Source: Trichodelitschia bisporula
Lineage: Eukaryota
Length of the DNA stretch: 64,000 nt
Assembly: GCA_010356995.1 (NCBI GenBank)
Contig: ML996690.1
Coordinates: 1,086,217 to 1,150,216 of the forward strand
Direction: 5' to 3'
Made by a program: the position numbers and the translations under genes
In this document: positions 1-64,000 of the stretch, one piece after another
Position numbering within the stretch: the first letter of the stretch is position 1
How the letters are laid out: each line of letters opens with the position of its first letter
The notes under the pieces: model-generated
Databases searched by the model: none
What the model saw: only the letters and a program-made list of their open reading frames with translations
What the model was told of the DNA's origin: nothing

Positions 1-59
1 AGGAACCTAGCATGAAGACGGTGGTGGAGACTTTGGATAAGGAGAAGAAGGAGGTTTGA
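1..59 (+). CDS. Probable 3' end of a gene entering from the left (…EPSMKTVVETLDKEKKEV*)
   Basis: Open, purine-rich frame from the window edge to TGA at 57-59. Too short to identify. Confidence 0.35.
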   Translation, partial: EPSMKTVVETLDKEKKEV

Positions 60-740
60 GGTACTGCTTTGGCGCAAGGTATCCGTGAATCTAAATTAGA
101 GATGAAGGCAACACAGGGAGTAGAGGTTTTCCTACCAAGTTACCCAACAGTAGCACTGAAGGTGCCATCACGGTTGATATTCAAAATTTCGGATCAAGGC
201 TTCAAGGTATGCCTTCACCGTGGGATAACCAAGCCATGAGGTCATATGTTTGATGGATTCCACGTCACCCACACATCACAGTCTGTAACCCTTGAAGCAT
301 TTTATTGGAGATCGCAAAGACTGCATTCAGTTAAATATCGAGTACAAAGCACGTCCAGTCATTCCGAGCTGTACCTCTCACCAGGCCGCCACAAGCACCG
401 AACTGTCTCGTACCCTGCATTGTCACACTATTTTTCCCGAGCTACCATCTTGCAGAAGATTGAAATCCGGCAGATGTCGAAAGTTTCTTTGAAAAGATGT
501 CTGAAACATGACTGGGCCAGCCATTGAGCGCAGATCCGTCATAGCTGGCCCATCATCTGAAGAGTACCCACAAACGCCACAGCACCATGGAATTCGGATA
601 TTGTCAACAGACGCCAACTTTATCCTGATCCCAGAGTAGAAATGAATCTTGATCATGCAGCATACGTAATGCTCGTGGCACAGTCAGTCCCAGTTGAACA
701 CGGACGGGGGAGGCACGTACCTTGGCCGATGGAGAGGAAG

Positions 741-1963
741 CTAGTTCAGACGCTCGAAGTAGACCCGGTCACCCTCTTTGACCCACTTTCCGAGCATCGA
801 GTTGATGCGGGCGAAGGGATACGAGTTCCACGTGACACGATCAGGCTCAAGAACCCAGAAGTGATCATTGTCCACGGCGCCAACCGGCTTCAACTGGTCA
901 CCAGCCATGTTCTTACGGCGACCGACGCGATGGCCAGCCGCGATGTTGTCCTGGTAAACCTCCGGACGAGTCCGACCCTGCCAAGATAAAGCACCGTTGG
1001 GAAGCCGACCCGGGCCGTAAGGGGGGTAGCCGACGGGATAACCGCCAGGATATCCGCCCGGGTAGCCACCTGGGTAGCTACCAGGGTAGTACGGGGGGGC
1101 GCCAGTGACATAGTCAGTTGGATAGGCCGGAGGGTAGCCAGGGGGATACCCAGAAACGACGGGAGGACCGTAGACAGGAGGCATGGCCCCACCAGGCAGA
1201 TACGGATACTACATATCAATGAGCTTTAAACGCTAAGAAGCACGAAGAGTGAGACCAACCGGTTTGCCCGCGTACTGGGAACCAGGATAACCGGTGATGG
1301 GCGGATCCGGCGTCGCAGTAGTTGCAGCTGAACGGCGAGCCTGGTAAGTGTACGTCTCTGCGCGGTTGTCGAACGGTTGAGGGCCTTCGTTCCACTGGCG
1401 CCGAGGGTATGCCATGATCGGTTGCTGGATGTTTGGGGGCTGACCGATCGACTCGTTAGATCTTTTCTAAAGCGAACGGGGAAAGAGAAGTTTTGTTCAA
1501 GTAGAAGTTGTTGACGAGGAGGAGGAAGGGCCAAGTCTGTGTGGCAAATGGCGGGGCAATTCGCTGCGTGGAAGGCAACTATGCCCTCATGACATAGCGG
1601 TGTCGGCAGAATGGGGAAGTCGCGAGGGGGTATGGGCGGGGTGGATGACAAGGAAGCCACAGTGGTGTGAGGAAAGAGGAAGGCACGTCGGGCGATGATT
1701 AAGAGAGGGCAGTACAGACAATAACTCACGAGGGCAGGGACTAAAGCACCCCCGTACTCGACGCCGCCATAATCGACGAAATGGTCGTTCAAAGGTGCAA
1801 AGCGACCAACGCCGCCATGGTCGACGAAATGACCGTCCAAAGGCGCAAAGCGACCACGAAGGCCCCGGCCCGCCCGACCCGGATAGTGGAGGACTTGTCC
1901 ATCCACAAACATCCCGGCACGGGGCATACGGCCCTCCAGCTCGAACTCCCTGAACCGATGCAT
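741..1963 (-). CDS. Hypothetical Pro/Gly/Tyr-rich protein, 3 exons (1963-1730, 1439-1260, 1208-741)
   Basis: Phase-0 introns 1729-1440 (GTGAGT…CTAAC…CAG) and 1259-1209 (GTTGGT…TAG) join three ORF pieces in frame. Contains YPGG/GYPP repeats and a globular-looking C-terminus (DHFWVLEPDRVTWNSYPF…GKWVKEGDRVYFERL). Confidence 0.65.
1761..1856. repeat. 48-bp tandem duplication (2 copies) encoding GRFAPL(D/N)(G/D)HFVD(H/Y)GGV on the minus strand
   Basis: 1761-1808 acgccgccataatcgacgaaatggtcgttcaaaggtgcaaagcgacca versus 1809-1856 acgccgccatggtcgacgaaatgaccgtccaaaggcgcaaagcgacca. Confidence 0.9.
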
Positions 1964-2959
1964 TGCCTTCGCAGGAAAGAGGGTCAGGGTTGGTATTTGG
2001 AGTGGCTGGATGGTGGTTGTTCGGGTTGTGAAAAGGAGAGGGAGAGTGAGAGCGTGCAAAAGTACATGGCTTCGGGTTACAGACCTCGCTTATCGAAAGA
2101 AGAAGGTACGGCCCGTTTCGCACAAGAGCGATGTCCGGAGCAGTGGTCGATAAAGGAAGGTACGGCCCAGCAGCAAACCGCGCAAGTGGTGGTGACGAAA
2201 GCTCCCACTCGTCGTTCCTCCCCTTTCGAGGCTGCCTTGCTCAGCACGGACTATTACCCTCACCAAGACTATACAGTGCGGCATGATGAGGCATTGTCAC
2301 AGACAAACATTGAACATGAACTTAAACGGTTCTTTCCATATGAGCACTTCCAGAATCTCCACGTGCGTCAGAGGTCGGCGGGCCGCAAAGGTGCAAACAC
2401 AAAATACTCCAGTGGTCATCGTTGGCTTCTAAAAGGGCCCACAACACCCGATGCTGCTATTTCTATCTCGAGGTTAGCGATGTCTTCATCAAGTAACCGA
2501 AGCAACTTATGGCATAGGGACGCTGCGTATACGACTGCGGAGTTTCGCGGTCGTGGCAGTTCTCTGCCAAATGCCAGCCGGCCTCCAGATCGAACTCTGC
2601 AAAAAACAGCTGGAGTGCTCTATCGATTTATGGTTGGTTCTTAATATTGTACATCACGCTGCCGAGTTGGCGATGCGCGGTAAAGTAAAGATTTTCTCGT
2701 TATACCGTCCCATGCAGTTGTTCGAAAGAGTTGACGTCGGACTAGAATCTAGCTGGTGGCGGAACGAAATTAACGTCTTGCCTAGGCCGACCGCTGATCC
2801 CGGCTCAGGCCGCTATAACTACCGTAGAGTACTGTACGGGTCACGCATTATGCTTAGCCAAGCGCATTTAGGGATTTAACGAAGTCACTGCTACTGAAGA
2901 CGAACAGACGAACCGCGACAGTTCAATTTCCCTTCCTAATCAAACTAGACAATATTGAT

Positions 2960-3190
2960 CTATCCATCGACAGGCTCAGCGAAGCCTTGCTGGGGTTCGC
3001 CCTTATCTGGCGAATTGACGCAACGATTGAAAGATCCACTTCGCTCATCATCTCGCTGACGTTGAGGTACTTCCACAGGCAGACATTGAGTGCAGAAGGA
3101 GTGCCTGCACCCAGGGCACTCTAAGGTAGCGAGAAATTTCAGAGTAGAAGGTCCCAAACTGCACCTGCAGCAATACCACACTCTCTCCAT
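2960..3190 (-). CDS. Small Cys-rich, putative zinc-binding microprotein (76 aa)
   Basis: ATG-initiated ORF with WYCCRC…CPGCRHSFCTQC. Confidence 0.5.
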   Translation of the reverse strand: MERVWYCCRCSLGPSTLKFLATLECPGCRHSFCTQCLPVEVPQRQRDDERSGSFNRCVNSPDKGEPQQGFAEPVDG

Positions 3191-3713
3191 TGCGAAGGGG
3201 CGTTCTTCAGGGGAGGTGTACCAGGGAATTTCGACCCAAGATGATTGAATTAGTACTGCCTAGGAGTAAGAAACCAGCTACATCGTCCCGAATTTTCACT
3301 CACCAGGCTTTGAAGAGGGTTGCCTTGTATTCTCGCAAGAACATCCACTGGGGCCTTCATGCATGTCCGCACCAACACGCTCAGCTTCCCCGCTCTCAGC
3401 CTCATGGCCCCGGCACGCTTTGCGAGTACTACCGTCCGTGGCAGGTCGGAAGACGCCTTGCAAGGCCTCCTCATTCTGACTTCCTTCAGAAAGCCGACAA
3501 CCTTGAGCTATTTTACCGTACCCTGCTAGTCCACAGCCACCAAGTCCAGATATTCACTCGCAGCAGTGATTCTTTGCCACTTAGAAACCTCACCTACGCA
3601 ATGTTCGGCATCGCACACTCGAAGACAACTCGAAAATGCCGGGATAGAACTATTAAAGTATAGTTGCTCCTTATATCCTTCTTCCTAGCCCTTCCATCCC
3701 CTCAATATTGAAC

Positions 3714-3971
3714 TCAAGTTGATGCGGTGTCAGTGATGACAGGCGTTATTTCACAGTTGCCACAGAATATGTGCTGGCATGTGACGCAACCGGCGTATAA
3801 CCCAGTAGAGTAGAGCGCTCTACAACGACAACAACAGTACACCATAGTAGCCTCCGTTCTTCTATAGCTTCCACCGGAGTTATTCGAAGTACTCGAAGCT
3901 GTGGGAGGTGTTTCGGTTTTTTCTTGACTGGACTGGGATCCAGTCGCGCAGCAACTCCAAGTAGACGTCAT
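3714..3971 (-). CDS. Small Cys-rich, putative zinc-binding microprotein (ATG at 3971 or 3845)
   Basis: YCCCRC…CVTCQHIFCGNC, the same Cys/His pattern as the ORF at 2960-3190. Confidence 0.5.
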   Translation of the reverse strand: MTSTWSCCATGSQSSQEKTETPPTASSTSNNSGGSYRRTEATMVYCCCRCRALYSTGLYAGCVTCQHIFCGNCEITPVITDTAST

Positions 3972-4633
3972 TGCGATGACCGAGATCCGCAATTAAATGC
4001 AACCTATTATGTCAGAAGGAATCTCCAACCCAAACCTTACTTACCGCCTGGTGAAAAAGTTGGCTGTTATTCTCTGCACGTCGTCCACCCACGAGCTTAT
4101 AACCTCCCCACCCAGCCCTCAGCTTGCCTACCCTGCTCTCAGCCTGACCACTCTAGACTGCCCAGGCGAAAAGTGCCTTGTTGACGGTAGCCTTGTCATG
4201 TTCCTTGTCCATGATGCATTATGCAACGCCACTGTCCAATTGACACTACAAAGGCTGCACATTGCCAGGCAATTGGCCATGGCCTGGCAGCAAGCCGAAA
4301 CCTCAAAATGCAGGCCATAAATCACTCGAGACACAGGTATTTGAAAAGCCATGATATTGGACACACTAACGAACGCCTTGGATAAACGCAGAGCAGTCAG
4401 GGTATTAAAAGGAACACACAGACGCTAATCATGTCGGCTCCCACCTGCCCAGACCCAGGAATGTACTTCGAAATTGCCGTCAACGCCGTGGGGAATCCCG
4501 ATAGGTATAACTTCCCATTCGCCTCGCATAATTGGCAAGATTTCAAAGAGATCCACGCCAAGTAACGCCGTGTAAAACATGTTAAGACATCCGTCCGCAG
4601 AACGCCCGAGCCCGTGAGGATGACTGAAGCTAT

Positions 4634-5603
4634 CTAGGCGGCCGTGGCCTTCGTGTCGACGGAGGACTCGGTTTCCTGAATAGGCTCCAGGGGGAGAACC
4701 GACTTGCCAAAGATGAGGCGATCGTCTCCCTTGGGGACCTCAACAGAGTTCTCATCGAGACCGTCGGGGTAGAAGCTGGCGGTTTCAAGATCGCCAAGAG
4801 GAGCGCGGTCCTCCACCATGGCTTCGGCAGCGGCGGCCTTGCGGACGACACTCGAAATTCCGGGATGGACTTGACCACAGGAAGTGCCAGCAGGACCATT
4901 GAAGCCAGGGGGGGGGAGGTTTTCCTTGTTCGCCTCAGTGAAAGCATCAGGGGTAGACGTCGAGATCTCAAGGACGGCAGTAGAATGCTCCATAAGATTC
5001 GTAGCTTCTTCCTGGGGAGTATCTTCGTAGATCTCGAAGATCCAAGAGTCCGGGATCGGATCTTTCGTGCCGGTATTCATCTCGACGACTTCTGGCTTGT
5101 CCTTGGCACCACCCAGTGCCGCCTGAAGGCTGAAGGGCGGGATCGAGGACGATTCGTCGCTCAGGACCGAGAACTTGCGAAGTCCAGAATTGCGACGAAC
5201 CTTGGACAGAGCACCGATGCGCTGGTGCTTTGGACGAGCTCCCATGGCGCTCGGACGACCACCCTGCGCGCTAGAGAGTGCCTTGGGCTTAGGCTCGACA
5301 ACCTTGAGGGCTTTCGGAATAATATCGAGGGAACCCTTGGCGCGCTTCGAAGGTGACATGTTCTCGAAATCGGAGACATCTTCGGCGATGCTGATCTCAG
5401 CCAGGCGACGCTTCGGGCTCTGCAACGGGGCCTTGCCGCCTTCGTTGATGTAGATGGCTACAAACTGGAGTGAGAAAGGTGCATTTGAAAAAAATTAAGG
5501 CTTAAAACTTACAGTTCTGGACATTCTTGATGCTGCCAAGCTTCTGGTAACGCTTCAAGGAGACCTCGCCCAGAGGCAAGCGATTGCTAGTGAGGGGGGG
5601 CAT
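4634..5603 (-). CDS. Conserved-type hypothetical protein; Acm1-like APC/C-degron-rich protein. Exons 5603-5513 and 5457-4634
   Basis: Intron 5512-5458 (GTAAGT…TAG) joins MPPLTSNRLPLGEVS… in frame to the 263-aa ORF. Motifs FEIYEDT, KENLPP and RAPLGDL, plus CDK sites SPKR and SPSKR. Confidence 0.8.
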
Positions 5604-7847
5604 TATGACGGGTTGCAGAGTGACGAGCTGATTCCAAAAGACGACCGGGAGTTGGCGAAATGATCAAGGGACGATGCGAGGTAAGAAGATGGTGGTGAGT
5701 TCTGAGAGACCACCAGGACGCTGGCAAAGCGCAGAACCAAGCACCACCAAAGTGTGTACTCCTCAGTTGCTAGCACCGAGGACGTGAGTTTGACGTAAGG
5801 GATATTCTCGCCGAAGAGTGGGGAAGGTGAGGGGAGAAGAGAGTGGAGGTTGGAGGTTGAGGAAGGGAAGGGAAGTGAATGGCGATGAGGAGGTCATTCA
5901 ATGCCCCGCGTTCGAGGAACCGAGCTTGGGCCAACACGCGCTGGATAGTCGCGACTTCTCCTCTTCCCACTTCCACTTCCCAGAGGGCGCGGCACGGCAG
6001 CACAGACAGGGAACTGGGCAGTCGCGTTCAACATGCAGCTAATCCCGATATGGACTGACTTGGCACTTCTCGTGCAGCGAGGCTTACCTAAGTGCGAGCA
6101 GACAGGGATGGCGAAGGTGACTTCATTTGCTGTGAGCGCTTCTCGTCTCTCCGTCCCCTCGTCCCCCTCCCACCATCCCTCCCAAGCCCCATCGCTCGAG
6201 TCTCATCGCAAGGTTACGCGAATCCGTCGCGACCGCGCTGCGAGCGTGTTCTGCGGCTGAGCGTGCAGCGGAGCAGAAGTTGGCAGCGCTTCCTCTGGTG
6301 CAGCAGCGCCGGCGCCGCAGCATTGGCGAAACGGCATAAACTACTTCTTTGGCTGCATGACACAATATCTCGGTTCATTATCTCCTCGCCGGCCTCTCCG
6401 CCTCCAATGCTCTCTTCCTTTATTCCCTGAGCGCCTACACTGGACGTATCGGCTGCGGCCGGCGGACTGCGGCCGGCCCGCATAAAGGGACATGCCTGGC
6501 CACCCGGCTTGCTCGCGACGCGCACGCGATTTCGGTCGGGCAGGGCCTGAATTGCTGCGCGTCAGCCGCTCCTCATACAGCTGCGCCGCCGTGTGACTTT
6601 TGAGTTTTCTCGCTGGTGTGACGGGCACGTCTTGCTCGGAACTTTGGTCACGCCAATTGATTAGTTGAAACACTGACCATTTGATATGCAGCTTCGTAAA
6701 GCGAAGGCATTGGCCTTGGGTAACTCGACCTTCATCATTCAACGTCAGAAAAATTCAAACCGGTATGTCCTCGTCCATTGTCTACATGAGTGCTGTGTGA
6801 GTTTCAACGTGCAATCGTCCAAAGTCCATAGCTTGTTCTCCAGCCGTACTGGCAGTAACGCCTCCCAAACATCGTATACCTCGACTGAATCGCCTGAACC
6901 TTGATGAGCTATCCGCCTTTCTCCTGTGGCCTCAGTCTCCAGGTCTCCAGAACTCTCCAGTCGAACCATAGAATTATGTCGCGGAACTTCAGGCTTTTGA
7001 TAGGCTTGGTGCATGCCTTCAGCGGAGTGACCCGGTTCGGCTCAACCAAGACGACCTCGAACAGACCTGGATACCACCCACTCTCCAGCACATAGGACGC
7101 AAACATCTCTCGAACTTCGGTTTCGCGAGCCTTGTGAGATAGACTGTCAGTATGCTCGGCGCTGTGGGAACGCAAAAATCGTCGTGAACCCACGGGAAGC
7201 ACACACGCACACGCGGGCGCTGCGAAAGAAAGACGACGCGGTGGGAGACGGGCATTTTGACGTTACGATACAACTCTATGGACGGCTGTGCTGTTCCAGT
7301 GTATAGACCGAAGCGATTGAGCTCTCTCCGATTCAGTCGACAGTATCCGCCATGGTAATGTGTTGCGAATGCCGATGAAGCACGAGACTAGTGCAAGTGG
7401 CCGCCGCGGTGCTTCTAGAGAACTGGGACTCAGAGCTACGGTATCGACCCGAGATGTTCTAAGGCGAGATGCAAGGTGCCTTGAGCATGGCGCTCGCTCG
7501 GGTCTTGCGCTGTGAGAAGTCCACTAGCATATACTCTGCGATGTTCTGAAGGAGCTTCTTGGGTATCTCCTACGTCACCACGACATGGACCTGAGGGCTC
7601 GCGGATATGCATCTGAACGCTATCTGTTGAAGGGCATAGTCCGTCTCCTCCACAGTGACGGGCTTTCCGCACTTCGGTTCACAATCAAGTTCTTTGACAA
7701 TGCGCTAAGCAATGGTACCGATGTTACAGTTGTCAGGTTGTCGGTAGAGATGAAATCACCACGACGCCACCGGTTTCCACGGATTCGATCAACTTGCAGC
7801 GGGTGCGGAACGAGGTGGATTTAGGGCGGACAGACAGTGATATCTGG

Positions 7848-7886
7848 CCAAAGGAACTGCTGTGAGTCCCACAGCAGTTCCTTTGG
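7848..7886. repeat. Perfect 17-bp inverted repeat with a 5-nt loop
   Basis: ccaaaggaactgctgtg-agtcc-cacagcagttcctttgg. Confidence 0.9.
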
Positions 7887-9709
7887 TTAGGTACCACAGT
7901 ACTCCAGATAGAGGGTCTCCTCGATATGGCGTGTCCCACAAGTTGCGCCGTTCAAGATCAGGAGGAAGATTGACAACAAATTCGAATCGGAGTGGTATGG
8001 TTCGCAACCATTCCAAAGCCCGCAAATGCCATAGTGACTGGTAGGGACGGAGTGCATAGTAGTTTGAGCTTTGAGGCCGCGATTCTGTGTATGAAAGGGG
8101 TTGCTTGGGCCAAGGGCCACCCGAAAAGATCGTGACAGGCCCCGTCCGCAAAAACGCCTAGCAGAGTGGCTATGACTTCTTCAAGTGAATCCGGGATCCC
8201 TGTGCAGGGGAGTGGAGCACGGTACACGGATCTGGCGGGTGTACGGCCCGATCAACGCCTTCAAAGCCTTTGACTGGCGGAGCTTAGATCTCGGCTGGTC
8301 CCGCGTGATGGCGCGCATTAGCGCGTTTTCCTGCAACTCCGCTCATCGGGGACGGGGTCAGCCTTGTGGGTTGTGTGAAGCGAATGTATCTAGCTGTTGA
8401 GTGAGGGAGCCTCTCATACCCTTTGATTGCCAGGTTCCCATGGATAACGTCACAGGGTCTAAACTGTAGTGTAGCAAGTCGGTGTTTTGAGCTTTTTTGG
8501 TTGAAGTTGGAAGTCGGAAGTCTGAAGTCCGGGAGCTACGAACACTGTGACATCTCCTTCTCCTCCACCGGGCAAGCCCTGGGTGAGGACCAAAATCTTA
8601 GGCAGAGATTTCAGTAATCAATTGATTGATATGTTCGATTATCGTCGTGCCGTGACTTTCCGATCACAACTCCCTGGCGAGATATCGCGGCGAGGGGCGC
8701 GGGGCGCGGGGAACGGTGCGAACACTCCAGCGTAGGGCGCGGGTGAAGGAGGGTATGAACCTTTCTGCGTGCTCGGGCAGCGCGTAAGAAGAGAGACGGG
8801 CAATAAAACAGTTCAAGGGTTGCCTAAAAATATCCTGATCGCCCCTGCCGCAAGTATGACTGGCCATGGCGACTACGAATTATTTGCATTGCTCTTGAGC
8901 CCTTGCGGTTTAAACAGAGCTCAGTAAATCTTGATTTGACCCTCGAGATCTTCAGTGGACCCTGATAGCCCCAACCCTGCCCCGCAATCCAGACCCGTCT
9001 CGCCAGGGTCCCGCCCCACAAAAACACCACTCACCTGGGTCTATCGTGAACCTAGAACAAGCTTCGGCTTCGCAATTCTCCGGGCTCGCCAAGTTTCCCC
9101 ACTCTCCGTCCGCTGCAAGTATACAGGCAGGCCCTCTCCCTCTCCCTCTTCTCTCCCCACCGCGCTAATTTTTTTATAGTGGCTGTTTCGGTACCAGCAC
9201 TATATTGGCGGTAGCAACAGTACTTCGTTGCTTCAGTAAGACAAGTAAATCCTCTCCTCATTTGCATGCGTCCCAAGCTGAGTCTTTTACAGTATTTGGC
9301 CACTTGCTCGAGAAGCCAGGCCTTCGACAAGCCCTGAGCCCTCGCCATGTAGAACGAGGGCGTCTGTGTATGGACTCGCATGCACTCCGCGGAGACGGGA
9401 TATGTCTCCGTAACAGCTCATCAACTGGGCGAACCGGTACGCTCGATCAGCCGCGTTTCATTCGACGATTCGTCGGTGTTGCGGAGCCAGGTCTTGGGGA
9501 GCCGGCCGCACTGGCGGGTGAGTAAAGAGGTAATTCCCTGGTGGGCGAGCAGGTTTTGAACCGGGTCTCTTTCCCATAATACCTTAACTTCCAGGGCATA
9601 TGGCGTATTCCCTCGGTATCAGGCGGCTTTCCCCGGAGACGTGCGGCTCGACACCGTACGCCAATGGCGGGTTATGCTGGTCGGCTGGTGCTCGTCAGAA
9701 CATACAAGC

Positions 9710-10348
9710 ATGACTATATTACAATTACAACCAACTAGTGGATGGGAGAGCGAGGCAGGTGTGAGGGTAGGTCAAGTACTGGCTAACGATGTAGAGCCGG
9801 TGGAGATGAGAAGAGGAGTCAGAGAATGCTGCAGGCCAAGGGACACTCGGTACGTACTGCAACCTATGCCCATCCTTTGGGAGGCCCCGGAGGAGGAGGC
9901 CCAAGCAGAAAGCTACGATGAAATCTACAGGTACGAGAAGAGCCTCGGCCCCGACGTGTACGAGCTTGAGAGCGACGCGTTCTTTCTGGCCTGGGACCGG
10001 TGGGACCGATTCGAAGAACGCGACAAACAGGTGAAGGAGAACTGGAAGCGGCGGGTGTGGGAACAGAACGAAGATGGACTTGACAGGCATGAGTTGGGAT
10101 ACGACTACATCGGACGCATGGCGGATCGATTCGAATTTACAGAAAGTGTGATCGATGCGATAGAGAGGACTGACTGGTACGCCAACTTTAAAGAAGCGTG
10201 GCAAGAAATGGAGGAGAAGGCCATTGAAGAGGAGGCTAGGCGTATGTTCAGGATGAAAGCGCGCATAGGGAAGGGTGTCAAGCGCAAGCGGAGCGCAAGC
10301 CTTGGGGAGGAGGTGAAGCGCTTGCGGAGCTGGGGTCATTTAATGTGA
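9710..10348 (+). CDS. Hypothetical charged/aromatic-rich protein with a C-terminal NLS-like motif (start uncertain)
   Basis: ORF of more than 200 codons with protein-like E/D/W/R composition, ending KRKRSASLGEEVKRLR. Confidence 0.55.
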   Translation: MTILQLQPTSGWESEAGVRVGQVLANDVEPVEMRRGVRECCRPRDTRYVLQPMPILWEAPEEEAQAESYDEIYRYEKSLGPDVYELESDAFFLAWDRWDRFEERDKQVKENWKRRVWEQNEDGLDRHELGYDYIGRMADRFEFTESVIDAIERTDWYANFKEAWQEMEEKAIEEEARRMFRMKARIGKGVKRKRSASLGEEVKRLRSWGHLM

Positions 10349-10718
10349 ATGCCTAGGTACCTTCTCCAATTTTTCCCTGAAGATCTCAAAAAAAAGAGAC
10401 CAGGTTTTTCACATGGAGTTTAAAGGCCTATGGCGGGATGGGCGTTTGTATGATAGTTCAGTCGACTCGTTTGGTCGGATAATCATTCACTTGTGTGGTT
10501 CTCATGTCATTATCTCTGTTCCATGCACGGTCAACGTGGGTACTAGGGAAACCTGTTATGTCTCATGCTTCTCATTGCAGTCCAAGCCGTAGCATTTGTA
10601 ATATCCGTTACAACAGTACTCTGGTCATAATCATACACTGGTCATCATGAAATGCCCCCATCAGGTCTCGAAAATGGCCTTAATATTGTCCATTCCATTT
10701 TACCTGGCATTATTCCTA

Positions 10719-12065
10719 TCAGATATCGATGTTAGTGTGAAGGACCACCTTCACAAGCTTCATGTTCCCGCTATCCACAACTTTCGTACCCATCACCTCA
10801 CCCACTTTGTCAACCAGTCTAGTCCTCAACTCCGGTTCAGACGCCACCCCATTCGCACCCTCGACAACGTCGCTCGCACCCACCATCAGCGCAGCCATCA
10901 GAACCGATATCACCTGCTCGGCGTCGGCGCGCTTCACATCGTCAGCCATGCCCTCGCGGAGTATGGCGTCATAGAGCCGGAGATTTGGGATGATGAGTGT
11001 GCGAACGCCCGCAGGTCCGACCATGCGCTGAAGAGCGAAAAGCGCACCGTAGTGAGATGGCAGTGGCTTGGTTGGGTCGAGGAAGGTCTTGAGCAGAGTG
11101 CGTGCGAGCCGAGGTTTTAAGGTATGTGAGGACTTGCCGTGGCGCTGGGAAATAGACACGATGAGCGAGGCGGCGAGCTCGCGGAGGCTGTAGACGGCGG
11201 ATGGAGAATCGGAGGAGTTGCCCAGGTGCTTCCCTGTAAGGCAGGTGATGATCGAAGGAATGAAGGACGCGATGTACGGCTCGATGAAGAGGGACTGGTT
11301 GCGGAGAATCGCTTCGAGAAGACAGAGCATTTGCCTGAGGACGAAGAGCTCTTTAATGGAGTGCGTGACCTTTTCGTTGACGAAGTGAACGAAGTAAGGT
11401 ACCAGTTGATGCAAGCCAGGGTCCGTATGTAGGGAGTTATAGGCTGCGTTCCGGTACTCCTCATTCGTCTCGTCCAGGACCGCCGTGGTGATGCGCTCAA
11501 AGTAGAGCTGCAGTTCTGAAGACAACACATGCTTCACAAGAGGCTTGATCGCAACCGAATCGTTGCCAGCAAGGGCCGATAGGCTGGGGTTCGCGCCTGG
11601 TCCTTTGGGGAGTAGATCGGTGTTGCGCGAGTCATGAGTAGAGGGATTCTGCGGTATTGAAGGTTGGACTCCGTCAACGGCAAGCCAATGGGCGGTGAAA
11701 GAGACATCGCGCGGGACCTTGGGCAGCGGCGCATTGATGAGCTTTTCGAAGTCGACCTCTTCGTCCTCGATGTAGTAGAGCGGCTGGCCCGGTCCGATGG
11801 ATGCCTCGCCAAAGCGCATCGGTCTCGTCGTGTCGTATCCGAAGAGCGGTTCCACGTCCAGGACCCTCAGCGCCTGCGTGATATCGTCGGTATGGAGAGT
11901 CGTCCTCCGCGCATGGCGCATGAACTTGAGCGCCTCCTCGATGACTTGAGAGACCCGGAAGTCGATGTCGCGGGCCAGATCGTCCACCACCTCCTTGTTC
12001 ATCTGCGAAATTCCGACGGACTCGGCCACGTCGCGGACATTGTCCGGGTTCCAGAGGGAAGACAT
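10719..12065 (-). CDS. TAF6: Transcription initiation factor TFIID/SAGA subunit 6
   Basis: H4-like histone fold (VRDVAESVGI…EEALKFMRHARR…LRVLDVEPLFGY), AHWLAVDGVQPSIPQNP, KHVLSSELQLYF, DPGLHQLVPYF. Intronless, 448 aa. Confidence 0.97.
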   Translation of the reverse strand: MSSLWNPDNVRDVAESVGISQMNKEVVDDLARDIDFRVSQVIEEALKFMRHARRTTLHTDDITQALRVLDVEPLFGYDTTRPMRFGEASIGPGQPLYYIEDEEVDFEKLINAPLPKVPRDVSFTAHWLAVDGVQPSIPQNPSTHDSRNTDLLPKGPGANPSLSALAGNDSVAIKPLVKHVLSSELQLYFERITTAVLDETNEEYRNAAYNSLHTDPGLHQLVPYFVHFVNEKVTHSIKELFVLRQMLCLLEAILRNQSLFIEPYIASFIPSIITCLTGKHLGNSSDSPSAVYSLRELAASLIVSISQRHGKSSHTLKPRLARTLLKTFLDPTKPLPSHYGALFALQRMVGPAGVRTLIIPNLRLYDAILREGMADDVKRADAEQVISVLMAALMVGASDVVEGANGVASEPELRTRLVDKVGEVMGTKVVDSGNMKLVKVVLHTNIDI

Positions 12066-13536
12066 GGCGGCCCGTCGCGGCGCGCGTCCCCTGGCAATAT
12101 GCGGCGGGGCTCTGGTGAGGTGGGGTTTGGGGGGCGATCAAAGGCGGGAGGACAGCTTGAGTGTACTGCTGGAAGCGGACAAATGTAGGTATCTGGGATC
12201 TCGGTTCAGTCGGCGTAAATGTCGCGTCGCGGAAGGCTTACGCGATTGTTCTGTGCGTGATACAATTAGGCTTAGAACGGTGGAGGTGAGTCGGCGGGGG
12301 TGTTCACTGACAAAGCAGAGTTCACTGGTGAGGTATACTGGGAAAGGGAGAGACCGAAATGGTTTATAGCAGTTGTATAGGCTTGGCTTCGCAAGTGTTC
12401 ATTGAAGGGCAATGCAAACCCCCGTGCACAGACCAAGTTCACGGTCAGGCAGTCACAAAGTCGGCCTGCCTAGAACTGGCCGGAACAATGGCTTTTCCGG
12501 TCACGACCAACGACATACACTGCTGACGCTTGGACCAAGGAGGTCCTTGCTCTCCTTCCTTGGGCGATTTCCCCACCTTTCCACCTTTCCACCTTTGCAC
12601 CTCTTCACCATTATTTCCCATCCCATCTTTCACACTTCATAGGCACTCCGCATTACAAATCATATCTGGTCTCTTCCATCCGTTCTCTAATGCGACGGTA
12701 ACCCCAACCTTTTCTCTGCCAATCGGATGCAGAAGCTCTAAATACTTGTGCCCGGAATACCCAAGTACATATCCGACCATCCCCATTCCCCACTGGGGTT
12801 GTCCGCGACAAGTTTGCCCGCTGCCCGAAGACGTTACACAGGACGCAAACAAGGCCTTTGGCTCTGAGGCTTGTGTAGCTGAACGAACAGGAAGCTTAAA
12901 ACAGGCAGGACATCCAACACTTAGAATTGTCCAACGTCAAATTCTCCACTCGTGTCTACGCCTCACTCCCAAGACCTCACGGCTTCCTTTGATCCTCTTT
13001 CCGATGCATAAGATTGCTGAGATCTCCACTGCCCTTGCTTGTCGGCGTTTCCGGAAGGGCAGCTAAGGTACCCGCACAATGCTTCCCTTATCGGATACTA
13101 AATGCTCGTTTCTTCCGGAACGTTGCATCCTTCCGATGGCAACTTCAAATCGTAGCCTCGTAGGTTGCCCAATGTAGGACGCCACGTTTTTTTTGTCATT
13201 TGGATCATATTCGCTCCCTAGCTTCTGGCCGCCCCGGCGGCTTCCCAATGGCATGTCTCCCCTAGCACTGTTGCATGCCCCGTTGCGGGTAGGGCCACTC
13301 CCTTCCCGCCATGTACTTTGCTCCCCGCAAATTCAGTCTTGCTTCCCGCCAGATGCCACGGGTGTTTTTACTCTAACATAGGAAATCCATTGCTACATTA
13401 CCTGTTGTCGACCTATTTAAACCGGCCTGCGTGCTTCTGGGAAGTCTCAACTCAGCTTCAGTCTTCAAACTTTGGTTATTGCACCTTTCCTCTCTTGACC
13501 GCTAGTTGTATCATCCAACCGCTCTAGAAAAGCAAA

Positions 13537-13770
13537 ATGGATTTTGGAATCAAGGCACGGCACTATCCGCTTCGTGAAATGCGCCTTCAAAATCCTGGCG
13601 GCAAGTCGACCCACACTCCCCACAGGCTCTCGGCACCTCTGTCCATTATCACAACATTCAACGACCAGGAGGAGTCTACCAAAGGCGACCCGCCGTCGCC
13701 GAACCCGCTGCCCCCACAACCGCCACCAAGTCCTGCAGATGAGGACATGAAATTCTGGTGGAGACTTTGA
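13537..13770 (+). CDS. Candidate 77-aa microprotein or uORF upstream of the AIF-like gene
   Basis: Strong start context (gcaaaATGG). Pro-rich tail ending PPQPPPSPADEDMKFWWRL. Confidence 0.35.
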   Translation: MDFGIKARHYPLREMRLQNPGGKSTHTPHRLSAPLSIITTFNDQEESTKGDPPSPNPLPPQPPPSPADEDMKFWWRL

Positions 13771-14349
13771 GTGGTGCGTCCCTGAACCTCACGATCCTCT
13801 ATCATTCTAACGTCTACAGTAGCTTCCGGCATCGATTGCTTTTACCTTTCAGGACTCTGCTTAGGTCTAGACCAGTCACTTCGATTATGTTTTTCGGTTT
13901 CGAGTACTTGATATGCGAGCCGGCTGGCCTGGACTGCACGACGGGAATTCTCACTCATTTCTCTTACGTCTTTCTTTGCGGTGGCTGGGGCGGTTCTCAT
14001 CACGTCTTTTGGACTGGTCCGGGTGTTCGTCGGCGCATAAATAGGATGGCCTCGAGCACCTCGTGGAGCTGACGGCAGACAAAGGATTGTGGCTGCGTCA
14101 AAGGATCGTTACACAACCGCCGATTACCCCAGTTGTGTTCCACAGGTCCCCAAGCCAGTGCTAGCAAGGGATGCTTTTAAAATCCTAAAATGTACATTCC
14201 TCCCCAGATGGCGTCACGTCAAACCTCAAGTGATGCTTGCGTCCACGGAAACATTCCCTTCTTTCATTGCTTTTGTCATGGCAGCACTCGTCTTATTAGG
14301 TCAGGTCGACCTGCCCTCACCTTAGCCGCCGACAACTCCAACCTCCACA

Positions 14350-15807
14350 ATGGAGCGATCATCCCGCGAACCGCTCAACATCGTCATCCTCGGCGCCTCG
14401 TTCGCCGGGCTATCGGCAGCACATGGCTTCTTGCGCAAAACAATAGATGATCTCGGCATCACCCGCACCGCGCCCAAGTATCGCGTCGTCCTGGTCTCAC
14501 CCTCAACATACCTATACTGGAACATCGGCGCGCCGCGCGCCATCGTCTCCTCGACCCTAATTCCGCACTCAACCTCCTTCATCCCCATCCTCGATGCCTT
14601 CCGCTCCTACCCAGCAAACCGCTTCGGCTTCATACACGGCAGCGCCACCGCCGTCGACTTCTCAAACCGTAACGTGACCGTCGCCATCGAATCACCCCCC
14701 ACCAGCCCCACCCAGCTCAACAACCGCTGGTCCCACGCCACCATCGAAAGCGGCGGCAGCAACACGCCTACCCAAACAATCCCCTTTCACGCTCTGATCG
14801 TCGCAACCGGCACCTCTGCCGAGTCCCCGCTCCTCTCCCTCCACGGCCCCCACGAGAAAACAGTCGCCGCACTCGATGCCTTCCATGCCGGGCTGAAGGA
14901 AGCATCTAGCGTCATTGTCGCCGGCGGCGGCCCTTCCGGTGTCGAGTGCGCCGGCCAACTCGCGACCTTCCTGCGCAACCGCGTCCACGCCCCCAAGGAA
15001 CCCACCCCGCCCGCCAACACCATCGAGGCCACCTCGCCGACCAGCACCAAGGAAAGCCTCCGTATCGGAACATTGCTCGGCCAGCGCGCAAAGACGACGG
15101 ACCCGCAGTCACCACCGCCGCTCAACATCGTCCTCGTCTCTGGGAACGAGCGGCTGCTGCCGCGGCTGCCACCCGCGATAGGCGCGGCCGCGGAGGCGAA
15201 ACTCAAGAAACTCGGCGTGCATGTTATGCATCATGTGCGGCTGCTCTCGGCGCAGGAACTCCCCAGCGGGGTTACGCGGTGTGTATTCAGCGATGATCTG
15301 AGTATCACGTGCGATCTGTTTATTGCGGCGACGGGCGTGTGGCCGAATACCTCCTTCCTGCCGCCGCGGGTGCTCGATGCCAGCGGGTATGTGCAGGCTG
15401 ATCCCGAGTACTTGCGCGTGAGCGGGGCGGGGGATCGGGTGTATGCCGTCGGAGACTGTGCGGCATACTCGAAGAATACGATTTTGGATGTGTATGAGAG
15501 TATTCCTACGTTGTTGCATAATCTGCGCAATGATTTGTGGGAGTATGAGCTCAAGGTGCAGAATCCGTATGGGGGGGCGGAGGCGAAGCTCGAGGCTTTG
15601 CAGGATGTGGCGTATTCGCGCAATGAGGCTATCACGCAGCTGGTGCCGATTACGCGGTTTGGTGGCGTGGGGATGTTGTTTGGGATCCAGTTGCCGAGTT
15701 TTTTGGTTTGGTTGATGAAGGGGAGGAATTATCGAACCAACAAGGCTGTGTTGGCTGTGGGGCAGGGGCACAATCCGTACGCTGCGGATACGTATGTCTA
15801 CAAATGA
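14350..15807 (+). CDS. AIF/AMID (FSP1)-type FAD/NAD(P)H oxidoreductase (Pyr_redox_2)
   Basis: IVILGASFAGLSAA (FAD), LIVATG, IVAGGGPSGVECAG (NAD), ATGVWPNT, VYAVGD. Confidence 0.92.
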   Translation: MERSSREPLNIVILGASFAGLSAAHGFLRKTIDDLGITRTAPKYRVVLVSPSTYLYWNIGAPRAIVSSTLIPHSTSFIPILDAFRSYPANRFGFIHGSATAVDFSNRNVTVAIESPPTSPTQLNNRWSHATIESGGSNTPTQTIPFHALIVATGTSAESPLLSLHGPHEKTVAALDAFHAGLKEASSVIVAGGGPSGVECAGQLATFLRNRVHAPKEPTPPANTIEATSPTSTKESLRIGTLLGQRAKTTDPQSPPPLNIVLVSGNERLLPRLPPAIGAAAEAKLKKLGVHVMHHVRLLSAQELPSGVTRCVFSDDLSITCDLFIAATGVWPNTSFLPPRVLDASGYVQADPEYLRVSGAGDRVYAVGDCAAYSKNTILDVYESIPTLLHNLRNDLWEYELKVQNPYGGAEAKLEALQDVAYSRNEAITQLVPITRFGGVGMLFGIQLPSFLVWLMKGRNYRTNKAVLAVGQGHNPYAADTYVYK

Positions 15808-15900
15808 CGAGGGGAGGAAGGGTTGGAGCACTTTATACGTTTCGGTTGTGAAATACCTGTACTGATACAATGATTTAGTCGCTATAAGGTCCTCTTCCCA

Positions 15901-16101
15901 ATCTACAAGTCATATTCTCTTCGTCGTGCATGCTACAAGTCATATTCTCCTTGTCCTGCATGCTTCAAGTCATATTCTCTTCGTCGTGCATGCCACAAGT
16001 CATATTCTCTTCGTCGTGCATGCTACAAGTCATAGCCTCCTCCATGCATGCTACAAATCATCCTCCTCGTCGTCCATACTACAAGTCATATAACTCCATG
16101 C
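15901..16101. repeat. 30-bp minisatellite, about 4 near-perfect plus about 3 degenerate copies
   Basis: Unit (a)tgctacaagtcatattctcttcgtcgtgc, lying between two convergent genes. Confidence 0.9.
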
Positions 16102-16321
16102 TGTGCTTCCATCACAGTCGTCCGTACGCCAAAGCAAACATTGTCGAGCCGGAAGCCAACCATATGGCACCCATCCAATCAGCAACAACACCCTAACGAC
16201 CAGGTGCGATCCATCCAGCAAATGCCAACCCATCAAACGCCCAAGCCGTGCTTTCGTGAACACCATTCCGTACCCCTGACAACTGCGAAACCAGCAGAAA
16301 TGCCACCCACCAATAAACACC

Positions 16322-19153
16322 CTAACGCTCCGTAACGTACTGGTACTGATACGTCTGAGGCTGAGCCTCACCCATCTCTTCCTTTCCCCACTGCTGCATC
16401 AACACACGCGCCATGGTGTCGCGCTCGGCCTTAAGGGTGGCATAGCGCCGCGCCCAATCAGCATTGCGATCCATCATCTTCTCTTTGACTTTTTCGTCCA
16501 TCAACTCGTTCTGCCTCGCATGCTCGGCCTGCATAGCACGCATCTTGCGTTGCACGTCAGAAACCTGACCCCTCGCCTCGAGAACGCGAGCTTCGGCACA
16601 ACGCATATCCTCCTTGACATTCTTGAGCTCCGCCTTGATACCAGCGACCTGGCACTTGAGCGCAGCCGTCTCGCGGATATGGTGTTGACATGCGGTGTGG
16701 CGAACAGTGGGACTTTCAGACCGATATCCTGGGGCAGAAGCACCCTGGTCCAGGCGGCTCAGTTGAACGCGCAGACCATCGCGTTCGTTAGTTAACCCCT
16801 GGATCTGGGCCTCATAGCGAGCGCGCTCCTGGGCAATGAGCTCCGACAGCGCATCGGCGTCAGCGGAGTTCACATCCAGCTTCTTGCGCTGGCGAGTGGC
16901 TTCGTCCTGAGAAGTTGCGAGCTGTGCCTCCAGAGACTTGTTGCGTTCGCCGAAGACCGCTGCTTCAGTCTTGTGCTGACTGACTTCATCAATCAGCGTG
17001 GCAATGTTCTTGTACATGTCCGTGATGGTAGTCTGATAATCTTCAAGCTGTTGAGTAAAGAGCAGCTTCTCGGAACTGTACAGTTGTTCGGCGTCGAGAA
17101 GGGGAGCGAGCTGCACCTTAAGCTTGTCGATCTCATCTTGTCGGTCCCGGATCTCCTTGACCAAGATCTGATCCTCACTGGACTGGCGCATACGGGCATA
17201 GTCCAGGGTCTCGGCTTGCTGCTTAACCTTCGCTTGAAGGGCAGCGACAGTATTCTGGAGCTCGTAGGTTTTCCCCCTGAGCTGCGATCTCTCTTGCTCG
17301 AACGCTTCCGGATCACCGCGTTTCAAAACGTGGTTCAGCTCGGCATTCTTGGTACGAAGTTCATCGCGTTCATCCTCCAGCAATTGGATGCTATGCATCA
17401 GCCTCTTGCCCTCGGAAATGGCGCAGTCGGCACGTGAGAGCGCAGTGTCGAACATGTGGGTCTTCTTTTCAAGCTCAGCACGAAGTGCCTCCTGATCCTG
17501 GACAGCTGTCTCAAGTTCGCGACGGAGCTTGCGCATCTCGCGTTCGCTGTTGTGATCTCTGTCCTCAGTCATGCTAAGAGCCGCAGACTTCATATCGAGC
17601 TCCGCGCGAAGTTGGTCGCGCTCCTTGTTGGCGGCTTCAAGGTCTTGCTTGAGAAGCGCGTTCTCGCGTTTAAGGCCGTGAGAATCCACTTCGAGGTTGT
17701 CAAGCAGGGTAGATTTCTCGTTGAGAGTAGCACAAAGCTTTCTCTGCTCCGTCTCGGCCAACTCGAGCTTTGCAGCCGACACCGCTTGCTGACAGCCCAG
17801 GCTCTCGGCCGCGGCTTTCTTCTCCTCCTCGAGGTCACGGATATAAGCTTGGGCGCGCTGAAGTTCGGCTTCGGAGACCAGAATCCGATTACTGCAGGCT
17901 TTCACATCCTGCTCCTGTCGACGGATAGTATCAGCATGATTCGATGCCAACGCTCTGAAAGTCTCGGCCTGCTGCCACAGCTTGTCGAATTTCTCCTGCT
18001 CCCTGGCTCTGTGCGTCTTGACGTCTTCCTCTAGCAAGTCCATTTGCTCGTCCACCCCGTCTTCAGCCTCAGCCGTTGACTGTAGATTGGCCTCGAGCTC
18101 TTGAATGCGAGCAGCCTGCATCTCAGCGCGATGCTTCGCCTGCATGATGTACGCCTCATGATTCGCTTGTGCGGAGGCGAGCTGTTGCTTTTCAAGAAGG
18201 CGCTGCTTTTCGAGGTGCGCGATGCGAGATTGCCAGACCGCGGAGACATCCGCAACTGCCTTAGCAGTATCTGAATGAAGTTCCGCAATCTTTTGGTTTG
18301 AAGAGTCTGCAAGATTTGCGAGATCGGCGCGCAGGAATTCGATTGTGGTGGTCGGCGCATCAACTGCGGCTGTTTGACTGTCCGAACCTTCGATGGACTT
18401 GCCGGTGCTCATGGGAGCAGAGGTCGAAAGAGCCGTAGCTCCATGAACAGAGTCGTCGACATTTTGTTCATGCATCGAGTCTGTAGAAGATGGCATGCCC
18501 GCCTGTGGAACGACCGAGGTGTCTTCAGAGCGCATCGGCGTCGAGTGACATTCTTCAACCGTGGGCTGAAGATGACCACCAAAGACCTTGCGCAGCGGAG
18601 TTTGCGCATTGAGTGTGGGATGAGGGACACTTAAATCATTGGAAGTGCGCCGCAGGACGGTGACTTGGGTGGTATTGCTGCCCGAGCTCTCTGGAATCGA
18701 AGCCTCAATGCCCTCACGAGAAGCGGGCTTGTCGTCGGTGACATCCTTCATGACCAGGTGATGCCTGGTGACATGGAGCGTTGAGAACTCCGCCTTAGGG
18801 GTTCCGTTGTCGGTGATGGAATCCAAGTTCGTACTGGCACTCTCCTCGGCCTTGTCGTCGCTTTGCTCCGCCCTGTTGTGAATCGCAGTCTGGCCAGCGA
18901 GTTCGTCGGACAGCCGCTGCTCAGGGCGCATCCAAAGCTCCATGTTTTGAGTGAAATCTTCCGGCCCTCCGATTTCCTCGCTGTTGACACGTTCAAGAGG
19001 GACTTCTTGAATGTCAAGTGCGCTCGACTCCGGGTTGTGGGGAAGCGCATGTAAGTCGAGGACGTACTGGATCTGGGAGGAAGCGCTGCCAACGGAGGCG
19101 AGCGAAGATGAGCGCTTGCGCTCCGGCGGACCGGTGGCCATTGCGAGTGGCAT
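16322..19153 (-). CDS. 943-aa long coiled-coil protein, probably spindle-pole-body associated (SnaD-like)
   Basis: Intronless ORF. Disordered N-terminus with GGPEDFTQNMELWMR, about 650 aa of heptad-rich sequence, C-terminal MARVLMQQWGKEEMG…YQYQY. The SnaD resemblance is from memory; the CDS itself is secure. Confidence 0.8.
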   Translation of the reverse strand: MPLAMATGPPERKRSSSLASVGSASSQIQYVLDLHALPHNPESSALDIQEVPLERVNSEEIGGPEDFTQNMELWMRPEQRLSDELAGQTAIHNRAEQSDDKAEESASTNLDSITDNGTPKAEFSTLHVTRHHLVMKDVTDDKPASREGIEASIPESSGSNTTQVTVLRRTSNDLSVPHPTLNAQTPLRKVFGGHLQPTVEECHSTPMRSEDTSVVPQAGMPSSTDSMHEQNVDDSVHGATALSTSAPMSTGKSIEGSDSQTAAVDAPTTTIEFLRADLANLADSSNQKIAELHSDTAKAVADVSAVWQSRIAHLEKQRLLEKQQLASAQANHEAYIMQAKHRAEMQAARIQELEANLQSTAEAEDGVDEQMDLLEEDVKTHRAREQEKFDKLWQQAETFRALASNHADTIRRQEQDVKACSNRILVSEAELQRAQAYIRDLEEEKKAAAESLGCQQAVSAAKLELAETEQRKLCATLNEKSTLLDNLEVDSHGLKRENALLKQDLEAANKERDQLRAELDMKSAALSMTEDRDHNSEREMRKLRRELETAVQDQEALRAELEKKTHMFDTALSRADCAISEGKRLMHSIQLLEDERDELRTKNAELNHVLKRGDPEAFEQERSQLRGKTYELQNTVAALQAKVKQQAETLDYARMRQSSEDQILVKEIRDRQDEIDKLKVQLAPLLDAEQLYSSEKLLFTQQLEDYQTTITDMYKNIATLIDEVSQHKTEAAVFGERNKSLEAQLATSQDEATRQRKKLDVNSADADALSELIAQERARYEAQIQGLTNERDGLRVQLSRLDQGASAPGYRSESPTVRHTACQHHIRETAALKCQVAGIKAELKNVKEDMRCAEARVLEARGQVSDVQRKMRAMQAEHARQNELMDEKVKEKMMDRNADWARRYATLKAERDTMARVLMQQWGKEEMGEAQPQTYQYQYVTER

Positions 19154-19988
19154 CGGTCAAATGATGTTCGCAAGTACCGTGGGTAAATTTAGGAGTAGAG
19201 ATGGGTGATAGAAGGTGAGGTGTTGTGGGGGATGGGGAGAGAATGTAAATGTTTGGAACGGAGCGGGTTCACGTCGACCGTTTGTTTGGCGCGTCGCTGG
19301 ATTGTCCAAATGGCCCGAGCGTTGGTTGAAGCGGGCCGACCCGCTGTGCTAACTGGTTTGGTTTCCAGGTCTCGCCAGTCCACGTGATTGGGTCGAGTAT
19401 TTACCGCCTTTTCTTCCCATCTAAGCTCATCTCATTCCGTCTCTTTCACCCGTTTGTTAATTATGTGCATTTGTCTCCGCTGCCCCACTATACCGGTACT
19501 ACCGTACCGTGCCTTGGATCTTGACCTCCTTCATACGTACGGTAGATGCCACTCCGCTATCCGGGACAAAGCAGCAAGCTGGTTTCGGTCATCATCGAGC
19601 CTGATTACCTATCTCACTCGTCCTTTTCGCACGCAACCATCATACTACCGTGCGGTACTGTACTCCGAACGCAATTTCAATTCCACTCTCCTTCCTGCTA
19701 AGAACCTTCGATCGGCCTCACGTGACTATATACGCCACCTCCTCACCCGAAACGGCATGGAGGTACAGGTAGATGCGGGGTACCCCGCAAATCAGGGCCG
19801 TTAGCGCAAGGAGATGTGGTTGCAAGCTGCAGGCATGAAGCAGCTGACTGAGGGCCAGGGCACAAGAGCACCTGAGCGGTCTCTCCACCTCCCCTCACAA
19901 GCAGCCCCTCACTGTTTCCCAATTCCAACGTTGTGTCTCATCCACATTCTCCATCAAACTTCGTCTACAGCCATTCAAGTCTGTCAAA

Positions 19989-20933
19989 ATGAGTGCAATC
20001 GCTGATTCCCGGGACCAGAACGAGCCTATTCAGGTCCTCTTCGCCCTTCACGATGGCTTCGACACCCTTGATTTTACTGGTCCTCTTGAGATTCTAAGCC
20101 AGTCTCAGCACGACTTCAAGGATTCATGTTTGTTTCCATTTCCCATGTTCATCAAGCCTTGCTAACTCCGTCTAGCTACCAAGGCCTTCGAGATCACCAC
20201 ATGTGCCGTTGGGAACACTGTCAAGTCTGGCCAGGGCCTGAGCGTTCAAGCGGACGTCAGCTTCGAGCTCGCCCATGAGAGCTTGTCGGACTACGACATC
20301 CTCATCGTCCCAGGCGGTGGGGTTTCGAACATCCTGAAGGAAGCAGGCTCCAAGGCTGACGACCTCCCCACGGTCAAGCTCGTCGATGCCTTCACCGACC
20401 TGCAGGAGACCGACCCGAGCAAAGAGCGCACCCTCATGTCCGTCTGCACGGGCTCGCTCTTCCTGGCCCAGGCCGGCGTCCTGCAGGGTCTGGCTGCCAC
20501 CACACACCCAGACTTCTATACTAGACTCGAGATCCTGTGCGCTGAGTCGGCTCGGCGCGACATGGGCGAGCGCACTGATGTCATGGAGGAGCGCTATGTG
20601 GTCAACAATGCCCGCTACGATCTCGGCGACAACCCCGAGGAGAACCCCTTCATCTTCACTAAGAAGCCTGAAGGCCAAGGCCGCCGCAAGTCCATTGCCC
20701 GCAAGGGTAGTGACGCGTGGAAGGCGTCGCGTCGTCGCGAGTCCATCGTCAAGCGCGCTAACATGCCACTGGGCGGTATGCGTCTCATCACGAGCGGTGG
20801 TGTCACAGCGGGAATGGATGCGGCTCTGTACCTCGTTGCGGCACTTGTGTCGCACGAGTCGGCTCTCGAGGTTGCCCGTATTCTTCAGTTTGAGTGGAAG
20901 AAGGGTGTGACGGTGCAGGGCATCGACGTCTAG
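19989..20933 (+). CDS. DJ-1/PfpI (ThiJ) family protein. Intron 20128-20175
   Basis: GFDTLDFTGPLEIL, YDILIVPGG, nucleophile elbow MSVCTGSLFLAQAGVL, ITSGGVTAGMDAAL. Confidence 0.92.
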
Positions 20934-21267
20934 ACAATAGATGTGTACTGTAGACCAGGTCAGCCACGCTGAGGTCGAAAAGTTCTAATATTTTAACGAG
21001 GAAATGATCATCAACTGGGCTGGAGTATCTGCTGGGAAAGAAAGACTTTGCTGCTGCCTAACCGTACCAACGCCAACGCTAGTGAACCTTCGTACCTATG
21101 CCATGCTGCCTTGCCTCGTGAACGGCATCGCTCGTTACGACGTACAACGTATGCTTGACTCCTCGAATACCTAGCACAGCAGCATTTAATTCGTTCTTAG
21201 CCACGTTTTCTGAAACCCGTACCCTCATCCAGATGCGGTTCATCAAACCTAAACCCGACCAAGGGCG

Positions 21268-24103
21268 CTAAACATCCCTAACCGTCGGCGGCCCACCACC
21301 CCCACTCGCAGCCCGACTCGAGGACCCCACGCCCCTCAGATTCAAACTTCCAATCCGATTCACCAGGTTACTCCCAACAGCATCAACAGCCCCACGGGGC
21401 GCCAGCAGCGACGGCGTATGTGCTGCCGTCTCCTGCACCTTGAAAAGCTTGACTGTGGTACTATTCCAAACACCTGCCGTGCCCTTGGACACCAGCATCT
21501 CGCTCGTAAAGATGAAGCCCCACAGCAGGGACTCGTACCACCCGAGTGACAGTGGCGACCACTCGAAGAGATGCACGCGAATAGCCGAGGGCTCGATGCC
21601 GCCGACCACGGCTTTGCGGATGGCGGCTAGGGCTGTGCTGGGGTCTTCGTTGCCCGTCAGCGGGACTTGCGGGGTCAGCTCCGCGACGAGGGTCAGGAGT
21701 GTGTGGAGGGGCAGTTCGGGTTGCCAGCTTTCAATCTATTGGGTGTTAGATAGGAGTCACGGCGAGTTTCTGTAGGCTTACCCATTCCGCAGAAGGTAGG
21801 AAACTACCATTGTTCGTTACGGTTGGAGTCAAGGTGTGCAGGCTGGATATGCTGTTCTGACGAGAGAACGAAGGCTGGCCCACGGGCATCTTGCCCCGAG
21901 CCTTTTCCGACATGCCCCTCAGCTGCAGAGGTACCGTTTCATCGAATGACGAAATCGACGCAGCTCTAGGGCTGTCAATGGAGTGCGTACTCGCCTGAAG
22001 TGGTGGCTGAGGCAGCTCATCATTTTCAGATTCGTCATCATCCCCAATGGCGAAGGCGCTGTGCTCCTCGGGTACATTGCTAAGACTCGGGCTCCGTACA
22101 GACATCGGGCTTCTGATACTGTCGATCGAGTTTGTGCGCGACACTGAACCAGTGTTTTGCTCTTTGCGCAACTGGTTCTGACGCTCAATTTCTTCCTGTC
22201 CACTCTCAAGGGTGAAGGCGCGAAGTGTCTGGAAGCGTTTGCGCGAGCGCAAGATTGCATACACTAGGTTGGGGTTTTCTGGAGGTGTCAGTATATCGTT
22301 CCAAGAGGACGGTAAGCTTACTGCTGTACTGATGCTCGATAATGGCGTTGAGAGCTTCAAGTAGCGACTGCAGGAGAAGATGATTCGTCTCGTTCGCGAG
22401 CAGGAACGATGGCGAAGACATCGAAGCGAAAAGCTGCAACAACCTTGAGCTCGTCGATCTTCCCAGATTCTCAACATAGGGAGCGATATTGTTGATGATG
22501 GCAAGGAGGGCGGTGTAAACTGCTTCAAGTCTCCCTTTGCCTACGGTCAAAAGCGTGTAGATTGACTTGAAGTGTTAGCACAGTACAAGCAAAAGAAATT
22601 GGCGCCCTTACAGAGATGAGATAGTCGGCATACGTCCCGTGAAAATTGGGGATCCTGATGCTAGGCGGCAGAGTTTCCTGGCCTTCGAACCGCTTGTTGA
22701 GACTACGGCCGAAATTCGGCTCGACACTGAGAGTTTGTAGAATGAAGACACACATTCTGATGAGGCTCTGCTTTGATGAGTCATTCTTCTGATCCAGGGC
22801 GTAGAAGAGCACGAGGATGATGAAATCATGTGCGCGATCTGTGTCAATGATAAATGAGCGGAACCGCTTGTTGCACTGGAGTGCCTCCCAAAAAAGCATG
22901 AGCATCTCAGGTGCCCAAGTGAGCGACTTTTGGCTTCCAGGGAGGTATGAGGAGCTGGCTTGCATCTAGAATTGTTAGCGGGGAAAAGTAGAGTTACAAG
23001 GCTACAAACCGGCTGGTTCAGTATCCGCGTCATCCCGTCTACCAGAAACTGAAAGTCCTGGGGCCGATGTAACCGCCCCAGGAAATGGCGAAAGAAGTTC
23101 TTGGGAGCGTAGCCATTCTCGTTCTCTGGAACTGGATAGAGAATGAGCACAAGGAGGAACTGCAGGCAGTATGTGACGAGTAGCTCCTTGTTGTCTTTGA
23201 ACACAACATGATCGTACGGCACACGCCACGTCGCGGGGTTGTACTTGAGAGTGGTGTTAAGGAGCGAGCAGAGGGTTGAGAGGACAGTCTGCTTGTCCGG
23301 GCAGGTTGCGATATACGTAATCGCCCTGACTCCCTTGACCGGAAGGACGTTGGGTGTCATGTACATCGCTCGGCTGCATAAAACGAGAAGCAATCTCAGG
23401 ATCTCCGTGCGATTGTTCTCATACTCCTTGGTCGACGTCACAGGTGTATGGCATCCCACACCGGTCTGCCATATCGCGTATGTCACTTTGGGCTTCCCAG
23501 CAGCCGCTCTGGGAAGAGTGAACTCTGAGAAGAAGAGCAAGTCTATCAGTGTATCGATGAGCTCCTCCGCCAGGGGCTTCGTTTCCACAGACTCCGGCTC
23601 TTGAGCTTCCGGAGCCTCGGTCGCAGATTCGAACAAGACTTCTGACTTGGGGGCCTTAGACTTCTTGCTCTTCTTCCGCCGGGGTGTCCAGAAGAACTTC
23701 TCTTCCCAGGCCTCAAGACTATCCGACTCGTAAATGAAGGGCAGTAGCCGCGTCAAGACACGGATACAGTTCAAGGCATCGCGCTCTGGAGCGAGATCTG
23801 GATCGGGGAAGGAGGGGTGATTGCGGAGAGTGCAGAGTCTAGAGGTGACGGCTAGAATGAGCGTTTCGAGGTTCTCTAACGCGCTGTCTCTGGTCCGTCT
23901 AATGTCGGTGGGGGAGAAGAGGGTAAAGACATCCTCGGCAGACTCGGGGAGTTGCCAGAACTGTATGTAGTGTTAGCACAGCTTGTGCTACTGGTTCCTA
24001 GACATACGCCAGTCCAGTATTGGTCGTCAGCTGGAATAGCCTTCTGCTCTGAGAGCTTGAATATGCCTTGTTTGAAGACGAGCTTGGAATCGGAGGCACC
24101 CAT
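21268..24103 (-). CDS. HID1: HID1/Ecm30 family Golgi protein, multi-exon
   Basis: Myristoylation-type start MGASDSKLVFKQGIF, LNCIRVLTRLLPFIYE, LGRLHRPQDFQFL, NPNLVYAIL, GVWNSTTVKLF. Several GT-AG introns, the first at 24007-23961. Confidence 0.93.
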
Positions 24104-24493
24104 GGTGATAGGATTGGGAATAGTCCATGCGGCGGCTGAAGCTGGCAGCGGTCATGTATGTGCGACTACGGCAAGTGGTTTTCGAGCATGCCAATGGTGA
24201 TTGTTGGTGTTGGTTGGTGCGCATCACCGTCGCCGCCAGCGGATGTCGATGACTGAAGTGCCGCTGAATCAGCAAACCAAGCCACAAGGCCGACGGCTCA
24301 GCCACCTGGACAACCTCGTGCGAGCTAAAGAGATCCAGACCGAGGAGGACATCCACCAGTCGGCTTTACGGCACAAGGGACGGAGAACATCAATGAGTCT
24401 CTCAATGCATTATTATTTCATGAGTAATCGGATACTGGACATCGTTTAATCCAATTCACGCCCGACTTTAGCAGCCACATCATGCTTCTACCT

Positions 24494-26485
24494 CTATTTC
24501 CATGAACCACCCAAACCCGCTCCATCTTCCACTGGAGCCGTAATCAAGTGATCCCAGACCTCGTTTCCATCGACAAAGAGCCGATAATGGAGCATACTTT
24601 GCTCGTTTTCCTTCGGGACAGAGATCTCAACCGCTCCGAATTTGGAATTCCCATCCGGAATGTATCTGCATATGTCAGCTGAAAAGCGCAAGCGCTCAGT
24701 CTAGACGTACTTTATGCATATGTCCTCCCCGTCGGTCTGTTTGTAAGTCCTCAGGGGAAGGTAGAACATGCTCAGCGGGCTAGTAGAGTACTCGTACACC
24801 GTCGCGGTCGCCGGGTAGCGACTATCTTTGGGAGGTGGGAAGCTGGTAGCGGCAAACTCGTGCCGATCACCACTCAGAACAACGACGCCGGCCCCATTTG
24901 CACCCGCTTCCCACATGGCTTCTAAGACGACCTGGCGCTCGGCTAAGTAGCCGCCCCAGGTATCAGCATCGCCAAAGCGCCAGTTCTTGGTGAAAGGAAT
25001 GCTAGAAACGACAATTTTCCATCGCACACCGGGCGGGAGTGGTCGTCGCAAAAAGGTAAGGAGGTCAGCAAGCTGCTGCTGTCCGAGCATACTCTTGCTG
25101 AAGTCCATCTTATTTGCGTTTTCCGGCGTCCGGTAACGGCGCGTATCCATCAGGAAGAATGAAGCCGGTCCTTGGGTAAACTCAAAGTATGAGTGGCCTG
25201 GTTGAACGGCAGGGGGATTGACGGAGACGTGGTAATTCTCCCATGGATCTGAAGCTGCTTGATACAAGCCTGTTGTATTACCATCCCAGTCGTTTGCGAT
25301 TTCGTGGTCGTCAAGGACGTGGATCCACGGGAGTGAATCAGAGACGGATGGCCACTCTGGTGAGGCGTAGACGCGGCGGTATTCACTCCGGTAGGTCTCC
25401 GCATCTTTCCCAAACCGATGGGGAACATCAATGTAGATGAAGTCCCCTAGGAAGATCATGAAGTGAGCTTTCAGCTTGGGGATCCAGTCTGCTAAATATC
25501 TGAACCCGGGGATGTGGAGGGGATGCGAAAGAGGGTTGTAAGGAAAGCGTGCCTTGATGCAGCTCGAGTGAAGAAAGGTAAACTTCCCATCGTTCCTCGC
25601 CGAAGCCTTGCCCACAATTGGACTGGTACTGAAGTAGCCCGTATGCTTGTTCGAGAAGGCGTACTGGTACCGAGTGTCAGGAAGCAGGTCTGAAATTGTT
25701 ATGCTGCCGGTGTAGTCGGTGCTCTGATTCAGGTCTTTCGGAAAGGAGATGAAGCCCGCATCCTTCCAAGTGGCGTCTGGAGCGCCCTTTGCTAGGGGCG
25801 TATCTGCGTAGCGATAGGAGAGATATATCGGAACATTCTTCATGTCTGGTTCGCGGACAAGTAGTTTAGCACTATCTGAGGACACATAGCCAGCCCTAGC
25901 AAACGACAGGTCTTGGGACTCGTGGAGAAGGGGTGCGCGATACACCATGTCAATTGTCATAGCGATCAATGCGAAGTTGATAGCTGCCGTGATGAAACTC
26001 CAGAAGAGAGATGTCGGACTAGGGACTCCAAGGAGAAGTGATTTGAGGATGGAGGGCTTCTTCTCCTCCAGCAGCATTGTCTCTTCAATGATGCAAGATG
26101 TTGATGTCTCGGCCTCATCTTGAAGACCTTCGCCCGAGTCCGAATCCACGTCTGAATCTATACCTTGACCGACAGTCTCTTGAGTGATGATGTCAATTTC
26201 GTCGGATATAACATTGAACGCCGAAGTGTACTGCAGGTTGTAGACGAATGATGGCAAATATACGGCCGCCGCTGTAAAAACGATTACGGGAAAGTGCTAC
26301 ACATGTTACTTTGCGAACTCGCAAGGATGTAAGGTAGCGTACATGTCCAGGAATCTAGGCTGCCATTAGTCCAGGAAGCACGTCGTCTGGATACCGAACC
26401 GTACCCATCGTAAGAAGGCGTAGGCTGCGAGCCTTAACACGGTCGATGAAATCGCCGCGAGGGCTTCCGATCCTAGAGCCATCAT
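24494..26485 (-). CDS. PhoD-like (alkaline phosphatase D) membrane-anchored metallophosphatase, 4 exons
   Basis: FLGDFIYID, DDHEIANDW, MDTRRYR, DTWGGY, LSGDRHEF. Introns 26404-26355, 26342-26297 and about 24710-24666. Confidence 0.92.
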
Positions 26486-26877
26486 GTATGTAGTAAATTT
26501 TGGCTCATGCCCAGTGATCCGCGAGTTGAAGTGAGATGGAGGCTTCAGTGTTTACTCGCATGTGATGGGGACGATGGGCATGACGTCGGCGACTGCAAGG
26601 CCGACCGCGGGAAGCCGCTAAGCCCTATTTATGGATAGCTCACTCGTGTAGGGGCCATGGGCCACAAAAGAAAGTCGTGGCCGCCTTGTCCTGGTGTTAT
26701 TGCGGACAGGGACAGCCACGACCTTTCCGTATGGCCCTTGAGCCATTTGGGTCGTGTTGCCTTGTTGCCTCTTTAATTAGGGATGAGGTTTCCCCAGTAC
26801 AAGCCATTCGATTAACCACCGCGTTTGTGCTTTGCTAGACGCTGCAACTCTGGATTATCTTATTGCCTAACATCATC

Positions 26878-27700
26878 ATGTCTTCAACAAACGACCAAGA
26901 CCCATTCCTCCAGGTTCAAACGTATGACAGGTTCCTTCCGCTTACCAGAATCTGCTGATACCCAATAGCGACGTTCTCTCCCTCCTCAACACCACACGCC
27001 CTATATTTTCCTCCTATCTGCGGATACGCTCTACAGCCTCTTCGCTCAACTCTCCGGAGCTTGTCGAAGCTCGCAGCGACCTCGAAGCAACCTTGGATGA
27101 CTTACAAGCTGATCTTGCGGACCTCGTCGAGAGTGTCAAGGCCGTTGAGCTAGACCCGTACAGATATGGCATCGAGCTCACAGAAGTGGAACGAAGGCGG
27201 CGGTTTGTCCAAGAGGTGGGAGGTGAAATAGAGGACATGAAGGAAGAGCTTCTGAAACCGATTGGTGGAGGCCCCAAGGGTAAAGGCGTGTTGAATGGTG
27301 ACATGCTGCCCGATCCCGATAGCTTCGACGATCCCGACGATTATGTGGCCTTTGAGCAGGAACGTCAAATGGAGGTCATGCAGGAGCAAGATGAGGCTCT
27401 TGATGGCGTCTTCCGCACTGTGGGGACTTTGCGACAGCAAGCGGATACCATGGGAAGAGAACTGGAGGAGCAGGGAGAGCTGCTAAATGAAGTGGACGCA
27501 GTCGCGGATCGAGTGGGCGGAAAGCTTCAAACCGGCATCAAGAACGTAGGATGGGTCATCAAGCAGAATGAGGGTATGCAATCTCACGATTCTTGGCGTT
27601 CCACAAGCACTAATGCTCCCCAGACGCATTGTCCAGCTGCTGCATCGCGGTCTTGATTGTCGTCCTAATCATCCTCTTGGTCTTTGTATTGATCATATGA
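26878..27700 (+). CDS. TLG1: Syntaxin-6/Tlg1 t-SNARE, 3 exons
   Basis: DPFLQVQ N-terminal Syntaxin-6 motif, SNARE helix EQDEALDGVFRTVGTLRQQA…ELEEQ, C-terminal SCCIAVLIVVLIILLVFVLII transmembrane anchor. Confidence 0.93.
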
Positions 27701-28731
27701 TCGCGGAGCCCTTTCCGCATGACACCTGGTCTATCCGCACGAAAATAGGATGGCTTGAGGCGGCGCAATCAAGCAGCAGGCACTCATCCCTCGAATTAGT
27801 GGCTTCTTGAGGCGCTCCGCTCAGATATAGTCCTGCATTGGAAGACTAAGGTCGGCTGTTGCACGCCGGGGGCTGCAGTGATATACGTGGGATGTGGGTA
27901 ACCTTGCAATCGTTTTGAGCAATCACGATACTCATGCGCGAAGAGAAGCCTCACGGACCATCGAACGCGGGGTATTTCCTCCCAGGCGCTTCCACAGTTT
28001 TTGGCCTCCGATCGCATGCGAACCGAGTCGCCGCAGCGTCATCAAGCAAGGAGCAACAAGCGAACGATCAGACCAGGGGTCCCGGCTCTAAGTTTGGCAC
28101 ATCAACCTTTTCCCCACCACGGCAAGTACATTATGTTCCGCAGTTTTTTGGTCTGCAAATCAAGAGATGTGGGGTTGTTGGGGTCTCAGGATTTCCGGGG
28201 CGGCAGGCGGTTGGAGCTTGAGCTCTGCTTGCCAGGGGCTGAAGCACTTGTTGTGTCACGACTGCGCATAGCGACTCTTCAATCTATCTGATCGCTTTTC
28301 CTAGCTTTGTTACTAGCGTCATTGGCAGCGCACACTCAAGCTACTTGCTGATGTTGTAAAGCGCAAACAGAGTGTACGGGAAGGCGAGTTACACACCACC
28401 CCTTGCGTCAGATCTCAAGTTCCAATACGGTCCAGCCACAATTAATTGCGAGCAGCAAGTGGGTATGGCCTTTATGTCTCTGGGGCAGCATAGGACAAGC
28501 GATGTAGTAGCGGGCTGGGCATGTGTTCAGTCATATTCACTCAACAGTCCTTTTCTCGACCGCCATCCGCAGATCTGCAAGCTCAGGTGGATTGTTCGGA
28601 GGGGCAGATACGGTGATGAACTTGTCTTTTCTTTTTCCTAGATCCCTTTAACTTCGTCTCATGGACATCGCTGGGTTCGAAGAGTCACGATAAGCTTCGC
28701 CGACAAGCTTCTACCTCTTCCTCCTTCGACA

Positions 28732-31187
28732 ATGGACCCAGAGGATCGACGTTGGTACAGGCCGTCACCGCTTGCAATTGGCATCTGGCTATCTCAGTTG
28801 AAAGTTTACACGCCTACCGCCATTGTCGTATGCTTGCACGTTGTGCTGTGGTGCTCGATATGTATCCTGTTGCTCTCCATTTACCTCTTGGGTTCGGCTT
28901 CGGTGGATGTAATACTACGACCTTCAGCTGTGTTCATGTTGATCTCGGTAGGCACTCTTCCCTGTGCTCGCAGTATACTAACCAGCCAGTCTTTGCTCTC
29001 CCTGCTGTATATCGCATTTCACAGCATTGTCTCAAGGCGCCACATTCTCGGGCTGGAAGATAGGAACGCTCCGCTTTGGATCCAAAATCCGTCCTATGTA
29101 TCCATTCGCCTGGCGGTTGCGGGGTCCATTGCATGGCTCGTCACGGCAGGATGGAACATAATAATTGCAGCTAGGCAACCTGTGTGTTTGAGTGGAGGCG
29201 TGGTGGCTGGATTCTGGCAAATTGGCGGGCGCTGTGTTGCCCACAGGTTTGGAACTGGAGTGACGATGATAGTCTTGTAAGTCTGCCAGGCCTTTGAGAG
29301 ATATCACGCTAACGATCTAGGATCTTTTCATGCCTTCTGTTCGCATGCATAGCCACCGCTCATGACCCCTTCGAGTCCCATCTCCTTGGAAAGACCAAGG
29401 CCATCGAAGAGCTGCCTCCTCAACTACCTCCGACAGCCTCAGGCTTCGGCTCAGGGGATCTGGAAAAGCGAGGCAAAGGGCACAGCCACAGCAGCAGTTT
29501 TGGATCATTATCATCCGCTCCACCCAACTCCGCAATCCTGTCTCGACCACTTAGCCCGATGTCATATGAACACGTTGGACTGGGAATCACGGCCCCAGCC
29601 GACAGTCCACGCAGGTCATCCAGCCCGCGAGTAGCAACGCAACCCATTGAAAGGCCACAACCCTCGGCCAGCCCAGTGGAATACCCCGCGATGACTGAAA
29701 GACCGGCCACTGCATACAGACCGTTGGTGATGGTGGAGGCAGTCGACAGACCAAAGACTTCGTACATTATGTTCCCTATCGCTCCACCGGTTGCGCCACC
29801 TGGAACTTCCAGTGGTATCGAAACGGCAACCGAGCCTCCTATTGAAAGGCCACGCACCACGAGCGGTATTGCGAAGGCAATTGACTTCATTGAGCGGCCA
29901 AAAACTGCTTACGGCATGAAGATGGTCATTGCTGAACTGATTACAAGACCGAAAACTGCCCACGGTATGGGGGCAAAGGAAGCGGCACCGCCTGCAGAGA
30001 GACCACGCTTTTCTTTCGAGTCGGAAACACCAGATGCCGAAATAGTTGCAAGACCGGAGGTCGCCAGGGTGGCGCCGGTAGGCAATGATAAGTGGCAACG
30101 GCGTGCCCAAGGAGAAGTGTCTCAGTCTCAGAGTCCAAGAATGGCAACCACTCCGCTCATCAAGAAGCTTCGTGCTATGCACACAGCCGAAGCAGCACCT
30201 GCTCCACCGGCTCACCCACCCACACAAAGGCCGTACACTCCCCAGGATATCGGGGTGGCACTCACTGCGCCCGTTGCTGAACCCGTTGAGAGGCCTCGCA
30301 CGTCGCATGGCATCGGACACGCCATCACCGCACCAATACCCGAGCCCATCCAACGGCCGCGTACCTCGCAGGGCGTCGGGAAAGCAATCACGACACCGAT
30401 TGCCGAACCCATTGAGCGGCCGCGTACCGCTCACGGCATCGGTATGGCCATGGTTGCTCCAGTTCAACGACCTGGCACATCGCCTGGCGGCTTTCGGCCA
30501 ACCCACCGGCGCACCCAAAGTGCCCAGAACGCTCAGACCGTAAAGGCTCTCGTCGGCTTTACACCACCGGTCCGGAACGTCCCTGTGATCCAGATGGACT
30601 CTGCTATGCGCGCCGTCCGTCCATCCGCCTCCAACTTCCGCGCTGGATCTTCGATCGTCCGGCCCGGGTCCGCTGGCACTGCGCGCATCGGACCTGGCAA
30701 GAGTCCATACAGCTTTCAGAGCTCGCATCTGCGCTCCAGCAGCATGACGCATCTCCCATTGACACCTCCGAGCCGTGACTCGTCACGGGGCTCTAGCTCT
30801 GGTAGCGCCCCTGCTATCCCGCGGCGCAGCCACTTACGGCATGGGAGCGAGTCTGATCTACCGCGCTCGGGACAACGTACCGTCGTATCTCGGGTTGAGG
30901 ACATAGAGCTGATGGACATGCTGGAGGTCAAGTTGGCTGAGTTGCAGGGAATGATTGAGCGGAACAGGGCCGGAAGCTCTGAATCCGGGTCTGATACATC
31001 CACGGATCAAGGCATCGTGCATCCAGGGTCGCGCGTTCGGATGGTTAAGAAGGCGAAGAGTACAGGCAATTTGCTTCTGGACGACCATTCAGCGGCCTTG
31101 GAAACACCGCCGCCGGACTACCGTGAGGAAAGGGTTCGTCCTGGGCAAAAGCCGCTGACTGAACTGCGGACACAGTGGTTTGATTAA
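28732..31187 (+). CDS. Hypothetical membrane protein: about 4 N-terminal TM helices plus a long disordered tail with RPxT repeats
   Basis: Introns 28948-28989 and 29277-29320 (GTAAGT…CTAAC…TAG) join the hydrophobic 182-aa ORF in frame to the 542-aa ORF. Confidence 0.8.
30249..30437 (+). repeat. Three 63-bp (21-aa) coding repeats
   Basis: IGVALTAPVAEPVERPRTSHG / IGHAITAPIPEPIQRPRTSQG / VGKAITTPIAEPIERPRTAHG. Confidence 0.88.
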
Positions 31188-31595
31188 TGCTTGGACTCGC
31201 AAGTGTAAAGCGTGATGGACAGGAATGTACTGGTACTGTATAATTAGTCGATCATTGAAAGCGAACATTGCTCGGAATTGTAAAGCATGTACGAATATGA
31301 GATTTCTCTAAGTTCTCTACTGTATGATCCTACGATCCTGTGGCGTGGGGTTCCCTGCAGCTGAATCTGGATGCCCCAGGCACCCTTACAGAAATGTGCA
31401 TTCCAGCCACTGCTCTCCGCTGCTCCGCTGCCGCCTTCCTCCGCGGGCGTTCGAGGATTGGCCCCCTTTCAACCTTCCGTCCCTACGACATTGGGCTGTA
31501 TCGATCCTTCTACTTCTCTTCTGAAGTTGCCTTTGCTACGCGCTACTTTTACCCAATGAACCTGCCAGCATGAGGACTCTCCTTCGGAGCACAGT

Positions 31596-33959
31596 ATGGA
31601 CGACTGGGGCGACCCGTGGGCCGAGACTGCGGAGAACACGAACATCAAGAGGCCACCTGCGATCAGCAACGACAATGTGAAGCCTTCCATATTTGGAGGA
31701 TTCGAGGATGAAGCAGGGTGGGGAGACTGGGAGACAGCTGCACCAGGACCCTGGGGAGAGAGCCAGTCTAATACTTTTGGCACTGAGGCGCGCGAGCCTT
31801 CAGAGGCCAGCGATACCTACCTAAATGAGGATACTTTGGCGACGGAAACGACCTCTCCTTCGCTAGGAGACTGGCAAGATCCCCCGACTTGGAACGCGGT
31901 GCATCTTGAAGAAGCTTCCCTCGGTCAACAGCTGGAGGGGCCCCACCTTGGCCTCGGAGGACACATTACTGAATGGGATGGGAATCTGCGGCAGCATTCT
32001 ACATCGGAGGCCAGCACCATTGTCACCAATGATACTCATGCAGAGATACTAGGTCACCATGCAGCTTCCGACATTACTTTCTCGCATCCGGTCGTGGAGG
32101 ATGGCTCTTCAATACTGTCGTCTATTGCATCCTCCGGCGTGAGCGTCAATTACGAAAAGCCTCAAGACTCGCCGAGGACCTCGATCGACAGCGGCATCCA
32201 CTTGAAAGCAGATGAAGAAATCACTTCATCTAAAAAGTCATTTGGCGTTGTTCATGCTGAAAGAATCATTGATGGATACCTGGAAAAAGGTGGCATTGCG
32301 GTTCCCGGTCACGAGATAGGAAATGTGGTTGTGGATGGTGAGGGCAGTACACCGAGCAGCGGTTCCGGAAATGGCCTAGGCATCGATGTTGTTATCGACC
32401 GGGAGCACAAGCATGCCTTCAATGACACCGCGGTCTTTCAAGCAGATCTCTCACTCATTGACTCGCTATATCCAGCTCGGAAAGGCCCTAGTACACAACA
32501 GCCCCCTCTGGACACGTTGATATCGACAACTTCAGCCCGAAAGGCGTGGTACCGCCTCACGCGCGGGCAAACTCTTCGTGAATTTAACAAGGGCGACGCC
32601 GACGACAATTATATTCGCGTTGCCTGGCCCGATTCGGCCATCCGGTCCGAAGTTCTAAGGACTGTTGCGCGATGGACAGTCGAGGACAAGGCAAATGGCG
32701 GTCGTACCAATCTGGGCGGAAGGCCAGGCGCTTCATTTAGCTGGGGAGACTTCAAAAGCGACGTCAAGCCAGTACATCGACCGGGCTTCTCCCTCAGTGG
32801 AGATACTCGATCGTTTTCTACTGAACTTTGCAGTCCGACGAGCCCAAAGCACCGAACCACCCGGTCTGTCAGTGCACGAGCTTTTGTAGAAAGCCCAAAC
32901 GACATAGCTCAGTTCAATTGGAGTTCATCGGCAAATACTGCGGCATTACCCATCCTACCGAAAGTACCAGCCAAGGATTTCGAAAGGGCCGTAGAACACG
33001 ACGATCAGCGTATTGACGGTGGCACGGCCTCGCACATAGGCCATTCTCGTCAATCTGCCTCCCTTAGCATCGCTGCGGAGCAAGCGCCTGCGACTTTACA
33101 CCGCCGTTCCGCCACGAATGTCATCTCTTCTAGCAACCTAGAGGAGGCACTCAGTCTTACGACACGTAGGGATTTTCAGTTCCCTCTAACTCGGAATGGG
33201 GCCCTAAGCTCGGAAAATGAGCGCGCCCAAACTCCTAAAGATGCAGATGCGCCGGATGTTTCCTCCGTGCAACCGGGCACTGGGTCGACAATTACTCAAG
33301 CCCCTGACGACGATGAGGACGAGGAGTGGGGAGACATGGTTGGAGCCTCGCCGACTCCGGAGATTATTTCCACGCCAGCACTGGTACCTCAGGAAGTCAC
33401 TTCGGCGCCCTCTAGTGCAGACGCAGACAACATCTCCGTCCAAAAGCGCCGCCCGCCAGATATTGTACTCCCGCTGAGCAAGCAGCCACTTCTGATCCCC
33501 CGAGTTCTCAGTCCCAGCCGCAAAGCCGCTTTCGAGGCGGCACGAGTCTCCCGGACCTTGAGCTCTCAAGTCTCAGATCCTCCTCCTCTCACCCTGGATA
33601 CTACCCAGCCAACTCTCCAACGGCAACCCTCCGTTGCAAAGCTCAGATCTTCACTTTCGGCGACCCCTACGAGCCCCTGGAGGCCGTCGCCCAGCTTGAG
33701 GGAAAGCCCTTTCTCAAGTCAAGCGCTCTCCCCATCATCCAAAATATCAGCTTCTTCATCTCATTCTCCAGTGGCATCCGAAGCGACGAGGCCTATCGCC
33801 GATACTGATTGGTGGCTACAGCCGAGTTTCACGCAGGAGGAGTTTGGCATGATTGAGGCAAGCCTTGAGCGAGAAGCTCCGGAGCGAGTACAGATGGAGA
33901 TAAGCGAGGCGGCACTTGAGATCATTCGTGGCCTTCCTGACCTCTCTTACATGTTGTAA
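31596..33959 (+). CDS. 787-aa hypothetical protein; aftiphilin/Laa2-like clathrin-AP-1 accessory candidate
   Basis: Intronless ORF with repeated acidic WGD(W/F/M/P) and FGGF motifs and C-terminal IIRGLPDLSYML. Confidence 0.8.
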   Translation: MDDWGDPWAETAENTNIKRPPAISNDNVKPSIFGGFEDEAGWGDWETAAPGPWGESQSNTFGTEAREPSEASDTYLNEDTLATETTSPSLGDWQDPPTWNAVHLEEASLGQQLEGPHLGLGGHITEWDGNLRQHSTSEASTIVTNDTHAEILGHHAASDITFSHPVVEDGSSILSSIASSGVSVNYEKPQDSPRTSIDSGIHLKADEEITSSKKSFGVVHAERIIDGYLEKGGIAVPGHEIGNVVVDGEGSTPSSGSGNGLGIDVVIDREHKHAFNDTAVFQADLSLIDSLYPARKGPSTQQPPLDTLISTTSARKAWYRLTRGQTLREFNKGDADDNYIRVAWPDSAIRSEVLRTVARWTVEDKANGGRTNLGGRPGASFSWGDFKSDVKPVHRPGFSLSGDTRSFSTELCSPTSPKHRTTRSVSARAFVESPNDIAQFNWSSSANTAALPILPKVPAKDFERAVEHDDQRIDGGTASHIGHSRQSASLSIAAEQAPATLHRRSATNVISSSNLEEALSLTTRRDFQFPLTRNGALSSENERAQTPKDADAPDVSSVQPGTGSTITQAPDDDEDEEWGDMVGASPTPEIISTPALVPQEVTSAPSSADADNISVQKRRPPDIVLPLSKQPLLIPRVLSPSRKAAFEAARVSRTLSSQVSDPPPLTLDTTQPTLQRQPSVAKLRSSLSATPTSPWRPSPSLRESPFSSQALSPSSKISASSSHSPVASEATRPIADTDWWLQPSFTQEEFGMIEASLEREAPERVQMEISEAALEIIRGLPDLSYML

Positions 33960-34176
33960 CGCCCGCGCCGTATTCTGACGGTACATCGACGCTTCCTGCT
34001 GAAAGATCTACCAGAGAAAACGATATAAAAATGTCCATACTCGATATGGACATACAACTGTAGGCTGAGACTTCTCTCAGCGAGTTTGTGCCTTTTACGC
34101 ATTGATGCGAGCTGATAGTTATGGGATGAGTCCGTTTCTTGTAATCTCATGATACCACATGTTAGGCGTATAGGCT

Positions 34177-34398
34177 GGGATAATTGCATTTCCCTGCGTA
34201 CATAGCATGGTGTTATCTACTTGATAGTGTTATATGAGTCAGTGCAAACTTGTCGTGATCGTGAATGATTTTCGTCATGTTGTTGCATGTGATGCAAGGC
34301 TCGCCGTTATCTGATCCGATATCGGAGCGGCTGCTGACTAGGCTTGGCATCGGCTGATCCGGCACCGGTGGAAAAGGATAATCAGATTGATCTTATCT
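34177..34398. promoter_or_regulatory. GATA-site cluster including an SreA-type ATCAGATAA element (minus strand, 34307-34315) upstream of the HapX-type gene
   Basis: ttatctgat at 34307-34315. Further GATAA/TTATC sites at about 34179, 34213, 34377 and 34393. Confidence 0.6.
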
Positions 34399-34446
34399 CG
34401 CATCACCCTCCCCCTCCTCATTCCATCATCACCCCTCCACACAACA

Positions 34447-36106
34447 ATGGTGGCTTCTTCACCGGCCGGCGCCATCCCGTCCTCATCGTCAGCAGACTCG
34501 CACTCCTCGCAAAAGGATGCCTGCTTTTCCACCAACTCCAATTCCTCCTCAGCAGCTTCAAGTCCCGCTCCTGCCCTCCTCGCCCGCCCATCCATCTCAA
34601 CCTCCATCGCGCAGAAACCCTTCCCCATCAGCGTCCTGTCGCCCGCCACAACGGCCGACTTCTCCCCCCATGGCCTCTCCCTCTCGCCACCCGCGAGTAC
34701 GGGTCCGATGAGCACGCGTATCAGCGTGCCCGCGCGCCCCAAGCCGGGTCGCAAGGCCGCAACCGATGAGCCGCAGAGTAAACGCAAGGCGCAGAACCGA
34801 CAGGCGCAACGTAACTTCCGTGCTCGTAAGCAAGAGCAGGCTCAAACGCTAGAGGTTACCTGCGCCAATCTGCGCCAGGATCTAGAGCATTGCAATGAGG
34901 AGATTGCTCGCTTGCAGGCGGCGCTGGAAGAGTCCGGACGAGCATTTGCGGCGGTGAAGGGTGGGTTGGAGGGGAAGCAGGCTGAGCTGGATGGTGTGCT
35001 TGGGCAGGTTGCGGGGTTGCAGCAGGAGGTGGAGAAGTGGAGGATGCTGGCTGTTGAGGCGGATAAGGCGCGGCTGGTGCTGCATAATGATGCTGTCACT
35101 TCTCAAGAGGAGATTCAGAAGGAGAAGGCAAGAGCGGATCGAGCTGAGGCTCAATTGACTCAAATCGCCAATTTTGTTGCTAACAAGCCGACGGGTAATG
35201 CCCTCCTCTGTCCATCGCCGTTCCGGCTGACTTTTGCCTTTAGACGTACCTACGCTAAAAGATACTCCGCAAGATCCCAAACCGGCCAACGGCTGTGGGA
35301 ACTGCGGAGAGAACGGCTCATGTGCGTGCGTAGACTCGTATCTCGACACCGCCCTCGGGAACCCGGTCCCATCACATCTCCTCCGCAACCAGCCTCCAGC
35401 TTCCATGTCCATCGACTCCATCCTCTCTCCCCACAACTCCTCCCGCCGCAACGCCCAGCAACCACCTTCAACAGACGACCTAACGCCCCCCCACGACGAC
35501 CTCGAAACCGACTTCACACAACTCTTCACCAAGCGACCTCCAGCTCCCGCTCCAGCCCCACAACCCGCACCTGTCCCCGTCCGCCGCGCTCCCGAACTCT
35601 CCGTCGACGAACGCTGCGGCTTCTGCACCGAAGGCTCCTCCTGCCCCTGCGCCGAAGAAGCTGCCCTGAAAAAGATAAACCCCAACCCGCCCCGCCCACC
35701 CACGCACCCTCCAGCACCCAGTTCCCACGCCACCGCCCCCGGCCCCGGCTCCTGCGATCTCTGCCAGCGCGACCCCGTCCGCCGCGCCTGGTGCATTGAC
35801 GCCGCATCCGGGCACCCACGCCCGCACTCACCGGGTCTAGACGGCGACGCCATGCCCCTGCCCAAGCGGCGCCGGCGCAACGAGGCCCCGACGCTGCCGT
35901 GCGTGGATGCCTATCCTGTGTATAAGAAACTGGAGTCTAGTGCGAAGAGCGTCGGGTATGATGATGTGTTGCGCGAGTTTTTGCGCAGCAGGCCCGTGGG
36001 ACGGAGGAGTCCGAGACGGAAGAGGAATTTTACGGCGATGGAGGTAGATGTTGGGGAGGTGCTTGCTTCGTTGCATCGGCAGGGGGATGGGGGCGGGATG
36101 GGATAG
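34447..36106 (+). CDS. hapX: HapX-type iron-responsive bZIP transcription factor (HapX or a paralog). Intron 35195-35243
   Basis: PARPKPGRK followed by Yap-type bZIP KRKAQNRQAQRNFR. Cys-rich regions CGNCGENGSCAC, CGFCTEGSSCPC, GPGSCDLCQRDP…WC, LPCVDAY. C-terminal AMEVD. Confidence 0.8.
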
Positions 36107-36192
36107 GGGGCGGGGGCGTGGATGATGTATTGGTGTGGAAATGGGGTGCTAAAATACGTGTATCTACGCAGGGTTAATGAGTTTTATTAGAG

Positions 36193-37663
36193 CTACTTCA
36201 TCTCTTCGTCTTCTAGTGCTTTTCCCAGTCCATGCTCTTGCAGCTCCTCGGCATCGATATCCGGGTCCGGCATCGTCGCATCGGCGATGTTCTCCGCCAT
36301 GTCATCGAGCTTATTGTACGCCTTCGGGTTAGCCTTCGGCTCGCCATGCCCCTTCGACTTGAACTGGTATCCCCTAACGCGCGGTCCCGGCCCTGCTGCG
36401 CTGGGCATATCGGCCTCATACGCACGACTGAAGGCCTCGACATCAGCCTCAAACGTCTCCCGGGCTATACTCTGCCGCACACCGGCGAAGAACTCGCTCA
36501 TCACAGAGTGGTTGTGAAGTTGTAGCAATACCCAGCCTAGCATCTCCTTCGTCGCGAGCAGGTGGTGGATGTACGCCCTGTGGTGGTTTGTACACGCAAA
36601 ACATGTGCACCCGGGGCGAAGGGGGGAGAGATCGATGGTGTGCTCTGCGGACCAGAGACTGGTGGCTAGTGGCAGGGGGTCGGCGTGCGGTGCAGGGGCC
36701 GGGGCTGGGAATGTGAAGTCCAGCGCGAAGCCGGCGTCTGAGGCGTGGTCGACGAAGGGCAGGATGAAGAGATCCACCCCCAGCGCTATCTCACGGAGTA
36801 TGGCCACGGGATTCGCGGGCGTGGTGAGCGCGAGCCGGGGCAGGAGTTGGAGTTCTTCCGGGAGGTCAAGGAGGGACTCGGTGTCATACACCGCTAACCC
36901 ACTTATATGCGGCCTATAATCAGGATCGCAAAGCAGCTGCGTATACCACATCTGCTGCTCAGGCGCAAGCGGGAGCAGCGGCGCGAAGACAGCGGGGTAA
37001 GGCGTCTCCTGGGCGCGGGTGAGCATGGTGCTGACCCAGAGATCGGTGCGGTCGGTGGATTTCTCAGCGCGCTTGCGGCTACTCGTCGGCGGGACGATGT
37101 CTCCAGGGGCTATTATGATATCCGGCTGCAGGGCCGCGCCGGCGCTGATGTACTCCTCGATGTCGAGGGTGCGGAACCCGACGGACGTGCATATTGACAG
37201 CGTGGCATTTGTATTTGCCGCTGGGCTCTCGACGGGGGGCACGCGCCGGGGACCGAGGATGAGGAGAGGGGCGGGGGAGTGGTGCGTGAAGGCGCGGAGG
37301 CGGGAGCCCGTACTATCGGGGTGTATCTCAAAAACTGGCGGTACGCGCGGCGGGGTCTTTTCGATGACTAGAGCGGCGCGAGGCGATGATCAGTCTTGTG
37401 CGCTCTGGCGGGGCGGGATACGCACAGTCTTCGAGGCCTAGGTAGAGGGCGCGGATGTCGGTGTGCTTTTGCAGGTTGTCGTGCGCGAGGTGCGGGACGA
37501 CGCCACGCGAGGTGTTTGCTGCGTAGTGGGGTGTTTGGATGGGGGAGCGGCTGCGCAGGGCGAGGGTGCCGAGGCGGGCGACGGGGCGGGAGAGGGTGCT
37601 GGTGAGGGCGAAGGGGGGCATCTCGGGGAGCTTGGGGGGGCTCGAGACGGTGGGTTCGGCCAT
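36193..37663 (-). CDS. QTRT2: Queuine tRNA-ribosyltransferase accessory subunit 2; one intron near 37420-37375
   Basis: ARLGTL…IQTPHYAANTSRGVVPHL, zinc site CTCFACTNHHRAYIHHLL…LLQLHN. No catalytic DSGGFQ motif. Confidence 0.88.
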
Positions 37664-37905
37664 TGTGTGTGGAGGAGGGAGGGGGAGGGTGATGGGTTGA
37701 CGTTGGTGGGGTTGCGCGCTCGGAGGTTTAAAAACGCGCGCCACCTCGACGTCACGTCAAAACGCGCGGGTTGTGCTACGGATCTGGTTACACAGTTTTG
37801 AAGGTGAGGATTTTTACATCGGTTGTGAAACTGATATGGATGCTTCGGAGACTTCATGCGGATTTTTCTTGTCCGCTGGTTATCTTTTCAAAATAGTACT
37901 GCCGC

Positions 37906-39194
37906 TTAATCCAGAACATACGCGTCGTTCCATTCCTCCTCCGTGATGTGCGTCGCCTTTTGTCGGGCAGGTTTACTCAACGGGCTCAGCACATGTTCTC
38001 GCAAGGCATCCTCCTCGAGACCACTCTTGACGCTTTCCAACTCCGCATCGTACCTCGCCAGGAGCCAGTCGTCGTACTCCTCCGAATCCACATCAGGCAT
38101 CGGCGTCTTCTCAGATGTCTTCGCTTTGGCGCGGACTCTCGGCGGCTTGAATAGCTCTTCCACCAAACTTTGTCCTCGGGTTCTGAGACTGAGCTCTTTC
38201 GCTAGCAAACCCCAAGATGTGTGGCTGTTGCACGATGGGCAATCCCCGCCTATTGGAACAAATTCATCTTCTCCTAGGAAGTGGCTGGAAAGACAGGAGA
38301 GGTGGGACACAGCCACGCAGCCATCATGAGGACACACGAGAAGCAACGACTCGGAAGCCTCCATCTTCTTTCGACACACAGAACAGCGGCAGTTCATGTC
38401 CGGAGTGAGAAGCGCCCTCGTCTTCTCCAAGTACGGCTTGATGTGAGCATAGGTCACATCAATTTGAGACAAAGCCGTAGGCGGAGGGTCGAGAGCCCCC
38501 GCTCGGCTGCTCGGAGTGTCAGGAGGCTCGTAAAGGGTGACCGTGATGCCGCTCCTCGGTGCTCCGCTGGCCTTCTTGCTCCACTTTGTCCACATGGTAT
38601 GGACATCTTCGCAGAAAAAACCGACCGCAAGCGGCATTCGCTCAAAGGTCTTTGATCTCAACAACAGGTGCAGGTTGTGAACTCTGGCGTTGATAGAGAT
38701 GCGCGGAGCTGGCGGCTTTTTCCGGGTGCGCGTGCCGTCGGGGCCGGCGGGCTTCGACTTGGCTGTGGTGATACGATTGTCCTCGCTGATGTGGCGCGTG
38801 AGGTGCGGATGTTGCCAGGCCCATCTTCATAATGTTAGCAAATCGGGATTTTATGTAGAGACCGAGTTTGACGTTGTGCTAAGAAGCCAGATATACGGAT
38901 GTATGATGTGGCGAGCCTCATAGCAACACCATCTTGATGTAAACAAACAAAGATCGCCACCTACTCAAATTGCAATGCAGCCACCTGCGACGGGAAGCCA
39001 TGAACAATGCAAGCAACCTCCCATGGTCGCAGCGACTCTCTCGACGTACGCACTGCACCCCCCTTCGAGAGGCCATTGTGTTGCTGTAAGCGCCGGTGGA
39101 TGTTGGGCGTTGAGCCTATGTAGTGTGATGTTCGGCTGACGGTGGAGCGGAGGAGGTAGCAGGAGTAAAAGGCCGGAATGACGCGGGAATCCAT
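37906..39194 (-). CDS. SLX1: Structure-specific endonuclease subunit Slx1. Intron 38964-38825
   Basis: GIY-YIG motifs CYLLRS…[15 protein letters not shown]…GGA, RPWE, ALQFEWAWQ, and a C-terminal RING-like CSVC…CPHDGC…HLSCL…CPSC. Confidence 0.95.
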
Positions 39195-40656
39195 GCTTCT
39201 CGGATGATAGAGACGACAATCACACTGCACGCATTGACCAAAACATGTAGTATGTTGTAAAGATGCGGTTAGGTCTATTCTTGGATACTCGCGATGAGGA
39301 ACGGTAGGGAGTGTTGTGCCTGCAGAGGAAGGTCAAACCAAAGTCAAGGGAGCGGGGATGGGTTTGTCCAATCATGGTTGACGAATGGGGTGGACAGGCT
39401 CAAAATGTTGCATCGAAGCAAGGCGATCGACGACACCTGGGACGGACAAGCGCCTTGTCTCCGCATTGCACACAACGTCAGGACATGTCAGCTGGTTAAA
39501 AGCTGGGGAAACACATATATCTCGGTCATTGGGACATGCAAACTGAAGAGAGACGGAAAAGGTAAATATTACGTCTGACAAATGTTTAGAAACCACTCCT
39601 TCCGTGCGCCCGCATATCCCCTGGCATAGGTATAAAAGCCCAAGGAGTTTGACGGCAGATATACAAGAGTTGCTGTTAGAAGGTTCGTCGCAAATGACAG
39701 CTGGCTGAAACCTAGAATGTAGAAGGGAAACAGGGAGTCTTGGTGTGGGGACAATAGATCGAGAAGGCTGGAATGGGAAGTGACTTTAAAAGGATATCGA
39801 GATGGAATGGGGCCGGCCTTCTATGCACTGTATGGTTGTGCACACGTGCTATGGTATGCGTTATGCGAGAGGTGATGGCGGCGAAAAAAGGGCGACCAAT
39901 ATTTATGCGGACGGGCCATCGTGCTATGGGGGCGATGGAAGGCATGGAAGGCATGGAAGGAGGCGGACGGATGAGAAAAGTGATCTGATATCCCACAGCT
40001 GAATTGCCTGATACTCTACCAAGAGAAAGGCAAGATACACAAAATAGAACAGGCGAAGAGGCACGAGGGTTGGGATGAGAGTGGAAGATGGTGCAGTAAA
40101 GAGAGAGAAGTTAGGAGAGGCCAGGGAAAAATGCGCTAAGCATAGCCGAACCTTGCGGCGTACCTGTCGGTGCTCTCTCCATCTCCCGCCCTCAGCATCT
40201 TCCTCCATCATCCTTCCCCCCCATCTTCCCTCTCCTCCTCCACATATCTCTCCACACCAACTCTCTCCAACGCCAAACTTCCACCGCCCTTACCAACTAA
40301 CCTTCATCGGTTTATTAGGCGATCCCACGTCGCTCTTTTCGCATCGTCTGGTTTTCATCTGCATTCCATTTGCCGCTGCACGCAAAGCCACACATACCAC
40401 ACAGCTGGGCCTCCCACTGGTGTCCTTGGCCTGAGATTGTTCCCCCATCACCTTGAACTCCCTTCGTCTTCCCCCCACAACCCTATCGCGAAACCTCGAA
40501 GGCGCCCATTTCCATCTTCCACAGCTGGCCAGGATATGTCCGAGCTTCTGCCGTTGCCTTGACCCCGGGGAAACCTACAACTTCCAACAAACCTCCATCA
40601 ATCCATATCACCAGCCCCAGCCCCGCGAAATAGCATCATTTTCAGCGCTCTCCGAT

Positions 40657-43600
40657 ATGGTCGTGCCTCCGGCCACCGGAGGTATGCCTTCGATGACCGC
40701 TTCCCCTTCGATGCGCAACAGCCTATCCAACGGATATGCAACTACCAGCGCACCCCGCGGCAAGATGGCGGGCAACAGCGCCGCACACGCTGCTGGAGCA
40801 TCGCAGCCAGAGAAGCCACAACAGCCCTTGAGCATCCGCAAAGCTCAACCTCTGGATCTGTCGACAGTCGAGCGGCGGGGACAGGCCAACGCTCCGAGGG
40901 AGAAGGAGCCCAAAACTTCGCGCCCGCATGGTCTCCAGGAGGCCCCGACGTTTCGGCCAACGGAAGAAGAGTTCAAGGACCCCTTCGAGTACATCCGCAA
41001 GATCGCCCCCGAGGGTGCCAAGTACGGCCTCGTCAAGATCATTCCTCCTGAAGGCTGGGACCCCGACTTCGCAATTGACACTGAAACCTTTCACTTCAGG
41101 ACTCGGCGTCAAGAGCTGAACCTTGCGGAAGGCGGTATGGTGCCTCTATTTCGTTTGACGATTCCAAATACTAACCAAACTTTCGTAGGCACGCGTGCCA
41201 ACCTGAACTATCTTGACCAGCTCGCCAAGTTCCATAAACAGCGCAGTGGAACCAACCTCAATCGCTTTCCCAGTGTGGACAAGCGGCCGTTAGATTTGTA
41301 CAAGCTCAAGAAGTTTGTCGAGGATAAGGGCGGGTTCGATACTGTCTGCCGCCAGAAGCGATGGGCAGAGATTGGTCGCGATCTGGGCTACAGCGGGAAG
41401 ATCATGTCCTCGCTTTCCACGTCACTGAAGAACTCGTTTCAAAAGTGGCTCCAGCCCTACGAGGACTGGTTGAAGTTCAACAAGCCCAATGTTCTCCACC
41501 AGCAGGAAATCGAGAACGGCGGTCCATATACTCCGTCCCCGGCTCAGACTCCGATCGCCTCCCACCGGCAAACTCCAAACAGCATGAGGCCCAGCTCCCC
41601 GGCCGCTCGCGCATCGGCTGCGCTTAATTCCACTCTGCAGGATGGGCACAGCGCACCGATACCTTCCGTGGAAACAGCGCCGCCTCGTCCGCCGACGACG
41701 TCTGGATTCACCGCAGTCAACGCTGGTGGTGGGTTTACGGCTGTGAATGCGCCGACATCATCATATTCCGCCATCAACACTGCAAATGGTAGACTTCGCG
41801 AAGCAGATCCTGTGCGTTCTACCGGTCGGTCTACGCCACGCGACAGCCCGTTTACGCCGGCACCGCAATCCTCAAAGGGGACGCCTAGTCTTTCACACCT
41901 CTCTCAAGCTTTAGCCTTGAACGGAAATGCGAGTGCGCTCAAGAGACACCTGTCCACGGACACTGACGGAAATGCGGAAGAGAGTGTCGATGCATCGGGT
42001 CGTCGTAGTAAGCGTCACAAGAAAGGTGCGTGCTTCTGTAAATTCTTGTGCGTCGCATGGCGTCTCGGTGTCCTCCGCCGGGACTGTCTGTCGCACAACC
42101 CCCTCCTCCTGCGCTTCAGCCAGACGCTGCCGAATGCCGCCGCGCGAACCAAAAAGTTTCGCGAATCAGGGCTAACCTCGCCGCAACAGATGCCGCGCCG
42201 ACTGTTACTGGGTCCCACATGGTCCAACCCCGCCTCCCGGCTCCTCACCTGCATCCTCCACGTGACCGCTCAAAGGAAAAACCGGGCGAGGTAAGTAGTC
42301 ATTTGTTGCTTTCTCCATTGCTTGAGCTGATGCGTAAATACAGCAGTGCGAATCTTGCGGTAAAGCTGACGAACCCACCGCCATTCTTCTTTGCGACAGC
42401 TGCGATGCTGGGTACCATCGCTACTGCCTGGAGCCGCCTCTCAAAGCCACACCTGAGACAGATTGGCATTGTCCGAAATGTCTGGTCGGCACTGGTGACT
42501 TTGGCTTCGAAGAAGGTGGGATTTACTCACTGAAGCAGTTTCAAGAGAAGGCAAAGCACTTCAAGGACAATTACTTTGCCGGGAAGATGCCCTTCGATCC
42601 CGTCCTCAACGCTTGGAAGCCGGTAACCGAGGAAGACGTCGAGAAAGAGTTCTGGCGCCTTACGGAGAGCTTGGTCGAAACTGTGGAAGTGGAGTACGGG
42701 GCGGATATCCATTCGACCACGCATGGCAGCGGATTCCCGACCATCAACCAGAAGCCGGACAGCCCGTATTGCATGGATCCCTGGAACCTAAATGTGTTGC
42801 CCATGGACAAGAACTCGCTGTTCCGACACATCAACACTGATATTTCGGGAATGACTGTACCGTGGCTGTACGTTGGAATGTGCTTTTCCACATTTTGCTG
42901 GCACAGCGAAGATCACTACACCTACTCAGCCAACTATCAGCATTTCGGCGCGACGAAAACCTGGTACGGGATTCCTGCTGACGATGCTGCGCGTTTCGAA
43001 GAGGCGATGAAGGAAGCCGTGCCCGAACTTTTCGAGCAGCAGCCGGACCTTCTCTTCCAGCTCGTCACGTTGCTTCAACCCGAGAAGCTCAAGAAGGCTG
43101 GAGTGCGCGTCTACGCTCTTGACCAACGCGCCGGGCAGTTTGTCGTTACATTTCCGCAGGCCTACCACGCGGGGTTCAACCATGGCTTCAACTTCAACGA
43201 AGCCGTCAACTTTGCCCCTCCCGATTGGGAACCGTTTGGTGCAGCAGCTGTTCAGCGCCTTCGTGATTTCCGGAGGCAGCCAGTCTTTTGTCACGAAGAA
43301 CTTCTGTTCACGGCAGCCTCGCGCGATCCTGGCATCAAGACTGCGAGATGGCTCGGTCCAGCCCTGCAAAAGACGATGGATTCCGAGCTGAAGGCCCGTG
43401 CCGATTTTGCGGCGCAGTATAAGCGGGCTAAGGATCACATCGACATCGACAGTGGCACTACCACCAGCTTTCCTTTCGAGAAAGATACCCATGACTTGCC
43501 AGAAGAGGACGTAGTGTGCTCCTATTGCAAAGCATTTTGCTACCTCTCTCGGTTTGTGTGCCACAAATCCTGGAAACCAGTCTGCTTGCTCCATGCCGGA

Positions 43601-46069
43601 AACTTTGAGTGCTGTTCCACGAGTCCCGACGAGAGATTCTCTCTCAGCCCTGGCGAGCATTCTGTGCATTTACGCATGACGAACGAGGAACTGGAGAAAT
43701 CAGTCGCGAAGGTCGTCGAAGTCGCGCGGACTCCCGAACTCTGGGAGGAGAAGGTAGACAAGTTGCTTTCTGAAGGCAAGCCGTCTGTCAAGTCTCTTCG
43801 CTCTCTTCTGGCCGAAGGAAACCAAATCAGCATCCACTGGGAACTGCCGCAGCTGCCAGCGCTGAAGACCTTTGTGGATCGGTGCAACGAGTGGATTGAG
43901 GAGGCACTGAACTACACCACCCGGAAGCAGCAAAATCGCCGCAAGAACGAGCGGGCATGGCGCCGAAGCAGCATGCGAAATCAAGAACTTGAGGACCGCG
44001 AGCGCGAACTTCGCAATGTTGACAACATCAAGCGTCTCCTCAAAAGCGCCGATGCGCTTGGGTTTGAATGCCCGGATCTGGACCTCCTGCGCGAGCGCTC
44101 GGACAAGATCACAGAATTCCAAAAACGTGCGCATGCTGCTCTCAACCGAGTCAACATTGGGACGGTTGAACTCGATGAGCTGATCGAAGATGGCAAGTCC
44201 TTCAATATTGACATGCCGGAAATTGAGAAACTTGAGCGTCGGGTGCGCACCGTCAAGTGGTTCGAGACGGCCAAAGAGTTTGTGGAGAGGCTTAACTCGC
44301 CCAACCCTCTTTCACTTCAAGAGGTCACCGAATTCATCCAGCAGGGGAAGGAGCTCAACGTCCCTGACAGCGACACCTACATGGCTTACTTCCTTTCACA
44401 GAAAGAGCACGGCGAGTTCTGGGAGGGAAAGGCGAAGGAGCTGATGTCGAATGAGCACGTCAACTTTACTCAGTTGGACGCTCTTGCGAAGCAGGCCACC
44501 CAGCTGCCTGTGTCGAAGGAGACTCTCGCGGCCATTGATGCTATCCTCGAAAAGCAACGGGAAGCTCAGGATCGCATCATGTCGCTCTATCAGCGCAGCA
44601 AAGACCCAGATCTTCGGCGTCGTCCTAAGTACAAGGAGGTCCGCGATGCGATGGAGGCGCTTAATGAACTCAACAGTAAACCTCTCGGGACTCTGGACCT
44701 TGAGCGTGAACAGAAGCGCCACGAAGACTGGATGCGTCGGGGCAAAAAGCTGTTCGGCAAGGCCAACGCTCCGTTGCACATCCTTCTGCAGCACATGCAG
44801 TACGTGGAAGAGCGCAATGAGGCTTGTCTCGATCTCCGCGACCAGCCTAGAATGCCGGTAGAGCCCTCGTCTAGAGAGGCTACTCCTGACAACCCGGCGG
44901 ACCTTGAGAACCGCGATGTTTTCTGCATTTGCCGCAAGCCGGAATCGGGCATGATGATTGAGTGCGAGCTCTGCCACGAGTGGTTGGTCACATCCAAAGT
45001 TTTGGTCAATTTTCCTAACATTCCTAGGTACCACGGTAAGTGCCTCAAGATCGCTCGTGGCAAGATTCGGGAAGACGACAAGTACACGTGTCCCATCTGT
45101 GACTATCGTCTGAAGATTCCTCGCGACGCAGCTCGGCCTAGGCTGGAGGACCTGCAATACTGGCAGGATGAAATTCCCAACCTTCCCTTCCAACCCGAGG
45201 AAGAGGAGGTTCTGGACAAAATCATCAACAAAGCCTTGGAGTTCAGAAACCACATTGCTAGCATGATCAACCCCATGGTGTCGACGCCCGACGAGCTCCA
45301 AGTTCAACGCTTCTATCTTCGCAAGATTGAGGGCGCGGATGTCCTGCTCACTAATGAAACGAACTTCCTGAGGCAAGAGCTCCACAAATGGGCCCCGGTT
45401 GCTCCCGAGCCACCGAAGCTCATCGAAATGTCGCTTTCGACGCGCAAACCGCGGCCGACGAAGCAGCAAAAGCTGATGAATCAATATGGCGTCTCCGATC
45501 CAGAGCAGCTTCCAGCGCATCTCCGACCCAAGCCGCCGAACCCGAAGAGGAAAGAGCGGGAGGAGAAAAAGTTGAGCGCATCGAGCAGCAAGCAGGGTTC
45601 CGCAGGAGTAAATGAGTCCCACACGCCTCCTGGACTTCCCCTCGGGGTTAGCCACTCACACGCACCGAGCAACTCCCTCCCCACCGTTCAGGACCATCAG
45701 GCTACGTTCTCATACGACGCCATGGGCAGCTCAATGGGATCCTCATACCGGCCTCAGGTGGAGGAACCGATGTTCACCACGACCAGTCGGCACGTCGGTC
45801 TTTCCGGTCTTTCGCAAGGTGCACCCAGCCCTATCATGCCCACGCACTCTGCTGGCATCGATCCTCAGCTAGAAAACATGTTCAGCAACCCGAGTTCCAC
45901 TACCAACCACAAGCCTGTGGACCCAATGCGGCCTAATCAGGTCTTCACCAGCGGCGTCGCTCATGGGGATGGCAGCGATCCCATCGATTTCGGCACCTTT
46001 ACCAACGAGGGTGCCGCCGAGGAGGCGTTTAGTGGATTCAACGAGGCTCTGGATCCGGAGGCGAACTAA
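40657..46069 (+). CDS. JARID1/KDM5-family H3K4 demethylase (Lid2/KdmB type). Introns 41135-41188, 42026-42189, 42291-42343 and 44983-45027
   Basis: JmjN (APTFRPTEEEFKDP), ARID (PLDLYKLK…WAEIGRDLGY), PHD, JmjC with intact FCWHSEDHY…QAYHAGFN, C5HC2, PLU-1 and a second PHD. Confidence 0.96.
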
Positions 46070-46981
46070 GGCTGGGCTTGCACATAGCCCTCGACTTTGT
46101 ACTTTGTCTTTGATCCAAGGCGTCATGGTGGGGGAATATGGAGGCTATACGGTGGACGGGGGTGCGGCGTTTTTACACCTTTTTCTCATGGGCAAGGTAC
46201 AGCTTCGGTAATGTACCGGCTAGAACGGCGGACTTCGGCGTTCTTCAAATGGTGCACTTGTTCAGCTTCCCCAGTTTCAGCACGAGCCTCACACGTATTG
46301 TTTGCTTGTACTATGCCAGCATTTTTCTCCCGACTTGTGTTTCACTAGTGTGTGTTGCTGAACCGCCTCATGGGGCGATTTACGTAATGGAGGGTCAAAT
46401 GGTTACATGGAGTTGTGACGATAACTCGTTCTACTTGTTATTGAGTGACATTGTGTGTGCTCGATCGTCCCCCCTTTTTCGGCCCTCGGTGAGGTTCCAG
46501 CATGATATGGGTCGGTTGCCTTGTATGATAATTGACGTACGCAAAGTCATCTGAAATCGCATCACGCAGTCTTCCGCCTATTAGAACTAGTCTATGTAAA
46601 CGATCACCATCCGTACCCCTCGCTTCAGTGTCGTCTTTGTCGTCTTTGTCGTCGTATCAGAAACATGTCAAGAAGCCCAAAGACCACGGCTACAAAACCC
46701 AGCCCCATGAGTAGATGCAAAGACACAGCAGAACCACGTACCAGCGCCCAAATCCCCCGTCTGATGTGGATGGAAGGAGCATTGATATGTCAGGAAGGCG
46801 CATACTAAGGGTCATGATGTAATGAGCGCATGATAGAAGGAAGTAGCAAAGGGGGACACTTTGTCATCGCGTATTTAAGTCCTGAATGACTCTGTCTCCC
46901 TTTCTCTCTTTGTCTTCTACTTCAATCTTCACTTTACACAGTTTCCTTTGCCTGCGTACCGAGCCTTACTCCCATCACCGT

Positions 46982-47770
46982 CTACCCATCCTCCACCGCC
47001 GCACACACGCCTGTTGGCGGCTCCTCCCCCCTCAACGGCTCCTCCTCCTTGAGCGGCTCAACCCTCAACCCACACATAAGCATCACCACCCTATCATAAA
47101 CCTCACACGGCCTAACCAGCCCCAAAAACCCCACCCGTCCCTCGCCCACCTCCGCATACGCCATCGCAGTCTTCTCCTCCCCACCCCTCACCAACATGGG
47201 CGGAAACACCTCCGTCCCCTCCTGCCCATCCCCACCCCCCCCCTCTTCGTCCTCCTCCACCTCCTCCCCCGCCTCCCCCCCCGCAAGATATATCCTCTCC
47301 CGCCCCTCCACCCCATGCAAAAACACACCCTTCCCCCCATCCACCTCCCTCGCCAAACACCTCCTCACCCGCCCCGTAACCCTAGGATTCAACACCAGCC
47401 CCGCGCGCTCATACGCGCCAAATCGCCACCCCAGACCCCACTCCCCGAAAAACCCATCCATGGCCTCAAAATCCGCAAATGTGGCGAACACACCCATGCA
47501 CACCACGATCCCCCCGGCCCAGACGTATTCATGTAGTGCCATGCGCACGCCGGTGTTGGCGGGGAGCGTAACGCCCGGGTCGACGAGGAGGATGGCCCGG
47601 GGCGGGGTGTTGGTGCGTAGGAGGTCGAGGGCGGTGGTGGGGGTGGTTACGCGGAGGAGCGTGGTGAGGGAGGAGAGGGAGGAGAGGAGGGGGGAGAAGA
47701 GCGTGTCTAGGCTGTAGGGTTGGAGTTGGAAGAGGAGGATGTAGTCACGCGGGGGGCGGGGGGGTGGCAT
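46982..47770 (-). CDS. Conserved-type fungal hypothetical protein, possibly class I glutamine amidotransferase-like alpha/beta fold
   Basis: PRAILLVDPGV…LHEYVWAGGIVVCMGVF…FFGEWGLGWRFGAY…AYAEVGEGRVGFLG. Confidence 0.7.
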   Translation of the reverse strand: MPPPRPPRDYILLFQLQPYSLDTLFSPLLSSLSSLTTLLRVTTPTTALDLLRTNTPPRAILLVDPGVTLPANTGVRMALHEYVWAGGIVVCMGVFATFADFEAMDGFFGEWGLGWRFGAYERAGLVLNPRVTGRVRRCLAREVDGGKGVFLHGVEGRERIYLAGGEAGEEVEEDEEGGGGDGQEGTEVFPPMLVRGGEEKTAMAYAEVGEGRVGFLGLVRPCEVYDRVVMLMCGLRVEPLKEEEPLRGEEPPTGVCAAVEDG

Positions 47771-48366
47771 GGTTGGGGCTGGGGTTGTGGGCGCGAGTTG
47801 CGGTCGTGATGGTGAGATGACGGTGACTCCAGCACTGCGGTTGCAGTCTCCAGCAATGGCAATGGCGAAGTAGGAAGCAGCAACAATTAGCTTCGCAGAG
47901 ATAGGATGCAGTAAAGCAAAGCCCGGACGCGGAAGCACAACAAAGAATCACAGCAGCGTGGCCGTCGGCGGGGCAATCAATGTTTGTATTTGCCCCTCTA
48001 CTCACACCACACATCTCCGCGACCGGGCAACCATAGCTCGGTTGCTTTTTGCGGTGAAGAACGCCGCCCGCATTCGCCAATGTGCAGATGCCAGCTTCTC
48101 GGCCCGTGGTTCGTCGGCGCAGGCGCGAGACACTCGGGCGCGTCTCACACGGCCCCGCTTCGGGAAGGCCAATTACACGATCCGTGTATGCTGCACGGAC
48201 GGTGCGCGGGGGGCACGTGATGCTACGTTGGACCGGTATGGCTTCGTGCGGGAGTGCGGGTCATGAAGCCAGGTCCAAAATTGGCGGGCATGGCTGGCGG
48301 GCGTACGATAGTAACCGTCCATCCATCGCCATCCAGTACCAGAACAGTCCCGGCCTCGCCGCCCGC

Positions 48367-49250
48367 CTACCTCCCCCTCCCCGCCCTTACCTCCCCAATA
48401 ACCCTAACCGCCTCCACCCCCTCCTCCATCGTAGCATACAATCCCATAACCCTCACCACCCTCCCCCTGCCCTCCCCCCTGAGTGCCTCCCTAAGCGCGG
48501 TCCCGAGATCGAGTAACAGCGTCCCCCGGACCGTTTTCAGTCTCTCCGCCTGGGAGTGCAGGAACGGGTGTTCGCCCAAAGAGGCCACGAGCTGCGTGGC
48601 GGAGACATATGCTTGCGTGAGACGCTGCAGCCGGGCTAGGCTGGTTAGACCCTCGTCGTCTTCATCCTCGTCGGTTTCGCTGTCGTCGGTTTCGCTTCGC
48701 TCACCGACGGCGAGTCCCTCTTCCAATTCCCCGATCCGGGAATGTACTTCCACCAACCCCCTCGCGAGCTCCTTGTCCCTCCTCACCCTTTCACGCTCGC
48801 GAACCAACCCATCCGCCACCCCCGTGCGTCTCCCCACACTCTCCCTAACCGCGCCCACGCCCTTCACGAAACCCAATAACCCAACCCTAACCTCCTCGAC
48901 CCTCTCCTCTCCGCCCCTTAAATCCGCACCTAGAGTAAGGAACGCCTGATACTCATCGTTCACTAAGTCGAGGAGTTCTTTAGCGAGGGTCTGCGAGCGG
49001 GTTCTGAGTTCGGAGCGCAGGTCGGCGAGGGTTTGGTGCCGGTTGTGCAGCGTGGAGAGGTAGCCACTGGGACTGAAATGGGGTGCTAGGAAGGCGGAGC
49101 GGGGGAGGGGTTGTGGGTAGGGGAGGTTGTCCGTGTCGCTATCGCTGTCGGAGGTGGTGGAGGAGGAGTGGTTGGAGGGGGTGTTGAGCTGCGGGCGTTA
49201 GCTTTGGGGGTTGGGCTGGAGGGCTGGGGGCGTACGTAGAAGGCGCTCAT
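48367..49250 (-). CDS. COG2: Conserved oligomeric Golgi complex subunit 2. Intron 49235-49189
   Basis: LPYPQPLPRSAF…FSPSGYLSTLHNRHQTLADLRSELR…LLDLVNDEYQAFLTLGADLRGGEE. Confidence 0.9.
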
Positions 49251-49653
49251 TGTTGCGGATGAGAAGAGACGCGGTGGTGATGTTGTACTGTACGTTATGA
49301 ACGCGAGGTGCCGTGACGTGACGCGCGTGCGGCGTTTCGGCGTTAAGCCCACGTGTGGGTGGGTTGGATGGGTAAGCTCTGACAGGGATGGGGAGTGAGT
49401 GGCTATCGATAACCGCGGGTGAGTGATCAAATGGGGCAATTACTAAGAAAGGCTTCCCCCCCCACCCCCCCCACCCCGCGAAGGAACCCCGCCATGGCGA
49501 ATAAAAGGGTGGAAAGAGGCTGATTGAGCGGGGGAGAAAGAGCTTGAAATATCATTCTACCTTCACAGCTTCGTTGAGCAGTAAAAGCAGTTCCCCCTTA
49601 TCTCTACATTTCCATATCGCAAGGCATACAGCACAAGCTAGAACGAAGCGACA

Positions 49654-50877
49654 ATGCCCCCCGCCGCCCAACCCGACCTCCCCCTCTCCCCTCACGGCGA
49701 AATCGACTCCATGCTCTCTCGCAAATTCGGCAAAGAAGTAGCAAACTACTTCTCCGGCTCCCCCCTAAACCGCGTCGCCTTCCTGCGAACCGACCACACC
49801 TTCCTCACCCAAGCCCTCCACCACCCGAGCACAACCTTCATCCTCTTCAAAGATCTAAACCCGCTCCTCAAGGACCCAGCCACCCTCGCCACGGTCCCGT
49901 ACTCAACCGTCAAACCCCTTGTAGGCGAAAACCCGTACTTGACGCCGGAGGCCGAGCAAATCGCAGCCTACAACAGCAGCACGTACATCCCGACGCTCAT
50001 ATTCCTCGGCCTGGACCCCGCCCCCCCCTCGCCCCTGACATATAAATCGCACTCCGGCGCACCCGTCTTCGCCCTCGACGTCACCCCCCGCGCCCACCTC
50101 ACAGATGCCTCCAACAACCTCATCTCCTCCCTAACATCCCAATCCCTCTCCTTCAGCACAGGCCGGCACAACCTCACCCTCCCCCCCTCCGCCGCCGCGC
50201 TCTACGCCTCAGCGCGTCACCTGCTAGACTGGAACACGCGGAACCCCTTCTGCGCCCAATGCGGCTCCCCCACCCTCTCCACCAACGCAGGCTGGAAGCG
50301 CACGTGCCCGCCCAGCGACACCGCGTTTCAAACACCCCGCCCGAGCTGCGTCAGCCGCGGTGCCATCAGTAATATCTGTTTCCCGCGGACCGACCCCACG
50401 GTCATCATGGCCGTGATATCCGCCTCGGGGGATAAGATACTCCTGGGGCGGCAGAACCGCTGGCCAGCGCATTGGTACTCCACCCTCGCCGGCTTCCTAG
50501 AACCCGCGGAGAGCGTTGAAGAAGCCGTGCGGCGCGAAGTGTGGGAAGAGAGCGGCGTAAGGGTGGGCAGGGTCGTGGTGCACTCCACGCAGCCCTGGCC
50601 CTACCCCGCGAATCTCATGATCGGGGCTGTGGGGCAGGCGCTCCCTGACGGCGAGGCTGTGGATCTGGGGAATGATCCCGAGTTGGAGGATGCGCGGTGG
50701 TTTGAGTTGGCTGAGGTGAGGGAGGCGCTCCGGGTGGGGACGAGTGGGCTGGGGGAGGAAGCGGGGCCGGGTTATAAGGAGGGGGGACTGCGGTTGCCGC
50801 CCCGGACGGCGATTGCGCACCAGTTGTTGGATGCGGTTGTGAATGGGGGGTTTTTGGCGGGGGTGGTGAAGATCTAG
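49654..50877 (+). CDS. NPY1: NADH pyrophosphatase (NudC/NUDT12-type Nudix hydrolase)
   Basis: Zn ribbon FCAQCGSP, FPRTDPTVIMAV, Nudix box LAGFLEPAESVEEAVRREVWEESG, signature TQPWPYPANLMIG. Ends in PTS1-like VKI. Confidence 0.95.
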   Translation: MPPAAQPDLPLSPHGEIDSMLSRKFGKEVANYFSGSPLNRVAFLRTDHTFLTQALHHPSTTFILFKDLNPLLKDPATLATVPYSTVKPLVGENPYLTPEAEQIAAYNSSTYIPTLIFLGLDPAPPSPLTYKSHSGAPVFALDVTPRAHLTDASNNLISSLTSQSLSFSTGRHNLTLPPSAAALYASARHLLDWNTRNPFCAQCGSPTLSTNAGWKRTCPPSDTAFQTPRPSCVSRGAISNICFPRTDPTVIMAVISASGDKILLGRQNRWPAHWYSTLAGFLEPAESVEEAVRREVWEESGVRVGRVVVHSTQPWPYPANLMIGAVGQALPDGEAVDLGNDPELEDARWFELAEVREALRVGTSGLGEEAGPGYKEGGLRLPPRTAIAHQLLDAVVNGGFLAGVVKI

Positions 50878-51340
50878 AACTAGATGTTAGTGTTGGTCGT
50901 TGCTTGCCTGCTTCGCGCGCGACGTAGATAGCCTCCATCGACCTGTAGATCCGCAAGACCTACGCCGGCTAGAACACGCGCAAGGGAAATGTAGAGAAAT
51001 AGAGTCTATATTTATTGAGGAGAGTCGTCTCGTATCCCAAATGTCGCGTCGCGCGGGTACAGACCTAGCGAAAGGCAGAAAAAGAAAGGCAATGAAGTCA
51101 CATCAAGTGCCCACGAGAACGCCGGATAATCCCTCCGTTGTATCTCGAATCATGACGTCCGTTCAATCAACCGCCGAAAAATATCTGCGCAAGTGTATCA
51201 TCAGCCTCGCCGCATGTCATAACGGCATATCACAAACATAACACCAAGCCATCGTGAACCAATTTTACCCCCGTCCATGCACCACCAAACCCCCCTCCAT
51301 GCCTCAGCACCTAACCCTCAACCCCATCTCCACAACCCCA

Positions 51341-53041
51341 TCAAAACTCCCCCCCTCCAGCCCCACCCAACGCCCCCGCCCCCCACACCCCCACCAACCC
51401 CCAAAACCCCACCCTCCACCCCCTCCAAAGCCCCTTAACACCCTGCCCCCTCCTCGGCGGCGGTAACATCGCCCCCATCCCCCCGGCACTAACCGGCGTC
51501 TGGCGGCCCGACTGTATGCCCACGGGCGTACTCGTCCCCAGCGCCGCCACCCCGTTCTGCGGGCGACTATACCCCTCCTCCCTCACGATATACCACACCG
51601 TGCCCCAGACACCACGGTACGGGCCGACGGGCACAATCGTGCGCAACGGTCCCGCTGGCACCTCGTTAGAAGGCAGGATACCCATGGCCCGTTTGGGGGT
51701 CGGCTGCGAGAGGACGGCGATGTGGCCCCGCCGGAGCACGGTTTCAAGGGGCAGTTTGAGGAAGAGTTCGGATAGGGAGGTGCAGAAGCTGGAGAGGGAG
51801 TAGGTGAGTGGGGTTAGGGTCGGGTCGATGTGGAGCCAGGAGCGGAGGAAGAAGGGCGCGCAACTGCTGAGAAGGGGGGGGAGGGTGCTGTGGAGCAGGG
51901 TTATGGGGACGAGGGCCGGGGGCACCGTGCGCGAGGGGAGGGAGCGGAGGGAGGGGAGGAGGGCGCGGGGGGGGGAGGAGGTGGAGGTTAGGATTAGGCT
52001 GGGGAGTGTTAGATGGTATATCGCCTGTGGAGGGGGGTGGCTTACCGCGTGCGCACCATGTCCAGCGGTGCAAGGAGCAGCCCTGCGATGCCGGCTGCTG
52101 CAACGACGACGCCGATACTCGCGAGCGGGCTCGGTGAATCCAGAATATGCGGCCCGCCCAGATGCGCCGCATGCGCGCTGTGCCCCACCAGCCCCGCATC
52201 CGGCAGGTTCATGAGCGCAGAAAGCAGACTCCGCGTCCAGGTCTCGATGGTCTTGAGCAGCACATTGTAGACAAACGTACTATTCGTGCCCTTCCAGATG
52301 CCCCAGGCCCCTTCCTTGGACCACAGCTGCGAGATAACTTCGAGCAGGGAGTCGGAGCGGCGGAGCTCGATCGCGTGGGCGAAGTGTTGCGAGGAGGGGG
52401 TGGGGGTCGCGGAATGGGAGCGGTTGGGCGGGTTTCGGCGGCGAGTGCTGCGGGGCGAGGAGGGGGTTTCGTAGGGCGCGGTGGAGGCGAAGTACGAGGG
52501 TGCTTCGGAGTCGGAGTCTTCTTCGGAGAGATACTGGGAGCCTTGGGTTAGCGCGGGTTCGTAGCTGAGGGTCTTATCGCGAAAATGCACGTACGTCCGA
52601 AACCCGATTATCGCCGTACGCAGCGTAGCTCTGCTGGCCGTTGGCGTGGGTGGGAACGGGCAGAGATTCCGTCCCGCCTGCTAAATGGCACTGCAGGACT
52701 ATTTTGGCGACTTCGAAGGGTTGGGCGAGGAGGATGCTGGTGTAGTTCCATACCGCCTGGTCGAGCAGGCGCTTCGTTACATCGGCCAACGATCCGCTGT
52801 CTTTCTCGGGCAGATAGGTCTCATAGTCGAGATCGGAGAGCAGATCCCTCGCCGATGAACGCAGATCCGGTTTCGAGCTTGGAGGCGGGATCTTGGTGGC
52901 GGCTGCGTGCTGCGTGACGTTTGCAAGCGGTTCTGGCGGTGGGCCGATGGACGGGGGAATATAATACGGGCGGAGCGGATTCGGCGCATCGCGAGACGTG
53001 GACGTCCTAAAGGAAGCATAAGGCCCGCTATCCCGCTCCAT
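51341..53041 (-). CDS. UGO1: Mitochondrial fusion carrier-like outer-membrane protein Ugo1, 3 exons
   Basis: NPLRPYYIPP, LAQPFEVAKIVLQC, LWSKEGAWGIWKG, LAPLDMVRTRL, KLPLETVLRR, GLWRGWRVG. Introns 52594-52535 and about 52046-51998. Confidence 0.92.
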
Positions 53042-53273
53042 GTCGGGCGTCGGCGGCGCTTCGTCGTGGTGATGTGGAAGGGGGAAAAGTGGGCGGGAGG
53101 TTGGTGTGTTGTGAGCGGAGAAGCTCTCGCGATTTAACGACCAGCGACAGCGGCGTAGTGTGCATGAAAGATTTCTCGAGTCGTCCCGCCTCCTCCGACC
53201 AGGCCTACTTTTGATATTTCCCACCCCACACCGCAGCAACCTCGTCCCCCGTTATCAGGAAGATATAAACATC

Positions 53274-53967
53274 ATGGCTGCCTTCAGCCGCTTGTCGCAA
53301 TGCTTCCGCTCACTGCTTAATCGTCCACTATCTCAACTCGCATCTTCCTCGCCGCAGACGTCATGCCAGCGCTGTGCGCACACCTCCGCCCGCCAGAGCA
53401 ATTGGCGCCTCGTTTCCGCCGAAAGCCGCTTGCACTCTGCGATTCTTAGCAAGAGTCTCCGTCTCTCTCCCCTTCGACCACGCAGAGCATTCTCTGCAAC
53501 GGCAGTTGCGAGCCATGGCCATCTTCACACACCGAAGCCAGGCGAGGAGTAAGCAAGCTGCCCCACCATAACCCATACCCGCCAACCTAACCCGCCACTT
53601 TCCTAGACGCAAAGTCACATTTATAGACAAGGACGGCGAGCGGCATACCTTTGAAGTCGCCGACGGAGACAATCTGCTCGACATCGCACAAGCGAACGAT
53701 ATCGAGATGGAAGGCGCCTGCGGCGGATCCTGCGCCTGTTCCACCTGCCATGTCATCGTCACCGACGAGGGGTACTACGACAAGATGCCCGAGCCCGAGG
53801 ACGATGAAAACGACATGCTCGATCTCGCATTTGGCCTAACCGAGACAAGCCGCCTCGGTTGCCAGGTTATCATGTCTAAAGAACTCGATGGCCTGGTGGT
53901 TCAACTGCCTTCAATGACGAGGAACTTGCAGGCAAGCGACTTTGTAGACAAGGAAAAGAAGGGCTAG
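53274..53967 (+). CDS. YAH1: Mitochondrial [2Fe-2S] ferredoxin (adrenodoxin type). Intron 53549-53606
   Basis: Arg/Ser-rich presequence, EGACGGSCACSTCHV, DMLDLAFGLTETSRLGCQ. Confidence 0.96.
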
Positions 53968-54334
53968 CTGACTGCTGCTCCACGGGAAGGACTGAACGAC
54001 TGTATGAATACCAAAACATCTAGACTGGGTGGAGCGTTGCTGTTGCACGCCTTGTATCATGTTGCGAACAGAATCTGACTGAATCGTTGATGAACCTGTA
54101 CATAGGGCTACGGCTGTAGGAGTATTCCCCATTCCCCTCCATCGAAAGCAAGCTCCTCGAGCATATGCAAGACGCAATGTACAAGGCCCAGGAGACAGAT
54201 CCCATGCCATTCGTAAGATACCGCAATTACCTCCGCCGGTAGTGTGAGGAGCACGCACTAAAACCCAGATAAGCATCCTTCCATGACGCCAATCGCCCGA
54301 TAACCCTCCCGCCCGAGTAGAACAATGCAGTTGC

Positions 54335-55875
54335 TCACAGCAGACCTTGCTTTTGTAAGTCGAGATACACCTTCTCCGGCATAACATTTCCTTCCGCATC
54401 CTCCATCTGCACAATGTTGTCATGAACCGTCCTCTCCTTCTTCCGATCCCTCGAAATCTTGTCCCACAGCTTAAGAGCTTCTTCGATTCCAGTAATCTCT
54501 CGGAAGAGCGTCGTGTTCGTGATGCCCAGACACTTCAATCCGTAGACATGCCGAGCTTCACCAAAATGCTTGTCGAATGCTCGCCGGCCCATGTAAACGA
54601 AGTTGCCGCAGATTTCGCAGGGAAACTCGACGCCGAGGCCGTGCAGCTTGTACAACCAGTACGGAATTGGCTTGCCGTCCCAGGCGAGGGGAAGCTTCAA
54701 GGGGTTGTATATCTTGTCATCCCCGTCCGACTCTTCGTCCTCTTCCTGGCGCCCTGCCGGCTCGGCTGATTGCTCATAGAAAGCGGCAAGCTCCTGTTGG
54801 CGTTCCCTGTCCGTCATGCCCTGCTTCCGCTCAACGTTGACCCTCGTGTCGCTCCGCTCCGTCTGCATAGCAGCAACGAGCTTCTTGATCCGGGACTCTC
54901 GTTCAGCCAATGCCTTCTCCTTCAAGCCAAGCGCAGTCGCTGCGGATTGTCGTGGGGCCCCATTCGTAGCAGTCCCATTCTTCTTCGCTTCCGCGGCCTT
55001 GATGTGCTTCCGGTTGGTGAGGTGATGCTTGTAGACGTTCTCATTCTTGAACTCCTTCTCGCAATCATCGCACCATATGCCTTCGCCAGATCCTTTGGTG
55101 GCAGGCGCAGCCACTTTGGGCTTTTCCTCCTTTTGCCACTCCGCGATCTCTCCAGCTTCCCAAGCCTTCTCAAAGTCGGCGTTGAAGGTGGCGAACAGTT
55201 TATCCAAATCCTCCAAAGGCTTTGTCCGTCGCATGAATCCTTCAAGATATGATGCCAGCGCACCAAGATATCTGAAGTACGTGTCGTTCATCTTGTCGGC
55301 GCGCTTGATGGTGGTGAAGTTGTCGAAGGAGTCGAGGTATTGAAGGTAAGTGAAGCGGCGACCGCCTTTCACCCCTGGCAAGTTAAGGAACTCTTCATGC
55401 AGCGTGGTAAGGTCAAAGAACCTTCCGTAGCCCTCCTCTCCAGTAAACATGGTATCGATCGGCATGGCGACCACTTCGCCTTCCGCGGCAGGTCGACGCT
55501 TGTATGCGCGCTCCAAGTTCTCGACGGGTTCGTTGGGGTACCGTCGATGGAAGTCTTTCATCTCGGAGAGCTGTTTGTAGAACTCTGATGTTGGGTCACC
55601 GGTGGAGACGGACTGTATCTCTCTTGTCCGCTCACCATCGCTATCGCGGTAGATATCGAGAAGCCGCTGAGACTGATCATGGATACGAATGAGGAAGTTT
55701 GCGACTTCATGATCGCGGTTCAGCCGTTCCCTAATCTATACGACATGTAAGCCCCGATTCAAAGGAAGTGGATAGATTTGCGTACGTGTTTTGGATCTTC
55801 TATCACTCGGTCGGCGATGGCAGCTTCCAGCCTCTCCAGGTCCTCGTGCAGGACGCGCTGCTCCTCCAATATCAT
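54335..55875 (-). CDS. PRP9: Splicing factor 3A subunit 3 (SF3a60). Intron 55785-55736
   Basis: LEEQRVLHEDLERLE, FTGEEGYGRFFDL, YNPLKLPLAWDGKPIPYWLYKLHGLG..FPCEICGN, DLQKQGLL. Confidence 0.96.
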
Positions 55876-56204
55876 CGCTGCTGGGTAATCGTCCTCGACT
55901 GACCGCTGTGTAGAAAGATAGGAGGAAAGGGGAGGTTTATTGCACGTGGTTGCAATCACGCTGGTCCGTTGCACGTCGCGAAGCTCAAGTCGAGGCGCGA
56001 AACCACCCTAGGTCACCGGAACAACCTTTTGCCACAAAATCAAAGAGAGGGTGGCCCGTGCACTTTCTATGCTCCAGCCTTTTGGCCTGCACGGCGAACT
56101 TCGGCCAGCGCAAGCCACTCCACCACTACGAACTCACAAACTCACCCCATCATCTCCACCGCATCACTCTATCACCTAACGAAAACTTCTTGACTTTCGA
56201 CATC

Positions 56205-57452
56205 ATGGCGGAGGGAATTGACAGGAAGGCCGAGGAGCGCATGGAGTTCAACACCTCCAAGGAGGTGACCGTCGCGCCGACTTTCGAGGCGATGCATCTC
56301 AAGGAGAATCTCCTTCGCGGCATCTACGCGTACGGCTACGAATCACCTTCGGCTGTACAGTCTCGCGCTATCGTCCAAATCTGCAAAGGCCGCGACACCA
56401 TCGCTCAGGCGCAGTCTGGTACGGGTAAAACGGCGACTTTCTCGATTAGCATCCTCCAGATCATCGACACCGCGGTTAGGGAGACGCAAGCGCTTGTCCT
56501 TTCGCCGACCCGTGAACTTGCCACTCAGATCCAGTCTGTCATCATGGCGCTCGGCGACTATATGAACGTTCAGTGCCACGCCTGCATTGGCGGTACGAAT
56601 GTCGGAGAGGATATCCGGAAGCTTGATTACGGACAGCACGTCGTCTCCGGAACTCCTGGACGCGTGGCTGATATGATCCGTCGCCGCAACCTCCGCACGC
56701 GCCACATCAAGATGCTGGTTCTGGATGAAGCGGACGAACTGCTCAACCGTGGCTTCCGGGAGCAGATCTACGATGTTTACCGGTACCTGCCGCCTGCGAC
56801 GCAAGTTGTTGTCGTCTCGGCCACTCTTCCCTACGACGTTCTGGACATGACCACGAAATTCATGACGGATCCGGTCCGCATTTTGGTCAAGCGTGACGAG
56901 TTGACTCTGGAAGGTCTCAAGCAGTACTTCATTGCGATTGAACGGGAGGAGTGGAAGTTTGACACACTATGCGATCTCTACGACACCCTCACCATTACCC
57001 AGGCTGTCATCTTTTGCAACACTCGGCGCAAGGTGGACTGGCTGACGGACAAGATGCGCGAGGCCAATTTCACCGTCTCCTCGATGCACGGCGATATGCC
57101 GCAGAAGGAACGTGACAGTATCATGTCCGACTTCCGGCAGGGCAACTCTCGCGTGCTGATCTCGACCGACGTCTGGGCTCGTGGTATCGACGTGCAGCAG
57201 GTTTCTCTTGTGATCAATTACGATCTTCCCAGCAACCGTGAGAACTATATTCATCGTATCGGTCGTAGCGGTCGGTTCGGACGCAAGGGTGTTGCCATCA
57301 ACTTCGTCACCGCTGAGGACGTTCGCATTCTCCGCGACATTGAGTGTAAGTCTGCTAGTCCGCCGCTACGATGACAGGGCTGACGAAAGATAGTGTACTA
57401 CTCTACTCAGATCGACGAGATGCCGATGAATGTGGCCGATCTTATCTCTTAG
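56205..57452 (+). CDS. FAL1: DEAD-box RNA helicase eIF4A-III (exon junction complex). Intron 57346-57393
   Basis: [37 protein letters not shown] (the W is typical of eIF4AIII), [20 protein letters not shown]. Confidence 0.96.
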
Positions 57453-57746
57453 ATCTGTCACCCTCATCTGAGTTCTGTAGGTCGAGCTCATGTCTTCGCT
57501 TCAAGGCAGCTTGTGCAATGGGAAATCAAGTGTGGAGGATATGGGCTTGTAGCCATAGAGGTTCGTTCCGTCTTCTGCGTCAAACCCGTGGGGCTTTACT
57601 GATGCGCTTCGCGTGGCAGAACCAAACCAGTATGGAATCAGGCGATATCGCAATGTCCGTCCACCAATGCTATCCAAAAATTGCGCTGTGGATCCTCCTG
57701 TCCAACCTGAGCGTCATGTTTCCAAAGGCTTATGTCTTAGAGGGAA

Positions 57747-57905
57747 CCGTCTTCTTGTGACGGCTCCTCTGTTAGGTTGTCTTCTGATCTTTCGCTGTGC
57801 TGCTACTGGCTGTGTCTTTAATACATGGTTTTAAAGACACAGCCAGAGGCAGACCAGCGAAAGATCAGAAGACAGTCTGACAAAGGTACCGTCACTGGAA
57901 GACGG
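57747..57905 (+). repeat. Long imperfect inverted repeat (75-nt arms, 9-nt loop); candidate structured or milRNA-precursor RNA
   Basis: Arms 57747-57821 and 57831-57905 align without gaps: 63 Watson-Crick pairs, 5 G:U on the + strand, 7 mismatches. Confidence 0.92.
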
Positions 57906-58112
57906 AGCCGAACAATTGCGTACCATAGTGACTTCTCTAAAGCCGCTCTCGATGCCACTAGACACAGCCGCAGCCGCAACCGGGAATCCCGCTTGTGCGT
58001 GCCGGGACTTGGGTTAGGAAGGTGATCGGTCACGGAGTTCAGGTCACGTTCTATCTGGAAATGAGTGGACGAAACTCTGAAGTTGGGTACAATATGATGC
58101 TTTCCATAAGTC

Positions 58113-59243
58113 TTACAGTATTCCGGCTGCCAAATCCATTTTGAGTCTCCATCTCTTTCGCCATTCCTTGGTTCTTGACGTCGGCTTCACGGCCTCGAGG
58201 CCCGCATCATCTCGTGCCACCTGTGGCAAGCATTCTTCCTGTACGTGCTCCGGCAAGCACTGTTCCTGATCCGTAGGCACAACTTCGGGGGCATTGATTC
58301 CCGTCGGTGAATGTTCGCCCTGATCCTCAGCCGCGCCCACAGCAGCATCGCCGCGCGTCGGTGGGCGTTCCACCTGATTCTCCGTCGCGCCCACAGGGGC
58401 GTCCACGCCCGCGGGTGCATACGGAGTCGGAATGATGAAATTAGGCACTGAAGCGGGCAGTTCTGCGAAGTTTTCGAGTCCCCAGTCGGCTGGTAGCTGT
58501 TCTCTGGAAAGGTTGTAATCCGTCGGCAACTCGAAGCAATCCGATCTGGTGGCATCTGTCGTTCCGGTGTGGTTGGCGGTGATCGGGCATGGGATTTCGT
58601 GGGCCTGGGCTTCAATTGAATCCTTTGGGTAGACCGGGCCCGGTACGTCCCGCATGAAAGTCGAGTACGCTGGTATCAACGTTAGCATGTCCTTTGCTCT
58701 GAACTCGATGCATGTACTTGATCTCTGAGTGTCGACCGAACGCCGACGTGCCCGCCGCTTACTCTGCCTCTTCTTATACGGACTCAGATAGTCCTCATAC
58801 ACACTCCCCTCATCATCCAGTACCACATCCCTCGCTATCATCGCAAGGCTACTAATACCCTGCAACAAACTCTTATGACAAGTATCCAGCTCGAACTGGC
58901 GCGTCACAAGCTTCGTCTGGTTGCGCAACATGTACTCGAGCCGGTGCCGCGGCTCCGCCGGTACGCTCTTCTCCGTAGTAAGCAGGAAAGTCCCGATACT
59001 AGCCAGTGCCTCGTTGACGCTGTATATCATGCCCTCGATGTACTGCTCGTGCGCGGTGTCAGTTTGGAAGTGCGCCTGCACGCCCGGCTTGTCCCTCAGG
59101 CGGAGCGCTTCGTTCAGATCTGCTTCCACGCGGTTTATGAGCCGGCAGAAGACTTGCGTTTCGATGCCTAGGTCGCGCGCGTGGGCGGCTGCGTCGACCA
59201 TTTTGTAGACCGTGTTTATGGCTGTTGCTGTTGTGCCGTTCAT
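58113..59243 (-). CDS. Hypothetical protein: N-terminal helical bundle (about 135 aa) plus acidic disordered tail. Probable intron 58717-58670
   Basis: 376-codon ORF with amphipathic helices …RLINRVEADLNEALRL…HRLEYMLRNQTKLVTRQFELDTCHKSLLQGISSL. GTACAT…GCTAAC…CAG intron in frame. Confidence 0.72.
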   Translation of the reverse strand: MNGTTATAINTVYKMVDAAAHARDLGIETQVFCRLINRVEADLNEALRLRDKPGVQAHFQTDTAHEQYIEGMIYSVNEALASIGTFLLTTEKSVPAEPRHRLEYMLRNQTKLVTRQFELDTCHKSLLQGISSLAMIARDVVLDDEGSVYEDYLSPYKKRQSKRRARRRSVDTQRSSTCIEFRAKDMLTLIPAYSTFMRDVPGPVYPKDSIEAQAHEIPCPITANHTGTTDATRSDCFELPTDYNLSREQLPADWGLENFAELPASVPNFIIPTPYAPAGVDAPVGATENQVERPPTRGDAAVGAAEDQGEHSPTGINAPEVVPTDQEQCLPEHVQEECLPQVARDDAGLEAVKPTSRTKEWRKRWRLKMDLAAGIL

Positions 59244-60072
59244 CGTGTCGTGGATGTGGGATGCGGGGACGGGGGCATGGTTTGCGGTGGTGATGGAGGA
59301 GTAGGAGGAGTTGGAGGAGTAAACGCTGACCCCTCACGGAATGAGGAAACCAAGGACATGGCACTGATGAATGGCACGACCCATGACCCGCCGGCCCGCA
59401 GAGGCGCGCTGGACTGGGGAACGGATAAGACACTGCCTGGGGGGCGGGGTGAGGCCTGTGTCACAGCCTTCACCACACTCCTCTCCGCACGAGGATATTG
59501 GTTGGACGCAGGAGCCAAGGCTCCGGAGTTAATACTGAATATCTTTGCCTTTCTTAGAGTAGGTAGTGAATCCTTCGCGGGAAGCGGGGACCCTGATACG
59601 CTGGATGGCAAAGGCTCTTGTTTCAACTTCATCCCCGTTGTGTGGGGGCTCACGGCGCAAGGCAAGGGCGAGCCGAGATGCAAAGTATGCTACTTCATAT
59701 AATCGCATTCTGGAGCTTGCATGGCTCGTGTGGGGGCATAGGTCCTCGGAAATAATTCACTCATCCGCTTTTCACTTCAAACTGGCAAGCACTATGCTCG
59801 CGAGGACGATCGGCGTTGGCCATCAAAGGACTTCTGATTGGTCAGGAAATGCTCAGCCTCGTTGTGAGGCGATGCTCGTGTGCTTCGGACGCTAACACCA
59901 ACGCCTATAATTGCAAGCCCATACCGTACCGCACGGTCATCAAATATGCTTCCCGCCGCTAGTCTTGCATTAGGTTCCAGAATACTGGTCGAAAAGCTAG
60001 GCGGGAAATCCCATAAAGAACCGATTGATCATAAGCCACCACGTCCATCAACCGTGAACAATGGTCTCAACC

Positions 60073-61426
60073 TCATCCCGTATACTTCACCACATCTCTA
60101 TCGGCAAATACCACTGGATGCGAGAGCGGCACACCATTATCATCAGTCAACTTCGACAGCCCGGGGAACGCAACAAAATCATCCCCCGCACCCTGTCCCT
60201 TCCAATCGAGCGAGAAGAGACCCGGCTGGGAGAAGAGCAAGAAGCCAAACCTCGCCCCGCGCTTAATTATCTCAGTCAAATTGGTGACGCGCTCTGGATC
60301 CGCCGGATCCCGCGCATACGCCTTCAGAACCAGATCGGCAACGGATACCGCGCGCTGAATGTTTTCGTCGCGCGGATCGTGCTCGGAGATGTGGTCAAAA
60401 GCTGTTCCGGAGAGTAGTGCCGTGAGCTGCCGCCAACGGCTGTAGAAGGTATATTGCGCTACATCATCGTCAGTATTGTGCAGAGAAGCGGGGAGATTTC
60501 GACATACAGCTGTTGTTGGCCTTTACCGGAACAAGTGCTTTACTGAGGCTCGCAAGCGCAGGCGGCAGGAGCGTCTTATCAACCTCCGAACCAAGCTGCG
60601 CCCTAGACAAAATAGTCCACGCCAGGAAAAAGCGCAACGCAGGCACACGAAACTTCGGCTCTCCAAGCCAGCCCGCCAACGTCTCCGCCGGAATCGGTGT
60701 ATTCGGTCCAAGCGCTGCAGCAAGTTTCCGAGCTGAAATATCGCCTACGCCGGTGTCGGGGCGGTAGTAGCTCTGGACGTGGCTATCGATCTTAGTCCGT
60801 AGCTTCGAGAGATCGCTGATGATGGCGCGGTCCTCTGCTGGCTGCGGCAGGCTGTAGTCCGTGACCATGGCGCCCTTTTCCACCGCGATGTAGTCCGAAG
60901 AGTGGTTGCCGTGGGCGGCGCCTCCGAGGGCCGGGCCCTCGCGCCATTTCTTTCCGCGCCGGCTTTTGGCGAAGAGCAGGAAGAGGAGCGCAGCTAGGGC
61001 GATGCCGGCGATGAAGCAGCCGATGGCGATTCCGGCTGCTGGGCCTGAGGAGAGGTGCTTTTGTGCCGGCACGAGCGAGGTGGAAGTGTTATTGTTAGCG
61101 TTGTTTGCAGGCGGATTGCCCGCGGGAGGGTGTGATTGAGTGTCTGGCGACGAAAAGTTGCCGCCGGGAGTGGAACTTGTATTCAGGGCATTTGTCGACG
61201 AATTTCCAGACTCTAGAGGTATGGTTTCTGGATTTGTACCCGTAGTAGGGTTTGCCACTGAAGTTGAAGTCGCAGAGCTTCCTGATCCCTGTTGGCCAGC
61301 AGATGTGGAAGTAGTTGTGGAAGTAGTTGTTGGAGTAGTTGTGGGAGTAGTTGTAGAAGTAGTTGTGGGAGTAGTTGCTTGTCCCGGTTGATTCACAGCT
61401 CCTGCTTGAAGATTCTGAGCCACCAT
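60073..61426 (-). CDS. Single-pass membrane protein: Thr/Ser-rich N-terminal region, TM helix, about 250-aa cytosolic domain. Intron 60507-60459
   Basis: TM AAGIAIGCFIAGIALAALLFLLF followed by KSRRGKK. Splicing GTATGT…CTGAC…TAG joins the 318-aa ORF in frame to …SRWRQLTA…LTEIIKRGARFGFLLFSQP…VAFPGLSKLTDDNG…. Confidence 0.85.
61306..61378. repeat. 12-bp coding tandem repeat (TTPT/TTST), about 6 copies
   Basis: Iterations of g(g/a)agtagttgtn on the + strand. Confidence 0.8.
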
Positions 61427-62344
61427 ATTGTATTCCGCAAAGTCAGAAGTAAAAAGTCCCCAAAAACCCGGGGTGAAGACGAAAGAAAAAGGGTTCCAAC
61501 ATCAGGCTGGGGGGGGCCGTGAAACACCCACAACTTAACACTCGAGCCCGTGGGGAGCCGCTTTGTTAGCCCGTTGCTTTTTACCACAGCCTGACTGACT
61601 TCCGTGCCCCCGCACTCACGGTTCACCACAGGCTCCTTCCCCAAGAATGAACGGCCTCAAGCCATGCGCCCACTGGACAAATGTGGTGGCACGGGCAAGG
61701 CTTTGCATGGGGCGGCTTTGGTGACCTGCCCTAATTGGCTTACACGCGAGGCACTGCCCGATGATCCTAGACAAGGCTGAGCGGGGGGGCGCTCACGTCG
61801 GAGTCCGGGCTTATACACGAACATTGATAATTCCCCATGCAGTGCTGGATTTTTCAGCTGGATGCTCAAGCAAGTCCAGATGCGATGCTGAGGTCGGGGT
61901 AGTAAGGCTGCACTCAGAGAACACGTTGACCATTATGTGGGTGAAGATATGGATGCGCGATCGGCCGTGGAGGATTGGCTGAATACGAGCTTGGCCATGC
62001 AAAGCAGGGATGAGGCTGAAGCGTCGCAGGTATTGCAGGAGCGCTGGGCAAAGACCACACAAAGATAGCTCCAGCCATCCTGTTGATTGGGCGCGTCGCG
62101 TGTGTCGATCGGTAATGACACCCTGATGGCTTCCATTACTCCGCATTTCTCTTGTTGAGCTTCAAACTCACCTTTGTACATCCGTACTGTGGACCTCGCC
62201 GCCAGCCTTCTGCCTACCCCCTCGTCCAAACTATCAGCTCACATGGTGGTCGTGGGCGGCGATTAAGTTGAATCATTCTGCGGGCCTTGGAGCAGCTCTT
62301 TACAGCTTGGCACCGACCACAGGCCTTTGCGACAGTAAGCCAGC

Positions 62345-64000
62345 ATGAACGAAAAGCCAAAGGAAGCCGTGAAGGCAGACCTCATCGTCGCCATTGACTA
62401 TGGCATGACCTGTCCGTCCCCCAACCCCAATCCCAAACCCTCGCTGAACGCCTGCAGGCACAGGAGTCGCCTACGTCAACCGCACCCGAAGCGACAACAT
62501 CCGGCACCTCCAACGCTGGCCCGGCCGCGCCCAAGCCAACGAGAACAAAGTCCCAACAGTCCTAGTATACAACAAAACCGCCGACCAAATGATAAACTGG
62601 GGCTTCACCTCCGAAGCCAAGCACTCAGAGCAAAACAACCCCAACGAGCTGTACTGCGACTGGTTCAAGACCTTCCTCGACCCGGCCGTATTGCGCGCCG
62701 CGCAAGCCCGCGACCCGGCGAACATACCCTCACAGGCGGATGTCGATCGCTGGACGCAGGACTACCTCCAGGCCCTCTACCAGCATGTCAAGTTCAAGCT
62801 CAGCGCCGAGATGCCGGCGCATAAGCCGTGGTCGAGCGCGAAGGTCGAGTTCATTTTCAGCGTGCCGACGACGTGGTCGCCCCACCCGACGGTCGAGAAG
62901 TTCCGCACCATTGCGACGCGGGCTGGGTTTGGCGAGTCACCGCTACATGCGGTGAAAGTGAGCTTGACGGAGGCGGAAGCCGCGGCTGTGTATACGTCCG
63001 TTGAGGCGCCTGGGCTTTTTTCTGCGGACGAAGTCGTACTTGTGTGCGATGCTGGCGGGGGCACGACGGATTTGACAATCATGCGGATTCAGAGCGTCGT
63101 AAATCAGCTGCTGTCGTTGAAGCAGCTGGATGTCGTGACGGGAAAGAATATCGGATCCGTCCGTATCGATGAGGCGTTTGAGGATCTCGTCCTTGCCCGC
63201 CTAGAAGCAGCCAATGAAGCCCAGAGCATAGGGCTGGACCTAGATATGGCGGCCTGGCAGATGATGAAGTCAGCGCAGTACCAGGACGCCAAATGCGACT
63301 TTGGCTCGCCAGACGATACAAACTTCTTCGTGCCCATCCAAGGCATCTCCACGGAACACACGAGCCCCCAATTCGGGATCCAGAACGGAAACATGTGCAT
63401 CTCGCTTTACGATCTGCAGACCTTATTCGACAAGCAAATCGAGCGACTCGTCACCCTCATCGACCAGCAGCTAGAAAACTTCCAGAAAAAATACTCGGCC
63501 GACAAAATCGCCCACCTCGTGCTTTCGGGCGGCCTAGGGAACTCGCCGTACGTCCAGAGCCTGCTTAAGGCGCGGTATGCCTTTGGGGCGAGTAAGTTTA
63601 CATGCGCGCAGAACGTCCAGGTCCACGTGGCGCCGGAACCGCAGCTTGCCGTGTGCAAAGGCCTGATTTCGCATCGGATGCGGGAGGTCATTGGAGATCC
63701 GGTTATCAAGCAGCTTTGCTGCCGCGCCTCGTACGGCACAGTCTGCAGGATTCTTTATGACAAGAGGAATCCGACCCATCAAGGTCTGAAGACTTGGAGA
63801 GATCCTCTGAACGGCAAAGAATATGTTGCGCAGGCTATAGCTTGGTTTATTAGGAAGGTATGCTTCCAGTTCGTTGACGTCCGTTGAGTATGGAGCTCAG
63901 AGTGAACAGGGACAACCGGTGGATGTGAAGAAGCCCATCGTACATTTATTCAACCGCAAACTGACACCGGGCGATCCGCGGCGAGCATTCCCGACGAGTG
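62345..64000 (+). CDS. Atypical Hsp70-family ATPase (HSPA12-like, fungal type), truncated by the window end. Introns 62412-62457 and 63858-63909
   Basis: After splicing: IVAIDYGMTCTGVAY (phosphate 1), RWPG…NKVPT, WFKTFLD, FSVPTTW, TEAEAAA, VCDAGGGTTDL (phosphate 2), LSGGLGNSPY, AVCKGL. Confidence 0.92.

Follow-up and report, generated by a model that had tools for sequence, protein, structure and literature searches.

Acm1 (APC/C-Cdh1 modulator 1) of Saccharomyces cerevisiae (PDB 4BH6) is a disordered protein of 209 aa with an N-terminal D-box-like word, CDK sites, a 14-3-3 site (pT161) and a K motif. Its A motif, also called the ABBA motif, starts at F61 and is followed by a helix, and its KEN box starts at K98, giving a spacing of 37, with a further 21 from the KEN box to the D-box (PMC3690534). 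The ABBA consensus is given as Fx[ILV][FY]x[DE] in the accessible part of PMC5717348. A D-box extension of Acm1 that blocks Doc1/Apc10 was defined by Qin et al. in 2019, as related by a citing paper (PMC12401543), and the MBF/SBF regulon includes ACM1 (PMC4943722). Mes1 of Schizosaccharomyces pombe and OSD1 and UVI4 of plants are likewise small APC/C inhibitors with a KEN (or GxEN) word and a D-box in the same order; the accessible text of PMC3690534 describes no ABBA motif with a helix for these three, and Mes1 is meiotic.

In filamentous fungi, a 2018 study of Aspergillus nidulans found no obvious homologue of Acm1, Emi1 or Rca1 and described CdhA as controlled essentially by one G1/S cyclin, as far as its available text goes (PMC6078057). 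We found no description of an Acm1 counterpart in filamentous fungi in the literature searched, which was mostly at abstract level. Here, we describe a gene of the dothideomycete Trichodelitschia bisporula whose product shows the Acm1 motif layout, and which belongs to a family that extends over three or more classes of filamentous ascomycetes.

Structure of the gene and motifs of its product

The gene lies on the minus strand of a 64,000-nucleotide stretch of contig ML996690.1, which we call the window, and has two exons (Table 1). Two runs from a single sample each yielded a contig that skips exactly the intron; that these runs are RNA is our guess, and the evidence used is the spliced joint. 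The spliced product of 304 aa is identical to a T. bisporula database protein labeled hypothetical, and a query with a family member found one locus in the genome, indicating a single copy. No Pfam domain was found in the protein, and its AlphaFold2 model, made with 122 sequences, is a disordered chain (mean pLDDT, 56.6; pTM, 0.25) with no folded or catalytic domain. The model is confident in three islands, namely residues 161-190 (ABBA motif and helix), 211-220 (KEN box) and 251-270 (D-box region). A Foldseek search with the full model returned 0 matches, and a single-sequence fold of the core (pLDDT, 52) was uninformative. The gene is real and spliced, and it encodes a disordered protein.

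Table 1. Features of the gene and its upstream region, in window coordinates
Feature	Position	Strand	Remarks
Exon 1	5513..5603	-	ATG at 5603; 30 codons + 1 nt
Intron	5458..5512	-	55 nt, phase 1, GTAAGT..TAG
Exon 2 incl. stop codon	4634..5457	-	TAG = 4636-4634
N-terminal D-box-like motif R8-V14, RLPLGEV	5562..5582	-	Position matches Acm1 N-terminal DB1 (PMC3690534, accessible part)
Full CDK site SPKR, S44, inside basic NLS-like patch	5408..5419	-	
Degenerate KEN-type word ENxxP (E62, N63, P66) overlapping CDK site SPSK (S65)	5345..5365	-	S65 at 5356
Conserved block FSLQAALGG (family FSIDAALSGT)	5105..5134	-	Predicted short helix
ABBA/A motif F171-D176, FEIYED	5021..5038	-	Exact fit to Fx[ILV][FY]x[DE]
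Helix 178-189 directly behind ABBA motif	4982..5017	-	pLDDT about 90
KEN box K208-P213, KENLPP	4910..4927	-	N at P-1, P at P+2 and P+3
Central D-box R248-L254, RAPLGDL	4787..4807	-	P, G, D, L at P3, P5, P6, P7; no Asn at P9
Conserved block after D-box (F259, Y260, G263, D265, S268), candidate D-box extension	4742..4786	-	pLDDT 83-90
Seven ACGCG/CGCGT (MCB-like) words	5907..6562	.	304-955 nt upstream of ATG

A sequence-only reading of this DNA had proposed that the product has the ABBA-KEN-D-box architecture of Acm1, and all the words that it had named (FEIYEDT, KENLPP, RAPLGDL, RLPLGEV, SPKR and SPSK) do occur on the minus strand as it had stated, in the order ABBA, KEN and D. Its further claim of a disordered protein with full CDK sites agrees with the low scores of the model and with the two such sites found, at S44 and S65. 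The span from F171 to L254 is 84 aa, with 37 from F171 to K208, exactly as in Acm1, and 40 from the KEN box to the D-box. When the protein was shuffled 200,000 times, a loose ordered triple of ABBA, KEN and RxxL was obtained in 44 shuffles, and the strict form in none. The flanks of the KEN box and positions P3, P5, P6 and P7 of the D-box fit the preferences seen in the Acm1-Cdh1 structure, as far as the accessible text describes it (PMC3690534).

The likeness to Acm1 comprises the disorder, the N-terminal D-box-like word, the CDK sites, the order of ABBA plus helix, KENxxP and D-box, the ABBA-to-KEN spacing, the lack of Asn at D-box P9, the conserved block after the D-box and the MCB-type promoter words. 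There are also differences. Family members are longer than Acm1, and the KEN-to-D-box linker, 21 in Acm1, is 40 in the window protein and 26-75 in relatives. The CDK site that overlaps the KEN box of Acm1 is absent from the central KEN box of the family, and the N-terminal word, which in Acm1 is the D-box DB1 (for Cdc20), is mostly RxPF in the family. Finally, the family has extra conserved blocks, FSIDAAL, PAGRSP and LDISSDE, for which Acm1 offers no explanation.

A conserved family in filamentous ascomycetes

A profile of six sequences found 585 relatives among 8000 scored candidates, and a 16-sequence profile found 611 representatives at 50% identity (E up to 0.001), the 150 of them that were listed serving as our unselected set. 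The named members among the matches listed belong to the Dothideomycetes, Leotiomycetes and Sordariomycetes, to which we assign them from general knowledge, and no Aspergillus or yeast name was seen among the family matches listed. A length-restricted search for short yeast proteins gave 409 matches, 120 of them listed, and those examined were fragments of the same family. Members are about 300-450 aa long. After exon 1, a GT at the same position and in the same phase was seen by eye in 25/25 orthologue loci (9/25 by a stricter script pattern), and this agreement speaks for the members being orthologues of one another. In NCBI or UniRef, the name "thymidylate kinase" is given to many of them with no such domain in them, a label that looks propagated. 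Judged from these searches, the family is conserved and apparently undescribed; it may already be grouped in orthology databases, and prior notice is possible. In the supplement of a Beauveria Cdc14 phosphoproteome, none of the three words tried gave a family peptide, and the two of the eight "thymidylate" places examined were both thymidylate synthase.

The sequence-only reading had been prepared to give up its proposal if the motifs were not kept in orthologs. We found KENxxP in 150/150 listed representatives and the ordered ABBA-KEN-D triple, by a strict pattern, in 139/150, with several of the 11 misses being truncated or near-variant. In the unselected set, F171 was kept in 147/147 sequences, K208, E209, N210 and P213 each in 149/149, R248 in 145/146 and L251 in 144/146. 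The same seven positions are the sole invariant columns in an alignment of the relatives (A4), but this alignment left out 29 of the 150, including 9 of the 11 triple misses, so that the counts from the unselected set are the fair ones. The residues of the predicted degron core are the best-kept positions of the family. Identity to the window protein was 5-18% in the linkers and about 70% in the three motifs, while the ABBA-to-KEN spacing of relatives ranged over 36-46. The ABBA motif of the aligned relatives has F in 121/121, I in 120 and D in 115, and its fourth position is His in 93/121 and Tyr in 26.

Conservation is not limited to these short motifs, contrary to what the sequence-only reading had supposed. 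W169-S198 is kept as a block, as are FSIDAALSGT and PAGRSP; the pattern of the post-D-box block was found in 122/150, with G263 in 109/118 aligned sequences. The upstream ENxxP word, which that reading had not remarked on, is also well kept (E in 93/95, N in 93/95 and P in 98/98 aligned relatives). LDISSDE, between the helix and the KEN box, is kept in most relatives and resembles a SUMO-interacting/CK2 motif pattern, and a later, C-terminal ABBA-like word, mostly [FI]x[VIL]WES, occurs in 81/120. The window protein has largely lost both LDISSDE and the C-terminal WES word, but it keeps all three degrons. The N-terminal RLPLGEV, previously read as a second D-box-like word, is present at R8; among the 99 relatives with such a word, however, it is RxPFxxL in 97 and canonical RxxL in only 2. 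D-boxes of the RxxF form exist, and a D-box function of the RxPFxxL word is uncertain. At least two full CDK sites were found in 92/150 representatives; in 120 sequences, the N-terminal parts hold 227 such sites and the segment from the ABBA motif to the D-box holds 5, and the lysine content falls from 7.4% in the N-terminal part to 1.8-3.9% in the core.

On the other hand, homology searches gave no link to a known inhibitor. The sequence-only reading had called for a profile search toward Acm1 and Mes1, and no chain of either was matched in the PDB, at E up to 10, by one single-sequence and six profile searches. This null result is weak evidence, since the Acm1 target is only a 70-residue fragment and 150 of the 611 family matches were listed. 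What stands of the proposed filamentous-fungal Acm1 counterpart is an Acm1-like working, for which there is good support in the order, spacing, flanks and conservation of the motifs, in the disorder of the protein, in the CDK sites of its N-terminal part and in the promoter words; common descent with Acm1 drew no such support from the seven PDB searches. Neither a cyclin A nor a BubR1 chain came up in the PDB when exon 2 or any of the profiles A1-A6 was the query, and the ubiquitin and NADH-dehydrogenase chains that came up were rejected as short chance matches. The only signal in the domain library was the N-terminal APC/C-binding region of cyclin A (Pfam PF16500, Cyclin_N2), with weak matches in 7/122 members. 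In 4/5 checked members, the match covers the ABBA word, all four lying below the curated cut-off, and the single match above it (E, 1.5e-5) sits on the N-terminus. Unlike cyclin A and BubR1, which has ABBA-KEN cassettes, the family carries neither a cyclin box nor a TPR or kinase domain.

Upstream words and the coactivators Cdh1 and Cdc20

The MCB-like words reported by the sequence-only reading were recovered at 5936, 6023, 6216, 6518 and 6524, with two more at 5907 and 6558. The 1000 nt upstream of the gene hold these 7 words vs. 2.9 in dinucleotide shuffles, and 16/500 shuffles reached 7. Because no perfect ACGCGT was found in this upstream region, the promoter signal is modest in T. bisporula alone. 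For comparison among orthologues, 80 metagenome loci were reduced to 50 with a long upstream region, to 28 without near-duplicates and to 25 with a locatable start. In the 1-kb upstream regions of these 25 loci, which come from related species, ACGCG/CGCGT occurred 131 times vs. 59 in dinucleotide shuffles, with 22/25 above expectation, and ACGCGT occurred 26 times vs. 6.0 expected, being present in 19/25. Their downstream regions held 33 ACGCG/CGCGT words vs. 34 expected. Control upstream regions of other ORFs, taken from mechanical ATGs, were not enriched either (54 vs. 64 for 31 in the window and 20 vs. 25 for 12 in the loci). The upstream regions of the PCNA, thymidylate synthase and RNR1 matches in the T. 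bisporula genome itself had 5, 6 and 9 words vs. 1.6, 2.6 and 3.8 expected, respectively. In the window, the 1 kb upstream of another ORF, starting at 37026 on the minus strand, also has 7 ACGCG/CGCGT words vs. 4.5 expected, and one ACGCGT.

A motif search found one Cdh1 and one Cdc20 in the T. bisporula genome; Cdh1 was not among the ten loci examined from a PF12894 search and was found by the motif pattern. In yeast Cdh1, I311 and P374 contact F61 and Y64 of Acm1, according to the accessible text of PMC3690534. The T. bisporula Cdh1 keeps both residues but differs at K333 (Ala), L325 (Tyr) and I344 (Thr), and hence has 2/5 of the yeast residues that confer Acm1 sensitivity, with 3/5 changed. 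Its Cdc20 has, by eye, Ser and Ala at the positions of I311 and P374. Human Cdh1, which has Ser at the I311 position, is described as not binding the ABBA motif in the accessible part of PMC5717348. These residues are mixed evidence, leaning to a usable ABBA groove on the T. bisporula Cdh1. Compared with its yeast and human counterparts, the T. bisporula Cdh1 (L012:505-1311, minus strand) also has an insertion of about 17 Ser/Ala-rich residues within the WD40 domain, which could be a retained small intron. No Cdh1 relatives were found in viral contigs.

Proposed action and alternative explanations

We consider it probable that the protein, disordered and expressed at G1/S, inhibits APC/C-Cdh1 as a pseudosubstrate in the way that Acm1 does, with all functional steps inferred from Acm1. 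MBF-type factors would switch the gene on at G1/S, and the WD40 domain of Cdh1 would have its three degron sites filled simultaneously by the ABBA motif and helix, the KEN box and the D-box. Apc10/Doc1 may be hindered by the block that follows the D-box, and the lysine-poor core would be a poor ubiquitin acceptor. Through this combination of occupation, hindrance and poor ubiquitin acceptance, Cdh1 would be kept from its substrates, cyclin B among them. In the N-terminal half, which is basic, the CDK sites, the D-box-like word and most lysines may govern nuclear entry and destruction in late mitosis, the CDK sites stabilizing or localizing the inhibitor until its removal at that stage.

One published result bears on how far such an inhibitor could act on its own. 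From the lethality of pucA loss, A. nidulans was argued to have no other sufficient route to inactivate CdhA, as stated in the available text of PMC6078057, and this speaks against an inhibitor that would suffice by itself. One that depends on transcription at G1/S and on phosphorylation by CDK, however, would be expected to act downstream of the PucA cyclin.

If the proposal is right, filamentous fungi may have in this family the counterpart of a brake that had been taken to be absent from them. It would offer a named gene with which to test whether Cdh1 in multinucleate hyphae is under a further layer of control, its hundreds of natural variants would help to map the ABBA helix and the D-box extension, and the propagated "thymidylate kinase" label would be corrected. 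The mechanism itself is already known from yeast, which limits the surprise. A bolder version, to which we would give slightly less than an even chance, is that the family is the true Acm1 orthologue, so that the three-site pseudosubstrate brake on APC/C-Cdh1 is older than the divergence of filamentous ascomycetes from budding yeasts and has been masked by a mistaken name. The second ENxxP, the SIM/CK2-like LDISSDE and the C-terminal ABBA-like word of most relatives could then enable a single chain to bind a second coactivator or SUMO-modified APC/C as well.

Degron motifs by themselves do not tell an inhibitor from an efficient substrate. The main rival, since several conserved blocks are unexplained, is therefore an ordinary multi-degron APC/C substrate that does another job through FSIDAAL, PAGRSP and LDISSDE, its degrons merely timing its destruction. 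These three blocks are strongly conserved, the G1/S promoter words and CDK sites would suit any S-phase substrate, and ABBA serves as a degron in cyclin A and Clb5, according to the accessible part of PMC5717348. Nevertheless, we regard this explanation as unlikely: the invariant residues sit in the degrons and not in the other blocks, the window protein has given up most of LDISSDE and of the C-terminal word while retaining all three degrons, the degron core is poor in lysine and no domain was found.

A pseudosubstrate inhibitor directed mainly at Cdc20 or at a meiotic coactivator, in the manner of Mes1, seems less probable still. Cdc20 too binds ABBA motifs (PMC5717348), and the KEN and D-box arrangement of Mes1 is similar (PMC3690534), as far as the accessible texts go, and the T. 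bisporula Cdh1 is without K333. However, the promoter enrichment is of the G1/S type, the T. bisporula Cdc20 has Ser and Ala in place of Cdh1 I311 and P374, and the N-terminal D-box-like word is separate, as in Acm1. The PDB searches showed no sequence link between Mes1 and the family.

That the family is the filamentous-fungal securin is very improbable, even though a securin would also combine disorder with a KEN box and a D-box. The only named ESM Atlas neighbor of one relative (P0379) is an ascomycete cluster with 55% Securin members, at a score of 0.77, which is below the level that shuffles often reach, and the Atlas gave no usable feature match for the family core. Pfam Securin (PF04856) was matched by 0/122 members at E 0.1, and the degrons of the family are central, not N-terminal. 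Searching the T. bisporula genome itself with Pfam Securin gave no match and was uninformative, the controls being equally unmatched. Elsewhere in the genome, a separate gene, which looks like a better securin candidate, encodes an N-terminal D-box and, after it, EIEYMPP, a word typical of securins. This securin-like candidate (L096:1011-2374; about 1523860-1525220 of G000:C1, plus strand) is spliced and disordered-looking, with QEN and DEN words, the D-box RAPLGAKTTN, EIEYMPP and then LPDYP, and its single exons did not match Pfam Securin.

The thymidylate kinase of many database entries has only those source names in its favor and is ruled out by the absent fold: no such Pfam family was found in 122/122 members, a P-loop pattern occurs in 1/122, and the disordered model (pTM as above) has no P-loop NMP-kinase fold. 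Elsewhere in the window, positions 10719-12137 on the minus strand hold an ordinary TAF6 gene (Pfam TAF and TAF6_C).

Follow-up and report, generated by a model that had tools for sequence, protein, structure and literature searches.

The window, that is the whole 64-kb stretch of DNA analysed here, originates from Trichodelitschia bisporula and contains at its right-hand end a pair of divergently transcribed genes, one encoding a single-pass membrane protein (referred to as the TM gene) and the other an Hsp70-like ATPase. A third gene lies next to the TM gene. The spliced product of the TM gene is 100 % identical to the database protein P0001. The Hsp70-like gene matches the database protein P0155 (619 amino acids), of which the window holds the first 519 residues, equal to the start of the database entry. 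Both gene models and the 918-bp divergent spacer, as proposed in an earlier sequence-only reading, were thus confirmed by splicing and by the identity with P0001 and P0155. No second copy of the TM gene or of the Hsp70-like gene was found within the 64-kb window. For coordinates and features see Table 1.

Table 1. Genes, exons and protein segments at the locus (window positions).
Feature	Positions	Strand	Description
Third gene	58113..59243	-	Downstream of TM gene, same strand; start at 59243 and single exon assumed
TM gene	60073..61426	-	ATG 61426; 434-aa single-pass membrane protein (= P0001); from splice sites and frame
TM gene, exon 1	61426..60508	-	
TM gene, intron	60507..60459	-	49 bp, GTATGT...TAG
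TM gene, exon 2	60458..60073	-	Stop included
Residues 1-127, Ser/Thr-rich stalk	61046..61426	-	40 % Ser+Thr; 5 N-X-S/T sequons; pLDDT below 60
Residues 128-155, single TM helix	60962..61045	-	Hydropathy 2.81; AlphaFold2 helix 130-156
Residues ~190-434, cytosolic alpha/beta domain	60076..60859	-	Spans the intron; LPQPxED motif, seven helices, five-strand C-terminal sheet
Residues 308-434, C-terminal module (exon 2)	60076..60456	-	Three helices and beta-sheet
Divergent spacer	61427..62344	.	918 bp, between the two ATGs
Hsp70-like gene	62345..64000 (runs past window end)	+	ATG 62345; HSPA12-like / DUF8340 actin-fold ATPase (= P0155)
Hsp70-like gene, exon 1	62345..62411	+	
Hsp70-like gene, intron	62412..62457	+	
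Hsp70-like gene, exon 2	62458..63857	+	
Hsp70-like gene, intron	63858..63909	+	
Hsp70-like gene, exon 3	63910..(window end)	+	Truncated by window edge

The assignment of P0155 to the Hsp70 ATPases, already made from the sequence alone, held: the Pfam family PF00012 is matched with 31 bits (cut-off 20.6), and the nucleotide-binding motifs are conserved. These comprise phosphate-1 (D18/G20/T22), phosphate-2 (D220-GGGTTD227) and adenosine (G380-G383) motifs; in 58 sequences the corresponding DxGxT, DxGGGTxD and GGxG patterns are invariant or nearly so. The Pfam match spans only profile positions 177-348 of 599. Profile matches in the PDB (E 1e-5) are confined to the nucleotide-binding domain of mortalin/DnaK and end inside that domain, and neither search yielded a match to the canonical Hsp70 substrate-binding domain. 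P0155 is annotated with PF27033, named DUF8340 in the ESM Atlas, where its language-model score against the chordate HSPA12A.1 cluster is 0.96 (a feature score, not a tree). The animal proteins HSPA12A/B and the fungal DUF8340 proteins, which databases name 'actin-like ATPase domain-containing proteins', have the same Hsp70-type nucleotide-binding domain with the same motifs and likewise lack a match to the canonical substrate-binding domain.

The membrane protein is built up from a stalk, a single TM helix and a cytosolic domain. The Ser/Thr-rich N-terminus, the single helix and the lack of an obvious signal peptide, all proposed before, were borne out by composition, hydropathy and the AlphaFold2 model. 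The stalk is probably extracytosolic and glycosylated; we place it outside because of the positive-inside rule. A basic cluster (RRGKKWR) directly follows the helix. No signal peptide or hydrophobic N-terminus is present in the gene model, although topology and missing signal peptide both depend on the gene models, and an upstream exon may have escaped annotation. In homologs with a detected helix, Ser and Thr make up 20-50 % of the residues ahead of it. The helix itself contains small-residue motifs (consensus GAxAGIAIGC), with G132 and G141 nearly invariant in the alignment.

The cytosolic domain is predicted with pLDDT values above 90 across most of residues 190-434, and LPQPxED as well as other motifs are conserved among homologs. 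Its C-terminal module (127 residues) reached a pLDDT of 91.5 when modelled alone. This module is the only clearly matching part of the family members in two metagenome loci (L021 and L025, see below), and the protein P0079 (134 amino acids) matches it alone. The AlphaFold2 model also confirmed that the folded domain ends in a helix followed by strands: the strings RVTNLTEIIKRGARFGFLLFSQP, FSLDW and FVAFPGLSKLTDDNGVPLSHPVV, on which this earlier proposal was based, are present in P0001 and map to helix 361-382 and to strands 388-430.

At E<=1e-3, the TM family comprises 787 representative homologs. Most of the first 60 listed combine a Ser/Thr-rich N-terminus with a single TM helix. A word-based search starting from P0001 returned only P0001 itself; when the 78-sequence alignment was used instead, low-complexity words dominated and few useful matches resulted. 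No Pfam family matched P0001 at E<=10. For 78 family members searched at E<=1, the matches among the 25 of 78 families listed represent generic TM or mucin segments, Podoplanin (21/78) and TM_ErbB1 (12/78) among them. Foldseek found nothing in the PDB at E<=1e-3, either with the whole model or with the module alone. With VIA-align against the PDB, neither model yielded a row above noise level: the top Z values were 5.4 and 5.2 (values below 8 are commonplace for this tool), and the top rows belonged to a type I-D Cascade subunit, Med15 and sigma factors. With no Pfam family and no match to a solved structure, the cytosolic domain of ~245 residues lies outside any described family.

The third protein consists of an N-terminal helical domain of ~130 amino acids with a TCHxSL motif, followed by a disordered tail with a basic cluster. 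Searches of Pfam and the PDB revealed no relatives. It had been taken for a helical-bundle orphan, but it turned out to be a third conserved member of the cluster: among the metagenome loci described below, the gene is kept in 17 of the 26 with at least 1.7 kb of downstream sequence, where tblastn matches lie 700-1600 bp downstream on the same strand. These homologs align with shared motifs. Kinship of the third protein with the cytosolic domain of the TM protein was considered and rejected (hhalign probability 0.38 %).

In order to assess how widely the gene pair is kept, 45 metagenome loci were fetched with the TM family alone, using a 15-sequence alignment as query, so that the census is anchored on this family. 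An Hsp70-like gene was observed upstream on the opposite strand in 26 of the 45 loci at E<=1e-5, with one further match (E 4e-4) in a contig-edge fragment (L009). Where at least 2.7 kb of upstream sequence was available, 21 of 23 loci contained the gene, always head-to-head; as many loci come from related fungi, these counts do not represent independent events. In 409 kb of sequence, all 63 Hsp70-like HSPs occupy the upstream head-to-head position and none lies elsewhere. The encoded Hsp70-like proteins are 37 to 55 % identical to P0155. The two informative loci without an Hsp70-like neighbour, L021 and L025, are those whose family member matches well in the C-terminal half only; a helicase gene occupies the upstream position in L021. 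Beyond the Hsp70-like gene, 85 of the 91 locus pairs have flanks without similarity to each other. Of the six pairs that do share a flank, five reach an Hsp70 identity of 0.88 or more; the sixth is L014/L017.

Named genomes gave a similar picture. The pair carries consecutive locus tags in two cases (W97_02172/W97_02173 and PV09_07066/PV09_07067), and 12 of 14 TM proteins are encoded on the same contig as an Hsp70-like protein, a count of shared contigs and not of adjacency. Lophium mytilinum has two separate pairs, the partners in each sharing a contig. TM paralogs from Eremomyces bilateralis (P0021) and Amniculicola lignicola (P0035) have no Hsp70-like protein on the same contig among the 120 listed. 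The distance matrices of the two families are strongly correlated (Mantel r 0.92, reached by none of 5000 permutations, 22 non-redundant pairs), as shared descent alone would predict.

The pairing of TM and Hsp70-like genes is far beyond chance. The data support the view that they constitute a dedicated unit maintained in evolution, as the sequence-only reading had suggested; its idea of a dedicated pair passed the adjacency test that had been set beforehand. Since the genes stand head-to-head in many ascomycetes, usually together with the third gene, they probably work together. We favor, as the probable explanation, an ascomycete cluster kept by selection that consists of an HSPA12-like ATPase, a mucin-like TM partner and usually the third gene, the cytosolic tail of the TM protein presumably regulating or docking the ATPase.

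Alternatively, both genes could be driven by one bidirectional promoter in the same pathway or condition, with the linkage serving coordinated expression only and the proteins not binding each other. The 918-bp spacer presumably is a bidirectional promoter, and the head-to-head arrangement with a constant spacer fits this alternative: in 26 loci, 900-1600 bp separate the 5' ends of the paired tblastn matches. The 8-mer CTCAGCCT also recurs in the spacers (0.61 per kb compared with 0.05 per kb per strand elsewhere; one copy in the window), an enrichment that is a lead only because the motif was chosen post hoc. A search of the spacers for HSE, STRE, Rlm1, SCB, MCB, CDRE and UPRE motifs revealed none that occurs in the window and also recurs consistently across loci. 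The window lacks HSE, and STRE and CCAAT are too common to be informative. Physical binding of the two proteins is, like their co-regulation and a signalling role, something that we infer. The arrangement, however, is kept down to 37 % Hsp70 identity while the neighborhoods change, the third gene is retained too, and L. mytilinum has its two same-contig pairs. These observations are compatible with mere co-regulation but are seen more typically with proteins that depend on each other, and we regard coordinated expression alone as an unlikely, if serious, alternative.

A more far-reaching view concerns the nature of the cytosolic domain. In a structure search of the ESM Atlas, one of the nearest models belonged to a plant DUF641/GIL1_IRKI_C cluster. 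It aligns over 184 residues (covering 193-434 of P0001) with a TM of 0.54 by query, or 0.34 by hit, and both sides of the alignment are predicted models. The same search retrieved a basidiomycete cluster with a GTPase domain (TM 0.63, 232 residues aligned). The corresponding Pfam families PF24994 and PF04859 gave no match at E<=10 in P0001 or in 12 TM-less family members, and they are not among the 25 of 78 families listed for the 78 members. The plant DUF641 proteins and the GTPase-fused basidiomycete form are weak structural leads. According to PMC13189119, the plant DUF641 protein COST1 binds the dynamin-like GTPase RHD3 and raises its GTP hydrolysis by ~20 %, its C-terminal region is modelled beside the GTPase domain of RHD3, and DUF641 is called plant-specific. 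COST1 would resemble the TM protein in having an NTPase as partner, but COST1 lacks a TM helix, and the NTPase that it binds is a GTPase. From these leads one might picture the cytosolic domain as a new, widespread NTPase-partner domain and the fungal counterpart of DUF641/GIL1-IRKI. In ascomycetes it would be tethered to a mucin-like surface protein and regulate the HSPA12-like ATPase in trans, in basidiomycetes the GTPase would be fused in cis, and together with the third protein it would form a surface-to-cytosol pathway for stress or non-self responses. We consider this picture improbable as a whole and mention it as a speculation.

The sequence-only reading had seen in the cytosolic domain a GrpE-like or MIEAP-like exchange factor, built into a membrane sensor and speeding ADP release from the Hsp70-like ATPase. 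The order of elements, helices and then a small beta sheet, is indeed that of the GrpE C-terminus, and one would expect a co-chaperone to appear as just such a conserved partner of an Hsp70-type ATPase; GrpE and Mge1 are the exchange factors of the DnaK-type Hsp70s. Two GrpE chains also occur in the VIA-align list of the whole model, 9bls_B (Z 4.1, r.m.s.d. 4.5, 91 residues aligned, rank 27) and 4ani_A (Z 3.8, r.m.s.d. 3.6, 90 residues aligned, rank 46), and both alignments reach through the beta part. However, these Z values lie below the top of the list and within the range that is commonplace for the tool. With the C-terminal module alone, none of the 50 rows listed, which go down to Z 4.0, was GrpE, and the matches cover helices only; the Foldseek result given above was empty as well. 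Neither GrpE (PF01025) nor MIEAP (PF16026) matched P0001 or the 12 TM-less family members at E<=10, and both are missing from the 25 of 78 families listed for the 78 members (E<=1). MIEAP was likewise not encountered among the Foldseek and VIA-align rows from the PDB. A PDB profile search gave no GrpE at E<=10, and hhalign of the TM family against E. coli GrpE, a single-sequence template, resulted in a probability of 0.28 %. With no sequence or profile similarity to GrpE or Mge1 and structural similarity at noise level, the proposed fold was not supported. GrpE, moreover, is soluble, whereas the cytosolic domain described here is membrane-anchored. A built-in exchange factor of this type is very unlikely.

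Finally, passive synteny inherited without any functional link, which would fit the origin of many loci from related Dothideomycetes and lichen fungi and the correlated distance matrices, is hardly credible in view of the invariant orientation of the pair, the unrelated flanks beyond the Hsp70-like gene and the recurrence of the other window neighbors in only 5 of 45 loci as compared with 21 of 23 informative loci for the pair.

Based on the favored explanation, a selected cluster of ATPase, TM partner and third gene, we propose the following mode of action. The locus of T. bisporula would be one copy of such a cluster in filamentous ascomycetes, the DUF8340 ATPase and the TM gene being transcribed divergently from a spacer of ~1 kb. 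The membrane protein would be oriented with its N-terminus outside and its C-terminus inside the cell. Its cytosolic domain could dock the cytosolic ATPase at the membrane and act as its regulatory partner, or could be a client dedicated to this ATPase. The trigger may come from events at the cell surface. The nucleotide cycle of the ATPase could then determine which conformation or assembly state is adopted by the receptor tail and perhaps by the third protein.

Mucin-like single-pass sensors and anchors are well known from the fungal surface, e.g. the cell-wall sensors Mid2 and Wsc1 as well as Opy2. The TM protein shares with this type the Ser/Thr-rich stalk with many sequons, the single TM helix and a cytosolic tail, and the automatic database names of two homologs are 'Mid2 domain-containing protein' and 'cell wall integrity and stress response component'. 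A Pfam match to Mid2 (PF04478) or to the WSC domain was not found in P0001 at E<=10. Compared with the Mid2/WSC sensors, P0001 has no signal peptide and carries a folded cytosolic domain of ~245 residues in place of a short tail. Ire1 and BiP form a sensor-chaperone pair, and Sec63 and Tim44 are membrane-anchored partners of Hsp70s. The likeness to these systems is conceptual, in that the non-membrane domain of a membrane protein would engage an ATPase of the Hsp70 family; they differ by the lack of homology, the absence of a J domain and the compartment.

Hsp70s of the HSPA12 type are widespread and have expanded in several lineages. To our knowledge, no partner or function has been described for this class, whereas a conserved genomic partner was found here. 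A 2026 review (PMC13580251) describes the function of HspA12 as presently unknown. We found no paper describing the pairing of the TM and Hsp70-like genes in a literature search that covered a limited collection and was judged mostly from titles and abstracts. Two protein families with neither a Pfam model nor a solved relative are defined by the present analysis: one is the ~245-residue cytosolic alpha/beta domain, the other the helical domain encoded by the third gene. A partner gene that is held across deep fungal divergence in shuffled surroundings provides a testable hypothesis for the target of one branch of the HSPA12 class. If the link to DUF641 is true, it would meet the call, made in PMC13189119, for non-plant counterparts of this NTPase cofactor. 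If the cytosolic domain is indeed an NTPase-partner domain, it would provide a first entry point into the mechanism of the HSPA12 class.

Three genes lie within 58.1-64.0 kb of the window. The gene of a single-pass transmembrane (TM) protein and that of an Hsp70-like ATPase are arranged head-to-head, and a third gene follows downstream of the TM gene. The 434-residue product of the TM gene is letter-for-letter identical to the database protein P0001, and the 519 residues of the Hsp70-like gene encoded in the window correspond to the start of the 619-residue database protein P0155. Coordinates, spacer length and quoted peptides of the sequence-only reading were all recovered from the window sequence.

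Coordinates of the three genes and of the divergent spacer (window positions)
Feature	Position	Strand	Remarks
Third gene	58113-59243	-	ORF 58116-59333; probable ATG 59243; downstream of TM gene
TM gene	61426..60508 (exon 1); 60458..60073 (exon 2)	-	ATG 61426; two exons
TM-gene intron	60459-60507	-	49 bp; splice sites GTATGT...TAG
Divergent spacer	61427-62344		918 bp; between TM and Hsp70-like genes
Hsp70-like gene	from 62345	+	ATG 62345; introns 62412-62457 and 63858-63909; continues past window end

P0001 comprises an N-terminal stalk of 127 residues (40 % Ser+Thr, five N-glycosylation sequons) that lacks a hydrophobic leader, a single hydrophobic helix (residues 128-155) followed by RRGKKWR, and a folded domain (residues ~190-434). 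In the AlphaFold2 model the linker of ~30 residues between helix and domain has poor confidence; the domain itself is modeled with pLDDT >90 and consists of seven helices and then, at the extreme C-terminus, a sheet of five strands. According to the positive-inside rule, the stalk would face outward and the folded domain would be cytosolic. Far from being an orphan, the protein has 787 representative relatives at E<=1e-3 in an exhaustive HMMER search, 372 of them at E<=1e-10. Most of the first 60 listed homologs resemble P0001 in having an N-terminus that is rich in Ser/Thr and varies in length, a single TM helix and the conserved cytosolic domain; those departing from this layout are chiefly short entries. 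Conserved motifs include LPQPxED, IKNHVQSYYH, SKWRxITA, RxxNLEEIxxRAAxFAFLLFSQP and LVVFPALxQxxDExG. Pfam contained no family matching P0001 at E<=10 and nothing relevant for twelve TM-less members at the same threshold. For 78 aligned members, the 25 best of 78 families by member count were generic mucin or TM segments (e.g. Podoplanin in 21/78 and TM_ErbB1 in 12/78).

Many shorter family matches (P0074-P0150, P0079) have one end at the intron position, at about residue 306, and many database entries derive from metagenome or raw-run assemblies (JGI/IMG, Logan). We infer that gene callers blind to introns, applied to fungal contigs, produced these short entries from single exons. In several of the metagenome loci retrieved with the family, a single tblastn match runs across the intron position in one piece, so the intron may be lacking there.

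The ATPase P0155 matches the Pfam HSP70 family above threshold, with the alignment confined to the latter half of the nucleotide-binding domain. Comparison with the solved nucleotide-binding domains of mortalin and DnaK resulted in E ~1e-5, and an alignment of 58 relatives showed that the nucleotide motifs DxGxT, DxGGGTxD and GGxG are kept in P0155. A canonical substrate-binding domain found no match in the Pfam and PDB comparisons. The protein is annotated as PF27033 (DUF8340) and reaches a feature score of 0.96 with a chordate 'HSPA12A.1' cluster of a protein atlas; judged by annotation and feature score, the label 'HSPA12-type' is reasonable. The earlier call of an HSPA12-type Hsp70 ATPase agrees with this restricted match, the intact motifs and the atlas score.

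The 45 metagenome loci had been collected with the TM-protein family as sole bait (up to 10 kb per side) and were then searched with the Hsp70-like protein. In 26 loci (E<=1e-5) the region directly upstream of the TM gene contains an Hsp70-like gene in opposite orientation; L009 contributes a further match of 30 residues at the end of its contig (E 4e-4). Where at least 2.7 kb were available upstream of the match (23 loci), the gene was present in 21 and absent from two (L021, L025), which bears out the preferential adjacency of TM homologs to HSPA12-like genes that the sequence-only reading had anticipated. The remaining 22 loci extend upstream by less than 1.8 kb; in six of these the beginning of the gene is still visible where the contig ends, in one case with no better than E 4e-4, and 16 carry no information on pairing. 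The loci total 409 kb and contain 63 Hsp70-like HSPs, every one of them head-to-head with the TM gene and none elsewhere. The two matches are separated by 900-1600 bp between their 5' ends, compared with 918 bp in the window. The Hsp70-like proteins of the loci are 37-55 % identical to P0155, and the arrangement therefore spans deep divergence, though several loci are closely related to one another. In L021 (8573-9400) and L025 (3800-4186) only the C-terminal module of three helices and sheet matches well and an Hsp70-like neighbor is missing; the upstream gene in L021 is a helicase. These members may have decayed, or they may represent a subfamily that lacks the ATPase partner.

The third gene had been taken for an orphan, and this is contradicted by its conservation in informative loci. 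Its N-terminal ~130-150 residues have same-strand matches at a distance of 700-1600 bp downstream from the TM gene in 17 of 26 loci with at least 1.7 kb downstream (L001, L004, L005, L006, L009, L012, L014-L018, L024, L031, L033-L035, L037; E 2e-16 to 7e-6, identity 23-32 %). In the nine loci without a match the gene may have been lost or, given the low identity, overlooked. Because the gene is conserved beside the TM gene, the unit is probably a three-gene cluster. The alignment shows a helical domain of ~130 residues with invariant D, R and G and a CH pair inside a TCHxSL motif, and longer ORFs have more short motifs in common on both sides of it. Many loci additionally encode an N-terminal MLPTAGLFLPETLHR-like motif and, C-terminal to the domain, one resembling PIYEAP...LRGPYSR. 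The protein has no relative in Pfam or PDB and no profile similarity to the TM-protein domain.

For the named genomes, 30 TM homologs were compared with the best 120 Hsp70-like matches. The 12 species common to both sets account for 14 TM proteins (the window's own included), 12 of which lie on a contig of identical size to that of an Hsp70-like protein, i.e. on the same contig, adjacency not being implied. The pair has consecutive locus tags in Coniosporium apollinis (W97_02172/W97_02173) and Verruconis gallopava (PV09_07066/PV09_07067) and protein numbers 978673 and 978671 in Patellaria atrata; Lophium mytilinum contains two separate pairs on two contigs. The paralogs P0021 (Eremomyces bilateralis) and P0035 (Amniculicola lignicola) had no contig partner among the best 120 Hsp70-like matches, a set from which a protein can be missing without being absent from the genome. 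A limited literature search, judged mostly by abstracts, yielded no published account of the TM/Hsp70-like pairing.

The 8-mer CTCAGCCT, often lengthened to CTCAGCCTYGYGGCACAGC, recurs in the divergent spacer on the TM-sense strand. It is present in 9 of 18 non-redundant loci and in the window, with 0.61 occurrences per kb in spacers vs 0.05 per kb per strand elsewhere. Its selection from a k-mer ranking was post hoc and the loci are in part related to each other, so it can be regarded only as a candidate cis element. The genes may be co-regulated; that this is all, the proteins being co-regulated without binding, is the main rival to a functional module and in our judgment rather doubtful.

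The sequence-only reading had suggested a possibly GrpE/MIEAP-like fold for the cytosolic domain, which could serve as a built-in exchange factor for the ATPase. By sequence this candidate fails. Neither GrpE nor MIEAP was matched in Pfam (P0001 and TM-less members at E<=10; 25 best of 78 families for the 78 members), the latter likeness being assessed at sequence level only. A PDB search with the TM-family profile (E<=10) did not find GrpE, and hhalign against E. coli GrpE resulted in a probability of 0.28 %, a weak test with its single-sequence template. Foldseek gave nothing at E<=1e-3 for the whole P0001 model or for the 127-residue C-terminal module (pLDDT 91.5 when modeled alone). Among PDB representatives, VIA-align of the whole model placed the GrpE structures 9bls_B (Z 4.1, r.m.s.d. 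4.5, 91 aligned) at rank 27 and 4ani_A (Z 3.8, r.m.s.d. 3.6, 90 aligned) at rank 46, both well within the tool's "commonplace" range (best Z 5.4). With the module alone, GrpE was not among the 50 matches listed, which cover helices only. Given the Foldseek result, the commonplace scores and this last comparison, the modeled resemblance appears to be limited to the succession of helices and a small sheet, and we regard an exchange factor as very improbable.

Conserved, oriented and co-inherited adjacency persists amid shuffled neighborhoods, and passive synteny is very unlikely. The outer flank was compared by tblastx among the 14 loci whose sequence continues for at least 1.5 kb past the Hsp70-like gene (length compared, 1.7-6.8 kb). 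It was similar in only 6 of 91 locus pairs and showed no similarity in 85; five of the six have an Hsp70 identity >=0.88, and the sixth is L014/L017. At 54.3-57.4 kb (54338-57371) the window carries two well-conserved genes, whose best matches reach 62 % and 90 % identity; no more than 5 of the 45 loci have them too. Their synteny with the cluster marks these loci (L001, L005, L016, L031, L043) as closer relatives. The distance matrices of TM and Hsp70-like proteins (long-match loci only; 22 non-redundant pairs after removal of 3/25 as near-identical) are correlated with a Mantel r of 0.92, reached by 0/5000 permutations, which shows co-inheritance and does not imply co-evolution beyond shared descent.

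The structures nearest to the ESM Atlas model of P0001 are ascomycete hypothetical proteins (TM score 0.77-0.85), followed by a basidiomycete cluster (631 aa, TM score 0.63) in which 73 % of members carry an MMR_HSR1 GTPase domain. As the 232 aligned residues represent the whole cytosolic domain, the latter may also occur fused to a GTPase. A plant DUF641/GIL1_IRKI_C cluster aligns over 184 residues (TM score 0.54); neither family appeared in the Pfam results for P0001, the TM-less members or the 25 best families of the 78 members. Both likenesses compare predicted models with each other and are only leads. They are of interest because, according to a recent paper (PMC13189119, 2026), the DUF641 protein COST1 binds the dynamin-like GTPase RHD3 and raises its GTP hydrolysis by ~20 %, the C-terminal region of COST1 is modeled beside the GTPase domain, and the authors raise the question whether there are non-plant counterparts.

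Based on these results we favor, with moderate confidence, a functional module of the three genes. The cytosolic domain of P0001 would act as membrane docking site and regulatory partner, or as dedicated client, of the ATPase, whose cycle would then control the state of the receptor tail and possibly also that of the third protein. The module may have a role in signaling.
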